Below, one piece after another: positions 1 through 64,000 of a stretch of 64,000 bases of DNA. Source of the DNA: an uncultured Candidatus Binatia bacterium (lineage in GTDB: Bacteria > Desulfobacterota > Binatia > HRBIN30); contig CAZHQG010000007.1 in NCBI GenBank assembly GCA_964534275.1, positions 27,202 through 91,201 of the forward strand, given 5' to 3'. The first letter of the stretch is position 1; each line of letters begins with the position of its first letter. Made by a program: the position numbers and the translations under genes. The notes beneath the pieces were generated by a model. The model was not told where the DNA came from, did not search any database, and was given only the letters and a program-made list of their open reading frames with translations.

Positions 1-2254
1 CCGCCGTACGGGCGATAAGAGTTGCGGGCTTGAAGCGCTTGAGCGTGGGGCGGCCTTTTTGGCCCCGGCGGCCCAGGTCGGCGACTTGCAAGCGACGCAC
101 TTCGCCGGATTCCGCGATCGCAATGGGAGGCGCATCGGGTGGATGGCATACGGCCCCGACGACCCGATCACCGGGCGCCACCCGGATAGCCCACACGCCC
201 CTCCCAGCTCCGGTCAGTTCGGGCAACTCGTGCGTTGGGAAACTCGACACGTACCCGCCGGCAGTGGCAATGGTAACGACTTCACCATTGCAAGGAGTTA
301 CCACGGCAATTTCGTCGCCCTCTTTGGGGCGGGCATAACGGCGGCCGCTTTTGGTGGTTTCGTCTAATTCTGGTCGAATGCGGGCCCCCAAGCCCTGGGT
401 GCTGACCATAAGCCACAGGGGCCATTGCCGTTGCTCACCCTCGGCAGCCGGAGGCACCAATGCGGCGGCTACGACACGCTCGCCGTCGCGGAAGTTGAGT
501 AGAGTTTGAACCGGCTCACCGTACCCGGTCGTGGCCGGAACCTGCATCGCCTTGATCACGTAGAGCACGCCACGGTTGGAAAACAGCGCGACCAAGTCGC
601 GGGTGTTGCCGCGCAAGACCCAATGAACGCGATCTCCCTCGCGCACGCGGGTAGAGTTCGGGTCTTTCAGCTCGCCGACCCGCTTGATCCAACCGTCGCG
701 CGTAAGCACGACGACCATGTCTTCGTGCACCACGTAGGCGTTCTCGTCGTACACCAGATCGGCGCCGCTCCGGAGTTGTGTGCGCCGGGGGTCGCCGTAG
801 CGCTGGGCAACCTCCTGAAGTTCCTCTTGCACGATTTTCCAGCGTGCTTTTGGCTGCGCCAGGAGACGTTCGATTTGGCGGGCGCGTTCAGCCTTTTCCC
901 GTTGCTCCTCGCGGATGCGCTCGATTTCCAGTTGAGCAAGTTGATAGAGGCGCGTTTCCAGGATTGCGTTCGCTTGCTCTTCGTCGAGTGCGAAGGCGCG
1001 CATGAGGCCCTCACGCGCGTTTTCACGCGAGCGCGCATTGCGGATGATGCGCAGTGCACGGTCGATGTTGCCAAACAGCGCCAGGAATCCAGCGAGGATG
1101 TGCAGGCGCGCTTGTAGTTGGCGCAGTTCGTGTTGCAACCGTCGAGTGACGACCTCGAAGCGAAAATCTAGGAAGTAGCGGCACAAGTCTTTAAGACTCA
1201 GTCGCTGAGGCTGGCCGATGCCTGGAGTCGCGGTCGGTACGAGAGCCGTGAAGTTTGCGTGGTATGTGATTTGTAGGCTCGTGTGTTTGAACAGGTACGC
1301 CATGACCGCCTCGGGTGTGGCGTCGCCTTTGAGTTCCACGACAATACGGACCTGGTCGGTCGACTCGTCCCGCACGTCTGTGGCGAGTGGCAACCTGCGG
1401 GTCGCGATGTGTTCGGCAATTTCTTCTACGATTTTCGCCTTGTTGGTCGTGTAGGGGATCGAGGTGATGACCACACGCCGGCGGCGCCCGGAGGTTTCCG
1501 TGGTAAACTGGCCGCGCACGCGGATGGGGCCTTGCCCCGTTTCGTAGATCTGTCGAAGCTCCGAGCGCGAGTTCAAGATTTCGCCGCCGGTAGGAAAATC
1601 GGGTCCCTTGATCAAACGGCAGAGGTCCTTGGTGTCGAGTTCGGGGTCCTGGATGAGTGCGACAAGGGCATCGACGACTTCGCGCAAGTTGTGTGGGGGG
1701 ATGTTGGTGGCCATCCCGACCGCAATTCCGGTACTCCCGTTCATGAGGAGCTGCGGTACCGCGGCTGGCAGCACGACGGGCTCGCGCAAGGTAGCGTCGT
1801 AGTTGTCGCGGAACTCGACCGTTTCCTCGCGCACGTCGCGCAGAAGTTCCTCGGCAATGGGCGTGAGCTTGGCTTCGGTGTAGCGCATCGCCGCTGGGCT
1901 ATCGCCATCGAGGGAGCCAAAGTTGCCTTCCCCGTGTACGAGCGGGTACCGCATGGCAAATGGCTGCGCCATGCGCACCATCGCCTCGTACGCGGCAAGG
2001 TCGCCGTGAGGATGGTACTTCCCCAGCACTTCACCAACCACTGCGGCCGACTTCCGAGGCCGAGCTCCCGCTGTCAGGCGGAGGTTTTGGAACATCGCAT
2101 ATAGGATGCGGCGTTGGACCGGCTTCAGCCCGTCTCGCACGTCCGGCAAAGCGCGCGAAGTGACCACGCTGAGCGCGTAAGCCAGATAGCGCTCTTCCAC
2201 AGCGCGACTGAGATCGATCACAGGACTCGTATTGTCAGGCTCTACCCGCTTCAC
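1..2254 (-). CDS. parC: Type IIA DNA topoisomerase subunit A, ParC-like (3' end runs off the window)
   Basis: Hand translation from GTG at 2254 (RBS AGGAGG upstream): [60 protein letters not shown] (catalytic Tyr), then C-terminal pinwheel blades without a QRRGGKG GyrA-box. Open to position 1, probably why it is missing from the ORF track. Confidence 0.85.
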
Positions 2255-2422
2255 AGCCCCTCCTGTAGGCCAGGACCCTGCTCACTAGCCGACCGCATCA
2301 TCTCCGCCACAAGCGAGTACCGCGATGCACTATAAGGAAACGATGCCCTGAGAAAAAGGGCCCGTTCGTTCGCATGGTAGGCTGGCCCGCCTTGTACAAA
2401 GGGCACGGGCCGCGCTGGTCGG

Positions 2423-2893
2423 TCAACTCTTTTGTTCGCCTTGGAGTCGGCGGAGGGTTTCCAAGGCGCGGTCAATGTGTACGTCGATGCCGAACTCGCT
2501 GTGGATGACTTCCTGGATCGTCCCGTCCTTGTCGATTACGAAGGTAACTCGCTTGGTCGGTAGCCAGCCTCCGAGACGCGCAACCCCGTATTTCTTCGCG
2601 ATGTGCCCGTCGGCATCGCTGACCAATGGAAATGTGAGGCGGTACTTCTTGGCGAACTCTTCGTGTCGCTCCACAGGGTCGAGGCTGACTCCGATGATTT
2701 CCCCATCGAGTCGGGCGACCTCCGCTCGATGGTCTCGAAACGAACACGCTTCCTTGGTGCAGCCCGGAGTAAAATCTCGCGGGAAGAAGTACAACACAAC
2801 GTGCCTGCGGCCGCGGTAGTCGCGCAGGCGCAGATACTTACCTCCGACGCTCGGAGCTTCGAAGTCTGGGGCGGTATCGCCAACTTTCAGCAT
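2423..2893 (-). CDS. bcp: Peroxiredoxin, BCP/PrxQ family
   Basis: MLKVGDTAPDF...VVLYFFPRDFTPGCTKEACSFRD (PxxxTxxC with a second Cys five residues later). Confidence 0.93.
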   Translation of the reverse strand: MLKVGDTAPDFEAPSVGGKYLRLRDYRGRRHVVLYFFPRDFTPGCTKEACSFRDHRAEVARLDGEIIGVSLDPVERHEEFAKKYRLTFPLVSDADGHIAKKYGVARLGGWLPTKRVTFVIDKDGTIQEVIHSEFGIDVHIDRALETLRRLQGEQKS

Positions 2894-2948
2894 CGGCCAC
2901 CGGCTATGACACAAGGCCGGTGCCAAATCCAGACCGTCACCTTTCTTG

Positions 2949-2976
2949 TTGACACCAGCGTGGACTCCGCGACAAT
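2949..2976 (+). promoter_or_regulatory. Candidate sigma70 promoter for the beta-propeller gene
   Basis: TTGACA (2949-2954), 16-bp spacer, GACAAT (2971-2976), ATG at 2986; no clear RBS, so a short or leaderless transcript is possible. Confidence 0.4.
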
Positions 2977-2985
2977 GGTCACGAA

Positions 2986-4881
2986 ATGAGGGTTTTGCGC
3001 GCCATTGTGTTTGGTGGGTGTCTAGCCGCTGTGGCTGCCGTGGTCACGGCGGAGGTGGTGCAAGTGACGGACACCCCGGCTGGCCGGTCGGTGGGCGCAG
3101 CTTCGGTCGATGCCTCGGGGCGATGGATCGTGTTTTCGTCGACCGCGAACGTGGCCGGTTTGAATCCCACGCCGATCGGCAATGTGTTTGTGTACGACGT
3201 CCAAGAAGGCACGTTCACCCGCATAACGACGCAAGGTGGCAACGACCCGGTGATTTCCGGTGACGGGAGGTACGTGGCGTTTTCTTCTGACGCGGACTAC
3301 AGCGGCCGGAACGAAGACGGGAGCGAGGAGATTTTTCGTTACGACCGGCTGCGGAAGCGATTTTATCAGGTCACGCGCGACCGGCTGGGGGACGGCTCCA
3401 GCGTGTTGCCTGCCATCGACTTCAAGGGCAAACGCATTGCCTTTGAAACAACCAGTAACTTACGTGGCCGAAACGTAGACCTCAGCAACGAGGTCTACCT
3501 GTTTAACCGCTCAGGCAACATGCCGCTGAGCCGAGACCCGGAAGGCGAGGGCGAGAGCTACACGCCTGCGGTCGCCGGCGATGGGTCGCTGGTAGCGTTC
3601 GTGAGCACCAGTAATTTGACCGGACGGAACGAGGATTTCAGCCAGGAGCTGATGATCTACGACGTGAAAGAGCGCGCGCTCTTTCAGGCAACCAACGATC
3701 CGGAAGGATTTGGAGAAAGCAGTGCACCCGCTGTGAGCGGGAACGGGAAGTTTGTCGTATTTGTTTCGTCGAGCAATCTTGGCGGCGGGCTCAACCCCGA
3801 CAACGTATCGGCTGTGTGGATTCGCCGGAAAAGCGGCTACTCGATGCTCGTCACTGCCAATTCTTCCGGGCCGTTCGATGCGGAGCAGCCGACCATCGAT
3901 TGGGATGGGGAGTGGATTGGGTTCGTTGCGCGAGAAGATTTGGTCGGGAGAAATCCTGACCGTTCGCCGGAGATTTTTCTTTATAACCGGCAGCGGAAGA
4001 CGTTCACTCAAGTAACCTCCAACCCGCCCGGTTGCAGGATCTTGGGGCCGAAGTTGACTGCGACCGGAGGGCGCGTGGTGTTCCGGTCGAATTGTGATCC
4101 CCTGGGAACCAACCCCGATCGCGGCGACGAAGTGTTTTGGGCAACGAACCCGGCAAAGCACTTGGTAGTGGAGGCTGAAGGAAGCGTCGAGCTGGTCGTG
4201 ACCGACCCTGCAGGACGACTGATCAACCGCCTGAGCAGCACGATTCCGTTGGCTCGCTACGAGACGGGAGATTTCAATGCCAACGGCACGAGCGATGTTC
4301 GCGTTACGATTCCTGAGGCCGTCGACGGGCGATATAGAATCCAGATCTTGGCAGGAACCGGAGCCGATCCGAGTAGCCCCGTGTTCGTGCAGGCGACGCT
4401 CTCGGGCGTGACGTTGCGGCTCGCGGAGGGAACCGTGGCGTCGTTGGCCGGTAGCTATGCGAGCGTGATCAACCAGAGCTTTACCCGCCGCAGCTCTGTG
4501 TTGAATCCTGTGGCTGGCACGGGGAGCAAGGCCACACTGAGTGCACGCATGCCATATCCTCTTGCCGCGGAAGGTCCCATCGAGATTCGGTGGTCGGACG
4601 GTCGCAACGAACAAGTGTTTCCGTGTGGGCAACTGGAAACCTTAGATAGCCGCGGGCGCTTTATTGGCACGGTGGACGGTTTTTCTGTTACCTTACGGCT
4701 GATCTCGCGTGTGGATGGCAGCTCATCCTTGCGCTTCTCGGCAAAAGGCGGCGACCTCACCGAGTTTGCCGGAACCGAGAACCTCGGCATGACCGTGGCC
4801 GTGCTCTTGGGTGCTGACGCGCATTTTTACAACTGGCGCTTTGTGCGAAGTGCGGAAACCGGGAAACTGACACTGCGCTAA
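2986..4881 (+). CDS. Secreted TolB-like (PD40/WD40) beta-propeller protein with C-terminal beta-rich domains
   Basis: N-terminal signal peptide; 5-6 repeats of P.IS.DG..V.F.S...L.GRN.D.S.EIF.Y; C-terminal VELVVTDPAGR domain. Confidence 0.8.
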   Translation: MRVLRAIVFGGCLAAVAAVVTAEVVQVTDTPAGRSVGAASVDASGRWIVFSSTANVAGLNPTPIGNVFVYDVQEGTFTRITTQGGNDPVISGDGRYVAFSSDADYSGRNEDGSEEIFRYDRLRKRFYQVTRDRLGDGSSVLPAIDFKGKRIAFETTSNLRGRNVDLSNEVYLFNRSGNMPLSRDPEGEGESYTPAVAGDGSLVAFVSTSNLTGRNEDFSQELMIYDVKERALFQATNDPEGFGESSAPAVSGNGKFVVFVSSSNLGGGLNPDNVSAVWIRRKSGYSMLVTANSSGPFDAEQPTIDWDGEWIGFVAREDLVGRNPDRSPEIFLYNRQRKTFTQVTSNPPGCRILGPKLTATGGRVVFRSNCDPLGTNPDRGDEVFWATNPAKHLVVEAEGSVELVVTDPAGRLINRLSSTIPLARYETGDFNANGTSDVRVTIPEAVDGRYRIQILAGTGADPSSPVFVQATLSGVTLRLAEGTVASLAGSYASVINQSFTRRSSVLNPVAGTGSKATLSARMPYPLAAEGPIEIRWSDGRNEQVFPCGQLETLDSRGRFIGTVDGFSVTLRLISRVDGSSSLRFSAKGGDLTEFAGTENLGMTVAVLLGADAHFYNWRFVRSAETGKLTLR

Positions 4882-5101
4882 GTGCGGCGCCGTTCGAAAA
4901 CGGGGAACGCTGGTTCTAGACACGGCAAACGGGGTACGGGCGTTTGGCTCGGTGTAGGAACCGCACGGGCTCGTCGTTCTAGATGCGTGTGGTGAACTTG
5001 TGCAGGAACGGGGGCTGTACGTTTTCCCAGGTTTCTACTGGTTACCTCGGTGCCGTGGGAGCGTATTGCCCCATCCAGGAAAGTGTGAAACGAGGCTCGC
5101 C

Positions 5102-6079
5102 ATGACGGAAATTACCCACAAGCTTATCGAGGCAAACGGTATCCGCATACACGTTGCCGAAGCAGGAGAAGGGTTTCCTGTTCTTCTATGCCACGGCTTC
5201 CCCGAAATTTGGTACTCCTGGCGGCACCAAATGCGCGCACTTGCTGCGGCTGGATACCGCGCGTTGGCACCGGACCAGCGGGGGTACGGCGAGACGTCGG
5301 CCCCGGACGCGATCGAAAAGTACTCGATTCACCACCTGGTAGGCGATCTCACAAGCTTGCTCGACGCCTTGGGACTCGAGCGAGCGGTGGTTGTTGGACA
5401 CGACTGGGGCGGGATCGTGGCGTGGCAAATGGCGTTGCTTGCTCCTCACCGCGTTGCCGCAGTGGTCGGCGTCAACACCCCGTTTTTCCCTCGGCCACCA
5501 GCTCCGCCCTTGGTCATTATGAGGCACATGGCCCAGGGCCGTTTCCACTACATGATTTACTTTCAAGAGCCGGGCGTCGCCGACGCGGAGCTCGGACGAG
5601 ACGTGCGCCGGAGCTTGCGCGCGTTTTACCAAGTCACGCGACGGGAGAGCGCAGAGCGGGCGCGAGAGAACCCGCCAGGCGTTTTTGGTCCGAACGAGGG
5701 CGGCCTTTTGGATCGCCTCGGTGACGCGCCTCTGCCACCGTACATGACTCCGGAAGATTTCGAAGTGTTTGCGCGCGCATTCGAGAAAACGGGATTTACG
5801 GGCGGCCTCAACTGGTACCGGAACATGGATCGCAACTGGGAGACAACGGCGTACCTGAACGGGGCGAAGGTCCAGCACCCTGCTTTGATGATTACGGCCG
5901 AGTGGGATCCGGTGCTCCGTCCGGAGATGGCAGAAGGAATGGAGCAATGGGTTCCGAACCTCCGGCGTACCGTCCTGATCCGGGAGTGCGGGCACTGGAC
6001 GCAACAAGAAAAGCCTACGGAGGTGAACGCCGCGTTGCTGGAGTTCTTGCGGGAACTCGAGTTGCCGCGGGCGCGTTAG
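5102..6079 (+). CDS. Alpha/beta hydrolase, soluble epoxide hydrolase-like
   Basis: HGFP oxyanion motif, GHDWGG (Asp nucleophile), lid tyrosines FHYMIYF and LNWYRN, CGHWTQQE catalytic His. Confidence 0.9.
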   Translation: MTEITHKLIEANGIRIHVAEAGEGFPVLLCHGFPEIWYSWRHQMRALAAAGYRALAPDQRGYGETSAPDAIEKYSIHHLVGDLTSLLDALGLERAVVVGHDWGGIVAWQMALLAPHRVAAVVGVNTPFFPRPPAPPLVIMRHMAQGRFHYMIYFQEPGVADAELGRDVRRSLRAFYQVTRRESAERARENPPGVFGPNEGGLLDRLGDAPLPPYMTPEDFEVFARAFEKTGFTGGLNWYRNMDRNWETTAYLNGAKVQHPALMITAEWDPVLRPEMAEGMEQWVPNLRRTVLIRECGHWTQQEKPTEVNAALLEFLRELELPRAR

Positions 6080-6096
6080 CGGAGCCCTCGGGGTAG

Positions 6097-6402
6097 TCAA
6101 TACGCCACGCGTGCTTCGAGCCGGCCGTCTTCGCCGCGAACGACGATCAGTCGCGACATACAAGGCATGCAGTAAACGCGGTCACCGGGTCGAAGTTCAC
6201 GCGTCGACCGAATGACCACCTTGCACACCGGACAAATCACCTCGTTCGGGGCAAGCTGGTCCCCCGGGCCGCGCCAACGCCGATAGAACTTGCGGAACCG
6301 AGGCGGTACTTCGTCGAACCCGGTATCTTCCAGCTCGAAGCGTTGCCGCGGCCGACTTTCGGCTTCTGTTGTAACGGTTTCTTGCTCCAGCGGATCTGTC
6401 AT
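6097..6402 (-). CDS. Small CxxC-x17-CxxC zinc-ribbon/rubredoxin-like protein
   Basis: CPVC...CMPC; start overlaps the stop of the upstream ferritin-like gene (6399-6402). Confidence 0.75.
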   Translation of the reverse strand: MTDPLEQETVTTEAESRPRQRFELEDTGFDEVPPRFRKFYRRWRGPGDQLAPNEVICPVCKVVIRSTRELRPGDRVYCMPCMSRLIVVRGEDGRLEARVAY

Positions 6403-7217
6403 GCCCCTAACCCCAAGCGGGCGGCCGCCTCTAGGTACGCACGACCGAGTTTTTCGCGCTCTCCGGCGTCCGCTCCAAGTTCGAGCAAAGTTTCCTCCAG
6501 GGTGTCGAGAACCAAGTGGTCCAATTCGCGCTTTACTTGCCCGAGGCGAGCGCGAATGTGAGGGGCTGTTTGCAAGCGGCGGCCGAGCTCGTTTTCGCCA
6601 AAGCCGATGTGTCGGCGCTCGTCTTTCACCACCCCTAAAAGCAGGTCGCGAGTGAGCGGGTCAGCTTCGCGCGCGTGGCTTTGAAACACGGTGAACTCCA
6701 ACGATTCCAGGATGACGTTTTGCGCGAAGATTGCTGCCTCCCAATCTTTGCCTGAAACGAGCTCTAACAACCTACGCTTGAAGAGCAGCAGACTGCGGCT
6801 TGCTCGGCGCTCCACCTCGCCCTCGGGGTCGGCAACGCCGAGCAAGCGTAAGCGGTGTAAGAACACTTCCAGATGGCGCCCCTCGTCGACCACTTGGGTG
6901 GACAGGAAAATCTTGGCTTGGCGATTGGGAGCGATTCCGATGAGGCCGCTTGCGCCCTCCAGGGCCGCAGTTTCGCCGACGCAGTAGTTGCAGAGCACGG
7001 TAATCAGTCGATCGCGGTCGAGGTCGGGAAGCTCCGGTGCCTGAATCTTCGGGTCTGCGCCGTACACCTTGTCTCCGAGGTAGCCCTGTACCGCATGGAA
7101 CCAGAATTCGAACGAATGGACTTGCTCGTAGAACTCTTCCGGTGGGAGGTCGTGCACCTCGAAGGGTTCAGGCGGCGTCGTGCCACGATCAGGAGACACC
7201 GGAGTGTGAGTCTTCAT
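6399..7217 (-). CDS. Ferritin-like diiron-carboxylate protein (paralog B)
   Basis: Ligand pattern VGETAA, DEGRH, ILESLE, VVKDERRHIGFGENEL. Confidence 0.85.
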   Translation of the reverse strand: MKTHTPVSPDRGTTPPEPFEVHDLPPEEFYEQVHSFEFWFHAVQGYLGDKVYGADPKIQAPELPDLDRDRLITVLCNYCVGETAALEGASGLIGIAPNRQAKIFLSTQVVDEGRHLEVFLHRLRLLGVADPEGEVERRASRSLLLFKRRLLELVSGKDWEAAIFAQNVILESLEFTVFQSHAREADPLTRDLLLGVVKDERRHIGFGENELGRRLQTAPHIRARLGQVKRELDHLVLDTLEETLLELGADAGEREKLGRAYLEAAARLGLGA

Positions 7218-7225
7218 GGTGTCGC

Positions 7226-8110
7226 TCACGGCCGTGCGGGCGTTTGATATTCGATCCCGATGCGCCCGAGGCGGATTTTGAACTCCTTCAGCACGGTGTC
7301 GGCGAGAAGCTGCTCCATTTCCTCGGGGTCCATCGCCACCAGATTTGCTCCCTGCCACTGAGCTTGCACTCCAGCGCGCCCCAGCTCGTTCTCGATTCGC
7401 TTGAACTCGGCTCGTGCCGGGTTGTTGCGGAAGGCGTCGGCAAACGTGGCCAGCATCCAATACGACATTTCCTTTTGCATGCGTTCGATGTCTGGCTTTC
7501 GCTCGGGATACTGCTTGATGAGCGAGCCAATGCGGTTTTCTCCGAACCCGACATGGCGCCGTTCGTCGGCAATGGTTCCCGACAGGGTGTGGGCAAATTT
7601 CGGATTCGTGCTTTCGGAAAGCGCGTGCATCATCTCGAAGACGCTGAACGCCATCCCTTCGAGGACGATGTTTTGTCCCACCACGCCTGCGACAAAGTCC
7701 TTCTTATCGACCTTCTCGAGCAGGACCTCGGCAAACTTGACCAGATTCGGATTTGCGTAATGCTGAATGGTGCTTTCCACGTCTTTCTTGGGCACTCCCA
7801 GATCGAGCAGACGCTGAGTGAAAATTTCCACGTGACGCGCCTCATCCAGCGTCTGGGTTGCGAGGAAACGCTTGCTGGCCTCGTCTGGAGCTGCATTGAT
7901 CAACCCCGACGACGCTGCCAGCGCGCAACGCTCCCCGACAACAAGCTGCACCGTGGTGCGAATTGCTTCTTCCCGCAGGATTTCGTTCTCCAGCAACACC
8001 GCCGGCTCCTGTTCACCAGGACGATGCCCGTACTCCGTGCCCATGAGGTACCCTTGCGGACAGGACTCCAACCAGTTTTGGATCGAGTACGCCGCGAGAA
8101 AATCCGCCAT
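7226..8110 (-). CDS. Ferritin-like diiron-carboxylate protein (paralog A)
   Basis: Ligand pattern VGERCA, DEARH, VLEGMA, DERRHVGFGENRI; RBS AAGGAGG upstream of ATG 8110. Confidence 0.87.
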   Translation of the reverse strand: MADFLAAYSIQNWLESCPQGYLMGTEYGHRPGEQEPAVLLENEILREEAIRTTVQLVVGERCALAASSGLINAAPDEASKRFLATQTLDEARHVEIFTQRLLDLGVPKKDVESTIQHYANPNLVKFAEVLLEKVDKKDFVAGVVGQNIVLEGMAFSVFEMMHALSESTNPKFAHTLSGTIADERRHVGFGENRIGSLIKQYPERKPDIERMQKEMSYWMLATFADAFRNNPARAEFKRIENELGRAGVQAQWQGANLVAMDPEEMEQLLADTVLKEFKIRLGRIGIEYQTPARP

Positions 8111-8170
8111 GTCTGAACCCTCCTTTCGAACCACAAGTTGGCTACGCCGAAACCTCTGGCCGCGGTCGCA

Positions 8171-8186
8171 ATCAAAAGACGTGCCG
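8171..8186 (-). promoter_or_regulatory. Candidate sigma54-like promoter of the diiron operon
   Basis: Minus strand CGGCACG-TCTT-TTGAT against consensus TGGCACG-N4-TTGCW (the -12 C is replaced by A), about 60 nt upstream of ATG 8110. Confidence 0.25.
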
Positions 8187-8840
8187 CATGGGGAGCGACC
8201 GACCGGTCGGGCGGGGCTTGCGCTGGTCGGTCACTGCTCTCCGATCCGTAGGAACGGCGGGCGAGGCGATTTCCATCGTTTGCAAATTTTCCGGTGGCTG
8301 GCGGTTTCGTCGCGGCTCATGACTCTGACGGTTGCCACGAAACTCCGTTGCCCGATTCTCTGCCCCGGCGAACGGGAAGGGCTTGCTGCGTACGTGCCCC
8401 GGGAGCCGGTGCGATACGCTTGGGCCCGCGAAGCAATTCGCGGGGAGCCTGCCCGGTCGCCAAAAGTTGACAGCGAGAGGTGTCTTACCGGGTCGCGTGT
8501 GTCGATCGAAGCGCGGGCCTGCCGATGATTTGCTGATGCACGTCATAGCAACGCAGGAGGCACCACGACCTTCGCGACCTTTTTACTGGTGCCTCTCGCG
8601 ATGCCTCGTGTGGGGTGCTTCTCCGATTAACTGGAGTGCACAGCCTTACCGTCGAGCCGGAGGCATGGACTTGTGTGGATCGCCCTACCGGAACTCATGA
8701 ACTTGTACGCGATCCTCGTTGTTCCGGCAGTCTCCCCAAGGCGACTGGGTTGAGCGCCAGGCTGGGAAGTACCCCGGCGATCCTGCCCCGGCTTGAAGGG
8801 GCGACGGTTCAGGATTGGAGCAGTTCGACAAAGTTTCTGC

Positions 8841-10883
8841 CTACCGACCGGAATCCGGAAGAATGACGGTGAACTCGGATCCCTCTCCTACAGTACTGTT
8901 CACCGTGATTTCACCGCCGAGCATCTCGACGAGGCGACGGACGATAAAGAGGCCGAGCCCCACGCCAGACTGCGAGCCGTGCGACACGGACGCTTGCTTG
9001 TACGGTTCGAAGATGTGCGGGAGAGCTTCCTGAGGGATGCCGATGCCTGTGTCGCGAACTTTGCAGACAAGGTGGTTTCCACGCGAGAACATCTGCACAC
9101 GCACTTCCCCGCGCTCAGTAAATTTGATGGCATTCCCGACCAGGTTTTTGAGGATTACGTGAAGTTTGTCGGGGTCGGTGTTCCAGATCAGACCCTCGTC
9201 TGCAATGTCGAAGGTTAGGTCGAGCCCTTTGGCTTCTCGTTGGTCGCGCAGTTCCTGTGCGACGGTGCGCGCCAGGTGAGCGACCGGCGTGGCCACCACT
9301 TTTACGGCAAGCGTGCCGGCCTCGATGCGATTGAGGTCCAGCGTATTTGCAATGAGATCGAAAAGTTCTCGGGCGCGCAGCCGTACTCGGCGCAACGTGT
9401 GGTCTTGCTCTTCGTTGAGGGGACCGAAGGTTCCGTCGAGAAGCAAGTCGGAGTAACCCAAGATCACGTTAAGCGGGGTGCGCAGTTCGTGCGACATCGC
9501 GGCGACGAATTCCGACTTGGTTCGGTTCGCCTCCTCCAGTGCGCGAAGCGCGAGGACATGGTCGAGGGCGAGCGTCGTGAGTTGTGCGATTCCGTCCAGC
9601 AAGCGGAGTTGGGCTGGCTTGAAATGCCGCCTATTGCGATAACCGCTGCAGTGAAATCCAATTACGGCTCCGGCTTTGCGGAGCGCGGCCAGATAACGGG
9701 GCGCGGCATGCTCGCGCGGCAAAGGTGGGAGCGGGACCGGGAGAGACGGCACGTCCCAGGGCAGAAGTAAATGACCCTGCGCGCTCAGTCGCTCGCGCCA
9801 TTCCACGGACAGGGGAGGATTCAGCCACAGGGCTTCCATGACGTGGCGTTCGTCCCGAGTTTCACCGTAGCCACCGGCGAGCGTAAAGCGGCTTGTCTCT
9901 TCGTCCCACAGCCAAATGTGACTGAAATCGCAGCCGGCCTCTTCGCAAGTCAGGCGGCAGAACGCATCGAGAGGCTGGGAGTCGCCGATGACCGACAGCG
10001 CTTCGCGCCCAAACCGTGCCAGCGACTCGGCAAGTCGCGCTTGTTCCCGCTCAGCTTGCAACGCTTCGTCGGCCTCCACGGCAATGGCGATTTGTCTACC
10101 CACAGCGCTGAGGATTTCGACCTCGGAAAAGCCGAACGGCTGTCCCGAGTGGCTACGAGCGGCGCAAAGCACGCCAAAGTGGCGGCGCTGTGCTTGCAGG
10201 GGTACGGCCACGTAAGCAGAGATCCCCAACTGTTCACACAGCTCTTGGGGTAGATAAGGCTGCTGCGTGATGTCGTTGGCTACGAGCACTTCTCCCCGAG
10301 CCACACGGCCGCCAAAAGGCTGCCCCGGGGGAAAGGCCATGCTTTGCAGCTGGGCGATGGCGGCGGGTGCGAGCCCAAACTGCGCCTGCAGTGTGTAGGC
10401 CTGGCGCTCTTCTTCAAATACGAAGGTGGCGAGCTTTTCGCACGGGAGCAAACGCGCGATGAGTTCGAGCACATCCGCGATCACCGCGGAAGGATTGCGA
10501 GCGGTGGTAATTAAGCGCACCGCGTCGAGAAGCAGTCGCGTCGCCGGCGGGAACCTTGAATCCGGTGGCGTCGTGTCGAGCACAACGCTCATGAACCGGG
10601 AGTCAACAGCTGTTTCGCTCACAAGGGCCTTGATCTGTACAGTTTCCCAACGGTTCGCCGAGTTCCGGACCTGTATTTGCGCAGCGTTGCCCGTCCGTAG
10701 ACACTCTCGCACGGTCTGGCGGTCGCCCTTGTGCACAAAGCGAAGAGCTTGCTTACCAAGCAGGGCCTCCGGCAAATGACCGAGGAAAGATTCGTGGTCG
10801 GCGTACGCGGCTCGGATCCGGCCTGAACGGCTGACAAGCAAGACTAAGCTCCGCGATGTGGCGGTGGGCTCGGTACCATTCAT
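8841..10883 (-). CDS. Sensor histidine kinase (PAS-GAF-GAF-HisKA-HATPase)
   Basis: FVAAMSHELRTPLN H-box, NLVGNAIKFT N-box, DTGIGI and GVGLGL G-boxes; two GAF-like segments; N-terminal PAS-like FVHKGDR. Confidence 0.92.
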   Translation of the reverse strand: MNGTEPTATSRSLVLLVSRSGRIRAAYADHESFLGHLPEALLGKQALRFVHKGDRQTVRECLRTGNAAQIQVRNSANRWETVQIKALVSETAVDSRFMSVVLDTTPPDSRFPPATRLLLDAVRLITTARNPSAVIADVLELIARLLPCEKLATFVFEEERQAYTLQAQFGLAPAAIAQLQSMAFPPGQPFGGRVARGEVLVANDITQQPYLPQELCEQLGISAYVAVPLQAQRRHFGVLCAARSHSGQPFGFSEVEILSAVGRQIAIAVEADEALQAEREQARLAESLARFGREALSVIGDSQPLDAFCRLTCEEAGCDFSHIWLWDEETSRFTLAGGYGETRDERHVMEALWLNPPLSVEWRERLSAQGHLLLPWDVPSLPVPLPPLPREHAAPRYLAALRKAGAVIGFHCSGYRNRRHFKPAQLRLLDGIAQLTTLALDHVLALRALEEANRTKSEFVAAMSHELRTPLNVILGYSDLLLDGTFGPLNEEQDHTLRRVRLRARELFDLIANTLDLNRIEAGTLAVKVVATPVAHLARTVAQELRDQREAKGLDLTFDIADEGLIWNTDPDKLHVILKNLVGNAIKFTERGEVRVQMFSRGNHLVCKVRDTGIGIPQEALPHIFEPYKQASVSHGSQSGVGLGLFIVRRLVEMLGGEITVNSTVGEGSEFTVILPDSGR

Positions 10884-11035
10884 GTCGTGGCGATCGGTTT
10901 TAGGAAGGCGGATTGTGAGTTCAAGCGAATCATTGGTGCCAAGGCGGCACGCATGATGGCATGTTCACTTTTGCCGAGCAAACAAAAAGTGTCGTTGACT
11001 GCCATTCGGATCCCCTGCAAACGGAGATCTTGAGC

Positions 11036-11542
11036 ATGGAGGTTTGGGTCGGAGCGGCTCTTGCAGTGGGCACCGGGATGTGTGCAGCCGTTTTGTTGCT
11101 GTTTGGCTTGCCCGGGACCTGGCTTCTTTGGCTGGTCGCAACCGTGTTCGCTTGGTGGACCGACTTTCGTTGGGTTGGCGTCGAGACGGTGGGAGCGTTG
11201 TTAGTGCTCGCGACTCTTGGCGAAGTTCTGGAGTTTTGGCTTGGAGCTTCAGCAGCGCGCCGTGTGCGCCCATCGTGGAAAGTAACTGCCGGCGCGTTAC
11301 TGGGTGGGTTTGTGGGTGCCTTGGCTGGCGCGCCAGTGTTGTTCGGGTTGGGTGCGTTAGTTGGGAGTTTGCTCGGGACGTTCCTAGGGGCCGCGGCAGC
11401 CGCTGGCCTCGAGGGGGCTCATCTGCGTGAAGTGCTCTTGATCGGCAGGGAGGCCATGCGAGGCCGATGGCGTGGGTTTCTGGCCAAGCTGGCGGTGGTC
11501 TTTGCGATGTCGGCTTTGTTGTTGTTCGCGACGGTGTTTTAA
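11036..11542 (+). CDS. DUF456-like membrane protein
   Basis: Hydrophobic protein with LPGTWL, GALLGGFVG, GSLLGTFLGA. Confidence 0.7.
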   Translation: MEVWVGAALAVGTGMCAAVLLLFGLPGTWLLWLVATVFAWWTDFRWVGVETVGALLVLATLGEVLEFWLGASAARRVRPSWKVTAGALLGGFVGALAGAPVLFGLGALVGSLLGTFLGAAAAAGLEGAHLREVLLIGREAMRGRWRGFLAKLAVVFAMSALLLFATVF

Positions 11543-11568
11543 GGCAGCGAGGTTCGCTGGAGGGAGGA

Positions 11569-12606
11569 ATGCGAGCGGTCGTTTGGCGAGGTCCCGAGAA
11601 TGTCCAAGTCGAGACTGTTCCTGATCCGGAAGTATTAGAGCCACATACCGCTCTGGTGCGCGTGGCGGCCGCTTCGATTTGTGGCTCGGACCTGCACTTG
11701 TATCACGCCACGGTACCAGTGCTGCCGGGTACGATCTTGGGCCACGAAGCGGTGGGAACGGTCGTGAGCGTCGGTAGCCAGGTGGAACGTGTACGGCCGG
11801 GGGATCGCGTGCTCGTGCCAGCTGTTGTGGGTTGCGGGGACTGTCCCTCTTGCCGGCACGGCTACCCGGTTGGATGCGAGAGCTTGCCCGTGAGGGTGCT
11901 CGGTGTGTCTCCGTTACTTGCAGGCGTTCAAGCCGAGTATGTCGCGGTGCCGTACGCGGACTACAACCTGTGGACCCTTCCCCCCGAGGTGGAGGACCAC
12001 GACGCGCTTATGCTTGCGGACATTTTTCCCACGGGCTTCTTTGCGGCGGAGAACGCGGGCGTGCAGCCAGGCCAGGTGGTGGTCGTGCTTGGTTGCGGGC
12101 CCGTGGGATTATGCGCGATCCAATGCGTTCAATTGTTTTCTCCGGCGGGAGTTGTGGCGGTGGACCCAGTTGCCGAGCGATTGGAGGTCGCTGCGAGCTT
12201 TGGCGCCACCGTGTTATCCGTGGCCGACGACGTTGCCGGGCACGTACGCCGACTCACGCGCGGGCAGGGTGCCGACGCAGTGATCGAGGCCGTAGGCAGC
12301 GAAGAGACCTTGCGACTGGCGTTCGACCTGGTTCGGACAGGGGGCAGGGTCTCGATGGTGGGCGTGCTAGTTCGAGAGGATGTGCCTTTTCCTCTCGCAA
12401 CCGCTTTCCTCAAGGATGTCACGTTGCGTGTTGGTCTGGTGAACGTGCCCCGCTACTTGCCGCAGCTCTTCGCTCTGTTGCGCCGCGGCAAATTAAATCC
12501 CAAACGCCTCCTGACACACACGTTTCCACTCTCCGAGGCCCCTGCGGCGTACAAAACGTTCGACCGTAAAGCCGATGGATGCCTCAAGGTGTGCCTGGAA
12601 CCTTGA
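11569..12606 (+). CDS. Zinc-dependent alcohol dehydrogenase (MDR family, formaldehyde dehydrogenase-like)
   Basis: ICGSDLH, GHEAVG, CGDCPSCRHGYPVGC structural Zn site, GCGPVG Rossmann motif; RBS GGAGG. Confidence 0.92.
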   Translation: MRAVVWRGPENVQVETVPDPEVLEPHTALVRVAAASICGSDLHLYHATVPVLPGTILGHEAVGTVVSVGSQVERVRPGDRVLVPAVVGCGDCPSCRHGYPVGCESLPVRVLGVSPLLAGVQAEYVAVPYADYNLWTLPPEVEDHDALMLADIFPTGFFAAENAGVQPGQVVVVLGCGPVGLCAIQCVQLFSPAGVVAVDPVAERLEVAASFGATVLSVADDVAGHVRRLTRGQGADAVIEAVGSEETLRLAFDLVRTGGRVSMVGVLVREDVPFPLATAFLKDVTLRVGLVNVPRYLPQLFALLRRGKLNPKRLLTHTFPLSEAPAAYKTFDRKADGCLKVCLEP

Positions 12607-12628
12607 GGATTCTCTGGCGCCCCGAGGG

Positions 12629-12967
12629 TTACCAGCGATAACGCACGACGACGCCAAAGTCGCCCGGCGCAAAGAGTTCCATTTGGAAACCCCTCCGCTG
12701 CGGGCGTGGAACGTTCGAGTTTTCGTCCAGATGGCTTTGGAGCAACATTTCCCGCGCGAGCAGCCCAAGTGGTTTCTGAACGAACGTCTCTACGGGAAGA
12801 CCGCGTGGATCGTCGCCCACGGTGCGCATTTCCCGGTTGGATACCGACACTTGCGCACACACCGGATACGCGAGCCACGCCGTCAGCATCATCGACCCAG
12901 CAAGCAAAGCTTTCGTACGATAACGTCGAGAATTTGAGCTTTTCGCGCGACCGCACCGCAACCGCAT
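12629..12967 (-). CDS. Hypothetical secreted protein
   Basis: Basic N-region, hydrophobic ALLAGSMMLTAWLAYPVCA signal-like segment, C-terminal FGVVVRYRW; start uncertain. Confidence 0.45.
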   Translation of the reverse strand: MRLRCGRAKSSNSRRYRTKALLAGSMMLTAWLAYPVCAQVSVSNREMRTVGDDPRGLPVETFVQKPLGLLAREMLLQSHLDENSNVPRPQRRGFQMELFAPGDFGVVVRYRW

Positions 12968-13210
12968 AACGTTGGCCCAGGTAGTATTTTTTTGCCCCTG
13001 TTCGCTCTGGAACGCAAGGGGATTTTCATGCTGCGCCGCCAATGGTTGCGACTCGAGACGCCACCCGCGCGACAACCATCCTGTGCGTTCCAAGTTGCGA
13101 TGCCGGGTGCCGATCGAACAACGCGATGCCCGGCCAACACGGGTGAGATACCGCTTGTACTCTACGCTCGTTCCGGCCAAGCTTTGACCAGCGTGACGCC
13201 ACAGGGCGCT

Positions 13211-13630
13211 TCATCCCGGGGGGATCTCGCGGGCGAGGTCGAGAATGCCCAACCAGATCTCCGGTGGTACGGGCAAAACGGACAACCGCGGTAGACGCAC
13301 GAGTTCCCAGCGTGCCCACCGAGGATTCTGTTTGATCGCGGCTAAGGTGACCGGGCGTGGAAGCAGTTCGACCGGTTCCACGTCGACGACCACAAGGCGA
13401 GGATTCCTTGCCTGGGGATCCGGATACGCTTCGCGCACGCAGCGGGCGATACCGACTACCGCCTTCTCGGCTCCGGTGTGGTAGATGAAGATCGAGTCGT
13501 CCGCCCGAACTTGTCGTAGGAAGCTAAGTGCTTGCGGGTTTGTGACCCCGTCCCATACCGTGGATCGGTCGCGGAGCAAATCGGAAAACGAGTATGTGCT
13601 CGGTTCCGTTTTGAACAACCAGTGGGCCAT
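13211..13630 (-). CDS. EVE domain protein
   Basis: MAHWLFKTEP.TYS..DL....TVWDGV.N.QA...YHTG.EKAVVGIA...AYPDP, LVRLPRLSV. Confidence 0.92.
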   Translation of the reverse strand: MAHWLFKTEPSTYSFSDLLRDRSTVWDGVTNPQALSFLRQVRADDSIFIYHTGAEKAVVGIARCVREAYPDPQARNPRLVVVDVEPVELLPRPVTLAAIKQNPRWARWELVRLPRLSVLPVPPEIWLGILDLAREIPPG

Positions 13631-13637
13631 TGCCGTT

Positions 13638-14363
13638 TCAGTTGTCTGCAGCCGGCACTCCGTACCGCTCCTCTAGGTAGGCGACGATCTCGTCCGATTC
13701 GTACATGGCGGTGCCTGTGTTGGGATCCACCAGAAAAGGAACCTGAACTTTTCCTCCACGTTGGGCGAGTTCCTCCCGTTGCGGGCTGCCCTTGGGCACA
13801 TTTCGCACCGCGTATTGCAAGTCGAGCTCGGAAAGAGCCTCTCGTACCTTCCGGCAGTATGGAGATGCTTCCATGTTGTACAGCTCCAGAGGCTTCAGCC
13901 GCCGGCGGCTGTTGGGCACCCGACAGCGGCTCCCGCGGGTCAGGCGCGCTGCACTAGCAGCCAGTGCCAGACCGTCGTTGACAATCCGCGGCAAGGGCAC
14001 GATGCTGCCGTGGCTTCGCCCCAGGCCGTATTGCCGGTACAGGTAGGAAACAATGTCGTCCGACTCGTACATTTCCGTTTCCGTGTTCGGATCGATCAAG
14101 TAGGGCACTTGCACTTTGCCACCGCGCCGTTTCAGTGCACCTCGGCGCGGACTCCCGTGTGCCACCGGCAAACTCAGGTAGTCGAGATCGAGCTCGCACA
14201 AAGCTTCGCGCACTTTGCGGCAGTACGGGCACGCCTCGAACTCGTAGAGCTCGAGCAATTGTGTTGGCCCGTCGCGCTCGCTGCGCGTGACCACCGCGCG
14301 GAACCCGCGCGGATAGCGCAGCGCCGAAGCGACGAAAGAAGTAACGTCGTTGAGCAAACTCAC
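13638..14363 (-). CDS. Tandem glutaredoxin/GST-N domain protein
   Basis: Two homologous halves, LELYEFEACPYCRKVRE and LELYNMEASPYCRKVRE, each followed by GGKVQVP.L.DPNT...MYESD.IV.YL; GTG start after GGAGG. Confidence 0.85.
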   Translation of the reverse strand: MSLLNDVTSFVASALRYPRGFRAVVTRSERDGPTQLLELYEFEACPYCRKVREALCELDLDYLSLPVAHGSPRRGALKRRGGKVQVPYLIDPNTETEMYESDDIVSYLYRQYGLGRSHGSIVPLPRIVNDGLALAASAARLTRGSRCRVPNSRRRLKPLELYNMEASPYCRKVREALSELDLQYAVRNVPKGSPQREELAQRGGKVQVPFLVDPNTGTAMYESDEIVAYLEERYGVPAADN

Positions 14364-14474
14364 CGGAGGCCCCTCCATCCGACCTGGCGCTCTTTCTACT
14401 ACAGGTCGAGCGTGCCACACAAGGAACGTTCTGCACCGTGCCGCTTGCACACGGTAAGATTCTTTAGCAAGCAG

Positions 14475-14918
14475 ATGCCAATGGGCTTGACGTTGACCCA
14501 CATTGGACTTTGCGTGGCGGATTTAAGTCGGGCGCGCCGCTTCTATTGCGACGGTTTGGGGTTTTCCGAGGTGTCGAAAATCGAAGTCGCGGGCGAACCG
14601 GCAGCGACCCTGTTGGAGTTAGCGGAAGTGGACCTGGAGGCAGTATACCTCGAGCGCGACGGTTTCCGCTTGGAACTGTTGCACTATCGGACCCCCGGGG
14701 TTGTGGCGACAGCCGTGCCTCGGCCGATGAATGCGCCAGGCCTTACCCACCTTTCGTTTCGTGTGGACGATGTGGATGCGACGGCTGAACGGCTGTGTTT
14801 GCTTGGGGGTACGCTTCTGCGAGGGACTCGGATTGAGTTGCCTGGATTGGGGGCCGTGGCGGCCTTCGTGGTGGACCCAGATGGGACCCGGATCGAGTTG
14901 GTTCGCTTGCCGTCTTAG
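14475..14918 (+). CDS. VOC/glyoxalase family protein
   Basis: THIGLCVADL...FYCDGLGF, LELL, GLTHLSFRVDD, DPDGTRIEL. Confidence 0.88.
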   Translation: MPMGLTLTHIGLCVADLSRARRFYCDGLGFSEVSKIEVAGEPAATLLELAEVDLEAVYLERDGFRLELLHYRTPGVVATAVPRPMNAPGLTHLSFRVDDVDATAERLCLLGGTLLRGTRIELPGLGAVAAFVVDPDGTRIELVRLPS

Positions 14919-15005
14919 AATCGGGCGACCGCCAAGGTGTCGGGGCAAAGGGCTGAGCTGGCGCTCGCAGCATCGCAGTGATGCGAGGAGTTTTGACTTC
15001 ACCCC

Positions 15006-15033
15006 TTGACAGTGGTTTGTTCGGCACTATCAA
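15006..15033 (+). promoter_or_regulatory. Candidate sigma70 promoter of the OmpA-family gene
   Basis: TTGACA at 15006-15011, 16-bp spacer, TATCAA. Confidence 0.3.
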
Positions 15034-15123
15034 GCCCACACCGCGTTTTTTGGCCATTAGCCATGGAAGCGCACAAAGGTGGAATGCGGGTGGGACCCGC
15101 CAGAGCACAAGAGGAGGAGCACG

Positions 15124-16155
15124 ATGAAACGAAAACGCTGGCAGCTTAGGCGCGCAGTGCCTGTCGTGGCAGGATTGGTCGCGCTGTGGAGCGCCCCAAT
15201 GACCGGTTTTGCGGAAGGAGGGCCGTTTGTCGGCTTGGAACTCGGGGCCTCGGTGCCGACCAACAGCAATTACCGAGCCCATGCAGAGGCTGGCATCATG
15301 GGTGGCCCGTTCGTCGGGTACATGTGGAACGATTACTTGGGCCTGCAGGGAAACCTTTCGGTCACGGCCCAGGAGCCCGACAACTTCCCGCGCCGCGGCT
15401 TCCGCAAGGAAAATCAGTGGACCACGTTGATGGGCTATACGGTGGGCCCACGGGCACAGATCCCCTTTGGAGAAAACCTGGAATTCTACGCTACCGTTCA
15501 GGGTGGCGGCTTTACCGGCCTCAGTGGGCGGCTGACACAAACCTCGCCGGGTTTCCTGGCTGGGGGAGGTGTCGACTACTACCTCACCGACAACGTGTCG
15601 GTAGGAGTGTTTGGCCGGTGGAACCGAGCATACCAAGCTCCCCGGCCAACGTTCTTGGTTGGTTTGGCTGCGGAGGACCAAGGGCCTTCCGACGCACGCT
15701 GGGCAGTAGGCGGCATCTCGATGAAGTACCGATTTGGAACTCCTGCTGCACCTCCTCCGCCCCCACCGCCGCCACCGCCAGTGGCCCAAGCGCCGCCTCC
15801 GCCACCTCCACCGGCAAAGAAGAAAATCGTGCTGCGAGGAGTGAACTTCGATTTCGACAAGGCCACAATTCGGCCCGACGCTGCCCGGATTCTGGACGAA
15901 GCTGTCGCGACACTGAAAGCCGAACCTGACATCGAGGTGCTGATCGTTGGCCACACCGACAGCATCGGCTCGGAAGCGTACAACTTGCGGCTGTCGCAAC
16001 GCCGCGCACAAGCGGTACGCGACTACTTGGTGAAGCACGGCATTTCTGCGGCCCGGCTGAAGGTCAAAGGCATGGGCGAGTCGCAGCCAGTAGCGAGCAA
16101 CGACACAGCAGAGGGGCGCGCCCAAAACCGGCGTGTGGAGCTGCTGGTAGAATAG
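15124..16155 (+). CDS. OmpA family outer-membrane protein (beta-barrel, Pro-rich linker, OmpA C-terminal domain)
   Basis: Signal peptide, alternating beta-strands, PPPPPPPPPP linker, VNFDFDKATI, GHTDSIGSEAYNLRLSQRRA, RAQNRRVE; RBS GAGGAGG. Confidence 0.93.
   Translation: MKRKRWQLRRAVPVVAGLVALWSAPMTGFAEGGPFVGLELGASVPTNSNYRAHAEAGIMGGPFVGYMWNDYLGLQGNLSVTAQEPDNFPRRGFRKENQWTTLMGYTVGPRAQIPFGENLEFYATVQGGGFTGLSGRLTQTSPGFLAGGGVDYYLTDNVSVGVFGRWNRAYQAPRPTFLVGLAAEDQGPSDARWAVGGISMKYRFGTPAAPPPPPPPPPPVAQAPPPPPPPAKKKIVLRGVNFDFDKATIRPDAARILDEAVATLKAEPDIEVLIVGHTDSIGSEAYNLRLSQRRAQAVRDYLVKHGISAARLKVKGMGESQPVASNDTAEGRAQNRRVELLVE
15742..15814 (+). repeat. Low-complexity CCN repeat encoding the poly-proline linker
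   Basis: cctcctccgcccccaccgccgccaccgcca...ccgcctcccgccacctccaccg. Confidence 0.75.
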
Positions 16156-16176
16156 CTGCTGTCTGCTTGTCACGTG

Positions 16177-16216
16177 GAAAGCGGGGTGCCGCCACTACAA
16201 GTGGTACCCCGCTTTC
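16177..16216. terminator. Hairpin between convergent OmpA-family and TMTC-like genes
   Basis: GAAAGCGGGGT...ACCCCGCTTTC 11-bp stem plus inner CCACT/AGTGG pairing. Confidence 0.55.
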
Positions 16217-16220
16217 TGTT

Positions 16221-18017
16221 TCAGGGGGAACCCCGTTCCAGCAGCGCTCGCGCCTGCTCGGCGCGATCGGGTGGCAGCCCAAGCTGGAAGGCCCGCTGGA
16301 AATGCTGGCGGGCGAGGTCCCTTTCCCCCAGCAGGAGTAGCACCTGACCGTATCCCAGGTGCGGATCAGGGTCGTGCGGGCTACTAGCAACGGCCTGCGC
16401 GAACCACCGCTTCGCCTCTAGAAGTTTGGTTCGCCGCTGTTCCTGAGCCACCTCTTCGCTCGAGTGCAGGAACACGACGCCCAAGTTGTAAGCCATGTCC
16501 CCGGAAGGGACGATGTCGTAGGCCTTCTGGTAATGTTCGCGGGCCAGTTCCCATTGGCGCCGATACATCGCAATGGTTCCCAAGTTGCTGTGAATGTTGG
16601 ACAGCCCCGCGGGTGTATTGTGGCGTGTGAGCGCCTGGTGAAGCAGTGTCTCGGCGCGTTCGAGTTCGCCAGCCTGGAGCAACGCCGCCGCCCAGTTGCG
16701 CAAGGGCATCCCGTCGGACTTGGTCTTGCCCGCGGTGTCAGCCCAAAGCCGTAAGTCGTTACGCCAAACCTCGTTGCGCACGAGGGTTGCACTTGCCAGC
16801 GCGGCAAAGGCACAGCCAGCGAAAAGTGTCGCTACCTGCTTTGTGCGCTCGCCTTGCAAACGGGCGCGCAGTCGTGCGAGGCCGTGACCCAGGAACCAAG
16901 CAAACGCGATGGATGGAAGATACAAGTATCGCTCTGCGACCGGAGCGGTGGGAGGCTTCGCAAGAAGCAGAAGGGCTGGTGCCAAGGTGGCCCAGTACCA
17001 GACTACGCAGCAGAGATGGGCGCGGGTAAGGCGACCGCGCGCCGAAAACACGATGGCAAGGCTCGCGAGCGTGGCCAACGTTCCCGTCGCGAAAAACAGA
17101 GGAGATCGAGGAATCTCGTCTACAAACGCGTTTTGCGGAAACGGCCAAAAGAGTTTGGCCGTGTACCAGCCGGCGGACGAGACGAGGGAGTACAGCGGCT
17201 GGGGAGGTATTTGAAACCCAGTGGCCTCGTAGTGTGCGAGGCCTAAATGGCGGAGGATCAGGTACGTGCCTCCGGCAAGAATCGAGGCCACGGTGATCCA
17301 GGCCGTGGAAACGGTACTCCGTGCCGGCTGCCCCTCCTTGGGGCCGTTCGTGGCCCAGGCCCAAAGAGGTGCAAGCAGCAGTGCGCACGCACCCGTCTCT
17401 TTGCTCAATAGGGCGGCAAGCATGAGAGCGCTGGCGGCGACCGTGCGAGCCACTGGGCGAAACCGATCAGAGCCGAGTACGAGGAGTGCGGACAACAAGA
17501 AAACGGCGACCATCGGGTCGGGTCGTGCGGCGATCCAGGCAACCGACTCGGTGTGGATGGGATGTACTGCAAACAGCAGGGCAGCGGCTAGGCTGGCCTG
17601 ATGCGCAGGACCGCACGCTCGCCACACGCTAAGTCCAGTTCGGTAAACGAGGAGCGTCGCAGCGATATGAAGCAGCACCGAGGTAACGTGAAATGCCCAT
17701 GCCGCACCTCCGCCGATCCACGCATCGATGTGGTACGAAAGTAGTTGCAACGGACGGTAATAGTCTGGCGGGAACTGCGGAATCGCCGGCGGAGGCAGAA
17801 ACACCCGGGTCCAAGGTCGCAGCGCGGGAAGCCAGCGATGGATACTGATGGGATCATCCCACACCAGCCCATATCGCAAGGTAGGTGCGTACACTGCGCC
17901 CGAGATGAGCGCGAGTAGAGCGAGCACTTTTGCTCGAAGTGGGGCAGCTGGTGCAGCGTGCGCTGATGTCGGTTCGATCCCCGTTTTGCGGCGACGTGCC
18001 TCCGATCGCGAGGCCAT
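16221..18017 (-). CDS. TMTC-like GT-C membrane glycosyltransferase with C-terminal TPRs
   Basis: LVWDD, YYRPL, FHVTSVLLH, LLFAVHPIHTESVAWIAARPD, ALLSKE, VAERYLYLPS, RNEVWRND, then TPR helices. Confidence 0.85.
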   Translation of the reverse strand: MASRSEARRRKTGIEPTSAHAAPAAPLRAKVLALLALISGAVYAPTLRYGLVWDDPISIHRWLPALRPWTRVFLPPPAIPQFPPDYYRPLQLLSYHIDAWIGGGAAWAFHVTSVLLHIAATLLVYRTGLSVWRACGPAHQASLAAALLFAVHPIHTESVAWIAARPDPMVAVFLLSALLVLGSDRFRPVARTVAASALMLAALLSKETGACALLLAPLWAWATNGPKEGQPARSTVSTAWITVASILAGGTYLILRHLGLAHYEATGFQIPPQPLYSLVSSAGWYTAKLFWPFPQNAFVDEIPRSPLFFATGTLATLASLAIVFSARGRLTRAHLCCVVWYWATLAPALLLLAKPPTAPVAERYLYLPSIAFAWFLGHGLARLRARLQGERTKQVATLFAGCAFAALASATLVRNEVWRNDLRLWADTAGKTKSDGMPLRNWAAALLQAGELERAETLLHQALTRHNTPAGLSNIHSNLGTIAMYRRQWELAREHYQKAYDIVPSGDMAYNLGVVFLHSSEEVAQEQRRTKLLEAKRWFAQAVASSPHDPDPHLGYGQVLLLLGERDLARQHFQRAFQLGLPPDRAEQARALLERGSP

Positions 18018-18049
18018 GCTTGCGCCTTCGGCGGTTGCAAACGCGTGCC

Positions 18050-19435
18050 TTAAGGGCCCTCAGCACAAGGTGCACGGTCGGGAAGTTCCGTTTCCCTAAG
18101 GTTCCCGACAGCGACGAGACGAAGGTCCGCGGGATGCAGATAGGTGCGCGCTGCACGAAGAACATCTTCCCGGGTAACCGCACGAATGCGCTGGATGTAC
18201 TCTTCCGCGTAGTCGGCGCCAAGTTGAAAGAATTCTACTTGCGCCAGAAAACTCGCGATCTTCGTGTTGCTATCCAGGCGCAATGGGAAACTGCCGGTTA
18301 GGTACAACTGGGCGTTCGACAGCTCTTCTTCCGACACCGGTTCTTCTCGGATGCGACGAATCTCGCTGCACACTCGCGTGATTGCCTCGCCGGCAGAAGC
18401 ATTCTTGGTCTGGAGCGAAACTTGGAACGTTCCTGGCGCTTTGTTCGCTGTAAATTGGCTCGCCACCGAGTAGGCCAGACCCCCTTGCACGCGAACGCTT
18501 TCCACGAGCCGAGACGTGAAGCCACCACCCCCAAGGATAAAGTTCATCACGGTGATCGCATAGAAATCCGGGTTGTCGCGACTCACACCGCGGTGGCCCA
18601 GAATCAGGTTCGTTTGAGTCAGCGGCTTATCGATCTTAGCGACCGAAGGCAGGGTGGACGGGATCTCTGGGTACACGAAATCCGCGACCCTGCCTGGGTT
18701 CCACTCCGCGAAAGCGCGTTCGAACCGATCGACAATCTCCGGGGTCGATACGTCGCCAGTGACCGCCACGATCGCGTTCGCCGGCCGATAGTAGCGGCGG
18801 TAAAACTCCATCACGTCGCCCCGCCGCAGCCCCCGAACGCTTTCCATGGTTCCGATCGGAGGATGGCCATACGGCGTGTTGCCAAAGACAAGCTCGAGAA
18901 AACGCCGATATGCAAGTTGCCCAGGGTTGTCTTGCTCTGCGGTCATCGCTGCCAGGGCAGCCTCTCGGCGCCGCTCGACTTCCGCCTCCGGAAAGCTGGG
19001 GTGAAGCAAAATGTCGAACAGGATGTCGAGCCCGGCATCGAGGTGTTTGCTCAGTACCGTGAGCCCCGCCTGAGCGAAATCCACGTCGGCACTGGTGCTC
19101 AGCCGCGCTCCGAGGAAATCGATTTCCTCGTTAATGCGGGTTGCCGAGCGTTTTTTCGTACCTTCGGTTAACACGTCTGCTGTGAGCGAAGCCAATCCCT
19201 CTTTGTTGCGCGGATCGCGTCGCGAACCGGCATCCAACAAAACCTGCACGACAACCATCGGCACAGTGCGCTGCTCGGATACCAAGAGGACCGTTCCGGA
19301 CGACAGGACGTGGCGAGTAAACGGCACCGTGGCCGCATTGCAGGGCTTCCAAACGCAAGTCAGCGACGCTGTGAGAAAAGCCGTTGTCGCCAAGCAGTGA
19401 GAGGCACGTCGAAACATGCTCGCGAGACGTCGCAC
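18050..19435 (-). CDS. M16 peptidase family, non-catalytic subunit
   Basis: Signal-like N-terminus; GLASLTADVLTEGT replaces HxxEH; ILGGGGFTSRL, GLAYSV. Confidence 0.85.
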   Translation of the reverse strand: MRRLASMFRRASHCLATTAFLTASLTCVWKPCNAATVPFTRHVLSSGTVLLVSEQRTVPMVVVQVLLDAGSRRDPRNKEGLASLTADVLTEGTKKRSATRINEEIDFLGARLSTSADVDFAQAGLTVLSKHLDAGLDILFDILLHPSFPEAEVERRREAALAAMTAEQDNPGQLAYRRFLELVFGNTPYGHPPIGTMESVRGLRRGDVMEFYRRYYRPANAIVAVTGDVSTPEIVDRFERAFAEWNPGRVADFVYPEIPSTLPSVAKIDKPLTQTNLILGHRGVSRDNPDFYAITVMNFILGGGGFTSRLVESVRVQGGLAYSVASQFTANKAPGTFQVSLQTKNASAGEAITRVCSEIRRIREEPVSEEELSNAQLYLTGSFPLRLDSNTKIASFLAQVEFFQLGADYAEEYIQRIRAVTREDVLRAARTYLHPADLRLVAVGNLRETELPDRAPCAEGP

Positions 19436-19452
19436 AGTGACCTCCTCTGCGT

Positions 19453-20826
19453 TTAATGAACCCTGCCTACCGGTGGGCCGACTTTTGGAGGGGCTTTACC
19501 CTCTGGAGGCGGCACGGGCTCGAGAACCGCGACTGTGCGGTTTTCCGCGATCAGATACTGTCGCGCTACACGCCGGACGTCCTCCGCAGTAACCGCACGG
19601 ATTTGCGGCACATAATCGTCGATGCGTTGCCAGCGGTCCGCCACTTCGTACTGCCCAAGCAGCAAGGCCTGATAAAACAAGGAGTCTTGGGCGAGAAGGA
19701 ACGCAGCCTCGAGGTTGTTTTGAGCCTTTTCAAGTTCGGCAGCGGAAATCGGCGTTTGTTGCAGTCTGCCAATTTCCTCGAGCAGCGCGCGCTCGAGTGT
19801 CGCTGCCGTTTTCCCAGGCATGGGTTGGCCGTAAACGTAAAGCAACCCGGGGTCGATGGTGACCAAGTCGTAGTGGGTGCCTACGTCACGTGCGAGGCGT
19901 TGCTCGTACACCAGACGGCGATAAAGTCGGGAGCTTTTCCCATCCCCCAGAATCGTGGCCAGCACTTCGAGCGCGTAAGCGTCGCGGCTTCGCAGGTTCG
20001 GAACATGGTACGCGAGCGCGACTGCAGGGAGTTCCGCCGGCCGCCGCAAAACCGCACGACGCTCTCCTTGCTGCTCGGGCTCCTGGGCGCGAACGGGCGG
20101 CGGAGCGGGCTTGGCAGCAATGTTCCCGAACCACTTTTCAATCTCTCTCAACATCGTGTCGGGAGCCACGGCTCCCACGACCACGATGAATGCGTTGTTC
20201 GGAGCGTAGTGTGTTCGGTAGTACTCGAGGGCGTCCTCACGCGTTGCTTGGCGAAGGTCATTCATCCAACCAATGATCGGCCACTGATAAGGATGAGCGG
20301 TATACGCGGTCGCCGCCAGCAATTCGAACAATGCCGCTAGCGGGTTGTCCTCCGTGCGCAAGCGGCGTTCTTCGATGACCACTTGATGCTCGGGAACGAA
20401 CTGCGCGTCGTCGAACTTCAAGTTTGCCATGCGGTCCGCTTCGAGTTCCACGACCACCTGGGCACGATCCGCGGCTAACGTGGCAAAGTACGTGGTGTTG
20501 TCGGTGTCCGTAAAGGCGTTTTCGTTACCGCCATTGCGTTGGATGATGCGCGAGTACTCCTCGGGACCACGGGTTTCAGTACCTTTGAACATCAGGTGCT
20601 CGAGTAGGTGGGAGAGCCCCGTTTTGCCCAACTGTTCGTTGCGGGAGCCAACGCGGTACCACACCTGAAAAACCACCACCGGGGCTTTGTGGTCCTCGAG
20701 CAACAGAACCTTGAGCCCGTTAGGCAAGCTGTGCTCGCGTACTCGGCCCGTGTACGCAAGTTCCGCCGCTTGCACGCTCCAGGCAGTACACGCCACGAAG
20801 AGCCACGTCCCCAATCGCCACAACAT
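19453..20826 (-). CDS. M16 peptidase family, Zn-binding catalytic subunit
   Basis: GLSHLLEHLMFKGT (HxxEH), NAFT, EADRM, HPYQWPIIGW; signal peptide. Confidence 0.92.
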   Translation of the reverse strand: MLWRLGTWLFVACTAWSVQAAELAYTGRVREHSLPNGLKVLLLEDHKAPVVVFQVWYRVGSRNEQLGKTGLSHLLEHLMFKGTETRGPEEYSRIIQRNGGNENAFTDTDNTTYFATLAADRAQVVVELEADRMANLKFDDAQFVPEHQVVIEERRLRTEDNPLAALFELLAATAYTAHPYQWPIIGWMNDLRQATREDALEYYRTHYAPNNAFIVVVGAVAPDTMLREIEKWFGNIAAKPAPPPVRAQEPEQQGERRAVLRRPAELPAVALAYHVPNLRSRDAYALEVLATILGDGKSSRLYRRLVYEQRLARDVGTHYDLVTIDPGLLYVYGQPMPGKTAATLERALLEEIGRLQQTPISAAELEKAQNNLEAAFLLAQDSLFYQALLLGQYEVADRWQRIDDYVPQIRAVTAEDVRRVARQYLIAENRTVAVLEPVPPPEGKAPPKVGPPVGRVH

Positions 20827-20859
20827 GGAACGCACGCGGTTAGCAGGGGCCGGGAACGG

Positions 20860-21510
20860 CTACAATGACGTTTGCGGTGCGGCTTCCTGCTCGGTCGCCT
20901 GCACGGCAGCGTACACGTCTTCTTGGAGGTGCTCGGAGATGCGGGCGATTGCACGGCTCATGCCGCGGACAAAATCCTCCGGAGCCTCGCAGTCGATGGG
21001 TTCGCTCTCCTTGTAGGTGCGCTGCAGCCGTACAGGGTTGTCCATCCCGGGGCGCAGTCTCTGAAGGCTCGCGTGTGCGACGACCGCTGCCGCGCAGCGA
21101 TCTCCCAACAGCTCTTGTTCGAAGCGGTCGATGCGCACATCGAGCTGATAGTCGGCCACGAGTACAGAAGCGCCTTGCTGCACCGAGCGGTACAGGCCAC
21201 TTTGGCTGAAGTCGCGCACGAGCAAGTCGGTGAGCATCTGCCCCGGTGCAGTGGCCCAGCGGTGATAGTATCGGTAGCCGACGCGGTAAGGCCCTTGTGC
21301 ATACGCAAAGGGCTCCCGGTCGTACAACGCCGCAACCCGCACGGGCGCAACTCGCAAAACGACCGGAATGGGTGAGTGCTGGATTACGGGAGACGGGTAG
21401 TCGATGCGATAATCCCGGGGTTGCGGAACCTTGGGAATCAAGGAAAGGCAACCGGAAGCCAGGACGGCGAGCAAGACCAGTGCTGGTGCAGAAACGGTGC
21501 GCACGTTCAT
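20860..21510 (-). CDS. ABC-transport auxiliary lipoprotein (PqiC/DUF330-like)
   Basis: Lipobox LASG-C, YHRWATAPGQML; start overlaps the MCE gene stop. Confidence 0.8.
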   Translation of the reverse strand: MNVRTVSAPALVLLAVLASGCLSLIPKVPQPRDYRIDYPSPVIQHSPIPVVLRVAPVRVAALYDREPFAYAQGPYRVGYRYYHRWATAPGQMLTDLLVRDFSQSGLYRSVQQGASVLVADYQLDVRIDRFEQELLGDRCAAAVVAHASLQRLRPGMDNPVRLQRTYKESEPIDCEAPEDFVRGMSRAIARISEHLQEDVYAAVQATEQEAAPQTSL

Positions 21511-22439
21511 GGCTCCTCCTGGCGCTCTGGTGGTGGGGGACTGAAGAGCAACCGAGATGGCTGGGCTCTCAATTGGTCCGTGAGGCCCTGCAAGTTCACG
21601 GCCGTCCGGTCGAGGCGCTCGAGAGTGTACTGCATGGTCAACACCGCTTGTTGGGTGCTCTGCACGAGTGCGTTGAGCTGAACAATGGCCCGGACCAGCT
21701 CTTGGCCGGTTTTGCCCTTGGTGAGGTCGGTAAACAACTGCCTTGCTTCGGCGGTGGCCTGGGTGGCGTTGTTGACAGCGGGCGCCAATCTCACCCCGGC
21801 GGTCATGTTCTCCAAGTTCTTCACCACTTGCTGGGCAGCTTGGGTCGTGGCCTTCAAGTTTGTCAACACTGCGTCGATGCGCTCGTCGTTCAGCAGCGTC
21901 GTTGCGGCCTGCAGAGCGCGGCGGGCGTCGTCGGAAATGCCTTTGTAGTCCACTTGCATGAACCGGTCGTACACGTCGCTGAGCGCAGCCTGAATAGCCT
22001 TGAAGCTCGAGCGTGCAGAAGGAATCACTTCCGCGGGCGGGGCAAAACTGAGTGTAGGGGATTGGTTGAGAGCGTCGCCCTGCCGACGATCGATCTCGAC
22101 GTAGCGGAGTCCTGTGATCCCACTGAGTTCTAAGGTGGCACGCACTGTCGGATCGCGACGGATCGCTTGCGCAACATCCGGATCGATCTCCATGCGCACT
22201 TCGATGAGCTCGTTGTCCGGAGCAATGCGGATGGCCGCCACGCGGCCGGCCGTGACCCCGCGAAATTTCACCGCTGCCCCGACATCGAGCCCTTGTACGG
22301 ACTCGTTGAAATAGGTGACGAACGGCTCCGTCTTCTCGAAGTACCGGCTGGCACCGAGCCAAATCAGCCCCGCCACCGCAATGATGGACGAGGCGATGAC
22401 GAACATCCCCACCTGGAATTTATGAGTTTCTGTGGCCAA
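21507..22439 (-). CDS. MCE/MlaD family protein with helical C-terminal extension
   Basis: Single N-terminal TM; YFNESVQGLDVGAAVKFRGVTAGRV; C-terminal LRAQPSRLLF; TTG start after AGGAGG. Confidence 0.9.
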   Translation of the reverse strand: MATETHKFQVGMFVIASSIIAVAGLIWLGASRYFEKTEPFVTYFNESVQGLDVGAAVKFRGVTAGRVAAIRIAPDNELIEVRMEIDPDVAQAIRRDPTVRATLELSGITGLRYVEIDRRQGDALNQSPTLSFAPPAEVIPSARSSFKAIQAALSDVYDRFMQVDYKGISDDARRALQAATTLLNDERIDAVLTNLKATTQAAQQVVKNLENMTAGVRLAPAVNNATQATAEARQLFTDLTKGKTGQELVRAIVQLNALVQSTQQAVLTMQYTLERLDRTAVNLQGLTDQLRAQPSRLLFSPPPPERQEEP

Positions 22440-23211
22440 CGGCCGCCCTCCTTGCCGCGCTTTGCGGCTGTCGGTTGAAAAAGGCGCGCACGCGCGGGTC
22501 GGTGCTGCGGTCGCGCAAGTCTTGTGGCGCCCCTTCCGCGATGATTCCCTTGGCGCTGCGGTCGAGCATGATGCAGCGCTCGGCAATGGTGAAAATGCTC
22601 GGGAGCTCGTGGGACACCACCACGATCGTGGTACCCAGGCTACGGTTGATCTGCAAAATGAGCTCGTCGAGTTCTGCCGAGGTGATCGGGTCGAGCCCCG
22701 CCGATGGTTCGTCGAAGAACAAGATGCCAGGATCGAGCGCCATCGCACGGGCTAAGCCAGCGCGCTTTTTCATCCCGCCTGAAAGTTCCGCAATGCGAAA
22801 GTCCTCGAACCCGTCGAGCCGGACCATGCTGAGCTTGAGCCGCACGATCAGCCGGATCAACGTCGGCGGCAGGTGCGTATACTCTTCGAGGGGCAGGGCG
22901 ATATTTTCGCCCAACGTCAGGGAGCCGAAGAGCGCTCCCGATTGAAAAAGCACGCCAAACTTGCGTTGGATACGCCGTAACTGTTCGGTCTCTGCTTGTC
23001 CGATATCTTCTCCGTCGATCCACACATGCCCGGCGGAGGGTCGCTGCAGGCCGATCAAGTGCCGCAAGAGCGTGGTCTTGCCACATCCGGAGCCGCCGAC
23101 AATGACAAAGCGTTCTCCCCGGCGCACGCGAAAAGAAACGTTTTCCAGAATTGTGCGTTCTCCGTAGGCAGCCGTGAGATTTTCCACGGCAATCACCGCG
23201 TCTGTTGGCAT
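22420..23211 (-). CDS. mlaF: MlaF/Mkl-type ABC ATPase
   Basis: GGSGCGKTT Walker A, FQSGALF, LSGGMKKRAGLARA, FFDEPSAGLDP, VVSHEL. Confidence 0.92.
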   Translation of the reverse strand: MPTDAVIAVENLTAAYGERTILENVSFRVRRGERFVIVGGSGCGKTTLLRHLIGLQRPSAGHVWIDGEDIGQAETEQLRRIQRKFGVLFQSGALFGSLTLGENIALPLEEYTHLPPTLIRLIVRLKLSMVRLDGFEDFRIAELSGGMKKRAGLARAMALDPGILFFDEPSAGLDPITSAELDELILQINRSLGTTIVVVSHELPSIFTIAERCIMLDRSAKGIIAEGAPQDLRDRSTDPRVRAFFNRQPQSAARRAAVGHRNS

Positions 23212-23214
23212 GGC

Positions 23215-24336
23215 TTACCAATAGTGGAAGATGACGGTGAACACGGCGTCGGCGAGAATAATCAAAAAGATCGCCGCAACAATGGCGGAGGTGGTGATGC
23301 GTCCCACGCTTTCTGCTCCGGTGCTGGCCTGAAACCCTCGCAAGCAGCCCACGCCCGCAATGAGAATGGCGAAGGCAACGGTCTTGATCAGTCCGGACAG
23401 CACGTCCCAAGCGCTCACCGCAGTCCGCAGTTGCCGGAAGTATACCTGTGCTGGTAGGTCCATGCCGCCAACGGCGACCACGAGCCCACCGAGGATGCCG
23501 ACCAGGTCGGCGATAATGGTGAGACACGGCAGCATGAAGACAAGTGCCAACACTTTGGGCGTTACGAGAAAGCGGGTGCGGTCGAACCCCATGGTGGTGA
23601 GCGCATCCACTTCCTCCGATACCTTCATGGTCCCGATCTCTGCTGCGAACGCTGCGCCGGAACGGCCCGCGGCGATAATTGCCGTCATCAATGGGCCAAG
23701 CTCTCGGGTGATGGAAAGACCAACAAGATTGGCGACGAAAATGTCGGCGCCGAACTGCGTGAGCTGCACCGCTGCTTGAAAGGCGGTAATGAGCCCCATC
23801 AGGAAACTGATCAATACCACGATCGGCACGCCGTCGACGCCAGTTCGCTCCATGTACAGCCAAGTTTCGCGCCACCGAATGCGCCGCGGATGGCGGAAGG
23901 CATCGACTAAGCCGAGCACGAGTTCGCCGGTGAAGATTACAAGCTCTCGAGCATCTCGCAGAACTTGTAGCGCTGCGTCGCCGACTTTGACGACGAAGTG
24001 CTGGGGCGGTTCCACAGGAGCAGGAGCGAATACCGCCTGTTCGTCGATCAGAGCAAGAAAGCCGTCGATTGCAGGGTTGGAGGCTACGATCTCCAGCCGG
24101 CCACCACGAGAGTGGATCTCATGCCGCAACTGCAACACGACGGCGCCGCCACCACTGTCGAAGTAGGGAACGGCTGCGAGATCGAGCTCCACGCGCCCCA
24201 CGTGCGAGCCCAATGCCTTGCGGGCAGCAGCCAACAGTGCTGGCGCGGTAACAAGGTCCATACGCTCCGTGATTCGCAGGCGCAGCGCGGTAGCAGTCCG
24301 CTCCACTGTGACTCCGCTCTCTCCTGACGCTGTCAT
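23215..24336 (-). CDS. mlaE: STAS-fused MlaE permease
   Basis: N-terminal STAS (VELDLAAVPYFDSGG); RELGPLMTAII.AGRSGAAFAAEIGTMKVSEEVDAL. Confidence 0.92.
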   Translation of the reverse strand: MTASGESGVTVERTATALRLRITERMDLVTAPALLAAARKALGSHVGRVELDLAAVPYFDSGGGAVVLQLRHEIHSRGGRLEIVASNPAIDGFLALIDEQAVFAPAPVEPPQHFVVKVGDAALQVLRDARELVIFTGELVLGLVDAFRHPRRIRWRETWLYMERTGVDGVPIVVLISFLMGLITAFQAAVQLTQFGADIFVANLVGLSITRELGPLMTAIIAAGRSGAAFAAEIGTMKVSEEVDALTTMGFDRTRFLVTPKVLALVFMLPCLTIIADLVGILGGLVVAVGGMDLPAQVYFRQLRTAVSAWDVLSGLIKTVAFAILIAGVGCLRGFQASTGAESVGRITTSAIVAAIFLIILADAVFTVIFHYW

Positions 24337-24871
24337 CTTCCTCCTGCAGCCCGTTTATGCTCGTGGTCGTGGGTGCGTGGTGACAAGTACGACATGTAGC
24401 CGTCGCATCGGCGCTCCCGGGTTTGCCCTTGATAGCACGGATTGCCGACCGTCCAAATGCACACGGCAGCATTGGTCACCGATGCCGTTTGCGTGGCTTT
24501 CACGGGAGGGGATTCTGGTCGATTGCTCGATTCGCCCTCTGCTGATCGCTCGGCGAACGGATCACCCGAAAAGCTTAGTTCCCGCGAGGGCATCCGGGAT
24601 CCATTTTGATTGCAACCCGTGGCGATCGTCGAAGCCAACGCGACTGGTCGATTCCGCAAACGATCAGCGTAACTCGGCCATCGACGCGAGCGGGTGCACG
24701 GGCAGGGCCAGGACGGCACTGGGATTGAGGATGCTCGCGGCAGGTGCGGCAGGTTTGGGCGAGCTGCTTGTGGAAGCGGGTTTGGGGCCACTGGGACCTG
24801 TGGATCGGGTCTTTCGCCCTGAAGAAAAAACGCGGCGCCGGATGCTGTCCCACATGGGAGTCCTTACGTTG

Positions 24872-24917
24872 GGTCAAGCTTGGCTATTGACCAGGAACTG
24901 GTTCGTTGCCATACGCT
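24872..24917 (+). promoter_or_regulatory. Candidate promoter/operator of the copper cluster
   Basis: Inverted repeat GGTCAA-N9-TTGACC (24872-24892); TTGACC, 19-bp spacer, TACGCT (24912-24917); ATG 7 nt later with no RBS. Confidence 0.35.
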
Positions 24918-24924
24918 GAAACCG

Positions 24925-25269
24925 ATGACTCGGGTGTGCGCGGCACTGTGGCTCGTGGTTGCTCTGGTGTTTTCCGGACTTCCCCGCAGTGTCTGTGCGT
25001 TTACCGACTGTTCGGTTCGGCGTGCAGCAGCTGAGCGCCAACACCGTTGCTGCGGCGAAGCGAAGTGGAAGGCTGCGTGTTGCTGCAGCCAGGAAAGCAG
25101 CGCCCCAGCATCGAACGCTCCTGCGCCGGACCGTGCCGCGGTCCGCCTACCCCTGCACGTGAGCGCACTTCCGCTCCCTCTGGAGAATGGACAGCACATC
25201 GCCTTTGTGCCTCGTGTGCTGGCAGAACGGCGGAACCCGGTCTCCGAGCACGTACGTCTGCTCCTCTGA
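24925..25269 (+). CDS. Small Cys-rich exported protein (DUF2946/CzcI-like) leading the metal-efflux cluster
   Basis: Signal-like N-terminus, then C..CC...CCC; position directly upstream of the TolC-family gene. Confidence 0.55.
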   Translation: MTRVCAALWLVVALVFSGLPRSVCAFTDCSVRRAAAERQHRCCGEAKWKAACCCSQESSAPASNAPAPDRAAVRLPLHVSALPLPLENGQHIAFVPRVLAERRNPVSEHVRLLL

Positions 25270-25369
25270 CGCCCGACGTGTGCCTGTAGCGGGCTGAGCA
25301 AGCCCGCGCACTGGGTGCAGTGCGTTGCCGCACTGCGTCGTGTCGGTCTGCGATTCGGAGGAGTGTGCC

Positions 25370-26722
25370 ATGCGAGCACGACATTGGTTTTGCTTGTTCA
25401 TTTGCACAGGTTTTTTGCCTGGGTGTTTCTTTCTTCCGCGAGGGTTCGAGGAACAGCACGCACGCAACCGTGCAGCGGGAGAGCGCTACAACTTGCCCTT
25501 GCCAGAATTGCCTGAGGAGCCGGATCTGGAGTCGCTGTTGGAGTACGCCTGGAGGGCGAACGGCGAGGTGCGAGCGGCCTGGGACGAGTGGGTTGCCGCA
25601 GTGGAGCGCGTGCGCGACGCGGCTGGGTACCCCAATACCAACTTGCACCTGGGCCTCGAAGCGATGTGGGCAGGCAAACGCCCGGGCTGGAACGACGTCA
25701 CCATCAGCGCAGGCAACGACCCGATGACCAATTTGGCCCTGCCACCAAAAATTGCGGCCGCGGCACGAGTGGCCCTCGAGCAAGCCCGCGCCGCAGAAGC
25801 CAACTTCCATGCCCGCCGCTTGGCCGTGCGCGAGCGCGTGGCAAGCACGTTTTTCCAGTGGATCGGGCTCCACGAACGCGCCGAAATCGCGCATCGACGG
25901 GCAGCGTGGCTCGAACAACTCGAGCTCAGTGAACGAGCAAGGTTCAGTTCCGGGGCGGGGAGCCAAGAAGCGTGGCTCGCGGGCCAGAACGCTCGGCTTG
26001 AAGCGGAAAACCAGGCGAGGAACCTTCTGGTCGAGGCGGAAAACCTGCGCCGTGAGTTGAACGGGCTTCTTGGCCGTGCAGCAGACGCCCCCTTGCGTCC
26101 GCCACGGGAGCCGGTGCGCGGGAGGAGTTGGCCCGGGAACCTCGAGGAGTTTCGCGCGCAGCTTCGTGCGGGGAATCCGGAACTAGCGGGGCTCCGTGCG
26201 GAAGTTGCCGCGCGCGAGCGCACGCTCCACGCGGCCCAACTGCAATTCCTCCCGGACGTGAATCCAATGGGAGCCATCACGGGGGACGTGAGCCAGGTGG
26301 CAGGCCTCGCGTTCGTGTTGCCGTTAACGTGGCGCAAGCTGCAAGCGCAGGTAGCGAGTGCCAGGGCCTTGGTGGATGCCAGCCGGGCAGTGCTTCGCCA
26401 GGCCGAGGCAGACCGTGAAGCAGAAGTGGCTGCAGGGTTGGCTGTGCTCGAAAACGTGGAACGGCAGCAGCGGCTGTGGACCGAAAGTCTGCTGCCCAAC
26501 TGGCAGCTTCGCTGCCAAAGCGTTCGCCGTGCATACGAGGCGGGCACGCAGTCGCTAGGGGAATGGGTGCAAGCGGAACTCGCACGACTGGCAGCCGAAG
26601 AAGCACTGGTAGAGTTGCAGACCCTCCGAGAACAGCAGCTCGTGCGCTTGGAGACGTTGCTTGGCCTGCCAGGCGAAGGGGGATTTTCCGCAACTCAGGA
26701 GGCAAGCCATGCCGCGCGCTGA
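25370..26722 (+). CDS. TolC/CusC-family outer-membrane efflux lipoprotein
   Basis: Lipobox FLPG-C, two OEP-like helical repeats, operon context. Confidence 0.82.
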   Translation: MRARHWFCLFICTGFLPGCFFLPRGFEEQHARNRAAGERYNLPLPELPEEPDLESLLEYAWRANGEVRAAWDEWVAAVERVRDAAGYPNTNLHLGLEAMWAGKRPGWNDVTISAGNDPMTNLALPPKIAAAARVALEQARAAEANFHARRLAVRERVASTFFQWIGLHERAEIAHRRAAWLEQLELSERARFSSGAGSQEAWLAGQNARLEAENQARNLLVEAENLRRELNGLLGRAADAPLRPPREPVRGRSWPGNLEEFRAQLRAGNPELAGLRAEVAARERTLHAAQLQFLPDVNPMGAITGDVSQVAGLAFVLPLTWRKLQAQVASARALVDASRAVLRQAEADREAEVAAGLAVLENVERQQRLWTESLLPNWQLRCQSVRRAYEAGTQSLGEWVQAELARLAAEEALVELQTLREQQLVRLETLLGLPGEGGFSATQEASHAAR

Positions 26723-28169
26723 GACTCTCGTGCAAGGGAAGAGGAGATGTAAACGCTGCCCGGCGCGTTGGCGCCGGCAGGGTTGGTTGCTCTTTGTTGT
26801 GTTCCTGTTCGGCATCTGCGCCTGGAGCGTCGGTGCTTCCAGGGTGCTCGAAGCGCAGGAGGCAAACGAAACACCTGAGGTGCACGACACGCAGGCGGAA
26901 CGCACCTTGTGGACTTGTTCCATGCATCCCCAGGTGATTCGGGACGCGCCGGGAAACTGTCCCATTTGCGGGATGCAGTTGACGCCCCTGCAACCGCGCC
27001 GAACAGGAGCCACGCCAGCGACACCGGGCGAGCGAAAGGTCAAGTACTGGTGGGACCCTATGATGAACCCTCCGTACATTTCGGATCGCCCGGGAAAGAG
27101 CCCCATGGGCATGGATTTGGTTCCAGTTTACGAAGACGAAGTGGTGGTCGGTCAGGTCATCACCATCGACCCCCGCTTGGAGCAGAACATGGGCGTGCAA
27201 CTAGCTGAGGTCCGGCGCGGTACGCTGACCCGAACGGTGCGTGCGTATGCGGAAGTGCGCGAGCCGTCGGCGACGTTGCAAGACATGACCGTGCGTACTG
27301 GGGGGTGGGTCGTTCGCTTGTTTGCAGGTTACGAGGGCATGCACGTGGCCAAGGGTGCGCCGATCTTCGAGCTCTACAGTCCGGAATTGCAAACGGCCCT
27401 GGCGGAGTGGATCGCGGCGCAATCGGCAGCAAACGAGAACGCGGAGCTCCTTGCTGCCACGCGTGGGAAGCTGGAGCAGCTTGGGTTGAGCCGAGAACAA
27501 ATCGAGGAATTTGCCAGCCGGGAAGAAGCGCCGCGAACGGTCGTGTTTCACGCCAGGCATGCGTTCCACGTGGTGGAAAAGCTCGTCAACGAAGGGGCGC
27601 GCGTAGAGCCCGGGCAGCCCATTTTGCGTGTGAACGATCGCGCGCGCATGTGGCTCGACGCGCAGGTGTACGAACAAGACTTGCCGTTCATTCGGTTGGG
27701 CCAACAGGTAGAGGCTCGCATCCTTGCACTGCCCGGACGCGTGTATCGCGGGACCGTGACGTTCATCCATCCGCACGTGGAGCCGATGGCGCGAACGATC
27801 GTCGTGCGAGCAGAACTCGAGAACGAGCAAGGGGAACTGCGGCAAGGGATGGCCGCGACGGCCATGATTTCTGGTGCGGTTCTCACGAACGCTCTTCTGG
27901 TTCCTCGCGAAGCGGTCATCGAAACCGGAGAGCGGAAGATCGTCTTTGTTGCCACGGAGCCAGGATATTTCGAGCCGCGAACGGTGGAAACCGGGCCTGC
28001 TGGGGCGGACGGCGTGGTGAGCGTTTTCCAAGGACTGGCGCCGGGAGAACGCGTCGTGGTGAGCGGGCAATTTCTGCTCGATGCAGAAAGCCGGCTGCGC
28101 GAAGCGGCACGAAAGTTTCTGGGAACGTCCTCACCCGAAGGTACGAGCCATGGTGCGCACGGTCATTGA
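26709..28169 (+). CDS. cusB: CusB-like RND periplasmic adaptor with heavy-metal-binding domain
   Basis: WTCSMHPQV..PGNCPICGMQL, YWWDPM..PGKSPMGMDLVPVY, lipoyl/barrel motifs, VVVSGQFLLDAESRL. Confidence 0.88.
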   Translation: MPRAETLVQGKRRCKRCPARWRRQGWLLFVVFLFGICAWSVGASRVLEAQEANETPEVHDTQAERTLWTCSMHPQVIRDAPGNCPICGMQLTPLQPRRTGATPATPGERKVKYWWDPMMNPPYISDRPGKSPMGMDLVPVYEDEVVVGQVITIDPRLEQNMGVQLAEVRRGTLTRTVRAYAEVREPSATLQDMTVRTGGWVVRLFAGYEGMHVAKGAPIFELYSPELQTALAEWIAAQSAANENAELLAATRGKLEQLGLSREQIEEFASREEAPRTVVFHARHAFHVVEKLVNEGARVEPGQPILRVNDRARMWLDAQVYEQDLPFIRLGQQVEARILALPGRVYRGTVTFIHPHVEPMARTIVVRAELENEQGELRQGMAATAMISGAVLTNALLVPREAVIETGERKIVFVATEPGYFEPRTVETGPAGADGVVSVFQGLAPGERVVVSGQFLLDAESRLREAARKFLGTSSPEGTSHGAHGH

Positions 28170-31100
28170 GTGGAGCGTTCGGAATCGGTCGCTGGTGACT
28201 CTAGTTGGCGTTGCGTTAGCAGGGTTCGGGGTTTGGAGCGCCTACACATTGCGGCTGGATGCAATTCCGGACCTCTCCGACGTTCAGGTGATCGTGGTCA
28301 CCGAGTATCCGGGCCAAAATCCAACAGTCGTCGACGACCAAGTGACCTACCCACTTGCCACTGCAATGCTCTCCGTCCCTGGGTCGACCGATGTACGCGG
28401 AATCAGCATGTTCGGCTGGTCGTTCGTCTACGTGCTGTTCGAGGATGGCACGGATTTGTACTGGGCGCGCAGCCGCGTGCTCGAGTACCTGAACTACGCG
28501 CGCGATCGCTTGCCAGCCGGCGTGGAGCCTAAACTGGGTCCGGACGCCACGGGCGTCGGCTGGGTACTGCAGTACGTTTTGTTCCCCGGCTGGTATTGCA
28601 GCAAGTACCCGCGCGGGATTTGGCAGGATCCCGAGGAAGACCGATGGTACGCCACGATGGAAGCAGCCGCGGCAGAACGGCGGTCGCACCTCAAGCGAGT
28701 GCGGGGATTCGAGTACCCGGGAACTTGCCCTGTGGACGGCACGCCGCTGGTTGCCGCGGAGCAAGATCTCGCGAGTTTGCGTAGCCTCCAAGACTGGTTC
28801 CTTCGCTACCCGCTAGCTGCCGTGGAGGGAGTGGCGGAGGTCGCCTCGCTTGGCGGATTCGTACGCCAAGTACAAGTGGTGCTCGATCCGCACGTGTTGC
28901 ACGCGTACGGAGTATCGCTGGACGATGTGATCCGCGCCGTGGAGCGGTCGAACAACGACGTAGGCGGCGCGGTCGTCGAACGCGCGGAGCACGAGTACAT
29001 GGTGCGCAGCCGCGGCTATGTGCGCCTGGATCGCCTCGAAGACTTGGGCAGTGCGGTTGTCGGGATGGGGAAGAACGGCGCGCCCGTGCTGCTTTCCCAG
29101 GTTGCCACCATCGAGGTCGCTGGAGCCATGCGTCGGGGTGTGGGCGAATACAACGGCCGCGGCGAAGTTGCTGGCGGCATCGTGGTCGCCCGGTTTGGCG
29201 AAAACGCGTACAAAGTGATCCGCGACGTGAAGCAGCGCCTCGCCGAGCTGGAGGAAGGACTCCCGCCTGGCGTGCTGCTGATCGTTACGTACGACCGTTC
29301 CGCACTGATCGAGCGCGCAGTGAATACCTTGCGCAAGGCCTTGATCGAAGAGCTCGCCGTCGTGGTGGTGGTGTGCGGCTTGTTCCTACTGCATGTCCGG
29401 AGCGCGCTTGTGGTGGTTCTCGTACTGCCGCTTGGTTTGTTGGTGTCGCTTGGGGTGATGAACATCCTCGGAATCAACGCCAACATCATGAGCCTGGGCG
29501 GACTAGCATTGGCGATCGGGGTCATGGTCGACTCGGCCATTGTCATGGTGGAAAACGCCCACCGCCATTTGCACGCGGAATCGGAGCGCGCTGCCCGTGG
29601 TGGGTCGGTCCGAGCACGAGCCGACGTGATTTTGGAAGCGGCGGTCGAGGTCGGTCCGAGTTTGTTTTTCTCCCTTCTGATTATCACGCTTTCGTTCTTG
29701 CCGATTTTTGTGTTGGGGGAGCAATCGGGCCGACTGTTCAAGCCTCTCGCGTACACGAAAACGTTTGCCATGGCTGCCGGCGCACTGCTTGGGATTACGC
29801 TCGTGCCTGTGTTGATGGTGTGGTTCGTTCGCGGGCGCGTGCGTCCGGAGGACCGGAATCCGTTCAACCGGGCCCTCGTGCGCCTGTACGAACCCGCGTT
29901 TTGGGCGGCGTTGCGCTGGCCGTGGTTGACCATCACGATCGTGATCTTCGTTGGCGCTTCGGCGCTGTACCCCTGGAGTCAACTGGGCGAGGAGTTCATG
30001 CCGGCGCTCGACGAAGGAGATCTGCTCTACATGCCCACGACGGACCCCAGCATTAGCGTGACCAAGAGCCGAGAACTGTTGCAGCAAAGCGACAAACTGC
30101 TGGCGCTGTTTCCAGAGGTCAAAACGGTTCACGGGAAGATCGGACGTGCAGAAACGGCGACCGACCCGGCACCTCTGTCCATGATCGAAACCGTGGTGCA
30201 ATTGCATACCGACTCCGCACACTGGCGTCAGCGCCCGGTCGAACGTTTTTACCATGATTGGCCGCAGTGGCTCCGGTGGCCATTCGCCGCCACGTTCTGG
30301 CCTGATCAGCGGCAGATCACAACGGAAGAACTCAAGCTGGGTTGGACAGATCCGGACGGGACACGGCATCCTGGCTTGAATGATGTGGTGCATTTCCCGG
30401 GCGTAGCCAATGCGTGGCCGTATCCGATCGAGAATCGAATCAATATGCTGACCACGGGAGTAAAAACGCCGGTCGGGGTGAAGATCTTGGGGCCGGACTT
30501 GGCAGTGTTGAACGAACTTGCCGAACGCACTGCCGTTGTATTGCAGCAAAAAGTTCCCGGCACGCTGAGCGCGTATCCCGAGCGGGCAGTGGGTGGGTAC
30601 TACTTGGACATCGACGTTCAGCGCGAAGAGGCTGCTCGTTACGGGCTCACAGTGGGAGACGTGCAGGACGCGATCCAGACCGCGGTGGGTGGCCGGGAAG
30701 TTACGACGATTGTTCACGGACTGGAGCGGTACCCAGTAACGGTGCGCTACGCGCGGGAGCTGCGCGACGATCCGGAGCTGTTGCGGCAAATTTTGGTGCG
30801 TTCCCCGCGGGGCGAAGCTGTTCCCCTTGGTCAGATCGTGAACTTTGCCGTGCGGCCTGGTCCAGCGATGATTCGGAGCGAGAACGCCCAGCGCACAGCT
30901 TGGGTTTATGTGGACATCGCGGAGCGAGATCTCGGCGGGTACGTGCGCGAAGCCAAGCGGGTCGTGGCCGACGAAATCCCACTGCCGCCGGGATATACGC
31001 GGGTGTGGTCGGGGCGGTTCGAGTACCTCGAAAAGGCCAACCAGCGCTTGCTGGTAGTGGTCCCCCTGACGCTCTTGTTGGTGGTGCTGCTTCTATACCT

Positions 31101-31569
31101 GGCAAACCAAAGTTGGTTCCGCGTCGCCGTCGTGCTGCTGGCCGTGCCTTTCAGCTTGGTCGGCGCGTTTTGGTTTCTATGGCTCTTGGATTACAACATG
31201 AGCCTGGCGGTGTGGGTGGGTATTATCGCGTTGTTGGGCATCGATGCGGAAACCGGACAAATCATGCTCCTGTATTTGGAAAACAGCTACCGAGCACGGG
31301 TCGCGGCCGGAACCTTGCGCACTCGAGCTGATTTGCTCGATGCAATCCACGCCGGAGCGGTGCGGCGCATTCGGCCGAAGTTCATGACGGTCGCCACAGA
31401 TTTGCTAGCCCTGCTGCCCCTTCTTTGGGCAACGGGAACCGGTGCCGAGGTGACTCGCCGAATTGTTGCCCCGCTCGTTGGAGGCATCGGAGTGAGCTTT
31501 GTGATGGAATTGTTGGTATACCCCGTCGTGTTTTTCCTTGCCCGCGGCTGGCGGCTGCCCGCGAAGTGA
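28150..31569 (+). CDS. cusA: CusA-type heavy-metal RND permease
   Basis: [39 protein letters not shown]; Met triad equivalents [22 protein letters not shown]; RIRPKFMT. Confidence 0.95.
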
Positions 31570-34046
31570 TGCCGTGCGCGAACGGGATCCACAGGATGGC
31601 AGTCATGAGAGAACCGACGCATGAATTTGCCCACTGGCACGGGACCGACCCTGTGTGTGGGATGAAAGTAGATCCTGCCGCGCCTCGCGGCGGCAGCTTC
31701 GAGTGGCAGGGCGTTTCCTTCGGATTCTGCAACCCGCGTTGCCGCGAGCGCTTTGCTGCTCGCCCGGAGGCGTACTTGTATGCAACCGACCCCGTGTGCG
31801 GGATGCGCGTCCTCCGGGGTGCAGCGCCGGGTGGAAGTGTACGCCGCAACGGCACCGAATTTTGGTTTTGTAGCGAGCATTGCCGGCGCCAGTTCGAGGC
31901 AAGAAGCGAGGAGGAACCGGCCAACAAGGAAGCAGGGGAGTACACCTGTCCGATGCACCCGGAAGTGCGGCAGATTGGGCCCGGGATTTGTCCGCTCTGC
32001 GGGATGGCGTTGGAGCCCGTTTCCGGAAGCTGGGACGAAGAAGATCCAGAGCTGGCAGACATGCAGCGGCGCTTTGTGTTTGGCGCTGTCCTGACCGTTC
32101 CGCTGTTGGTGTTGGCGATGGGGCCGATGTGGTTTCGTGGTTCGTGGCAGCCGTTGTTGCCGCACGCCGTGCAACCGTGGTTGGAGTTCGCCTTGGCGAC
32201 GCCAGTCGTGTGGTACGCAGGATGGCCTTTTTTCGAGCGAGCCTGGCTCTCGGTGTCGAGCCGGTCGCCGAACATGTTTACGTTGATCGGACTCGGTGTA
32301 GCCACAGCGTGGACGTACAGTGCCGTGGTCACAGTTGCGCCCCAGTTGGTGCCCTCCGGCCTTGCCGCACATGGCCCCCACGTGCCGGTGTACTTCGAGG
32401 CGGCCGCAGGGATCGTGGTACTGGTCCTGCTTGGACAAGTTCTCGAGTTGCGTGCACGACGTCGCACCGGAGCAGCCATTCGGGAACTGCTGGCACTCGT
32501 ACCGCCTACAGCGATCCGCGTGGCTCCGGATGGTTCGGAGACCGAAGTACCTCTCGGGATGGTGCGTCCTGGTGATGTTTTACGCGTGCGGCCGGGAGCA
32601 AAGATTCCCGTGGACGGTGTGGTGATCGAGGGATCCACGACAGTGGACGAATCGATGCTCACCGGAGAACCCCTGCCAGTGGAAAAAACTCGAGGCTCTC
32701 GTGTCACCGGTGGCACCCTGAACGGCAAGGGCAGTATCTTGATGCGGGTCGAGCGCGTTGGCGAAGATACGGTGCTCGCGCACATCGTGCGGCTGGTGCA
32801 ACAAGCGCAGCGCACACGCGCACCAATTCAGCGATTGGCCGACCGTGTGTCCGCGGTGTTCGTCCTTGCCGTGCTGGTGGTTGCCGCGGTCACGTTCGTG
32901 GTGTGGCTTTTTGTCGGCCCGGAGCCGCAACTGGCGCACGCGCTGGTGAGTTCTGTTGCAGTGCTGATCATTGCCTGCCCGTGCGCCCTCGGGCTGGCCA
33001 CTCCGATGTCGATCATGGTTGCCACGGGTCGGGGGGCACGCGCTGGGATCTTGGTGAAAAACGCGGAGGCGTTGGAACTGCTCGAAAAGGTCGATGTGCT
33101 GCTGATCGATAAAACCGGAACCCTCACGGAGGGGAAACCGCGGGTGGTTGCGATCCGGTTACGCGGGCAGGAAACAGAGGAGCGAGTCTTGCGGTATGCT
33201 GCCAGTGTGGAGCGAGCCAGCGAGCATCCGCTGGCTCAGGCGGTCGTGCAGGCTGCGGAAGAGCGCACCCTCGCGCTTTGCCCCGTACGGAATGTACAGG
33301 CGGATCCGGGCGGCGGCGTGCGTGGCGAGGTAGAAAATGTACTCGTGACCCTGGGCTCGCCTGCGTATCTGGAGCGTTTGGGCATCGACTCCAAGTGGGC
33401 CAACGCCGAGGTGCAGGCACTGCAAGACGACGGTGCCACCGTCGTAGCCGTGGCGTTTGGGGACCAGGTTGTTGCGGTCCTGGGCGTGGTCGACCCACTG
33501 CGGACCTCGGCGGCTGAAGCCGTTCGCAGCCTCCGCGAGGAGGGTGTCAGGGTCGTGATGCTCACGGGCGACCAGGAGCGGGTCGCAGCAGCAGTCGCTC
33601 GGCGCGTCGGGATCGAAGAATTTGTGGCTGGCGTGTCCCCGGCGGAAAAGGCCGCTTGGGTCCAGCGGTACCGCAACGCTGGACACGTGGTAGCCATGGC
33701 TGGAGACGGTATCAATGATGCGCCCGCGCTGGCGCAAGCCGATGTGGGCATTGCGCTCGCGTCGGGAACGGACATCGCGCTCGAAACCGCAAGCATTGCG
33801 TTGCTCCGGGGAGACTTGCTGGGCGTGTTGCGGGCGCGACGGCTCAGCCGCGCCGCCATGCGCAACATTCGGGAGAACTTATTTCTTGCTTTCGTGTACA
33901 ACGCGGCTGCGGTGCCGATCGCGGCTGGCGTGTTGTACCCGTTTACTGGCTTGCTGCTGAACCCAATGATTGCGGCGGCAACGATGAGTTTCAGCTCCGT
34001 GTCCGTGATTGCGAATGCGCTTCGGCTCTACCGCGTGAAGCTCTGA
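31569..34046 (+). CDS. copA: Cu(I)-type P1B ATPase with two YHS domains and an HMBD
   Basis: TDPVCGM twice, [58 protein letters not shown]; start overlaps the cusA stop (TGATG). Confidence 0.95.
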
Positions 34047-34221
34047 GTCTCGAAGCGTAGGAAAAAACGGTTGGAGATCGCTTTTCGTCCGGCCTTCCGT
34101 TGTGGACGGCTCGCTTGCGGCATCGCTCGGGCTGCACGAGCACATGTGGTTCTGCGTCGTTACCCCCGGGGTGCGATGGGCTCGCGCGACGCCGCCGATG
34201 TTCGGTACGAACAGAAGTGCT

Positions 34222-35775
34222 TCAAGGCGCGGGAACGATCTTGAAGACTTCTCCGCCAAGGTCGGCAATGTAGAGTTCGCCCCGGGCATCCTCGCCGAAG
34301 GAGGCAACTTGGTCGATAGAGACGCCGCTGCTCTCGAGCTCCGCGGTACGGTCCTGGTGGTCCGTGGCAATTCCGCCGACCACGCGGAACGTCCGAACCC
34401 AGCCGGAGCAAAAGTCAGCGTAAAAGTACGTGCCTCTTAAATCGGGCATTTTGCAACCACGGTACACGTAGCCTCCGGTGACCGAACAGCCTTGGGAGTG
34501 GTCGTACTCGTGGATGGGTTGTGTAAGCCCGGCTTGATTACACGAGGATCCCGACGGGAAGCAGTGGCCGTTGCCCTCGACGATGTTCCAGCCGTAATTT
34601 TCGCCGCCGGAGGAGCTTGCGGGTTGAAAATTAATTTCCTCGTACCGGTTCTGCCCGACATCCGCGATGTACAAGTCTCCGGTGACCCGGTCGAAGCTGT
34701 ACCGCCACGGATTCCGTAACCCGAGAGCCCAGATTTCGTCTAGCGGCGGACTGCTACCCACGAATGGGTTCGTAGGGGGAATGCCGTAAGGTTGCGCCGC
34801 GTCGACATCGATGCGCAGCATCTTGCCTAACAAGCGGCTCGGGTTTTGGGCGTTTCCTTGCGGATCGCCACCGCTCCCACCGTCGCCAAGCCCGATGTAG
34901 AGGTAACCATCGGGCCCGAATGCAAGGTGGCCGCCGTTGTGGTTGCTGTAGGGCTGGGCCACTTGCAAGACGATGCGGGCGGACGAAGGATCGGCGACGT
35001 CAGGGTTTGCGGAAATTCTGTACTCCGCGATGACAGTGTCACCGGCTGTATTCGTGTAGTTGATGAAGAACCGTCCGTTGTCGACAAACTGCGGATGGAA
35101 GGCGAGACCCAGCAGCCCCTGCTCGCTGCCGTTGGAAACGAGAGTGGAGACGTCGAGAAACGGCGTGGGTAGCAACGCTCCCCAGCGAAACACGCGAATC
35201 CGCCCCGTTTTTTCCACAACGAAAATCCGGCTCACGTCACGCGGGGGCGCGGTGATGTACAAAGGCTGGCTGAGTCCACTGGCAATCCGTTCGGCGCGGA
35301 TTGCTGTACCGGACACCGGAACCACTCCCGCGCACACGTCATTGCAGGCACCACCTTCGATTTGGCAGGTTGGCGAGCAGTTATCGCCGCCAATCACGTT
35401 GCCGTCATCGCATTGTTCGCCAGGTTCGAGTACGCCGTTCCCGCAAGAAGCTCCGGTACACACGTGACCGAATCCGCTGCCAGCGAGCGAAGCATACGGG
35501 AGACCGGTGCTCAGCAAGGCTTGCCGCGCGGTGCACGTGAGGCTGGCCAAGGTTCCCGTCGGACAAAAGGCCTGTACCCGCTGCGCTCGTAAATTCGGGA
35601 TGCGATTGTTCGTCACGCAGCTTCGGCCTTGAGGGAGTTGCCGGACCAAACAGTTTCGCGCCGCTAGGACCACGGCGGCGACGTACTTCGCGGAAGCACT
35701 CGCGCAGGTCTCTACAGCCCGCGAAGCGACTGGAACAGCGAGGACGGCCAGCGCCGCCCATGGGAACGCCCGCAT
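34222..35775 (-). CDS. Secreted PQQ-dependent (glucose/sorbosone-type) dehydrogenase with Myxococcus Cys-rich repeat
   Basis: Signal peptide; CGNGVLEPGEQCDDGN..GDNCSPTC; EQGLLGLAFHP, NHNGGHLAFGPDGYLYIG.GDGG, GLRNPWR.SFD; RBS GGAGG. Confidence 0.88.
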   Translation of the reverse strand: MRAFPWAALAVLAVPVASRAVETCASASAKYVAAVVLAARNCLVRQLPQGRSCVTNNRIPNLRAQRVQAFCPTGTLASLTCTARQALLSTGLPYASLAGSGFGHVCTGASCGNGVLEPGEQCDDGNVIGGDNCSPTCQIEGGACNDVCAGVVPVSGTAIRAERIASGLSQPLYITAPPRDVSRIFVVEKTGRIRVFRWGALLPTPFLDVSTLVSNGSEQGLLGLAFHPQFVDNGRFFINYTNTAGDTVIAEYRISANPDVADPSSARIVLQVAQPYSNHNGGHLAFGPDGYLYIGLGDGGSGGDPQGNAQNPSRLLGKMLRIDVDAAQPYGIPPTNPFVGSSPPLDEIWALGLRNPWRYSFDRVTGDLYIADVGQNRYEEINFQPASSSGGENYGWNIVEGNGHCFPSGSSCNQAGLTQPIHEYDHSQGCSVTGGYVYRGCKMPDLRGTYFYADFCSGWVRTFRVVGGIATDHQDRTAELESSGVSIDQVASFGEDARGELYIADLGGEVFKIVPAP

Positions 35776-36474
35776 AAAACCTCCAACGGAAGAATTGCCG
35801 TCGAGTTTACCAGCGTTCACAGCCGGAACGAAGCAGACTTTCGTGTCGGTGGTTCGTCCCCCGGATTCCGCGGGAGTCCGCGCAAGGGTGTCGGGCCGCT
35901 GCGCTGTGGCTTTCCGTCGGAGCGCGACCTCGGCTGCGGCTGACCCTTGACCCGTCCGCCCGTGACTGCGGGACGAGCCTTGCTTGCCGCGCGACGTAAC
36001 CGGGTGGTCGGCACTCGGTGCGCCTTCGGATCGCAACAAAGCGACGACCCTGGACCTGTGCCCATCGCAGTGGCGACGCGCATGGTGGCCTCTATGTGGC
36101 CGAGACGCTGGTTCATGGGTGTTGAGTCGGCGCATGGCGGCGAGCCGTCACGACTGGGCGTTTCGCCGGCCAGCGGCTTCTACACGCGCCCTTCACGCAC
36201 GCGGTGCAAGGCGCACGTGGCCGTTGCAAACAGCGAGCTTGGAGGTTGTGCCTGAAACGAGAGTCGAACACCGACTCCCCGGTTTTGAGTCCTTCTTTAC
36301 GGTGACTGGCCCAAGGAAGCCGGGTCCGTTGCTGGCGCCTTGGGCAATGAGGTCGCAGCGCGAGATCTCAGCTTGCGGCAACAAGATTCGGGCAGCAGGG
36401 AGGGGGGTCTGTTGGCGGGCTCTCTTCTCGTGGCCTTGGGAGTCGGGCGCTCGCGCCGTTGTGGCCGACACGTT

Positions 36475-37701
36475 TCAGGTGCGGTATGCGGAGTTGAAAC
36501 GGACGTAGTCCTCGGTCAGGTCCGAGCAAATTCGGGTTGCTTGCGCCGCGCCCGCGCCAAGGTCGATGCTTAACGTGAACTCGGGCTGCGACACGATGGT
36601 GCTCGCCTCGGACTCGCACTCGCGCACGCGTTCGGTGCCTTTTTCCACGACCAGGAGGTCGTTCAGGTAAATCCGCAATCGGTCGGGATCGAACTCCGCT
36701 CCACTGTACCCGAGCGCACAAACCACGCGCCCCATGTACGGATCGCCTCCGTGAAACGCCGCCTTGCAAAGGGGCGAGCGCGCAACGGCGTCGGCAGCAG
36801 TCTCCGCATCACGTTTGGTACGGGCGCCGCGCACGTGGACAGTCACGACGCGAGTGGCGCCCTCGCCATCGCGCACGACCATCCGGGCAAGTTCCCCCAT
36901 GATCTCGGTACAGGCACGGGCGAAATCGGAGAAGGGCACAGACCGTTCACTGATGGGCGCCGTTTCGGCTTGGCCACTGGCCAGCAAAACTACGGTGTCG
37001 TTCGTGCTGGTGTCGCCGTCGACAACGATCGCGTTGAACGTTTCGGGCAAGGCACGCTGAAGCACGCGCCGCAGCGCCATGGGGGAGAGATGTGCGTCCG
37101 TGAGGATGAAAGAAAGCAAGGTGGCGTGCGGCACCAGCACACGCATGCGTGGCGCGATCATGCCGGCGCCTTTCGCCATGCCGGCAAGCGTCACCGGAGT
37201 CCCGGCCAGTTCGATCGTGCGGACGGCGAACTTCGGGAAAGCGTCGGTTGTCATGATGCCTGCGAGCGCATCGTAAAAACGGTCTGCGGATACTGTTCGA
37301 CAGGCCTCGCGAATACCATGCTCGAGTCGATCCATCGGCAGCGGAACGCCAATGCGGCCAGTCGAGCAGGGGAGCACTTGGCGAACCGGCACACCAAGTT
37401 CTCGCGCGGCGACTTCGCACATGCGCCGGGCATCGCGAAGGCCGGTCTTGCCAGTGAACGCGTTCGCGTTCCCGCTGTTGGTGACGATGGCGCGGATCCT
37501 CCCGTTTTGGACATGCGCGCGAGCAATTTGCACCGGTGCAGCGCACACGCGGTTGGTCGTGAATGCGGCAGCCGCGGTGGCTCCGCGTTCGGCAAACACG
37601 ATGGATACGTCTTGGTTGCCGCTTTCCTTAATGCCGCATGCTGCGCTGCCGAACTGAAAGCCAGGCACACGGACGGGTACGCGAGGCAGTTCGATCTTCA
37701 T
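36475..37701 (-). CDS. argJ: Ornithine acetyltransferase/N-acetylglutamate synthase ArgJ
   Basis: FTTNRVCAAPV, NSGNANA, CSTGRIG, IMTTD, KGAGMIAP..AT, DGDTSTNDTV, DGEGATR, DYVRFNSAYRT. Confidence 0.95.
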   Translation of the reverse strand: MKIELPRVPVRVPGFQFGSAACGIKESGNQDVSIVFAERGATAAAAFTTNRVCAAPVQIARAHVQNGRIRAIVTNSGNANAFTGKTGLRDARRMCEVAARELGVPVRQVLPCSTGRIGVPLPMDRLEHGIREACRTVSADRFYDALAGIMTTDAFPKFAVRTIELAGTPVTLAGMAKGAGMIAPRMRVLVPHATLLSFILTDAHLSPMALRRVLQRALPETFNAIVVDGDTSTNDTVVLLASGQAETAPISERSVPFSDFARACTEIMGELARMVVRDGEGATRVVTVHVRGARTKRDAETAADAVARSPLCKAAFHGGDPYMGRVVCALGYSGAEFDPDRLRIYLNDLLVVEKGTERVRECESEASTIVSQPEFTLSIDLGAGAAQATRICSDLTEDYVRFNSAYRT

Positions 37702-37788
37702 GGGATTGGTTCGTAGTTCACTGGCCAGAGACACGCGTGCCTGGCAAGGGGTGGGCAAGGCCTCCCATGGCAGGGCCGATCGAACGGC

Positions 37789-41421
<3,633 letters not shown>

Positions 41422-41606
41422 GGTTGTTGCGAGCCTCGCTCGTCTCACCTCTATGCGCCATGGCTACCGGCCGCAAGTTCTCGCCTGTGCGGCACGGGAA
41501 CCGGCGCTGCTGCGCGCGTCGGATTTTGCAAATGCCAGCGCAATTGGCATTGTTCCACGGTAGCAGCTCTCCCTCGCTCCTGCACCCGCTAGCAACGGTG
41601 GTCGTG

Positions 41607-42428
41607 CTAGCGCTCCAGTCGGACTGCCGATTCCACAGGTTGCCCGAGAAACAAGGAGCCTACCTTTATAAAGCGCTCGGGTGCGTCGGTGACGAAAAAG
41701 CTCAGGGTACCGCCGTTGTCCTTGCGCGCCAGCTTTTGCTGGCGGAGCAGCGCTCGTACGGCCTGAGCGGTGGTGCCGGCAGAGTCCACTAAAGTGACCG
41801 TAGGCCCGAGGACTTCGGCAATGACCCCGGCCAGCAATGGGTAGTGTGTGCAGCCAAGCACCAGGGTGTCGATCCCGCTGCGGCGCAAGCTTGCCAGGTA
41901 CCGCCGCGCGGCAGCTCGCGCCACGTCGTTTTCGGTCCACCCTTCCTCGGCCAGCGGGACGAACAACGGGCATGCACGCGTGTAAATCTCCAGGTCGGGG
42001 CGCAGTGCTTTCAGCGCGCGAGTGTAGGCGTTGCTGGCGATGGTCGCTTCGGTGCCGATCACTCCGACTTTGCCATTGCGGGTGGCTCGTACTGCTGCTT
42101 GTGCTCCCGGCTCGATCACCCCAATGACGGGCACGGGCAGTTGCTGTTCGAGCTCTGGTAGGGCCACGGCGGAAACGCTGTTGCACGCAACCACCAAACA
42201 CTTGATGCCTTTGTCGAGCAAAAACGCAGCATTTTCTTGGGCGTAACGGCAAATGGTCTCGGGAGACTTCGTGCCGTACGGGGTGCGTGCAGTATCCCCA
42301 AGGTACACGATGTCTTCGTGGGGCAGCAGCCGTGCCAGTGCACGGACCACGGTGAGGCCACCGATGCCGGAATCGAAGACCCCGATAGCCGCCGACGCGG
42401 GGGGTCGTGAGGCGCGTTGTTGCCTCAT
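41607..42428 (-). CDS. murI: Glutamate racemase
   Basis: IGVFDSGIGGLTV, YGTKS, VACNSVS, LVLGCTHYP. Confidence 0.96.
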   Translation of the reverse strand: MRQQRASRPPASAAIGVFDSGIGGLTVVRALARLLPHEDIVYLGDTARTPYGTKSPETICRYAQENAAFLLDKGIKCLVVACNSVSAVALPELEQQLPVPVIGVIEPGAQAAVRATRNGKVGVIGTEATIASNAYTRALKALRPDLEIYTRACPLFVPLAEEGWTENDVARAAARRYLASLRRSGIDTLVLGCTHYPLLAGVIAEVLGPTVTLVDSAGTTAQAVRALLRQQKLARKDNGGTLSFFVTDAPERFIKVGSLFLGQPVESAVRLER

Positions 42429-43504
42429 TTGGGCGTACCGACGAGTCGTGCTGCGACTTCTTGATCCGTCGGCACTTCTCCAAAGGTTTTCTCCCACACT
42501 CCCGCCGGCTCCATGCAAATGTATCGGGGAATCGCCGGGTCCCACCGGCGCAGCCATTCGAGAAGCGTGCGGTACATCGTCAGCCGTAGGCCACGCCAAG
42601 CGCGGTGTTTTCCGTCTGGACCAGCAACGAGTTCTCCGGTCATCAAAGTCCAGCCACGACTGCGTTCCTTCATTGCGCGCTTCAAGCCTGGGCTGAGTCG
42701 CAAATGGCCAAGGCTCACCCAGGCAACGCGACTTGGATTCACGCGTTCGACCAAGCGGCGAAGCACGGCAACGTACTCCTCTTCCCACTGCGGCAGGGCA
42801 ATCAGCGGGTCGAAATGAAAGGCTACGCGGAAGCCAGCTTGCTGCACCCGCTCGGCAGCCGCCAAACGTTCGTCCAGAGACGCAGTTCCGGGCTCCTCGT
42901 CGCGAATGACGGACGGGGCGTTGAGCGACCAGGCCACCACAACGTTTTCGACTGGCGCAAAGGCAAGCAACCCTTCCACGGCCGCACTCTTGGTTTTGAG
43001 CTCCAGAACCGCGTTCGGTCGCTCTGCGAAAAACGGCACGAGGATGCGCGTGTGTTCCGTCAGCGCGTCGAGAGCGAGACTATCGATCAGCTCTCCGGTC
43101 CCGATGCGAAAGCGCCTGTTTGGATGGCGACGCAGTACGTCATCCACTTCCGCAAGCGCTTCTTCCACGTTCGTAAACAGGCGCAGGCCCGGGCTGTGCG
43201 CGAGGTACTCCTGCAAAAAGCAGTAGCTGCAGTCGAAGGGGCAGTTGGCGCCCAGATTCACGACGAGGTAGTTGCAGCAAACGAGGCCGGGTGTGCCTGC
43301 AGGACAGTGGTGAAGAAACGATCCGCGATGGCGCATCAGGACAAGTTGCCGTTTCCCCGCGGCGAAACCGAAATGTTCCAGCTTGAGGGGCGGGTCGTAC
43401 GACTGCACCGGCACGTCTTGGTAGGCACGGCGCACGTTCTCCGCGATGCGGGAACGCTCGCTGCCGCGTTCGATCCAGATCTTGTCGGGACGGTACGAAG
43501 TCAC
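42425..43504 (-). CDS. Radical SAM protein, spore photoproduct lyase (SplB)-like
   Basis: CPFDCSYCFLQ (CxxxCxxC) after CP..CC; GTGELIDSL, LELKTKS, WSLN, FHFDP, YICME. Confidence 0.85.
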   Translation of the reverse strand: MTSYRPDKIWIERGSERSRIAENVRRAYQDVPVQSYDPPLKLEHFGFAAGKRQLVLMRHRGSFLHHCPAGTPGLVCCNYLVVNLGANCPFDCSYCFLQEYLAHSPGLRLFTNVEEALAEVDDVLRRHPNRRFRIGTGELIDSLALDALTEHTRILVPFFAERPNAVLELKTKSAAVEGLLAFAPVENVVVAWSLNAPSVIRDEEPGTASLDERLAAAERVQQAGFRVAFHFDPLIALPQWEEEYVAVLRRLVERVNPSRVAWVSLGHLRLSPGLKRAMKERSRGWTLMTGELVAGPDGKHRAWRGLRLTMYRTLLEWLRRWDPAIPRYICMEPAGVWEKTFGEVPTDQEVAARLVGTPK

Positions 43505-44046
43505 GGAACTCCCTCTAGCAAGGCAAACACCTCTTTCCCGGCAGCACTGCGCGCCCACTGGAGGGCGGCTTCTAGCGAGGCGACGAGTTCGGCTTGGCTA
43601 CGGCCTGAGCAGGTGATGGAAATTTGGTCGCCCTCCAGACATGGAGGCAGGGTCACGCGTACCGTTGGCGGGAGACCGGCGCAGCGTACCAGTTCCTTCG
43701 CGCGCGCTTCGGCAGCGCTCAATGCGGGAAATCGCCAGCGACGTAACACCTGTTTCACCGCGACGAGGCGGGTGTTCCGGCTGGTTGCAGCAGACCGTGC
43801 CTGCAAAATCTCCGGCCGGTTCAGAACGCCGGCGATGCTCGTTCCCTCGCGGACGGCAATTTCTTCCGCCCACTCCCACAAATCGCGCAGCTGGTTTTGT
43901 CCCAGCCGGAGGGATGTCGCGAGTTCGTAAAGCGTCCGTGCGTCGGCCTCGTCCAAGCCGAGCCAATGCTCCACCAGAGCGGGGTGAAATGCACGCTCGC
44001 GAGTATAGTCCTGCACGGCTTTTCGGAGACTTGCTGGCAGCGTCAT
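43501..44046 (-). CDS. Hypothetical helical protein (resembles the C-terminal part of ParB-like proteins found beside SplB-like genes)
   Basis: Coupled at both ends by 4-nt overlaps; motif L...RFP.L...E....LPP..RVTLPPCLEG. Confidence 0.6.
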   Translation of the reverse strand: MTLPASLRKAVQDYTRERAFHPALVEHWLGLDEADARTLYELATSLRLGQNQLRDLWEWAEEIAVREGTSIAGVLNRPEILQARSAATSRNTRLVAVKQVLRRWRFPALSAAEARAKELVRCAGLPPTVRVTLPPCLEGDQISITCSGRSQAELVASLEAALQWARSAAGKEVFALLEGVP

Positions 44047-44921
44047 GCTGCTGCCTCTGCTAGCTGGGCCGGCCACCGGGTTGCAACGTACTCACGAGCG
44101 GCGGCAGCAAGCTCGCGGTATCGTTGCGCCTCGTTGTGGCGCCCGCGTTTTTCTGCTCCGGCCGCGAGAACGGCACATTTCGATTCGATCGTGTCGGCGG
44201 TCGCGCGCGCCCGGTGCGCATCCAAGATGTCGGAAAGTAGCAAGCGTAGAAGGCTAGCCACGCGAAAGCGATCCATCCCCCAAAAGCAGCGGGAAAGTTG
44301 GTCTTCGTGACCCCCGCGTTTCAGCACGAGGGCTTCGTCGAGCAAACCGAACTGCTCGTGGACGGCGATGCGCAACCACAGGTCGTAGTCTTCGCAAGCA
44401 GGTAAACTCGGGTCGAACGGCCCGTAGCGATCCCAAACAGAACGATGGAGCAGGACGGCGGATGGGCTGACCAAGCACCGCTGCAACGAGGGGAGGAAAA
44501 TATCGCCGGCGAGTTTGCGGTGAACCGCGCGCGGATTGACGAACCGCCCGTTCCGAATCCATACCTCCTGCGTCTGACTGATGGGTGTACCGGTGGATTC
44601 GGCAAAGGCCAAATGACGTGCGAGTTTGTGCGGACGCCACAGGTCATCCGAATCCAGGAAGGCGAGCCATTCCCCGCGAGCCAGGGCTACCCCGACGTTG
44701 CGGGCCGTGGACACGCCACAGCGTGTTTGCAGGCGCTCGATCCGCACGGCGCAGCCGAAACGGGAGACCAGATCGTCGGCGGTGCCGTCCGTAGAGCCAT
44801 CGTCGACCACGATGAGCTCCCAATCGGTGCGTGCGAGCCCCTGTTGGGCCAGCACCGAGGCAACCGCTTCGGCAACGAGTTGGCGGCGATTGTAGGTAGG
44901 GATGATGACGCTGGCCAGCAC
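44043..44921 (-). CDS. Glycosyltransferase family 2 (GT-A)
   Basis: SVIIPTYNR, IVVDDGSTDGT, GVSTARN.G, AFLDSDD, ACEDYDLWLR, GGHEDQLS. Confidence 0.92.
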   Translation of the reverse strand: MLASVIIPTYNRRQLVAEAVASVLAQQGLARTDWELIVVDDGSTDGTADDLVSRFGCAVRIERLQTRCGVSTARNVGVALARGEWLAFLDSDDLWRPHKLARHLAFAESTGTPISQTQEVWIRNGRFVNPRAVHRKLAGDIFLPSLQRCLVSPSAVLLHRSVWDRYGPFDPSLPACEDYDLWLRIAVHEQFGLLDEALVLKRGGHEDQLSRCFWGMDRFRVASLLRLLLSDILDAHRARATADTIESKCAVLAAGAEKRGRHNEAQRYRELAAAAREYVATRWPAQLAEAAA

Positions 44922-45016
44922 AGAGACATGCGTTTACACAAAATCCCTGCGCGGCGAAATTGCCTGGGGGCGGCGGAAAGCTGCCCCCAGGCCGCTGCAA
45001 CGATGCTGCAGCTCGA

Positions 45017-45262
45017 TTACACGGGGTGGCGCGCTCCGTGGAGGTTCCAAGGCGCGGTGTCCCCGTGTGCGGGAGCGGGGAGACCGCGAGGCCGCTCTTG
45101 ACGCACGGACTGGGAGCCTCGCCCGAGCAGCCACAAAAGGCCGGCTGCGGCCGCCACGACCGCGATCAGAAGCACCCAGCCAAGTGCGGGTTCTACGAGA
45201 GCCTCGGCCGGGATGTTTGCGGTGGCCATCAAGACCTCGATTGCGACGATGGTGCCGTACAT
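45017..45262 (-). CDS. Small single-pass membrane protein
   Basis: RBS AAAGGAGG upstream of ATG 45262; hydrophobic WVLLIAVVAAAAGLLWLL. Confidence 0.6.
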   Translation of the reverse strand: MYGTIVAIEVLMATANIPAEALVEPALGWVLLIAVVAAAAGLLWLLGRGSQSVRQERPRGLPAPAHGDTAPWNLHGARHPV

Positions 45263-45296
45263 GGTGCACCTCCTTTGCCCTGTTGCGGGCCTTTCT

Positions 45297-45332
45297 AGGA
45301 TAACGCGCTGCAGTAGATTGTCAACGCGCTGC
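45297..45332 (-). promoter_or_regulatory. Sigma70-type promoter overlapped by a 10-bp direct repeat
   Basis: Minus strand TTGACA (45324-45319), 16-bp spacer, TATCCT (45302-45297); AACGCGCTGC at 45302-45311 and 45323-45332. Confidence 0.5.
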
Positions 45333-45412
45333 GTCATCACGGGTTGCGGCGGAGACAGGGTGCTTGCGCGTGTGGTCGGGATGCGAAAAAAGGGCTCCGT
45401 TGGGTGCGAGCG

Positions 45413-47209
45413 ATGGCGAGAAAGAAACCGGTGGTAACCAACGCGGACGTCGCCCGTGTCTTGCGGGAGATTGCGCTCCTTCTGGAGATGGAAGGCGTGC
45501 CGTTCAAGCCGCGGGCGTACGAAAAAGCTGCGTATGCAGTGGAAAGCCTTTCAGAACCCATCGGGGAGCTGCTCGAGAAAGGCGGCGAGCGGGCGATCGA
45601 GGAGCTTCCAGGAGTAGGGAAGAGTATTGCCGAGAAAATCGTGACCCTGGTGCGCACGGGAAGGCTGCCGTACTACGAAGAATTGCATGCCAAGGTGCCG
45701 GTGGATTTAGCGGGTCTGAGCGCGATCGAGGGGTTGGGTCCGAAAAATATCAAGGTCCTGTACGAGAAGCTGGGCATCCGCACGGTCGAGGAACTGGAAG
45801 CGGCCGCGCGCGCTGGAAAAATTCGCTCGCTTCCGCACTTCGGTGAGAAAAGCGAGCAGAAGATCTTGCGGGGCATTGAGTTTCTCAAGCGGAGCCAAGG
45901 CCGGTTTTTGCTGGGTGCGGTCTTGCCTCTGGTGCGAGAGATCGAGCGGCGGCTAGGGCAAATCCGAGGCGTGGAAAAAGTCGCAATCGCGGGATCGATT
46001 CGCCGGTGCAAGGAAACCGTAGGGGATGGCGATCTGCTCGTAGTGGCTTCGGATCCGGACCGAGTGATGGATGCGTTTGTCTCGATGCCTGAGGTCCAGT
46101 ACGTGCACGGCAAGGGCCATACGAAGTCGAGCGTGAAGCTGCACATGGGGATGGATGTCGACCTTCGCGTGGTGCCGGCGGAAAGTTGGGGTGCGGCGTT
46201 GAGCTATTTCACCGGAAGCAAGGCGCACAACGTAGCGTTGCGTCGGATCGCGATGGAACAAGGGCTGAAACTCAACGAGTACGGGTTGTTTCGCGGCGAG
46301 CGCTCGATTGCCGGGCGAACCGAAGAAGAAGTGTACCATGCGCTCGGAATGGAATGGATTCCTCCGGAGCTGCGCGAAGATGCTGGAGAGATCGAGGCTG
46401 CGCGTGCGGGAACGTTACCGCGGCTTGTCGAGTACGGGCAGGTGCGCGGAGACCTACAAGTGCAGACGAATTGGTCGGATGGTGCGCATTCGATCGAAGA
46501 GATGGCTGAGGCTGCGCGGCGGCTCGGACGGGAATACATCGCCATCACCGATCACACCCGTGCGCTCGCCATGGTGGGGTTGGACGCGAGCAAGCTCCGC
46601 GAGCAAATGGCTTACATCGACCGGTTGAACAGCAAGCTCCGTGGAATTCGCATTCTGAAAGGGGCAGAGGTGAACATCGATCGCGACGGGAGCCTCGACA
46701 TCGACGACGAGACCCTAGCGCAGCTGGACGTCGTCGGCATCGCGGTGCATTCGTACTTCCACCTCCCCCGTGCAGAGCAAACCCGACGCATCGTACGCGC
46801 CATGGAGAATCCGCATGCGGACATCTTGTTTCATCCAACGGGGCGCGCGCTCCTCAAGAGGGAGCCGTACGATGTGGATATGGAGGAGCTGTTTGCCGCA
46901 GCCGTGCGCACCGGTACGGTGATGGAAATCGATGGGTACCCTGAGCGCTTGGACCTCCGCGACGAGCACGTGCGGAAAGCGATCCAAGCCGGCGTGAAAT
47001 TGGTGATCGATACGGACGCCCACAGCATCCACCATTTGGACTATTTGTTTTTCGGCATTGCGACGGCACGGCGTGGTTGGGCGACCGCTGCGGATGTGAT
47101 CAATACCTTGCCGTTGGAGGAGTTTCTGTCGCAGCTCAAGGACAAACGTGGCGCCGGAGTGTCCTCGCCGAAGCGCTCTACGAAAAAACGCCGCTCGGGT
47201 AGCGCGTGA
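45413..47209 (+). CDS. polX: DNA polymerase X with PHP domain
   Basis: FKPRAY.KAA, GVGKSIA, GLGPK, AGSIRR.KETVGDGDLL, VDLRVV, YFTGSKAHN, LNEYGLF; PHP motifs ITDH, HPTGR, TDAH. Confidence 0.95.
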   Translation: MARKKPVVTNADVARVLREIALLLEMEGVPFKPRAYEKAAYAVESLSEPIGELLEKGGERAIEELPGVGKSIAEKIVTLVRTGRLPYYEELHAKVPVDLAGLSAIEGLGPKNIKVLYEKLGIRTVEELEAAARAGKIRSLPHFGEKSEQKILRGIEFLKRSQGRFLLGAVLPLVREIERRLGQIRGVEKVAIAGSIRRCKETVGDGDLLVVASDPDRVMDAFVSMPEVQYVHGKGHTKSSVKLHMGMDVDLRVVPAESWGAALSYFTGSKAHNVALRRIAMEQGLKLNEYGLFRGERSIAGRTEEEVYHALGMEWIPPELREDAGEIEAARAGTLPRLVEYGQVRGDLQVQTNWSDGAHSIEEMAEAARRLGREYIAITDHTRALAMVGLDASKLREQMAYIDRLNSKLRGIRILKGAEVNIDRDGSLDIDDETLAQLDVVGIAVHSYFHLPRAEQTRRIVRAMENPHADILFHPTGRALLKREPYDVDMEELFAAAVRTGTVMEIDGYPERLDLRDEHVRKAIQAGVKLVIDTDAHSIHHLDYLFFGIATARRGWATAADVINTLPLEEFLSQLKDKRGAGVSSPKRSTKKRRSGSA

Positions 47210-47724
47210 AGTGGTGGACCGGTGTGTGCGCATCCAGTATGAACCGGCCCATGGATTGGTTGTGTGGCCTGGCCGCGGAGACGCAAGTGGAAACGCCCGA
47301 CGGCCCGATGGAGATTCGCAAAGTGGCGGGAAAAGAAATTCCAGTGTTCAGTCGCGACGCCAATGGGCGCGTGCGCTTTCGCATGATGCGACAGGTGCGG
47401 TGCACGGGAGCCTCGGAACCGGTGTTACGCGTGTCCTTGGAAAACGGGTGGTCGTTCCGAGCCGTGCCTCGTCAAGGAGTGTTTTTGGCCGAAGGAACGA
47501 TTGTGACGCTGGCTGAGCTTGCTCCCGGTGTATTGCTGTATCCGGCCTTTCACTACCCGAAGGGCTACCGTTTTCGCACGGATGGCGGGGAAGAACGGGA
47601 GTCGGCGCACGGATGGCGCGTGGAATCGATAGAGGCTGGCGGCGACGCGGAGGTGTTTTCCCTGCACGTGCCGCCCGAACGGTGCTTCTTCCTCAGCGCC
47701 GGAGTGCTGTGCTGTAGCGAGTAG
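47206..47724 (+). CDS. Stand-alone Hint (intein-like) domain protein with degenerate splicing motifs
   Basis: CGLAAETQVETPDG (block A-like), VLRVSLENGWSFRAVP (block B-like), RVESIEAGGDAEVFSL.V (block F-like), FFLSAGVLCCSE (block G-like); start could be 47206, 47239 or 47251. Confidence 0.75.
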   Translation: MKWWTGVCASSMNRPMDWLCGLAAETQVETPDGPMEIRKVAGKEIPVFSRDANGRVRFRMMRQVRCTGASEPVLRVSLENGWSFRAVPRQGVFLAEGTIVTLAELAPGVLLYPAFHYPKGYRFRTDGGEERESAHGWRVESIEAGGDAEVFSLHVPPERCFFLSAGVLCCSE

Positions 47725-47748
47725 GCCGTCGCACGTTGCCCGAATGCG

Positions 47749-48567
47749 TCAGTCGTCGCGCCCTTGAAACTTACGCACGACCGTGCGCGCCAGTCCGGGG
47801 AGATCGGAAATGATTCCGTCGACCCCAAGTCCCAGGACCGACCGGATTTCGGCAGGATCGTTGAGGGTCCACACGTGAACCTCCAAGCCCAGGTCGTGCG
47901 CCGCTTGAACCACATCGGGGCGAACAATTTCGATGTCTCCCACCCGCACTGGAACCTGCAGAGCAATCCCGGGAGGGCGGTAGTCGCTCCATCGAGCTTC
48001 GGTGACCCGGGTGAGAAAATCGACGACATCCGCGGCGGAGAAGCTGGTCGTGATCTCGGGGGCTTGTTGACGCACATGGTCGAGGATTTCCCCCTTTTCC
48101 GCGGCAACAAGGACGCGATGGGTTGCATCCAAGCGTCGAATCGTGGCGATCACTTCATCGATGAGACCAGGATCGTTTTCTTTGATCTCCACGTTGCACG
48201 TTGCCAGCGGAAATTGTTGCAACACCGCGTCGAACGTGGGGACACGCACACCATGCCCTCGAAAGGGGAAGTCGCGTCCATCCCGAGAGAAGTGATATCC
48301 TGCATCCAGGCGTTCGATTTGCCTGAGGGTGTGATCGCGCACCAAACCGCTGCCATTGGTGGTGCGGTCGAGCGTGTCGTCGTGCAGGACCACCACAAAG
48401 CCGTCGCGAGTCGGGTGGAGGTCGAACTCCAGCACTTCGGCGCCCAAGGCTAAGGCGAGGGCGAACGAGGGCAACGTGTTTTCGGGCGCTTGTCCCGCAG
48501 CCCCGCGGTGGCCGAAGACGCGCGGAGGAGGAGTTGGGTAAAAGCGATGTGGCATGCGCTCCCGCAT
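47749..48567 (-). CDS. Glycerophosphodiester phosphodiesterase
   Basis: FGHRGA...PENTL, LEFDLH.T.DG..VV.HDD.LDRTT, NVEIK, VHVWTLND, VDGIISD. Confidence 0.93.
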   Translation of the reverse strand: MRERMPHRFYPTPPPRVFGHRGAAGQAPENTLPSFALALALGAEVLEFDLHPTRDGFVVVLHDDTLDRTTNGSGLVRDHTLRQIERLDAGYHFSRDGRDFPFRGHGVRVPTFDAVLQQFPLATCNVEIKENDPGLIDEVIATIRRLDATHRVLVAAEKGEILDHVRQQAPEITTSFSAADVVDFLTRVTEARWSDYRPPGIALQVPVRVGDIEIVRPDVVQAAHDLGLEVHVWTLNDPAEIRSVLGLGVDGIISDLPGLARTVVRKFQGRDD

Positions 48568-48624
48568 ACCGGAGAAGCGTGGAAGAGAAAAGCAGCGGGG
48601 CCCCGTCGGTGGAGTGTCGCTCCT

Positions 48625-50388
48625 TCACAGAGGCTCGTCGCGGCCTAAGACCCGTTCAGGGGAGGCGGGGGACACAAGCTTTGCCGCAGCGCGCAGCGCG
48701 AGGGCGATAATCGTCAGCGTCGGGTTGTAGCCCGACGACGTCACGAACACGCTTCCGTCGACAGCGAACAGGTTTTCCACTGAATGAAACCGCTGCCAAG
48801 CATCGCACACCGACGCTTCCGGACGCGTTCCCATTCTGAGCGTGCCCAGGACGTGTCGGGTTTGGGGCGGATTGTCCGCAGGCGCCAAAAAGCCGTATTC
48901 CGCACCTGCAGCGCGGTGAAGTTCCACGAGCTTTGGTCCATAAAACAGTCGTGCGGCGCGCTCGAGGGCGCCGGTACGATACGTGATGCGTGGCACGGGC
49001 TGCCCGAAGACGTCCTTCAGTTGGGGGTCCAAATCCACGCGGTTGTGGAAGTAAGGAGCGTCTTCCCCTTGCTGGATGGCAACAGCAATGTGCCCTTGAA
49101 AAATATTGGCGCGAATGAGTTTCGGCAGCGTCAAGCCCGGAATGTTTTGCAGTCGTGCGAGTTCGAACGCCTGCAGCGCCGAGAGCGCTCCGGAGATTGC
49201 TTCAGAGTTGGTGCCGAACTCGACGATGCCTCCAAGTGGCACATTGGGGTCGATCTCGTCGCCGCCGGGGCGTACCCCGCGCAAGTCCGAGATTCCGTGC
49301 GTGACCGAGCGTCCACGCTCCCCATGCAGGCGTTGGCGGTAAATGCCGACGCCTAGCGTCTGCGCGTGAAACATGAGAAAGCGCCCAACGAGTCCATTTT
49401 CGTTCCCGAGATCCGAAAGCAAACACAAACGGGCACTCTCGATGGCACTGGCGGCCAAAAGGAACACAGTGCCGGTGGCGCGTTGCGTGCGCCCGTCGTC
49501 ATCGATGTATTCGACACTCGTGACTCTGCCATTTCCGTCGTGGAGCAATCGCGTGGCGTGTGCATTGTACCGCACTTGGCAGCGCCCCGTGAGGAGTGCT
49601 TCGCGTAAGGTTGTGACCGCTGGGCTGCCTTTGGAATTGTTCGGGCATCCGTATCCAGAACAAAAACCACAGTCGTTGCAGGGCGGGCGGCCCCGGTAGA
49701 ACCGTGAATTGTGTGCGCCAGGGTAGGGAAACGGGTGGTAGCCAAGGGAACGAGCTCCTTCCGACAGGACTGAAGCGACGTACATCGGAAGGCCAGGCGG
49801 CATCGGGTACTCCGCGGAGCGTGGGGAGGCAAACGGGTCGCTACCCGCCAACCCTTGGACCCCAGAGAGGCGTTCGGCTTCTTGATAGAACGGTTCTAAC
49901 TCGTCGTACGAGATTGGCCAGTTCGCGAAGGCTGCACCGTCGTAGCGAACGCCTTTCGATTCGAGCTCCGATGCCATCCGAAAATCGACGCGGTTCAAGC
50001 GCGGGTACTTCATGTCTGCATGTACCGCCGCTCCGCCCACAGTCTTCGGCATCGTGTTGACGTCCGGGTGGTAACGCGCGGGACTGGAATCGTCCGTCCG
50101 GAACGTTCGTGGCTCGAGCAAGGGGTCCTGCGCGACGAAACCGCGGATGCTCAGTTTCAACTCGTCGTTGCTGAACAGCGGACGAGGCATGTCCGGCGCG
50201 GGGTCGTCCAACCCGAGGAAATAATTGGGGCCATGTTCCAACACCAGCACACGCCAGCCCCCCACGACAGCCAAAACCCGAGCAGCAGCCGCACCCCCAG
50301 CTCCCGAGCCGATGATCACGGCGTCAAACTGATCGAGCGAGGTGTTGCCGAGTACCCCAGGGACTCGCGAGGGACGCACACTTGCCAT
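48625..50388 (-). CDS. GMC-family flavoprotein oxidoreductase (gluconate 2-dehydrogenase flavoprotein-like)
   Basis: IIGSGAGG, VGGAAVH, CNDCGFCSGYGCP (possible Fe-S site), HVLGTLRMG, DGSVF...GYNPTLTI.ALALR. Confidence 0.9.
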   Translation of the reverse strand: MASVRPSRVPGVLGNTSLDQFDAVIIGSGAGGAAAARVLAVVGGWRVLVLEHGPNYFLGLDDPAPDMPRPLFSNDELKLSIRGFVAQDPLLEPRTFRTDDSSPARYHPDVNTMPKTVGGAAVHADMKYPRLNRVDFRMASELESKGVRYDGAAFANWPISYDELEPFYQEAERLSGVQGLAGSDPFASPRSAEYPMPPGLPMYVASVLSEGARSLGYHPFPYPGAHNSRFYRGRPPCNDCGFCSGYGCPNNSKGSPAVTTLREALLTGRCQVRYNAHATRLLHDGNGRVTSVEYIDDDGRTQRATGTVFLLAASAIESARLCLLSDLGNENGLVGRFLMFHAQTLGVGIYRQRLHGERGRSVTHGISDLRGVRPGGDEIDPNVPLGGIVEFGTNSEAISGALSALQAFELARLQNIPGLTLPKLIRANIFQGHIAVAIQQGEDAPYFHNRVDLDPQLKDVFGQPVPRITYRTGALERAARLFYGPKLVELHRAAGAEYGFLAPADNPPQTRHVLGTLRMGTRPEASVCDAWQRFHSVENLFAVDGSVFVTSSGYNPTLTIIALALRAAAKLVSPASPERVLGRDEPL

Positions 50389-50423
50389 TCCTGACCTCTG
50401 CAACAAAAGACGCGCGCCTCGCC

Positions 50424-51362
50424 TTAAGGGAACCGAGGGTTGCCAGCCAGGCGTGTTAACGTGCGAAGCAGGGTGGCGATTTCAGGCGGGAATGGGGCGA
50501 AGGCTTCGTCAGGGTTGGGTCCGGACAAGGGCTTGTCCGGCCGTTCGCGGTAGGTTTGCGACGGACGATGAAACAACGCATAGCCAAGAGGCTGGCTGTC
50601 GCCGTCGTAGCCGATGGATTTCCAGCCGACTCCGTCTTTGTTGCCGCCATACTCCGGTGCGGAAAACATTGCCTCGAAAATGTGTCCTGTAACCAAGGCG
50701 ATAAAGTCAGAGTCTGCTTGCTGTACAATCTGTTGCCGTTCTGCCGTGGAGAGATCGGCGAAGTCTTTGGCAAACTGCGCCTGACTGGTGTCCACGAGTT
50801 CCCGCAACCCTTCTCGATACTGCGTGCGGAGCCCCACCAGCGGGCCTAAAACCTGTGCGTTGAAATCGAACTCGGGAACGGCGGCGGACCCGAGGATGCG
50901 CGCCCGCCAGGAAATTCGTTGCAATCGGTTCAACGGCACGAACGTCTGAAAGTCGTTTGGCGGGAAACGATTGCTTGGAACTCCACGCTCGTAGTCGGGA
51001 AAGGGATGCCTTCCGCTGTAGGGACCACCGGCGAACACCGCACCCGGATCGCTCTCCGAGGGAAGTTCGGAGAGCAACTTCTCGATATACCGATCGGCTC
51101 CGACGGCGAGCGCACCGGGGCCGTCCTCGGCGGGGAACAGCGTGTCGATCAGCGCATGCAAGGTGCGCCGTTCCTGCTGGTCGAGAAAGCTCGCCGATGC
51201 GGCTTCCTTCCCGCCGACCGGTTCCCCATCGTCGCCACATCCCGGCAGGCTGACGGGAACCAACACCGCCACACTGCCGGCAACCCCCCACCGTAAAACC
51301 TGGCGCCGCGTAAACCCTCGGCGCGGCTCAGTTGGTCGAGGAATTTCCGGAAGGAGTGGCAC
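50424..51362 (-). CDS. Gluconate 2-dehydrogenase subunit 3-like Tat lipoprotein
   Basis: TRRQVL twin-arginine signal, lipobox LPG-C, DTLFP...GA..VG..YI, F..PEYGGNKDGVGW..IGY.G. Confidence 0.82.
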   Translation of the reverse strand: MPLLPEIPRPTEPRRGFTRRQVLRWGVAGSVAVLVPVSLPGCGDDGEPVGGKEAASASFLDQQERRTLHALIDTLFPAEDGPGALAVGADRYIEKLLSELPSESDPGAVFAGGPYSGRHPFPDYERGVPSNRFPPNDFQTFVPLNRLQRISWRARILGSAAVPEFDFNAQVLGPLVGLRTQYREGLRELVDTSQAQFAKDFADLSTAERQQIVQQADSDFIALVTGHIFEAMFSAPEYGGNKDGVGWKSIGYDGDSQPLGYALFHRPSQTYRERPDKPLSGPNPDEAFAPFPPEIATLLRTLTRLAGNPRFP

Positions 51363-51371
51363 GGTTTTGTT

Positions 51372-51830
51372 CTAGGATTTTTTCTTCCGTGGCGTGAGAT
51401 CGAGATCGGGTGGAGGGTGGTCCGGAAGCTTCCAGACGATGTACGGTTTGTCCTTGAGCTCGTGATACGCATTCGCCGCGTCCACAGCTTGGTGGAACGC
51501 CGCTTCGAACGCTGCGAAGTCTTCCTTCTTGATTGCTTCTTGTACGGCGGTCCAGTGTTGATCCAGAAACTCTTGCAATGCGGCTTCGTGTTTCGGACGC
51601 GTGAACGCCCCGAGTTCCATCAGTCCGCGAATTTCCTTGGCCTGGAAGTTTGCAAGGGGCCAGTTTCCCGCTTTGGCAGCGTAGTACAGTTTCCACGTCC
51701 GCTGGCCGATTTCCGGCATGATTCGTCCCAGCCCCGGCTGGATTGCGGCCAGGTCCTCGATCGACATTTCACGGTGTCCGCTCCACACCGTGAGGGCTTT
51801 CAAACGTTCCAGCAACTCCTCGTCGCGCAT
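51372..51830 (-). CDS. Four-helix cytochrome-like protein lacking CxxCH
   Basis: QPGLGRIM...R.WKLYYA..AGNWPLA..Q..E and C-terminal AANAYH; RBS GGAG. Confidence 0.6.
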   Translation of the reverse strand: MRDEELLERLKALTVWSGHREMSIEDLAAIQPGLGRIMPEIGQRTWKLYYAAKAGNWPLANFQAKEIRGLMELGAFTRPKHEAALQEFLDQHWTAVQEAIKKEDFAAFEAAFHQAVDAANAYHELKDKPYIVWKLPDHPPPDLDLTPRKKKS

Positions 51831-52116
51831 GGTTCCCCGCTCCTAAGTGAACAAATGTTTGGCCGCCCGTCCTAGCACGCGTGCGCCCGTCGTGTAAAGA
51901 CAGTGGGCCGCGATCGAGCGCACTCGATGCCGTCGGGCGGAGAGGCTCCCTCGGTGCATGCACGCTAGAGCCACGATCCGGTGCACCGACGAGCGGGGAG
52001 GGACTCTACGATCGGCAGCCTTCACCGCCCCAGACACAAGCGGGAGCCTGCGAGTGCGTCCTGGAGCGACTGCTTGCCGGTTGTTATGGTACCCCGCCCC
52101 AGGCGAGAGTGAGGGC

Positions 52117-53733
52117 ATGAGCCAAACGCGCGAACCGTTGGTGGAGCAACAAGTGGCCCGTGTACGCGCGTACATGGAAGGCTGCGGCCTCGTGGTCGTG
52201 CCGGACTCCGCGGTGGAGTTGCGTCGGCGACTCGTGGGAGTCCTTGAGCGCTTGACGCCGGAGGTCGTGGAAGAATGGACGCGGATTGTGGGCCGTGCCT
52301 TTGCGATCCCGGAAGTCCAGTGGCCGGAAGTTCGCGACTGGATGTCGAGCGCTCTGCAGCGTTGGTTCCGCCACATCGAGAACCCGGCGGACGTGGAAAC
52401 GTACTTGTACCTGCGCAACCACGCGCGCCGGGGTTTCATTTCGCACTTCCCGGCGTCGCGTTTTTTGGCCAGCCAGATACGCTTGGTGCACCTGTTCGAA
52501 GAGTGTCTCGAGAGAGAAGCACTTCCCGCCGAAGATCGTGCAGCGTTGCTTCGGCTATTGCGGCAGGAGTTCGAGGAGCGCATCTTGCACGTTACGGACT
52601 TTTTCGTTGCCGGCCGCGAAGAAGACTTGCGTGAGCAAGAGGCCAGTTACCGGCAAGCGGTGGACAACGCTCCGGCAGCGATTTTCCGGGTCGACTGCGA
52701 TTTCGGGACGATTCTGGGCGCGAGCAGGGTTGCCGAACGCCTCGTGCAAATTCCACGCGAGGAAATGATTGGTTTGCGTCTTTGGGACCTGAGCCCCGAG
52801 GACGAACGTCAGCGCATGCGGCGGTTGCTCGAGGAAGCGCGCCGCCGAGGACACGCGCGGCGAGACGACTTGCATTTGCTTCGACGCGACAGCGAGCGCG
52901 TGCCGGTGTTTGTCAACGTCGGGCTGATCGAATACGCCGGGCAACGGTTTTTCCAGGTCATTTGCGTGGATATCTCCGAGCGCAAACGGCTCGAGAGCCA
53001 GTTGATTCAGTCGGAGAAAATGGCTGCGATTGGCCAACTAGCGGCGGGAATTGCTCACGAAATTCGCAATCCGCTGGGAATCATTGCCAACGCCCTGTTC
53101 GACCTCCAGGAGACCTTGCCGCGGGACCACCCAGCCGTGCAGGAAGATTTGCAGATCGCCCTCGAAGAAATGCGCCGCGTTCAGGAGATCATCGACAATT
53201 TGCTGGAGTTTTCGCGGACGTCGCGCGCGGAATTGGAAATGGTGGACGTGAACCTCCTGCTGCGTAAAACGCTCCAGTTGATGCACAAGAGCTTGCAGAA
53301 TCACGGTGTGGAAGTGGCCGCGGAGTTCGGCGACGTAGGCTTGTGCCTTGCGAACCAAAACGCGCTGCGGCAGGTTTTCTTGAACCTCATTACGAACGCT
53401 GTGCAGGCGATGCCAAACGGCGGAACGTTGCGCATCCGAACCATACCTCTGGGTTCCGAGCGGATTCGTCTCGAGTTTGCCGATACCGGCGTGGGAATTC
53501 CGCCGGAGCACCTGAGCAGCATCTTCAACCCGTTCTTCACCACAAAGGAGCCAGGGCAGGGAACGGGACTCGGTCTCTCGGTCGTACACTCCGTGGTCAA
53601 GCGGTTTCGGGGCGAGATTCGCGTGCAAAGTCAACTTGAGCGCGGCACGACGTTTACCATCGACCTACCGCGCGGCGAGGAAAGCGACGAAGTTGTGGGC
53701 CTTCTGGGTGTGCCCGGAAGAATGTTGCCATGA
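52117..53733 (+). CDS. Sensor histidine kinase (globin-like N-domain, PAS, HisKA, HATPase)
   Basis: LAAGIAHEIRNPL H-box, NLITNAVQAM, DTGVGI, IFNPFFTTK, GTGLGL; PAS segment after YRQAVDNAPAAIF. Confidence 0.92.
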   Translation: MSQTREPLVEQQVARVRAYMEGCGLVVVPDSAVELRRRLVGVLERLTPEVVEEWTRIVGRAFAIPEVQWPEVRDWMSSALQRWFRHIENPADVETYLYLRNHARRGFISHFPASRFLASQIRLVHLFEECLEREALPAEDRAALLRLLRQEFEERILHVTDFFVAGREEDLREQEASYRQAVDNAPAAIFRVDCDFGTILGASRVAERLVQIPREEMIGLRLWDLSPEDERQRMRRLLEEARRRGHARRDDLHLLRRDSERVPVFVNVGLIEYAGQRFFQVICVDISERKRLESQLIQSEKMAAIGQLAAGIAHEIRNPLGIIANALFDLQETLPRDHPAVQEDLQIALEEMRRVQEIIDNLLEFSRTSRAELEMVDVNLLLRKTLQLMHKSLQNHGVEVAAEFGDVGLCLANQNALRQVFLNLITNAVQAMPNGGTLRIRTIPLGSERIRLEFADTGVGIPPEHLSSIFNPFFTTKEPGQGTGLGLSVVHSVVKRFRGEIRVQSQLERGTTFTIDLPRGEESDEVVGLLGVPGRMLP

Positions 53734-55154
53734 ACGAACGGGCTGAAATCGGCGCGGATACCCAAGGGGAAACTACAACAGAAGCGCCTCGTGTGCGCAC
53801 GCTCCTGGTCGAGGACGAACCCAACATGGTGCGCACGTTGAGTAAAATTTTGGAACGGCGGGGCCACACGGTCGACAGTGCCCCCAACGGCGCCGAAGCT
53901 CTGCGCCTGCTCGCGGCACACGCGTACGACCTTGTCATTACGGATTTGAACATGCCGGTGATGGATGGGCTGCAGCTTTTGCGGGAAATGAAAGCCCGCG
54001 GGTTGGAAGCTGCAGTGATCGTGTTGACTGGTTACGGGACCATCCAGTCAGCGGTAGAGGCGCTCAAGCTTGGCGCTGGGGATTACTTGATCAAGCCGTG
54101 TCACCCGGAGGAGTTGTTGTTAGCTGCATCGCGGCTGCTCGAGCTGCGTGCTCTGAAACGCGAGGTGCACATCCTGCGACGCGAGGTGCGCCAGTACTCG
54201 CGCTTTGGCGAGATTATTGGCCGGAGCCCCGCGATGCGCGAGGTGTATCGCATCATCGAGGCCGTGAGCGAGAATAAAAGCAACGTTCTCGTTTGCGGCG
54301 AGAACGGTACTGGAAAAGAGCTGGTGGCGCGGACCATCCACCAGCGTGGTCCGTGGCGGGACCGCCCGTTCCTCGCGGTGAACTGTGGCGCGTTGTCTGA
54401 AACCCTGCTCGAAAGCCAGTTGTTTGGCCATCGCCGCGGTGCCTTTACCGGGGCGATCGAGGATCACGAGGGCGTGTTTCAGGCAGCAAACGGTGGCACC
54501 CTGTTCTTGGATGAAGTGACGGAGATTCCCCTGCCGCTACAGGTCAAATTCCTCCGTGCGATCCAAGAACGCGAGGTGACGCCCCTTGGTTCCACACGGT
54601 CGGTCAAGGTCGATGTACGCTTGATCGCTGCGGCGAATCGCGACGTAGAAGAAGCCGTGCGCCAAGGTTGGTTCCGCAGCGACTTGTATTACCGCCTGAA
54701 TGTCGTGACGATTCACTTGCCTCCGTTACGAGAGCGCCGCGAGGATATCCCCCTGCTGGTCGAGCACTTTGTCGAGCGCTTTAGTCGCGACTATGGGGTG
54801 GAGCCGAAACGGGTAACCCGTGCCGCGATGGACTGCTTATTGGCTTACTCGTGGCCCGGCAACATTCGCGAGCTGCAAAATACGATCGAACGTGCGTTTG
54901 CGCTGTCGCGTGCACCGGAGATTGACCTCGAGGATCTTCCGGTCAAAATTCGTCGCCCTTCTGGTGTAGAGCTTTTGTCGCCAGCCGAGCCTGCAAACGA
55001 TGGCGAGGAGATTCTCCCGCTCGCCGAGCTCGAGCGGCGTGCCATCGTCGCGGCTTTGGCTCGAACGGGCGGCAACAAGGCAGAGGCAGCGCGTTTGTTG
55101 GGTATCGAGCGACCGCGGTTGTACCGCAAGTTACAAAAGTACGGCCTTCGCTGA
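53730..55154 (+). CDS. NtrC-family sigma54-dependent response regulator
   Basis: Receiver VEDE/TDLNMP/KP; GENGTGKE, GAFTGA, FLDEV, DLYYRL, WPGNIREL; C-terminal Fis-type HTH; start overlaps the kinase stop. Confidence 0.95.
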   Translation: MNERAEIGADTQGETTTEAPRVRTLLVEDEPNMVRTLSKILERRGHTVDSAPNGAEALRLLAAHAYDLVITDLNMPVMDGLQLLREMKARGLEAAVIVLTGYGTIQSAVEALKLGAGDYLIKPCHPEELLLAASRLLELRALKREVHILRREVRQYSRFGEIIGRSPAMREVYRIIEAVSENKSNVLVCGENGTGKELVARTIHQRGPWRDRPFLAVNCGALSETLLESQLFGHRRGAFTGAIEDHEGVFQAANGGTLFLDEVTEIPLPLQVKFLRAIQEREVTPLGSTRSVKVDVRLIAAANRDVEEAVRQGWFRSDLYYRLNVVTIHLPPLRERREDIPLLVEHFVERFSRDYGVEPKRVTRAAMDCLLAYSWPGNIRELQNTIERAFALSRAPEIDLEDLPVKIRRPSGVELLSPAEPANDGEEILPLAELERRAIVAALARTGGNKAEAARLLGIERPRLYRKLQKYGLR

Positions 55155-55341
55155 TCGCTCGTGATGGCGGGAAGAACAATGCGGAGTTGCCCGCCGGCTT
55201 GCCGGCAGACGACGCGCTCGAGCGCGCTGCAAAGGCCCTAAGCGGCCCTGAAGCCTGCGCCGTGCGGCCGCCTCGGAAAGAGCGCTGGCTTGGCGGAGGC
55301 GTGTTGCCTTGGTGGTGGGTCGCCGGCAGTACGAAGGGCAT

Positions 55342-55710
55342 TCAATATCCGAGCTTGCGGATCTCGCGTTCGCTCATTCCGAAGTAGTGCGCTACTTCGT
55401 GGACAATCGTACGTTCGATCTCCCTTCGGAGTCGGTCGGTTGTGCGGAAACGGCGCACGAGGGGACGATAGAAAATGGTGATGGTATCGGGCGGGTGATT
55501 TCCGAACGCCGCTCCCCGTTGCGAGAGAGGCACGCCCTGGTAGAGCCCGAACAGCGTATCGCGCCGCGGGTTCAAACCAAGGGAACGGAGCAACTCCGGA
55601 GAGGGCTCGTCGTCTACGAGCAGCACCACGTTTTCCAGCTTGGCTGCGAACGGTTCCGGTAGTTGGTCCCACACCTCTTGCACCAGTGCGATAAACTGCT
55701 CGCGATCCAC
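55342..55710 (-). CDS. Minimal zincin metallopeptidase (Zincin_1-like)
   Basis: LFGLYQGVPL..R, PDTITIFYRP, TIVHEVAHYFG (HExxH); alternative start 55746. Confidence 0.87.
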   Translation of the reverse strand: MDREQFIALVQEVWDQLPEPFAAKLENVVLLVDDEPSPELLRSLGLNPRRDTLFGLYQGVPLSQRGAAFGNHPPDTITIFYRPLVRRFRTTDRLRREIERTIVHEVAHYFGMSEREIRKLGY

Positions 55711-55784
55711 GAAGTCCCGTTTAGCGCCGAGGCTCCCGAGTGCCATCTTGACCCGCTGTTTTGTCGGTGCGAACAGGGCCGGCC

Positions 55785-56525
55785 ATGCAGTACGCCTCTC
55801 GACGAAGCCGATTGCACGCAGTGGCAGTGCTTGGGGTTGTGCTGGCGCTCGGGGTCGTCGGCTGCGGAGAGTCGGGGTCCAATCCACCCAATTTGCCGGA
55901 AATTCAGTTCGAAGTTTTACCGCAGCTTGGCGGACCGATTCGTTTTGAAATCTTGGACGTGCGTGCAGGCGGCAAGCTGTTTCGTTCTCTGGCGGGACGA
56001 GAAATTGTTGCCACGGCGCCGTTTCAAATCTTTGTGGAAAATGCCGCGGCCCCCTTTTCCATGACCTTGCGTTTGCTCGATTCTGCGCCAGCGCTTGTTC
56101 GTTATCGGCTTACGGGTACGGCTGGGCCTGCGGCCACCGTCGTAACCGAGTCTGGTGTGCCAGTGACCATTGGGGTTCCCGATTTGGCGGCTGTGCCAGC
56201 AAATCCGGAGGCGCGGGTGGATGTGTGCGCACCTGCACCCGATCAGAGCACGTGCTCTCCGTTCGATGGTAGCGGTACGTTTGGCGTGGCGTTTTCCGGC
56301 ACGATCGGCGATACCGAAATCACTCGCGTGTTGGGTCGCGCCTCGAGCGACGAGCGGAGCGCGACCACACCTGCCGTCATTTTCTTTCCCGATCCGCAGG
56401 ACACGATTGCGGCTGTGATTCGGGCCGTGGACGCCCGCCGTTTGCTTGTGCAGTTGTTCCTCGATGGACGGCTAGCGGGGACCTCGGTGTCGAGTGGGAC
56501 CGTCGTGGTTCGGAAGGATCTATAG
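55785..56525 (+). CDS. Hypothetical lipoprotein
   Basis: Basic N-region, hydrophobic core, lipobox VVG-C. Confidence 0.65.
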   Translation: MQYASRRSRLHAVAVLGVVLALGVVGCGESGSNPPNLPEIQFEVLPQLGGPIRFEILDVRAGGKLFRSLAGREIVATAPFQIFVENAAAPFSMTLRLLDSAPALVRYRLTGTAGPAATVVTESGVPVTIGVPDLAAVPANPEARVDVCAPAPDQSTCSPFDGSGTFGVAFSGTIGDTEITRVLGRASSDERSATTPAVIFFPDPQDTIAAVIRAVDARRLLVQLFLDGRLAGTSVSSGTVVVRKDL

Positions 56526-56545
56526 CCGGTTGGCGGCGCGTGCCG

Positions 56546-56574
56546 CGGATGCACCCCCGAAGGAGGTGCATCCG
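56546..56574. terminator. Hairpin between the convergent lipoprotein gene and sucC
   Basis: CGGATGCACC...GGTGCATCCG 10-bp stem; no U-tract. Confidence 0.35.
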
Positions 56575-56806
56575 GGCCGGAGTCCCGTCGCGGCACGATT
56601 CGAAGCGGCTGTCCCCGAGGCGACAGCAAGGGCGCGGTCACAACGGTTACGGTCGAAGCGGCTCGCGACGTTCGCGGGCGCCGCGGTTGTGTGCTGCACT
56701 GGTCCGGGAGCGCTGCGAACCGTCGTGCAGCCGAGTTCCTCGGTGATTCTACACTGTTGTGATCGAAGCGAGGAGGGCGCAGAGAGGGGACAAGAAGAGC
56801 GGGCGT

Positions 56807-57973
56807 TTATGCCGCTCGTTTTGCCGCCTCTACCACTTTGCGTCCAGCGTCGGCCATGTCGGTTGCCGGAATAATATCGAGTCCGGACTCCGCCAGGATC
56901 TTTTTGCCGAGTTCGACGTTGGTGCCTTCCAGGCGTACCACTAAAGGTACGCGAAGTTGGACCTCCCGTGCTGCAGCAACCACCCCCTCGGCAATCACGT
57001 CGCATTTCATAATCCCGCCGAAGATATTCACCAACACGGCCTTCACGTTGGGGTCGGAGAGCAGAATTTTAAACGCTGCTGTGACCTTTTCTTTTGTGGC
57101 TCCGCCACCGACATCGAGGAAGTTGGCGGGCGAGCCCCCATAGAGCTTGATAATGTCCATGGTTGCCATCGCCAGCCCAGCCCCGTTTACCATGCACCCA
57201 ATGTTGCCATCCAGGGAAATGTAGTTGAGGTCGTACTTCGAGGCTTCGACTTCGCGCGGGTCTTCTTCGTGGATATCGCGCAACTCGCGAATTTCAGGGT
57301 GGCGGAACAAGCCATTGTCATCGAAGCTCATCTTTGCGTCGAGGACGAGCAACCGGTTGTCTTGCGTGAGGACCAGTGGGTTGATTTCCACGAGCGAGGC
57401 GTCGGTTTCCACGTACGCTCGATACAGGGACGCGACGAGGTTCACAAACTGCTGGATCGTTTCTTTGGGCAAACCGAGGCCGAAGGCGAGCTTGCGCGCT
57501 TGAAAGGCCTGAACGCCAACTGCTGGATCGACGGCTTCGCGCAGGATTTTTTCTGGGGCGCGAGCTGCCACTTCTTCGATTTCTACGCCCCCTTCGGAGC
57601 TTGCCATGACCGTAACCCAGCCCCGCGAACGGTCGAGCGTGAGGCCCAGGTAGAATTCCTTGGCGATCGCGCAAGCGGGCTCGATGAGTACCTTTCGAAC
57701 GATACGGCCGGAGGGACCTGTTTGGTGGGTTACCAGCGGCTTTCCTAAAAGCCCGGCTACAAAGGACTCGAGTTCCTGGGCGTTCCGGCAGATTTTCACG
57801 CCACCTGCTTTTCCACGCCCCCCCGCATGAATTTGCGCCTTGGCCACGACCGGGTATCCCACCTCGTTACCCGCAGCGACTGCTTCAGCAGGACTGCTTG
57901 CAACCTGTCCAGCGGGAACCGATACGCCAAAGCGTTGGAGTACTTGTTTGGCTTGATACTCGTGAACGTTCAC
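56807..57973 (-). CDS. sucC: Succinyl-CoA synthetase beta subunit
   Basis: [70 protein letters not shown]. Confidence 0.97.
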
Positions 57974-57997
57974 CGTCGCCTCCCCTCTCGTGAGTGG

Positions 57998-59017
<1,020 letters not shown>

Positions 59018-59098
59018 TTATAGCGAGAACGGCAAAATTGGGGCAAGGGTGTGAAGCCGCGTCGCCGGCGAACCCGGATCGATTCGTCTAGGCGCGGT

Positions 59099-59818
59099 CT
59101 AGGGGCTCCCGTGAGATGTTCGCTCGCGCACATGCAGGGCGATGACTCCGAGGCGGTCGGCAATGTTGTCTGGTCGCAGTCTCCAGGGCCCCACGAGATC
59201 CAACTGGGGTTCGACCAATGGATAAACCAAGCGTTCGAGCGTGACTTCGAATGCGCCACGCACAAGCACCTTGGCGGGTTGTTGTGGCGGCAGCAGTTCG
59301 GCCTCGAGCCCGAGCGGTGCGGGTGCGCGCGAGTTGCCTTCCCCGCCCGTGTCGACCACGAAGGCTGGAGCCGCTTCCCCGTTGAGGAACAGCGCAACGA
59401 CATAGCGTTGGTGTGGAACCCACTCGGTGGTGTGAAATGTGAAGCTTTGGCGGCCGCGTGCGAGCGTGATGTGGATGCGGCCGCTTTGGGGCTCGTTCCA
59501 CAAGAAGGTCCCCGTCTTGGGTGGACTGCCCGGCTGTACCCCGATGACCGGAACCGGTGGGCCGAGCGTGGTCCGCGCGACGAACCGAAGGTCGGGCTGG
59601 CCATCGTCGCCGACCGCAACAATCGTGATCCCGGTAAGCGCGGGCGGTGGAGCGTCCACGCATCCGCTGAAACAGGCAAGCAGCGCGAACGTGCTCACAA
59701 GCCAGAACACCGAGCGTCTTCGTAGGCGGCGGGCTGCGTAACGCACGCGTCGTCCAGGGTCCGACACCTCAGGTGAGAGCCAGGGACACCGCCGCAGCAA
59801 GCATGTCTTCGCGCTCAA
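59099..59818 (-). CDS. Hypothetical lipoprotein (start uncertain)
   Basis: Arg-rich region, hydrophobic core, FSG-C lipobox-like site, beta-rich body. Confidence 0.5.
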   Translation of the reverse strand: MSAKTCLLRRCPWLSPEVSDPGRRVRYAARRLRRRSVFWLVSTFALLACFSGCVDAPPPALTGITIVAVGDDGQPDLRFVARTTLGPPVPVIGVQPGSPPKTGTFLWNEPQSGRIHITLARGRQSFTFHTTEWVPHQRYVVALFLNGEAAPAFVVDTGGEGNSRAPAPLGLEAELLPPQQPAKVLVRGAFEVTLERLVYPLVEPQLDLVGPWRLRPDNIADRLGVIALHVRERTSHGSP

Positions 59819-59872
59819 AGACAGGATCCTCCGTTGCTCGCTCCTTCCAGCGGCGCTACCGCCTGGGCGGCG

Positions 59873-61387
59873 ATGAAACTGACCGTCATCGTGCCTGTGT
59901 ACAACGAACGCGCGACCGTTGGCGAGCTGCTCCGACGCGTGTGTGCGGCCGCATACGACAAGGAAGTTCTCATTTTTGACGATGCGTCCACGGATGGCAC
60001 AGTAGAGGAGCTGCGCGCGCTGGGTCTAGAGCCGGGCGGTTCACCCTTGCGCATCGACGGTCCGGAGGGGCAGCGAAACGAGCTTCGCCTGTTCGTGCGG
60101 CGTACCAACAAAGGAAAGGGTGCCGCGGTTCGGGATGGCATTGCCCGGGCCACAGGGGAAATCGTTCTCATTCAGGATGCCGACCTGGAGTACGACCCTG
60201 CCGAGTATCCCATTCTCCTTCAACCAATTTTGGACGGCCGAGCGGACGTGGTGTACGGTTCACGCTTCATCGGCTCGCCGCATCGGGTGCTCCTATTTTG
60301 GCACTGGGTGGGCAATTTCCTGCTGACCTTTCTTTCGAACATGTTCACGAACTTGAACCTGACGGACATGGAAACTTGCTACAAGGCGTTCCGCACAGAA
60401 GTCGTGCGAGGGCTGCGGCTTCGATCGAACCGGTTTGGGATCGAGCCGGAAATCACGGCGAAAGTGGCTCGGCGCGGGGCAAGGATTTACGAAGTGGCGA
60501 TTTCGTACTCGGGGCGGAGTTATCTCGAGGGAAAGAAAATCAATTGGAAAGATGGTCTTGCCGCATTGTGGACGATCTTGAAGTACAGCCTCGTTCCTGA
60601 CGAGCGGTCGGCGGCGCCCCAGTTGGCTACTTTAAACCAGGCTCGCTCCCTCAGGCGTTACCATGCATGGCTGTACGAGCAGTTTGTCCCTTACGTTGGG
60701 CAGCGCGTGCTCGAAGTCGGAGCGGACACGGTCCACTGGACTCTCCACCTCCGCCACCCGCACGAGATTGTCGCAACGGATGCGGATCCGCGTTGCGTGG
60801 AACTTTTAGGGCGTGCTTTTGCGGATCAGCCGCGTGTCCAAACCGCCGTGTTCCCTCTTGGGGCTGCGTTGCCGCAAGAATGGGAGCAGCATTTCGACAC
60901 AGTGCTTTGCTGGAACACCCTCGAACGCCTAGAGGACGACGTTCGTGCCTTGGAACGGATTTACGGTGCACTTCGGGATGGCGGTTCCTTGGTGTTGGGC
61001 GTTTCCGCGATGCCTCGCTTGTTCGGGGCGCTCGATCGCGCACTCGGATACCGTCGTCGATACTCGGAAGAGGAGATTCTGGAGAAGCTTCGGCGCGTGG
61101 GATTTGCAGTGGAGCGCGTCGTTTGGCTCGATCGCATCGGCGCGCTTGCGTGGTGGGTGAACAGCAAATGGCTCCGCCGTACGAAGATTCCGCGCTCGCA
61201 AACGCGGATCCACGACTGGGTGGTGCCTTGGCTTCGGTGGGAGTCGCGGTGGCGCAGCCGATGGGGTGCGTTGCTCATGGTGATTGCTAGACGACGAAGC
61301 GCACGCTCGTCAGCCGGCAACCACGAAAATGTACGCGGCCAGGACGAGTGTCACGAGCAGCCCAAGCAGAAGGATGCGGTCGAGTAG
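59873..61387 (+). CDS. Polyprenol-phosphate-mannose synthase-like GT2 fused to a class I methyltransferase-like domain
   Basis: VIVPVYNE, DDASTDGT, NKGKG, IQDADLEYDP, VYGSRF, TDMETCYK, RFGIEPEI, GKKINWKDG; C-half VLEVG, FDTVLCWN.LE. Confidence 0.88.
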   Translation: MKLTVIVPVYNERATVGELLRRVCAAAYDKEVLIFDDASTDGTVEELRALGLEPGGSPLRIDGPEGQRNELRLFVRRTNKGKGAAVRDGIARATGEIVLIQDADLEYDPAEYPILLQPILDGRADVVYGSRFIGSPHRVLLFWHWVGNFLLTFLSNMFTNLNLTDMETCYKAFRTEVVRGLRLRSNRFGIEPEITAKVARRGARIYEVAISYSGRSYLEGKKINWKDGLAALWTILKYSLVPDERSAAPQLATLNQARSLRRYHAWLYEQFVPYVGQRVLEVGADTVHWTLHLRHPHEIVATDADPRCVELLGRAFADQPRVQTAVFPLGAALPQEWEQHFDTVLCWNTLERLEDDVRALERIYGALRDGGSLVLGVSAMPRLFGALDRALGYRRRYSEEEILEKLRRVGFAVERVVWLDRIGALAWWVNSKWLRRTKIPRSQTRIHDWVVPWLRWESRWRSRWGALLMVIARRRSARSSAGNHENVRGQDECHEQPKQKDAVE

Positions 61388-61561
61388 CTTCTCGGCTTGC
61401 TCTGGGGCCAAGTTGAAGGTCGATAGCCGCTCGCGCAAACGCGACCAGCGATTGGCCGCAGGCATGCCGTTGGCCGCCTCCCGCTCCGGCTCCCGATCGA
61501 GCACAGGAGGTGGGACTTCACGTCGCAATTCGAGTTTTGGATTTTCCGCCATCCGATTCAT
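61310..61561 (-). CDS. Small membrane-anchored protein
   Basis: C-terminal TM ILLLGLLVTLVLAAYIFVV; start overlaps the sulfatase-like gene stop (61558-61561). Confidence 0.55.
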   Translation of the reverse strand: MNRMAENPKLELRREVPPPVLDREPEREAANGMPAANRWSRLRERLSTFNLAPEQAEKLLDRILLLGLLVTLVLAAYIFVVAG

Positions 61562-62976
61562 CGCTCGACTGCCGTCGGCGTTCCTTGCCTGAAAAATTCG
61601 CCGTAGCCAAGGGCCTCGAGAGCTTGGCGCTGGCTTTCGGTCAGTTCGTGTGGGGCGAGCTTGTCCGCCGCCGAGTGCCTTCTCCTCTCCAGATCCATGC
61701 GCCATCGTTGCAGTTCGGTAACCAGTGCAGCGGATGGGGGCGCGAGTGGGTGCTGTTCCAGGGGATCCTTGCCGAGGTCGTAATAGGCTAGTGTGCCAGA
61801 TGCGCGATTGCGAATGAGCTTGCCGTGGTCCACAAGAAGTGCCTCCCACGCTGGGTCGTAGAGTGCCACTTCGGCAAAGACGTGCGCAAGAGGCTTCGTG
61901 GAGGGCCCAGGTTCCATGAACGGGCGCAAGGATCTCGAGCGTATGGCCGGCTCTTGCACTCCAGCGTAATCGAGCAGGGTTGGGAACAGGTCGGTGAGGG
62001 AAACGGGACCTTCAACGACGATAGACCGGGGACGGCCCGGCCAGTAGAACATCAGGGGAACGCGAATCAGCTCTTCGTACACGGTGTGGCCGTGGTCCAA
62101 CCGGTCATGCTCGAGAAACTCTTCACCGTGGTCGGAGGTTACCACCAGGACCGTCTTTCCTGCCCAGGGATCGCGTTCGATCTCCTCGAGCAAGCGGCCA
62201 AATTCGCGATCGGCGTACGCCACTTCGCCGTCGTACAAAGCACGCAGATGTTTTCGGTCTGGTTCAGGTGCCTGCCGGCCCAAGATGGCGAGCGCAAACA
62301 GACTTTGGAACGAACCATCAACGGCGCCGCGGTAGTCTGGATCGTACAGTCGGTCGAACGGTGGAGGGGGTGTGTACGGAGCATGTGGGTCGATCGCGAA
62401 CACAAACAGGAAGAGTGGCTTTGAACGCGGGCGCCGGAGTATGGCAAGCGCCCGGTCGACCACTTGTGCCGAAGTGGCAACAAGTTCCTGTGGCTCGATC
62501 GGACGCACTTGGGTGATCGGGTCGTACAATTCCACATATTCGTCGAAACCCTGTGCAAGTCCGAACGTTGGGGCGAGGTTTGGATTGGCCACAACGGCGG
62601 CGGTTTCGTAGCCCATGCGGTGGAGCTCCTCCGCAAGGGTGGGTAAATCCGCGCGTAAGCGGTCGAACCGTCCAACAGCTCCATGCACGGTGGGATATTC
62701 TCCGGTCAAGATCGACCCCACGGTCGCACGCGTCCACGACGCGGGCGCATAAGCCCGATGGAAGCGCGTACCCGCGTGCGCCACTTTGTCGAAGTTCGGT
62801 GTGTGAACTTGCGAATTGCCGTAGGCCCCTAGAGCGTCCGCCCGCAGGGTATCCACGATGTACAGCACGATGTGTGGAGCTGGAGATGCGCGGCCGTGTT
62901 CCCATAATGCCCAAGCGAGCAAACAAGCCAGGCCGATGCTGACGAGAGTGGCAGTTCTGCGCAGCGTCACCGACAC
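61558..62976 (-). CDS. Sulfatase-like (alkaline phosphatase superfamily) membrane-anchored protein
   Basis: N-terminal TM; VDTLRAD, ASWTRAT, DPHAPY, SDHGEEF, DHGHTVYEEL.RVPL; C-terminal LEALGY. Confidence 0.88.
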   Translation of the reverse strand: MSVTLRRTATLVSIGLACLLAWALWEHGRASPAPHIVLYIVDTLRADALGAYGNSQVHTPNFDKVAHAGTRFHRAYAPASWTRATVGSILTGEYPTVHGAVGRFDRLRADLPTLAEELHRMGYETAAVVANPNLAPTFGLAQGFDEYVELYDPITQVRPIEPQELVATSAQVVDRALAILRRPRSKPLFLFVFAIDPHAPYTPPPPFDRLYDPDYRGAVDGSFQSLFALAILGRQAPEPDRKHLRALYDGEVAYADREFGRLLEEIERDPWAGKTVLVVTSDHGEEFLEHDRLDHGHTVYEELIRVPLMFYWPGRPRSIVVEGPVSLTDLFPTLLDYAGVQEPAIRSRSLRPFMEPGPSTKPLAHVFAEVALYDPAWEALLVDHGKLIRNRASGTLAYYDLGKDPLEQHPLAPPSAALVTELQRWRMDLERRRHSAADKLAPHELTESQRQALEALGYGEFFRQGTPTAVER

Positions 62977-62985
62977 ACGAGCTCT

Positions 62986-64000
62986 CTACTGAAAGTCGTA
63001 ACCGAGTGCACGCAAGCGCTCACGGTCCTCGTTGGAGATGGTCGCACGCGAGGCTGGTGGGCTTGGCTGCCCGAGGTGGCTTTGCAGGCGCTGGATCGTG
63101 GCGACTTCTGTGGTAGCTAGGTTTTGCGTTTCCTTGGGATCGGTGTCGAGCCGGTAAAGGAGAAAGTTCCCGTCCAAAGCCAAAATCAACTTCCAGTTGG
63201 CATCGATGATAGCCGCGTGGTGTACGGCGGGCGGGAACCGGAACAGCTCGGCGCGGAGCGGTCCTTCTTGGCCACGGGCGGAGAGCAAGTTTGGAGCAGG
63301 AAACGGGCTTGTGCCTAGGCCCGCGGTTTCCCAGACGGTGGAGGCGATACCGGTAACTTGAACAGGCGTTGGAATTTGCCCGCGCCGGCGGTCGGGAGTG
63401 CGGAGGATCAGGGGCACGTGGAGCATTTCCTCGAACAGCGTGCGGGCGTGAAGGACATCGCCATGGTCGCCGAATTCTTCTCCGTGGTCACTCACCACGA
63501 CCACGACAAGGCCCGTGGGAGCGTGCTTCTCTGCTTCGCGGAGGAGAACTCCGATGGATGCGTCGAGTTCCGCCACGGCGCCACGGTACAAGTCTCGCGC
63601 CAGTGCCAAGATGGCCCGCGTGTAGGTACGCTCGCGAATTTGAATGTTGATGCCCTCGATTGCCTCCGGTGTCGGGAGATCTCCTTTCCAAAACTTACTC
63701 GCATGCTGGAGCTCCGGGATGTACGGCCAGTGCGGATCCATGTAATGGACGTACAAAAACCACGGCCGGTCACGAGGCTGTTGTTTTAGCCACGCGAGTG
63801 CTTCGGAACTTACTTCGCCCGCTCGGGCCTTGTCGAATCGGGGCGGCCCCGGGCCGCGTTGCCACTCGCCAAAGCCTCGATAAGTTGCAAACCCCCGTTC
63901 GAAGCCCAGTTCGGGTGCCATGACCGGATTGGCCACAAAGGCGGCGGTGGAATAGCCGCGTGCGCGCAGTTGTTCTGCCAGGGTAGGATCGTTGGGAGAG
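62986..64000 (-). CDS. Second sulfatase-like protein (5' end outside the window)
   Basis: Frame open to the window end: PTLAEQLRARGYSTAAFVANP, YMDPHWPY, SDHGEEF, LFEEMLHVPL, LRALGY. Confidence 0.85.
   Translation of the reverse strand, partial: SPNDPTLAEQLRARGYSTAAFVANPVMAPELGFERGFATYRGFGEWQRGPGPPRFDKARAGEVSSEALAWLKQQPRDRPWFLYVHYMDPHWPYIPELQHASKFWKGDLPTPEAIEGINIQIRERTYTRAILALARDLYRGAVAELDASIGVLLREAEKHAPTGLVVVVVSDHGEEFGDHGDVLHARTLFEEMLHVPLILRTPDRRRGQIPTPVQVTGIASTVWETAGLGTSPFPAPNLLSARGQEGPLRAELFRFPPAVHHAAIIDANWKLILALDGNFLLYRLDTDPKETQNLATTEVATIQRLQSHLGQPSPPASRATISNEDRERLRALGYDFQ

Follow-up and report, generated by a model that had tools for sequence, protein, structure and literature searches.

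Do four adjoining genes in a hot-spring Candidatus Binatia genome, encoding a GT2-family glycosyltransferase, a small helical protein, a radical SAM enzyme resembling spore photoproduct lyase (SPL, SplB) and the glutamate racemase MurI, form one functional system, and on what substrate would it act? The initial annotation of the 64,000-nucleotide stretch analyzed here (the window) had taken all four as a candidate modification system, with the glycosyltransferase and the radical SAM enzyme working one after the other on a single substrate (a nucleobase, cofactor or envelope precursor). Reading the sequence directly confirmed the reported chain of 4-nt overlaps on the minus strand (Table 1). 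The ATG of the 181-aa protein overlaps the TGA of the GT2 gene in an ATGA at 44046-44043, the junction with the radical SAM gene is a GTGA at 43504-43501, and that gene overlaps murI in an ATGA at 42428-42425. The starts implied by these overlaps differ from those of the longest open reading frames and agree with the N-termini of the orthologues in alignments. A 4-nt overlap by itself is ordinary operon structure.

Table 1. Features of the locus, numbered by position in the window.
Feature	Position	Strand	Size	Evidence or remark
GT2-family (GT-A) glycosyltransferase	44043..44921	-	292 aa	PF00535, 1e-29
ParB-derived protein, putative adaptor (helical hypothetical)	43501..44046	-	181 aa	Aligns to the C-terminal part of ParB-like proteins
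SPL-fold radical SAM enzyme	42425..43504	-	359 aa	PF20903, 5.8e-28, and PF04055
Glutamate racemase MurI	41607..42428	-	273 aa	TIGR00067, 253 bits (cut-off 147)
Small ORF	45017..45262	-	81 aa	One hydrophobic segment; strong Shine-Dalgarno AAGGAGG
Sigma-70-like promoter match, TTGACA-16 nt-TATCCT	45297..45324	-		Consensus match only, upstream of the small ORF

The nearest relatives are Candidatus Binatia MAGs and bacterium HR30, at 70-75% identity. The small ORF between PolX and GT2 has no Pfam match and is weakly conserved, in the nearest relatives only (L005-L008, L083, L013); it is lineage-specific and may be where the transcription unit begins. The candidate promoter sits in the divergent region shared with PolX. 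As had been noted for the window, no sporulation genes are found near the module, the neighbors being ArgJ, SecA, PolX, GDPD and a GMC oxidoreductase.

Searching the window proteins by tblastn against 85 loci, together with the HMM table, allowed the unit to be delimited. The initial annotation had made its proposal depend on the GT2, helical and radical SAM genes co-occurring elsewhere, and all three are present in 61 of the 71 genome loci having at least 2.5 kb of upstream sequence. Their order is kept in more than 70 independent loci, and this conservation, along with naturally occurring partner-enzyme fusions, exceeds chance. Outside the Binatia-like loci with short partners, the same order is found in candidate division KSB1 and on metagenome contigs, and it is also seen with long ParB-like partners (L108, L148, L156 and L161 from metagenomes and L082 from KSB1). 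A purine nucleoside phosphorylase-family (PNP) gene accompanies the module in L084 and L095. The neighborhood of GT2, ParB-like and SplB-like genes that the initial annotation had mentioned exists, in these five loci and in L084, and pairs of ParB-like and SPL-like genes are found in Desulfatiglandales (L077) and Oligoflexia (L081). At the partner-enzyme junction, a 4-nt overlap is present in 31/117 loci and a gap of at most 30 nt in 50/117.

MurI, of which TIGR00067 covers residues 15-257, behaves differently. Its gene directly follows the radical SAM gene in 29/79 genome loci, including all those closest to the window, and in 11/46 metagenome loci; in 24 other Binatia loci this position is occupied by a flavin reductase, and murI is absent beside the long ParB-like forms listed above. 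MurI is a housekeeping passenger, translationally coupled and probably co-transcribed here, and stands outside the conserved module. Of the proposed four-gene system the trio stood and the racemase did not.

The same explanation could be extended to all four genes, as an ordinary housekeeping operon of functionally unlinked members whose overlaps and order were inherited within one bacterial class. Binatia are the source of most loci, order could be inherited among them, and the flanking genes are housekeeping genes. However, the partner-enzyme pair, often with the same GT2 orthologue, is found in KSB1, Desulfatiglandales, Oligoflexia and many metagenome contigs (GC 0.30-0.62), and fusions of the partner core with the enzyme come in several architectures. 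The fusions and the conservation outside Binatia largely refute this explanation, which we regard as highly improbable for the module; the glycosyltransferase, helical-protein and SplB-like radical SAM genes together make up a genuine, conserved functional unit. Moreover, the module is chromosomal and vertically inherited. GT2, the partner, the enzyme, the long partner and two fusion proteins gave no match to the anti-phage defense models of PADLOC-DB 2.0 at E≤0.01, no close homologue was found in phages or plasmids, and the flanks are of housekeeping type.

The 181-aa protein matches no Pfam or NCBIfam family, and its AlphaFold2 model (pLDDT 96.3; ten helices and one β-hairpin) found no match in PDB or BFVD with Foldseek. 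It does align to the C-terminal 180 residues of proteins of 310-356 aa that carry ParB_N (Pfam matches of 7.5e-13, 7.3e-10 and 3.8e-6). These long forms have the motifs GxRR and ENLxxR plus an HTH region, and their profile matches the N-domain and DNA-binding domain of ParB and Noc structures at 1e-20 to 1e-15; for M. xanthus ParB (7O0N, 1.3e-20) the alignment reaches residues ~52-88 of the 181-aa protein. The ParB/Srx-fold small-molecule kinases SbnI and SerK are matched weakly (1e-3). The 181-aa protein starts downstream of the N-domain with its two motifs, and also downstream of the recognition-helix segment, and its residues ~1-88 align with no more than the final helices of the region by which ParB binds DNA. 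It represents the C-terminal part of a ParB-like protein, without the N-domain and, as aligned, without the HTH recognition region. Because of this loss and of a median pI of 6.1 in the short partner family, DNA binding by the short Binatia partner is doubtful, and the link of the module to DNA would come from the long-form relatives and the SPL fold of the enzyme.

Several natural fusions were found. P0271 combines ParB_N, the whole partner and the radical SAM enzyme, while P0249 and P0281 combine PNP_UDP_1, the partner core and the enzyme. In addition, the enzyme of L085 and about 20 loci bears an N-terminal extension of ~100 aa that hhalign ties to partner residues 47-113 (probability 91.9%, E 7e-7). 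These fusions of the partner core indicate a physical partnership with the enzyme and support the adaptor-type role first suggested for the helical protein, a truncated ParB-like protein.

The radical SAM enzyme scores 98.2 bits against PF20903 (SPL; cut-off 27) and only 101.8 bits against the TIGR04070 equivalog, whose cut-off is 400; it is also far below the TIGR03886 cut-off, and the fused relative P0249 has 117.6 bits against TIGR04070. Its profile matches the G. thermodenitrificans SPL in PDB at ~1e-31. With the predicted structure (pLDDT 83.5), Foldseek returned SPL (4FHC/4K9R) at ~3e-23, with TM 0.75-0.81 over 346-352 aligned columns, and the next fold at 1e-4. At E≤1e-30, 538 clusters (50% identity) make up the family, whose source annotations read "spore photoproduct lyase" or "DNA repair photolyase"; the enzyme occurs in bacteria not known to form spores.

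The cluster motif CX3CX2C corresponds to C88/C92/C95, and the extra cysteines C67, C77 and C330 are kept family-wide. In a profile alignment of ~20% identity, the invariant K172, S193 and R269 align with K174, S195 and R273, the SAM and phosphate ligands of the G. thermodenitrificans SPL (PMC3467042). The conserved C67 (HCPAG) aligns with SPL position 76, that of the catalytic cysteine in Clostridium SPL (PMC3467042), at the same ~20% identity and next to residues 69-75 with pLDDT <50. A β-hairpin at 292-302, with invariant K299, R301 and W303, is equivalent to the hairpin proposed as the base-flipping element of SPL (PMC3467042). Other SPL positions are not kept. In the ~20% identity profile alignment, Cys140, the Bacillus-type H-atom donor, aligns with an invariant Glu138, and the dihydrothymine reader Arg193 with Ala/Ser191; of the other readers, Glu268 falls in an insertion without counterpart and Tyr339 outside the alignable region. 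Where SPL has Tyr98, the Binatia orthologues carry an invariant Phe96, and across the wider family alignment none of the residues found there attains 50%. The initial annotation had called the enzyme SplB-like. The equivalog score and the loss of Cys140, Tyr98, Arg193 and Glu268 set it apart from canonical SPL and place it in a sister family.

A DNA-repair lyase of SPL type could still be considered, directly reversing a spore-photoproduct-like or other cross-linked pyrimidine lesion, with a ParB-like scanning helper and GT2 as a syntenic bystander. The full SPL fold, the SAM ligands, the putative Clostridium-type cysteine and the hairpin would fit, as would the source annotations; lesion scanning would suit a ParB-like partner, and a divergent PolX gene adjoins the module in the window and in its nearest relatives. 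However, the PolX adjacency is limited to that nearest clade, the dihydrothymine readers R193 and E268 are not kept, and the scores are far below both equivalog cut-offs. A bystander role does not account for a GT2 orthologue, 47-68% identical, kept beside the enzyme across distant lineages. The repair reading also gives no reason for a PNP-family partner, or for its being fused to the enzyme, unless that partner clears 5′-deoxyadenosine. Spore formation is not known to us in Binatia. Taken together, we find the repair reading quite unlikely.

For the glycosyltransferase, PF00535 gives 104 bits (cut-off 23.3), and the GT2 family HMM gives 1.4e-104 here versus 2e-10 for the window's one further GT2. 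In Binatia, KSB1 (L082) and L084 the orthologues directly precede the partner and radical SAM genes, and they also lie beside the long ParB-like partners of L108, L148, L156 and L161. The motifs SxIIPT, DDGS, ARNxG, FLDSDD, ExWxRxG, CEDYD and GGxxDQxS are invariant across lineages, and the DxD of the GT-A domain is present. The glycosyltransferase is thus a member of a particular orthologous group linked to the SPL-fold radical SAM family. GT2 reaches no named NCBIfam equivalog, the best being TuaG with 87 bits against 400; its nearest named relatives are polysaccharide and teichuronic-acid glycosyltransferases, with no DNA glycosyltransferase among them. A PNP/nucleosidase-family gene is a further frequent partner of the module, although none was found in the window. 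Models for HpnG, MTA nucleosidase and futalosine hydrolase are matched weakly by these PNP partners.

The module could also make or remodel something other than a nucleic acid, for example a cofactor, a metabolite derived from a nucleoside or a glycoconjugate of the envelope, including the envelope precursor first proposed in connection with MurI. By analogy with hopanoid side-chain synthesis, the radical SAM enzyme could transfer 5′-deoxyadenosyl onto an alkene; once the nucleosidase had taken off the adenine, GT2 could glycosylate what remains. ParB/Srx would be a nucleotide-binding or kinase module rather than a DNA clamp. The recurrence of radical SAM, PNP_UDP_1 and GT2 (L084, L095), the weak model matches of the PNP partners, the polysaccharide enzymes among the GT2 matches, the weak kinase matches and the loss of the HTH region in the Binatia partner are consistent with this, as are MurI and SecA adjoining the module here and dxr, rseP and ispG adjoining it in L136. 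However, the adjacency of MurI, SecA, dxr and ispG is clade-specific housekeeping synteny, and the conserved set has no membrane-spanning segment or lipid-carrier enzyme. The only close structural relative of the enzyme is a DNA enzyme, whose hairpin with basic and aromatic tip residues is kept, and the long partner matches the ParB/Noc N-domain and DNA-binding domain at 1e-20 versus 1e-3 for SbnI and SerK. This evidence favors a nucleic-acid substrate over an envelope precursor, and we judge a non-nucleic-acid product unlikely.

We infer instead, with about even confidence, a DNA-directed radical SAM and glycosyltransferase system, acting most likely on DNA and less likely on another nucleic acid. 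The locus joins two parts, the conserved GT2/adaptor/radical SAM module and a housekeeping murI, probably co-transcribed downstream in this Binatia clade. The adaptor would dock the radical SAM enzyme on its substrate; in other phyla it is a full ParB-like protein, with nucleotide-binding N-domain and HTH region, or a core fused to the enzyme, and in Binatia just the C-terminal, presumably enzyme-binding part is left. The enzyme would cleave SAM at its [4Fe-4S] cluster, the 5′-deoxyadenosyl radical would act on a flipped-out nucleobase, and Cys67, at the Clostridium-type H-donor position, would quench the substrate radical. Because the Tyr98 relay of SPL is absent, SAM is probably consumed and not regenerated, a stoichiometry that would fit a PNP/nucleosidase-family partner removing 5′-deoxyadenosine or an adenosyl adduct. 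It would also fit an electron-supplying role for the flavin reductase that neighbors the radical SAM gene in other Binatia loci. The substrate is presumably not the spore photoproduct, because the thymine-recognizing residues are not kept. GT2 would add a sugar to a precursor or product of the radical step, and the result would be a glycosylated base modification.

In a more specific scheme, the module would equip chromosomal DNA with a hypermodified base not known before. A 5′-deoxyadenosyl or other radical would be added to a pyrimidine by the SPL-fold enzyme, with Cys67 quenching; the PNP-family nucleosidase, where present, would trim adenine; GT2 would glycosylate the appended group; and the ParB-like partner would spread the enzyme along DNA. 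All these steps jointly are a speculative proposal, and unlikely as a whole. If true, the hypermodified base would be a housekeeping feature, not one of defense, shared by the majority of Binatia with representatives of several further phyla. We found no description of such a radical SAM and glycosyltransferase system in the literature.

Among known systems, SPL (SplB; PF20903; PDB 4FHC, Geobacillus thermodenitrificans) shares with the enzyme the whole-chain fold, the cluster motif, the C-terminal β-hairpin, the three ligands and, as far as the alignment goes, a cysteine at the Clostridium H-atom donor position. It differs in that identity is only ~20% and the score 102 bits against the 400-bit cut-off, and by the residues at which the enzyme has an invariant Glu for Cys140, Phe or a variable residue for Tyr98, and no Arg193 or Glu268. 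The enzyme also has a 6-residue insertion bearing a conserved CC motif, the invariant Cys330, and obligate partners (the ParB-derived protein, GT2 and the PNP-family enzyme), none of which we know for SPL.

The hopanoid side-chain enzymes HpnH (radical SAM), HpnG (PNP-family nucleosidase) and HpnI (GT2) bring together the same three enzyme classes, and a sequence of steps like theirs, in which an adenosyl group is added, adenine is removed and a sugar is attached, would leave no partner without a function; the weak HpnG matches of the PNP partners agree with this. Unlike these enzymes, the module has no squalene-hopene cyclase context, a ParB-like partner would make no sense for a lipid, and all scores fall well short of the Hpn family cut-offs. 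We know of no report of an SPL fold in HpnH.

The ParB/Noc CTP-dependent DNA clamps (PF02195 and HTH; 7O0N, 7NG0, 6SDK) share with the long form the N-domain motifs GxRR (box II) and ENLxxR (box III) and the helical DNA-binding region. Canonical ParB has GERR in box II, whereas the long forms have F, W, H or R for the Glu. The 181-aa protein has neither the N-domain nor the part with the recognition helix, and its C-terminal half (helices, β-hairpin, helices) matches no solved or viral predicted structure. Moreover, the partner is linked to the enzyme and not to ParA or parS. The nearest precedent known to us for a ParB-like helper in DNA modification is DpdB of the Dpd 7-deazaguanine system, in which enzymes that modify bases in chromosomal DNA have a ParB-like protein as co-worker. 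In place of the TGT-like DpdA, the queuosine-precursor genes and the restriction partner of Dpd, the enzymes here are an SPL-fold radical SAM enzyme, a GT2 and a PNP-family enzyme.

The four genes that the initial annotation had read as a chain are indeed linked by 4-nt start/stop overlaps, as confirmed by direct reading of the sequence. The start codons set by these overlaps match the N-termini of the orthologues, whereas the longest-ORF starts do not. SecA and ArgJ lie downstream of the chain on the same strand, and a hydrophobic ORF of 81 aa followed by the divergent PolX lies upstream. The nearest relatives (70-75% identity) were found in Candidatus Binatia MAGs and in bacterium HR30. The sequencing runs containing the sequence are chiefly from hot springs; some are sediment, soil or subsurface metagenomes. 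In a related study, one metatranscriptome run contained short pieces, 90-95% alike, of part of murI and none of the module.

Features of the four-gene chain and its surroundings
Feature	Position	Strand	Evidence or remark
SecA	37789-41448	minus	unusually long, about 1210-1219 aa
MurI, glutamate racemase	42428-41607	minus	ATGA overlap; TIGR00067 253 bits, cut-off 147
Radical SAM enzyme	43504-42425	minus	GTGA overlap; PF20903 'SPL' 5.8e-28 and PF04055
ORF, 441 aa	42605-43930	plus	antisense to both the radical SAM gene and the adaptor gene
181-aa protein	44046-43501	minus	ATGA overlap with GT2; no Pfam or NCBIfam match
GT2	44921-44043	minus	PF00535, 1e-29
Small ORF, 81 aa	45017-45262	minus	between PolX and GT2; one hydrophobic segment, near-perfect Shine-Dalgarno
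ORF, 172 aa	47206-47724	plus	4-nt overlap with the PolX stop codon; no Pfam match

Several neighboring features deserve mention in their own right. The 81-aa ORF is weakly conserved, only in the nearest relatives (loci L005-L008, L083 and L013), and matches no family; it was rejected as a RiPP precursor peptide because it is hydrophobic and confined to the nearest clade. SecA orthologues adjoining the module in other Binatia are similarly long (1201-1211 aa), which suggests an insertion in SecA shared across the class. A family-less 157-aa gene is also found beside PolX in L005, but on the PolX strand. The 441-aa ORF is not a gene candidate, as long spurious ORFs are expected at 62% GC.

Comparison of 85 loci from genomes or assemblies and 80 from metagenomes was used to delimit the conserved unit. 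By tblastn and family HMMs, 61 of the 71 genome loci that have 2.5 kb or more of upstream sequence encode the triad in the order GT2, 181-aa protein, radical SAM enzyme, and the triad-bearing genome loci are mostly labelled Binatia. MurI comes directly after the radical SAM enzyme in just 29/79 genome and 11/46 metagenome loci. A large clade of other Binatia loci, about 24-34 in number, has a flavin reductase in that place (PF01613; for example L033:2473-2952), and an EngB-type GTPase precedes GT2. The other neighbors (dxr, rseP, ispG, deaD, exbBD and tonB) have housekeeping functions and are specific to particular lineages. From these counts, the conserved unit is the triad, which bears out the proposal that these three genes belong together, while the adjacency of MurI, SecA and PolX is local synteny. 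MurI, which had been counted as part of the system, was thus ruled out as a member. That all four are unlinked housekeeping genes is true of murI but not of the triad, and as a general account it is extremely improbable.

An anti-phage defense or mobile element was also considered and rejected: PADLOC gave no match, and in phage and plasmid collections the enzyme family was absent, with only distant SPLs (20-29% identical) detected. In the full texts searched, no published description of the module was found. A 2013 paper from the Aravind lab on SRAP and ImuB-C mentions SplB-like proteins in another context, alongside UDG and DUF4130.

The radical SAM enzyme belongs to a family of 538 clusters (50% identity, E<=1e-30) that spans several phyla and, to our knowledge, non-spore-forming hosts. 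We are aware of no enzyme of its fold, other than spore photoproduct lyase (SPL), whose reaction has been established. A profile of 24 orthologues matched only the Geobacillus SPL in the PDB (about 1e-31). SPL was also the only close structure match of the AlphaFold2 model (pLDDT 83.5), with a TM of 0.75-0.81 over about 350 columns; lipoyl synthase was the next fold, at 1e-4. With the SPL equivalog model, whose cut-off is 400 bits, the enzyme scored 102.

Residues were then mapped onto the published SPL structure (PMC3467042). The cluster cysteines are kept, and the SPL SAM/phosphate ligands K174, S195 and R273 have probable equivalents in K172, S193 and R269. The beta-hairpin 292-302 is also kept, with invariant K299, R301 and W303; its equivalent in SPL is the proposed base-flipping element (PMC3467042). 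C67 appears to align with position 76, the catalytic cysteine site in the Clostridium SPL (PMC3467042). Other positions differ: SPL Cys140 is replaced by the invariant Glu138, SPL Tyr98 by Phe96 among the Binatia orthologues (no residue has a majority at this position across the wider family alignment), and the dihydrothymine readers Arg193 and Glu268 are lost. All seven cysteines of the window enzyme are invariant in the Binatia orthologues, and C67, C77 and C330 are conserved throughout the wider family; the three could be catalytic or ligands of a second cluster. The altered pocket disfavors the spore photoproduct itself as the substrate. In addition, a radical SAM gene of a Nitrospinae MAG (L076:9238-10419) has neither a partner nor a GT2 detectable in its vicinity and is followed by a gene for an HTH and IrrE/M78 peptidase protein, a type tied to DNA-damage regulation in Deinococcus.

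The 181-aa partner is uninformative by itself. It belongs to no Pfam family, a scan of 56 members gave only sub-threshold noise (Pcc1, HTH, HRDC), and no PDB sequence-profile match was found; with the AlphaFold2 model, Foldseek matched nothing in either PDB or BFVD despite a pLDDT of 96.3. The name 'ribonuclease D' given by one source is unsupported. Its ancestry is visible only through longer orthologues. The partner HMM matches the C-terminal 170-180 residues of proteins of 310-356 aa in other lineages, whose genes directly precede that of the radical SAM enzyme. These long forms carry the ParB N-terminal domain PF02195 (7.5e-13, 7.3e-10 and 3.8e-6) and the GxRR and ENLxxR motifs. Their profile matches the structures of Myxococcus ParB, Noc and Spo0J (1e-20 to 1e-15) over the N-domain and the DNA-binding domain, in an alignment that extends into residues about 52-88 of the window protein. 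The ParB-like neighborhoods around GT2 and SplB-like genes, mentioned in the initial annotation, do exist in other lineages. Judged from these alignments, the Binatia partner is a ParB-like protein minus the nucleotide-binding domain and the segment with the recognition helix.

Gene fusions provide strong evidence, at the sequence level, that partner and enzyme act as a complex. The protein P0271 combines ParB_N, the entire partner and the enzyme, and P0249 and P0281 combine PNP_UDP_1, the partner core and the enzyme. Moreover, in L085 and about 20 more loci the enzyme has an N-terminal extension of ~100 aa, which corresponds in profile-profile comparison to partner residues 47-113, holding the motifs RLGxNQ...EIxxRD and LxRxRFP. 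A role as adaptor, suggested earlier for the helical protein, gains support from its ParB descent and from the fusion of its core to the enzyme in several architectures.

The GT2 orthologues in KSB1 (L082) and in L084 are 47-50% identical to the window protein, and the motifs FLDSDD, ExWxRxG, CEDYD and GGxxDQxS are invariant across lineages. The family HMM scores 1e-104 on the module gene versus 2e-10 on the only other GT2 of the window, which identifies the former, by sequence, as a specific orthologue and not a generic GT2. Such tight conservation suggests a glycosylation step on the same substrate, and hence probably modification rather than mere repair. Pure repair of the SPL type, with GT2 as a bystander, is quite improbable on this ground and because the pocket is changed. 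One GT2 orthologue (L161:6658-7491) has a sub-threshold match to NCBIfam TIGR04440 (49 bits, cut-off 70), described in the library as 'TIGR00180 family glycosyltransferase', TIGR00180 being a ParB partition-protein model; the GT2-ParB link may have been noticed previously.

A PNP_UDP_1-family gene, with distant similarity to DeoD, AMP nucleosidase, MTA nucleosidase and HpnG, occupies an upstream position in L084 and in 20 loci from metagenomes; none was found in the 64,000-nt window. L084 encodes PNP, GT2, ParB-partner and enzyme, and in L095 the genes for PNP, the extended enzyme and GT2 overlap in a single run, so PNP and GT2 are not alternatives. A divergent flavin reductase also follows the radical SAM gene in the distant L084 (8966-9655). 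It was rejected as a general partner, being missing from the metagenome set; where present, it could be the electron donor of the enzyme or reflect synteny only.

In two low-GC relatives (L089:3649-8615 and L096:4633-8669), PNP and the extended radical SAM enzyme come after same-strand genes for a B12-binding radical SAM protein, a further radical SAM protein that is small and DUF5131-like, and an Fe-S protein of the DUF362 type, the L089 run starting with an additional PAS/HD-GYP-like protein. A LarE-type ATP-dependent sulfur transferase (L142:32-811; TIGR00268, 314 bits) is encoded just upstream of PNP, ParB-partner and enzyme, and its ORF cluster recurs in 7 loci.

We hold, with confidence and doubt in about equal measure, that DNA is the most likely substrate, undergoing a radical SAM step and glycosylation in a modification that is not mere repair. 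SPL, the only close structural relative of the enzyme, flips a DNA lesion into its lateral opening, and the partner descends from the DNA-clamping ParB. The missing Tyr relay argues that SAM would be consumed; the nucleosidase might then clear 5'-deoxyadenosine or trim an adenosyl adduct, and GT2 would glycosylate the substrate of the radical SAM enzyme. The main weaknesses are that the short Binatia partner has lost the evident DNA-binding elements and has no basic character, its family having a median pI of 6.1, and that the named relatives of the GT2 are polysaccharide enzymes. A product other than a nucleic acid, by analogy with HpnH/HpnG/HpnI or nucleoside metabolites, is unlikely. It is also unlikely that the module encodes a truly new DNA hypermodification pathway.

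This analysis defines a large sister family of SPL with a fixed partner set, which offers a concrete experimental handle. The set consists of an adaptor of ParB descent, in many cases fused to the enzyme, together with one specific GT2 and an enzyme of the PNP family. It also corrects public annotations, 'spore photoproduct lyase' or 'DNA repair photolyase' for the enzyme genes and 'ribonuclease D' or 'hypothetical protein' for the partner. If DNA is the substrate, the module would bring new radical chemistry on DNA and would be the second case in which ParB-like proteins have been enlisted for base modification. It would then also characterize the uncultured class Binatia, being carried by most of the Binatia genome loci recovered. 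Compared with known systems, the enzyme is a member of the SPL fold family (PF20903) that does not qualify as SPL proper; similarly, the window partner is derived from ParB, yet itself fails the ParB domain tests.

Follow-up and report, generated by a model that had tools for sequence, protein, structure and literature searches.

Inteins are usually seen as selfish elements, and whether any of them are retained in bacteria to serve the host is debated. The well-known uses of the Hint (Hedgehog/intein) fold outside splicing, in Hedgehog, BIL domains, pretoxin Hint domains and yeast HO, retain autoprocessing or nuclease activity. BIL domains are bacterial Hint domains other than the canonical inteins. 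They reportedly lie inside larger, often variable or secreted proteins and undergo autoprocessing. They are said to retain the nucleophile at the N-terminus and, in most cases, an Asn or Gln at the C-terminus, while some domains of the A and B types reportedly have no +1 nucleophile.

HO has both a zinc finger and an endonuclease domain of the LAGLIDADG type. HO endonuclease and the WHO elements of yeast are described as domesticated intein-like proteins, HO itself being a eukaryotic, site-specific endonuclease (PMC7282813). The literature searched described no bacterial family of Hint or intein proteins that stand alone or are degenerate; it yielded only the work on yeast HO/WHO.

The protein described here belongs to such a family, from the Binatia, which represents a rare apparent bacterial case of host-serving retention. 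As with HO and WHO (PMC7282813), its gene is free-standing, comes from an intein-like element and is apparently kept for a host function. Unlike them, it is a bare Hint domain of 157-161 aa, with no LAGLIDADG insertion and a linker of mini-intein length. It also lies outside the BIL domains, being free-standing, with Gly at position 1 and neither Asn nor Gln at the C-terminal position. The family thus differs from the known uses in being a catalytically stripped Hint under purifying selection, retained across a phylum, with sister clades that hold a partial catalytic set. These properties make it a graded natural series for the study of Hint roles besides splicing and of intein loss or domestication. 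For protein engineers, it offers a mini-intein scaffold that is thermophile-derived and predicted to be catalytically inert.

The gene and its start codon

The window is the whole stretch of DNA that was analysed, 64,000 nucleotides of contig CAZHQG010000007.1 from an uncultured Candidatus Binatia bacterium. The features at the locus are as follows.

45413-47209, + strand: PolX, a family X DNA polymerase with a PHP domain (Pfam HHH_8, DNA_pol_B_thumb, PHP)
47206-47724, + strand: mechanical open reading frame (ORF) of 172 aa, on which all residue numbers are based
47206-47238, + strand: upstream extension of this ORF from a GTG, probably untranslated as part of the Hint protein
47239-47724, + strand: free-standing Hint-fold protein, the probable true coding sequence, 161 aa from ATG 47239
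47251, + strand: alternative start ATG, yielding 157 aa; the stop TAG at 47722-47724 is common to both starts
47749-48567, - strand: glycerophosphodiester phosphodiesterase (Pfam GDPD, E 3e-45), a convergent downstream neighbour given as context only

The preliminary description had placed the start at GTG 47206, overlapping the polX stop. The overlap is present (TGA 47207-47209), but the GTG is rejected as start codon because it is not conserved among relatives and the homologues are shorter. In the related locus L001, a CCG occupies this site and the ATG corresponding to 47239 is the earliest start in frame. The homologues are 157-161 aa in length, and ORF residues 1-11 are missing from every one of them. 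The first in-frame starts conserved across three related genomes are ATG 47239 and ATG 47251, which sit within a conserved TCCAGTATG...ATG. On sequence grounds, one of these two is probably the true start, the former lying beyond a gap of 29 nt from the polX stop. Homologues of PolX itself are 595-596 aa, so its start is probably ATG 45413 and not TTG 45344.

A promoter scan found no sigma-70-like site, and the two terminator-like matches at the locus are both at chance level. No signal peptide was evident on inspection of the N-termini. The protein has a pI of 5.7 and the family a median pI of 6.0, a charge on which a general nucleic-acid binder is rejected.

Hint fold and relationship to mini-inteins

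The AlphaFold2 model of the protein has a pLDDT of 93.2 and a pTM of 0.86. A Foldseek search against the PDB returned 61 matches at E <= 0.001, including the Ssp DnaB, Npu DnaE and Mtu RecA mini-inteins (E 1.5e-9 to 1e-7, TM 0.72-0.87), and matches in a viral structure library were mostly Hint- or intein-containing proteins. With the family profile as query against the PDB, inteins were the best 18 of 19 matches (best E 4e-4). Blocks A, B, F and G are collinear with those of inteins, both in the profile alignment to DnaE inteins, which spans the N-terminal and C-terminal regions, and in an alignment with 17 mini-inteins. The modelled all-beta structure and the profile search thus bear out the Hint fold that had been proposed from the sequence. 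The window protein is accordingly modelled as a stand-alone Hint fold, and the resemblance is not one of chance.

Searches with the single sequence were weak. The TIGR01445 intein_Nterm model scored 19.8 bits (cut-off 24.5) and DnaE inteins gave E 0.05. The closest sequence matches are an NrdJ intein (38% identity over 72 aa) and a GyrA mini-intein (28% over 123 aa, gapless). When the window protein and four clade representatives were scanned with Pfam, NCBIfam, PADLOC and PHROGs, no family scored above threshold, the sole Pfam match of the window protein being DUF7406 at E 0.2. Weak matches were obtained for Pfam Hint_2 (PF13403) in 4 of 15 family members (best E 0.002) and for Intein_splicing (PF14890) in 8 of the 15 (best E 7e-4). 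The window protein matches neither, and is below the curated cut-off of both and of TIGR01445.

The class 1 mini-inteins (NrdJ, GyrA, DnaE, DnaB, RecA) are similar in fold, in block order and in size (~140-160 aa); the closest one also matches in linker length, and identity to the closest ones is 28-38%. Unlike these, the Binatia protein is not embedded in a host protein, all of its splicing residues are replaced, and its family has a linker motif and two conserved Arg residues of its own.

Loss of the splicing residues

The substitutions were read from the alignment with 17 bona fide mini-inteins and from an HMM alignment to the Ssp DnaE intein. The equivalents of the intein blocks and the linker are located as follows.

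47263-47307, + strand: block A equivalent, C-GLAAETQVETPDGP, found in both alignments
47464-47475, + strand: block B equivalent, VPRQ for TxxH (Val87-Pro-Arg-Gln90), with Gln90 at the catalytic His position
47548-47595, + strand: linker hairpin FHYPKGYRFRTDGGEE, at the homing-endonuclease insertion site
47548-47568, + strand: family-specific motif [FW]-x-[YF]-P-x-G-Y, inside the linker hairpin
47650-47664, + strand: block F equivalent, EVFSL, with Phe151-Ser152 for Tyr-Asp and Ser152 at the catalytic Asp position
47680-47721, + strand: end of block F and block G equivalent, RCFFLSAGVLCCSE, with Cys170-Ser171 for His-Asn

Cys20 (47263-47265) corresponds to intein position -1, and Gly21 (47266-47268) stands in place of the nucleophile Cys1. 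The +1 position is Glu172, which is followed by the stop codon. The features of a class 1 intein are therefore missing: position 1 has no Cys, Ser or Thr, there is no Thr-x-x-His, the C-terminal Asn is absent and no Cys, Ser or Thr occupies +1. There are also no exteins, as only 4-8 residues precede Cys20 and one follows the Asn-equivalent. A feature of class 3 inteins is a block F Cys, the nucleophile of a Trp-Cys-Thr triplet. The equivalent here is Ser152, a position mostly of S/G/A/T across the family.

The mini-intein alignment confirms every substitution that had been listed from the sequence alone (Gly at position 1, VPRQ, FS and CS-E-stop). The full Hint layout with essentially no exteins was likewise read correctly, and the listed family members are free-standing in the same way. 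Judged by its residues, the window protein is without any of those needed for protein splicing and is predicted not to splice.

The linker is of the same length as that of the GyrA mini-intein and is aligned with it without gaps. What had been described as a short insert does lie at the homing-endonuclease site, but it corresponds to the ordinary linker found in the nearest mini-inteins and is not extra sequence. No extra domain is present in the AlphaFold2 model, in which the hairpin is the lowest-confidence stretch (pLDDT 79-83). Each of Pro118, Gly120 and Tyr121 in its motif is shared by 85-94% of the 144 family members, Tyr121 by 136 of them.

A family of free-standing Hint proteins in Binatia

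The searches, which covered public assemblies, placed at least 181 sequence clusters in the family. The 120 clusters listed are all free-standing, at 115-203 aa and nearly all at 152-187 aa. Every longer match is either a gene-call artefact or a true intein within NrdJ, GyrA or a protein of that kind. The family has no name, and precomputed tables hold a Pfam assignment for one member only. As far as named records show, on the basis of a few named MAGs and one neighbouring ClpB, it is restricted to the Binatia (Binatota).

The family is under purifying selection. Nearly all pairs with dS < 1.1 have an NG86 dN/dS of 0.14-0.32, and those that involve L013 reach up to 0.52. In a neighbour-joining (NJ) tree on Poisson distances, the family is separated from true inteins by one split found in 200 of 200 bootstraps, which shows a single origin relative to them. 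Either the protein descends from mini-inteins or it shares a recent ancestor with them. The preliminary description had suggested a domesticated, non-splicing Hint protein, and the free-standing architecture, the lost catalytic residues, the purifying selection and the undivided split all support this.

The alignment of the 144 members shows how the former catalytic positions have been remodelled. Position 90 is Gln in 97 members and His in the other 47, with no other residue. At position 152, Asp is absent both from the commonest residues and from every signature listed, and position 171 is mostly Ala or Ser, with no Asn seen among the commonest residues and listed signatures. In 74% of the family, position 170 has a basic residue, Lys or Arg. 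The family-specific Arg50 and Arg59 are found in 130 and 129 members, respectively, and 39 columns are invariant within the core clade. Sister clades keep Cys1 and/or the block B His.

The window protein has five Cys residues, three of them in the terminal blocks, so the clustering of Cys at the termini noted previously is present. Its conservation across the family is only partial (40-67%): Cys20 is found in 57% of members, Cys160 in 40% and Cys169 in 67%, and no Cys is invariant. Cys is a minority residue at positions 66 (~9%) and 170 (~1%). The homologues show no decay, with dN/dS not near 1, and their Cys residues are incompletely conserved. Cys20 is retained in ~85% of the Gln-type clade, a retention which a pure scaffold role does not explain.

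Proposed role

The interpretation favoured here, with moderate confidence, is that the family consists of cytoplasmic, free-standing Hint proteins of ~157-161 aa that have lost their splicing residues and act without catalysis as binding or adaptor modules. A non-enzymatic binding module would be the most likely role. Two candidate sites for a partner or ligand may be proposed, both conserved in the family. The first would be the remodelled cleft of the former active site, where the N- and C-termini meet, with Gln/His90, Lys/Arg170 and the family-specific Arg50 and Arg59. The second would be the linker hairpin with its aromatic motif [FW]x[YF]PxGY.

The termini of Hint folds converge at the active site, and intein redox traps exist, both engineered and natural, with PDB 3nzm among the Foldseek matches. 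A redox or metal sensor, as previously suggested, would use Cys20 at -1, Cys160 and Cys169/170 to form a switching disulfide or a metal site. The terminal Cys residues of the window protein fit such a site. Cys20 and Cys160 also tend to co-occur (both in 52 members, Cys20 only in 30, Cys160 only in 6), but this association is confounded by phylogeny. Three whole clades are without the N-terminal Cys, Cys169 is replaced by Leu in close polX-linked relatives (P0002, P0004, P0006, P0210 and P0217), and its co-occurrence with Cys20 is weak (odds ratio ~1.5). With no invariant Cys, and with no His- or Cys-rich metal motif, a sensor of this kind is unlikely.

A broader proposal, also given a low probability, is a stepwise domestication of a mini-intein within one bacterial phylum. 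Basal clades, whose leader contains Cys and which still have Cys1 and the block B His, may form a thioester, or release or transfer a short peptide. The clade of the window would have turned the same cleft into a ligand or partner site gated by thiols (Cys20/Cys160), and in thermophilic Binatia this version might be expressed with PolX in a stress or damage response. If true, this would be a new non-splicing function for a bacterial Hint fold.

Residual autoprocessing, in the form of Hint-type N-terminal cleavage or thioester transfer of the short leader through the Cys beside the scissile position, is improbable in the window protein. Gly at position 1, Val and Gln for the block B Thr and His, Ser for Asp and the lack of a C-terminal Asn all argue against it, and no known Hint mechanism operates on such residues. 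The leader also lacks sequence conservation across the family. The points in its favour come mainly from relatives: Cys occupies position -1 in 57% of family members and position 1 in another 11%, and the sister "GC" clade (P0024, P0224-P0233 and P0238) combines a leader of ~10 aa with the canonical Cys1 and the block B His. When inteins are taken as outgroup, the His-containing clades are nearest to them in the NJ tree. With Cys1 and the block B His retained in sister clades, some of the family may still be chemically active.

Gene neighbourhood and polX

The gene is co-directional with polX and lies 29-40 nt downstream, with no terminator found between the two. This adjacency is retained in six assemblies of one lineage (the window, L001, L012, L024, L025 and L028) at 57-99% protein identity, and an SPL-type radical SAM gene is nearby. 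Such an arrangement could suggest an accessory factor which assists the neighbouring polymerase in DNA repair. As the polX-linked genomes are collinear over the whole neighbourhood of 10-12 kb, their shared adjacency adds no independent evidence. Orthologues in all other lineages have other locations, with no PolX gene nearby, and the protein is acidic and has no DNA-binding signature. An accessory role for PolX is thus scarcely probable, and the link to DNA repair drawn earlier is not sustained. The Hint gene is probably co-transcribed with polX in the lineage of the window, as a matter of lineage-specific position and not of functional coupling. For annotation, adjacency to polX is no ground for a functional link.

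Elsewhere, the neighbours of the orthologue include CBS/Usp/V-ATPase, M16 peptidase, GlpX, cytochrome c, acyl-CoA dehydrogenase and zinc alcohol dehydrogenase genes. Clustering of neighbours across 49 loci gave no shared neighbour, so that a conserved operon partner is rejected, and the gene context offers no clue to a partner. An intein remnant within PolX is also rejected, as the two genes are in different frames, the orthologues lie at unrelated loci and the PolX homologues are equal in length.

A functionless, decaying intein remnant or a gene-calling artefact, which the loss of all catalytic residues, the absence of a Pfam or NCBIfam assignment and the many spurious ORFs of high-GC DNA might suggest, is very improbable and largely refuted by the presence in at least 181 clusters of ORFs that are intact and constant in length, dN/dS of 0.14-0.3, the invariant columns of the core clade and the confident structure prediction.

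Hint fold and loss of the splicing residues

The ORF is present with the translation originally given for it, and there is good support for its product being an intein-related Hint protein that stands alone, is catalytically dead and has been retained by selection. Scanned alone, the protein has no family match in Pfam and remains sub-threshold against NCBIfam intein_Nterm (19.8 bits, cut-off 24.5) and against DnaE inteins in the PDB (E ~0.05). The family profile yields 19 PDB matches, the best 18 of which are all inteins (best E 4e-4), with alignments collinear across the N-terminal and C-terminal regions. Individual members match Pfam weakly (Intein_splicing in 8 of 15, Hint_2 in 4 of 15). 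An AlphaFold2 model made with the family alignment (pLDDT 93.2, pTM 0.86) is matched by Foldseek in the PDB to the Ssp DnaB, Npu DnaE, Ssp DnaE and Mtu RecA mini-inteins and to BIL domains, at E 1.5e-9 to 1e-6 and TM 0.7-0.87. Matches in a viral structure library are mostly Hint- or intein-containing proteins. The Hint fold proposed from the sequence is therefore upheld by profile, AlphaFold2 and Foldseek in agreement.

When the window protein is aligned with 17 bona fide mini-inteins taken from the profile search, the residue-by-residue account of the preliminary description, in which all splicing residues are replaced, is borne out.

Intein residues and their counterparts in the window protein
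Cys1: Gly21, with Cys20 at -1
Block B, T-P-x-H: V-P-R-Q
Block F, D-V-Y-D: E-V-F-S
Block G, V-H-N then Ser or Cys: C-C-S then Glu and stop

The segment FHYPKGYRFRTDGGEE, first taken for a short insert, does lie at the endonuclease insertion site but is not extra. Since the alignment to a GyrA mini-intein runs through it for 123 residues with zero gaps, the segment reads as the ordinary linker of that intein subgroup, bearing a family-specific motif.

Family, conservation and clades

The first search returned 14 homologues (49-99% identity), all 157-161 aa, termed "hypothetical protein" and with no Pfam domain. An exhaustive profile search finds 877 proteins at E < 1e-3; the best-scoring are free-standing and 150-170 aa long, and matches below ~100 bits are true inteins within NrdJ, GyrA and other large proteins. 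With a broader alignment, a word-indexed search yields at least 181 clusters (E < 1e-8); of the 120 that are listed, nearly all are 152-187 aa, one has a Pfam match and none has an informative name.

Conservation in 144 aligned members (172-aa ORF numbering)
20, intein -1: Cys 57%
21, nucleophile (position 1): Gly, Ala or Arg; Cys 11%
90, block B His: Gln 97/144, His 47/144, no other residue
152, block F Asp: mostly Ser, Gly, Ala or Thr; no Asp seen
160, block F: Cys 40%
169, block G: Cys 67%
170, penultimate His: Lys or Arg 74%
171, C-terminal Asn: mostly Ala or Ser; no Asn seen

Of the features peculiar to the family, Arg50, Arg59 and the linker motif [FW]x[YF]PxGY are conserved best. Four clades can be distinguished.

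Clades of the family
Window's clade: start M-x(2-8)-C-[GA]-LAAET; Gln at 90; end C[KRQ]AE
GC clade: canonical Cys1, block B His, ~10-aa leader with Cys; last residue Ala, equivalent to the Asn
MPG clade: start Met-Pro-Gly; leader essentially absent
Lys/Pro-leader clade: Lys- and Pro-rich leader, e.g. KPKKPKKPxPPTL[ST]R

The GC clade (P0024, P0224-P0233, P0238; locus L026, 5001-5489) carries a second Cys four residues N-terminal to Cys1, in R-x-C-x-x-G-C-L-T-A-E-S, and ends in GVLCKA-stop. Members of the MPG clade (P0028, P0029, P0234-P0240; locus L020, 6001-6462) begin Met-Pro-Gly-[LI]-T-x-D-S and retain the block B His; judged from the sequence, removal of the Met would leave a free N-terminal Pro at intein -1, at the old active site. 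In the Lys/Pro-leader clade (P0042, P0241-P0263; loci L021, 6001-6525, and L023, 6001-6531) a leader such as MEKPKKPKKPAPPTRSR precedes the Hint domain, and position 1 is Arg.

Proposed role

The former active-site positions are constrained (only Gln or His at 90, a basic residue at 170, a conserved C-terminal tail), and the linker hairpin has gained a new aromatic motif. On these grounds we infer that the protein may bind a partner or serve as an adaptor without catalysis, by way of the old Hint cleft, the linker surface or both; this mechanism is given roughly an even chance. With a pI of 5.7 (family median 6.0) the window protein is acidic, N-termini inspected by eye have no evident signal peptide, and defence-system and phage-family models give no match to it.

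A cysteine-based redox or metal switch, suggested at the outset from the Cys residues, is weakened by the incomplete conservation of Cys20 (57%), Cys160 (40%) and Cys169 (67%) in the family, though it may still apply to the window's clade. Residual autoprocessing is unlikely in the window protein because of Gly at position 1, Gln90, Ser152 and the missing Asn. It is plausible in the GC clade, where thioester formation or cleavage of the leader might persist; the CxxxC spacing there is reminiscent of intein redox traps.

Gene start and genomic context

Flanking genes of the Hint ORF
47206-47724 (+): Hint ORF
5' of the Hint ORF: polX, family X DNA polymerase with PHP domain (Pfam HHH_8, DNA_pol_B_thumb, PHP)
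Convergent with the Hint ORF: glycerophosphodiester phosphodiesterase (GDPD) gene

The GTG start overlapping the polX stop, as initially read, is unlikely. GTG 47206 is CCG in the related locus L001, and homologues start 4-8 residues ahead of the conserved Cys, leaving ORF residues 1-11 without counterpart. The upstream DNA is also kept in three genomes (the window, L001 and L012) as GTGGACC, 12 nt, TCCAGTATG, N9, ATG. On these grounds the start would most likely be ATG 47239 or ATG 47251, 29 or 41 nt from the polX stop with no overlap. The intergenic motif (47214-47241) is invariant despite only ~63-65% protein identity and may serve in translation initiation or in regulation; at 18 nt from ATG 47239 it is too distant for a standard Shine-Dalgarno sequence. 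The mechanical PolX ORF (TTG 45344, 621 aa) itself exceeds its homologues (595-596 aa) by ~25 residues, with 45344-45412 as the extra stretch, and its start is likely ATG 45413 (MARKKPVVTNADVARVLREIA...).

The order polX, Hint, convergent GDPD recurs in L001/L002, L012/L029, L024, L025 and L028. These polX-lineage genomes are collinear over 10-12 kb (Asp/Glu racemase, SPL-type radical SAM, GT2, PolX, Hint, GDPD, GMC oxidoreductase, PAS kinase), and the adjacency therefore has no independent evidential value. Elsewhere orthologues precede a convergent CBS-Usp-V-type ATPase operon, follow an M16 peptidase gene, or adjoin GlpX, cytochrome c, acyl-CoA dehydrogenase or CoA transferase; GC-clade genes lie between zinc alcohol dehydrogenase and NnrU. 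When the ORFs of 19 loci are clustered all-against-all, the Hint gene is the sole family common to all, and across 49 loci no neighbour family is present throughout. The polX adjacency, from which a DNA-repair link was first drawn, is confined to one collinear lineage, and a role as an accessory to PolX is not supported by phylogenetically independent synteny.

The M16-family peptidase gene (~400 aa) is directly upstream on the same strand, with a gap of 13-161 nt, at seven loci (L011, L018, L030, L034, L044, L046, L047); it is the commonest same-strand neighbour outside the polX lineage, and the genes downstream vary. At L026 the GC-clade start overlaps the end of the zinc alcohol dehydrogenase gene by 4 nt, with NnrU next. 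Lys/Pro-leader genes lie near ClpB, divergent from a conserved hypothetical gene (145-150 aa). Upstream of polX, and divergent from it, lies a block of three genes that stays collinear across at least five related genomes.

Genes within 42425-44921
(-): SPL-type radical SAM, related to spore photoproduct lyase (PF20903)
(-): conserved 180-191 aa protein without Pfam family
(-): GT2 glycosyltransferase

SPL beside PolX is suggestive of a small neighbourhood for DNA-damage repair.

Selection and origin

For the conserved core, nearly all pairs whose dS is below 1.1 have a Nei-Gojobori dN/dS of 0.14-0.32 (0.165 at dS 0.52 for L005/L008); it reaches 0.52 in pairs involving L013. More divergent pairs are saturated, yet consistent with low dN/dS. 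The gene is under purifying selection rather than decaying towards a dN/dS near 1. A pseudogene or artefact is excluded.

In a neighbour-joining tree (Poisson distances) of 48 family representatives and the 17 true mini-inteins, the two groups split in 200/200 bootstraps and the inteins attach beside the His-containing clades. Under the rooting that we infer, the tree is consistent with a family that arose once and lost its catalytic residues progressively. No account of such a bacterial free-standing dead Hint family was found in the literature searched; the nearest concept is yeast HO, a domesticated intein-like endonuclease (PMC7282813).

Taxonomic distribution

Candidatus Binatia MAGs account for most named homologues of the first search, and several of them carry hot-spring-style isolate names. 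Judging by the names, the family as a whole is limited to Binatota: named members and species-representative carrier genomes are Binatia, "bacterium HR30" or "delta proteobacterium" MAGs, the off-labels being one Margulisiibacteriota contig and one Kryptonia protein (P0208). The Candidatus Margulisiibacteriota contig (L005/L016, DATKMS010000480.1) is probably mis-binned, since its gene neighbourhood equals that of other contigs (L008, L011), mostly unnamed or Binatia-labelled. The ClpB adjoining a Lys/Pro-leader member on an 8.1-Mb contig has its nearest named relatives in Candidatus Binatia, at 89% identity.
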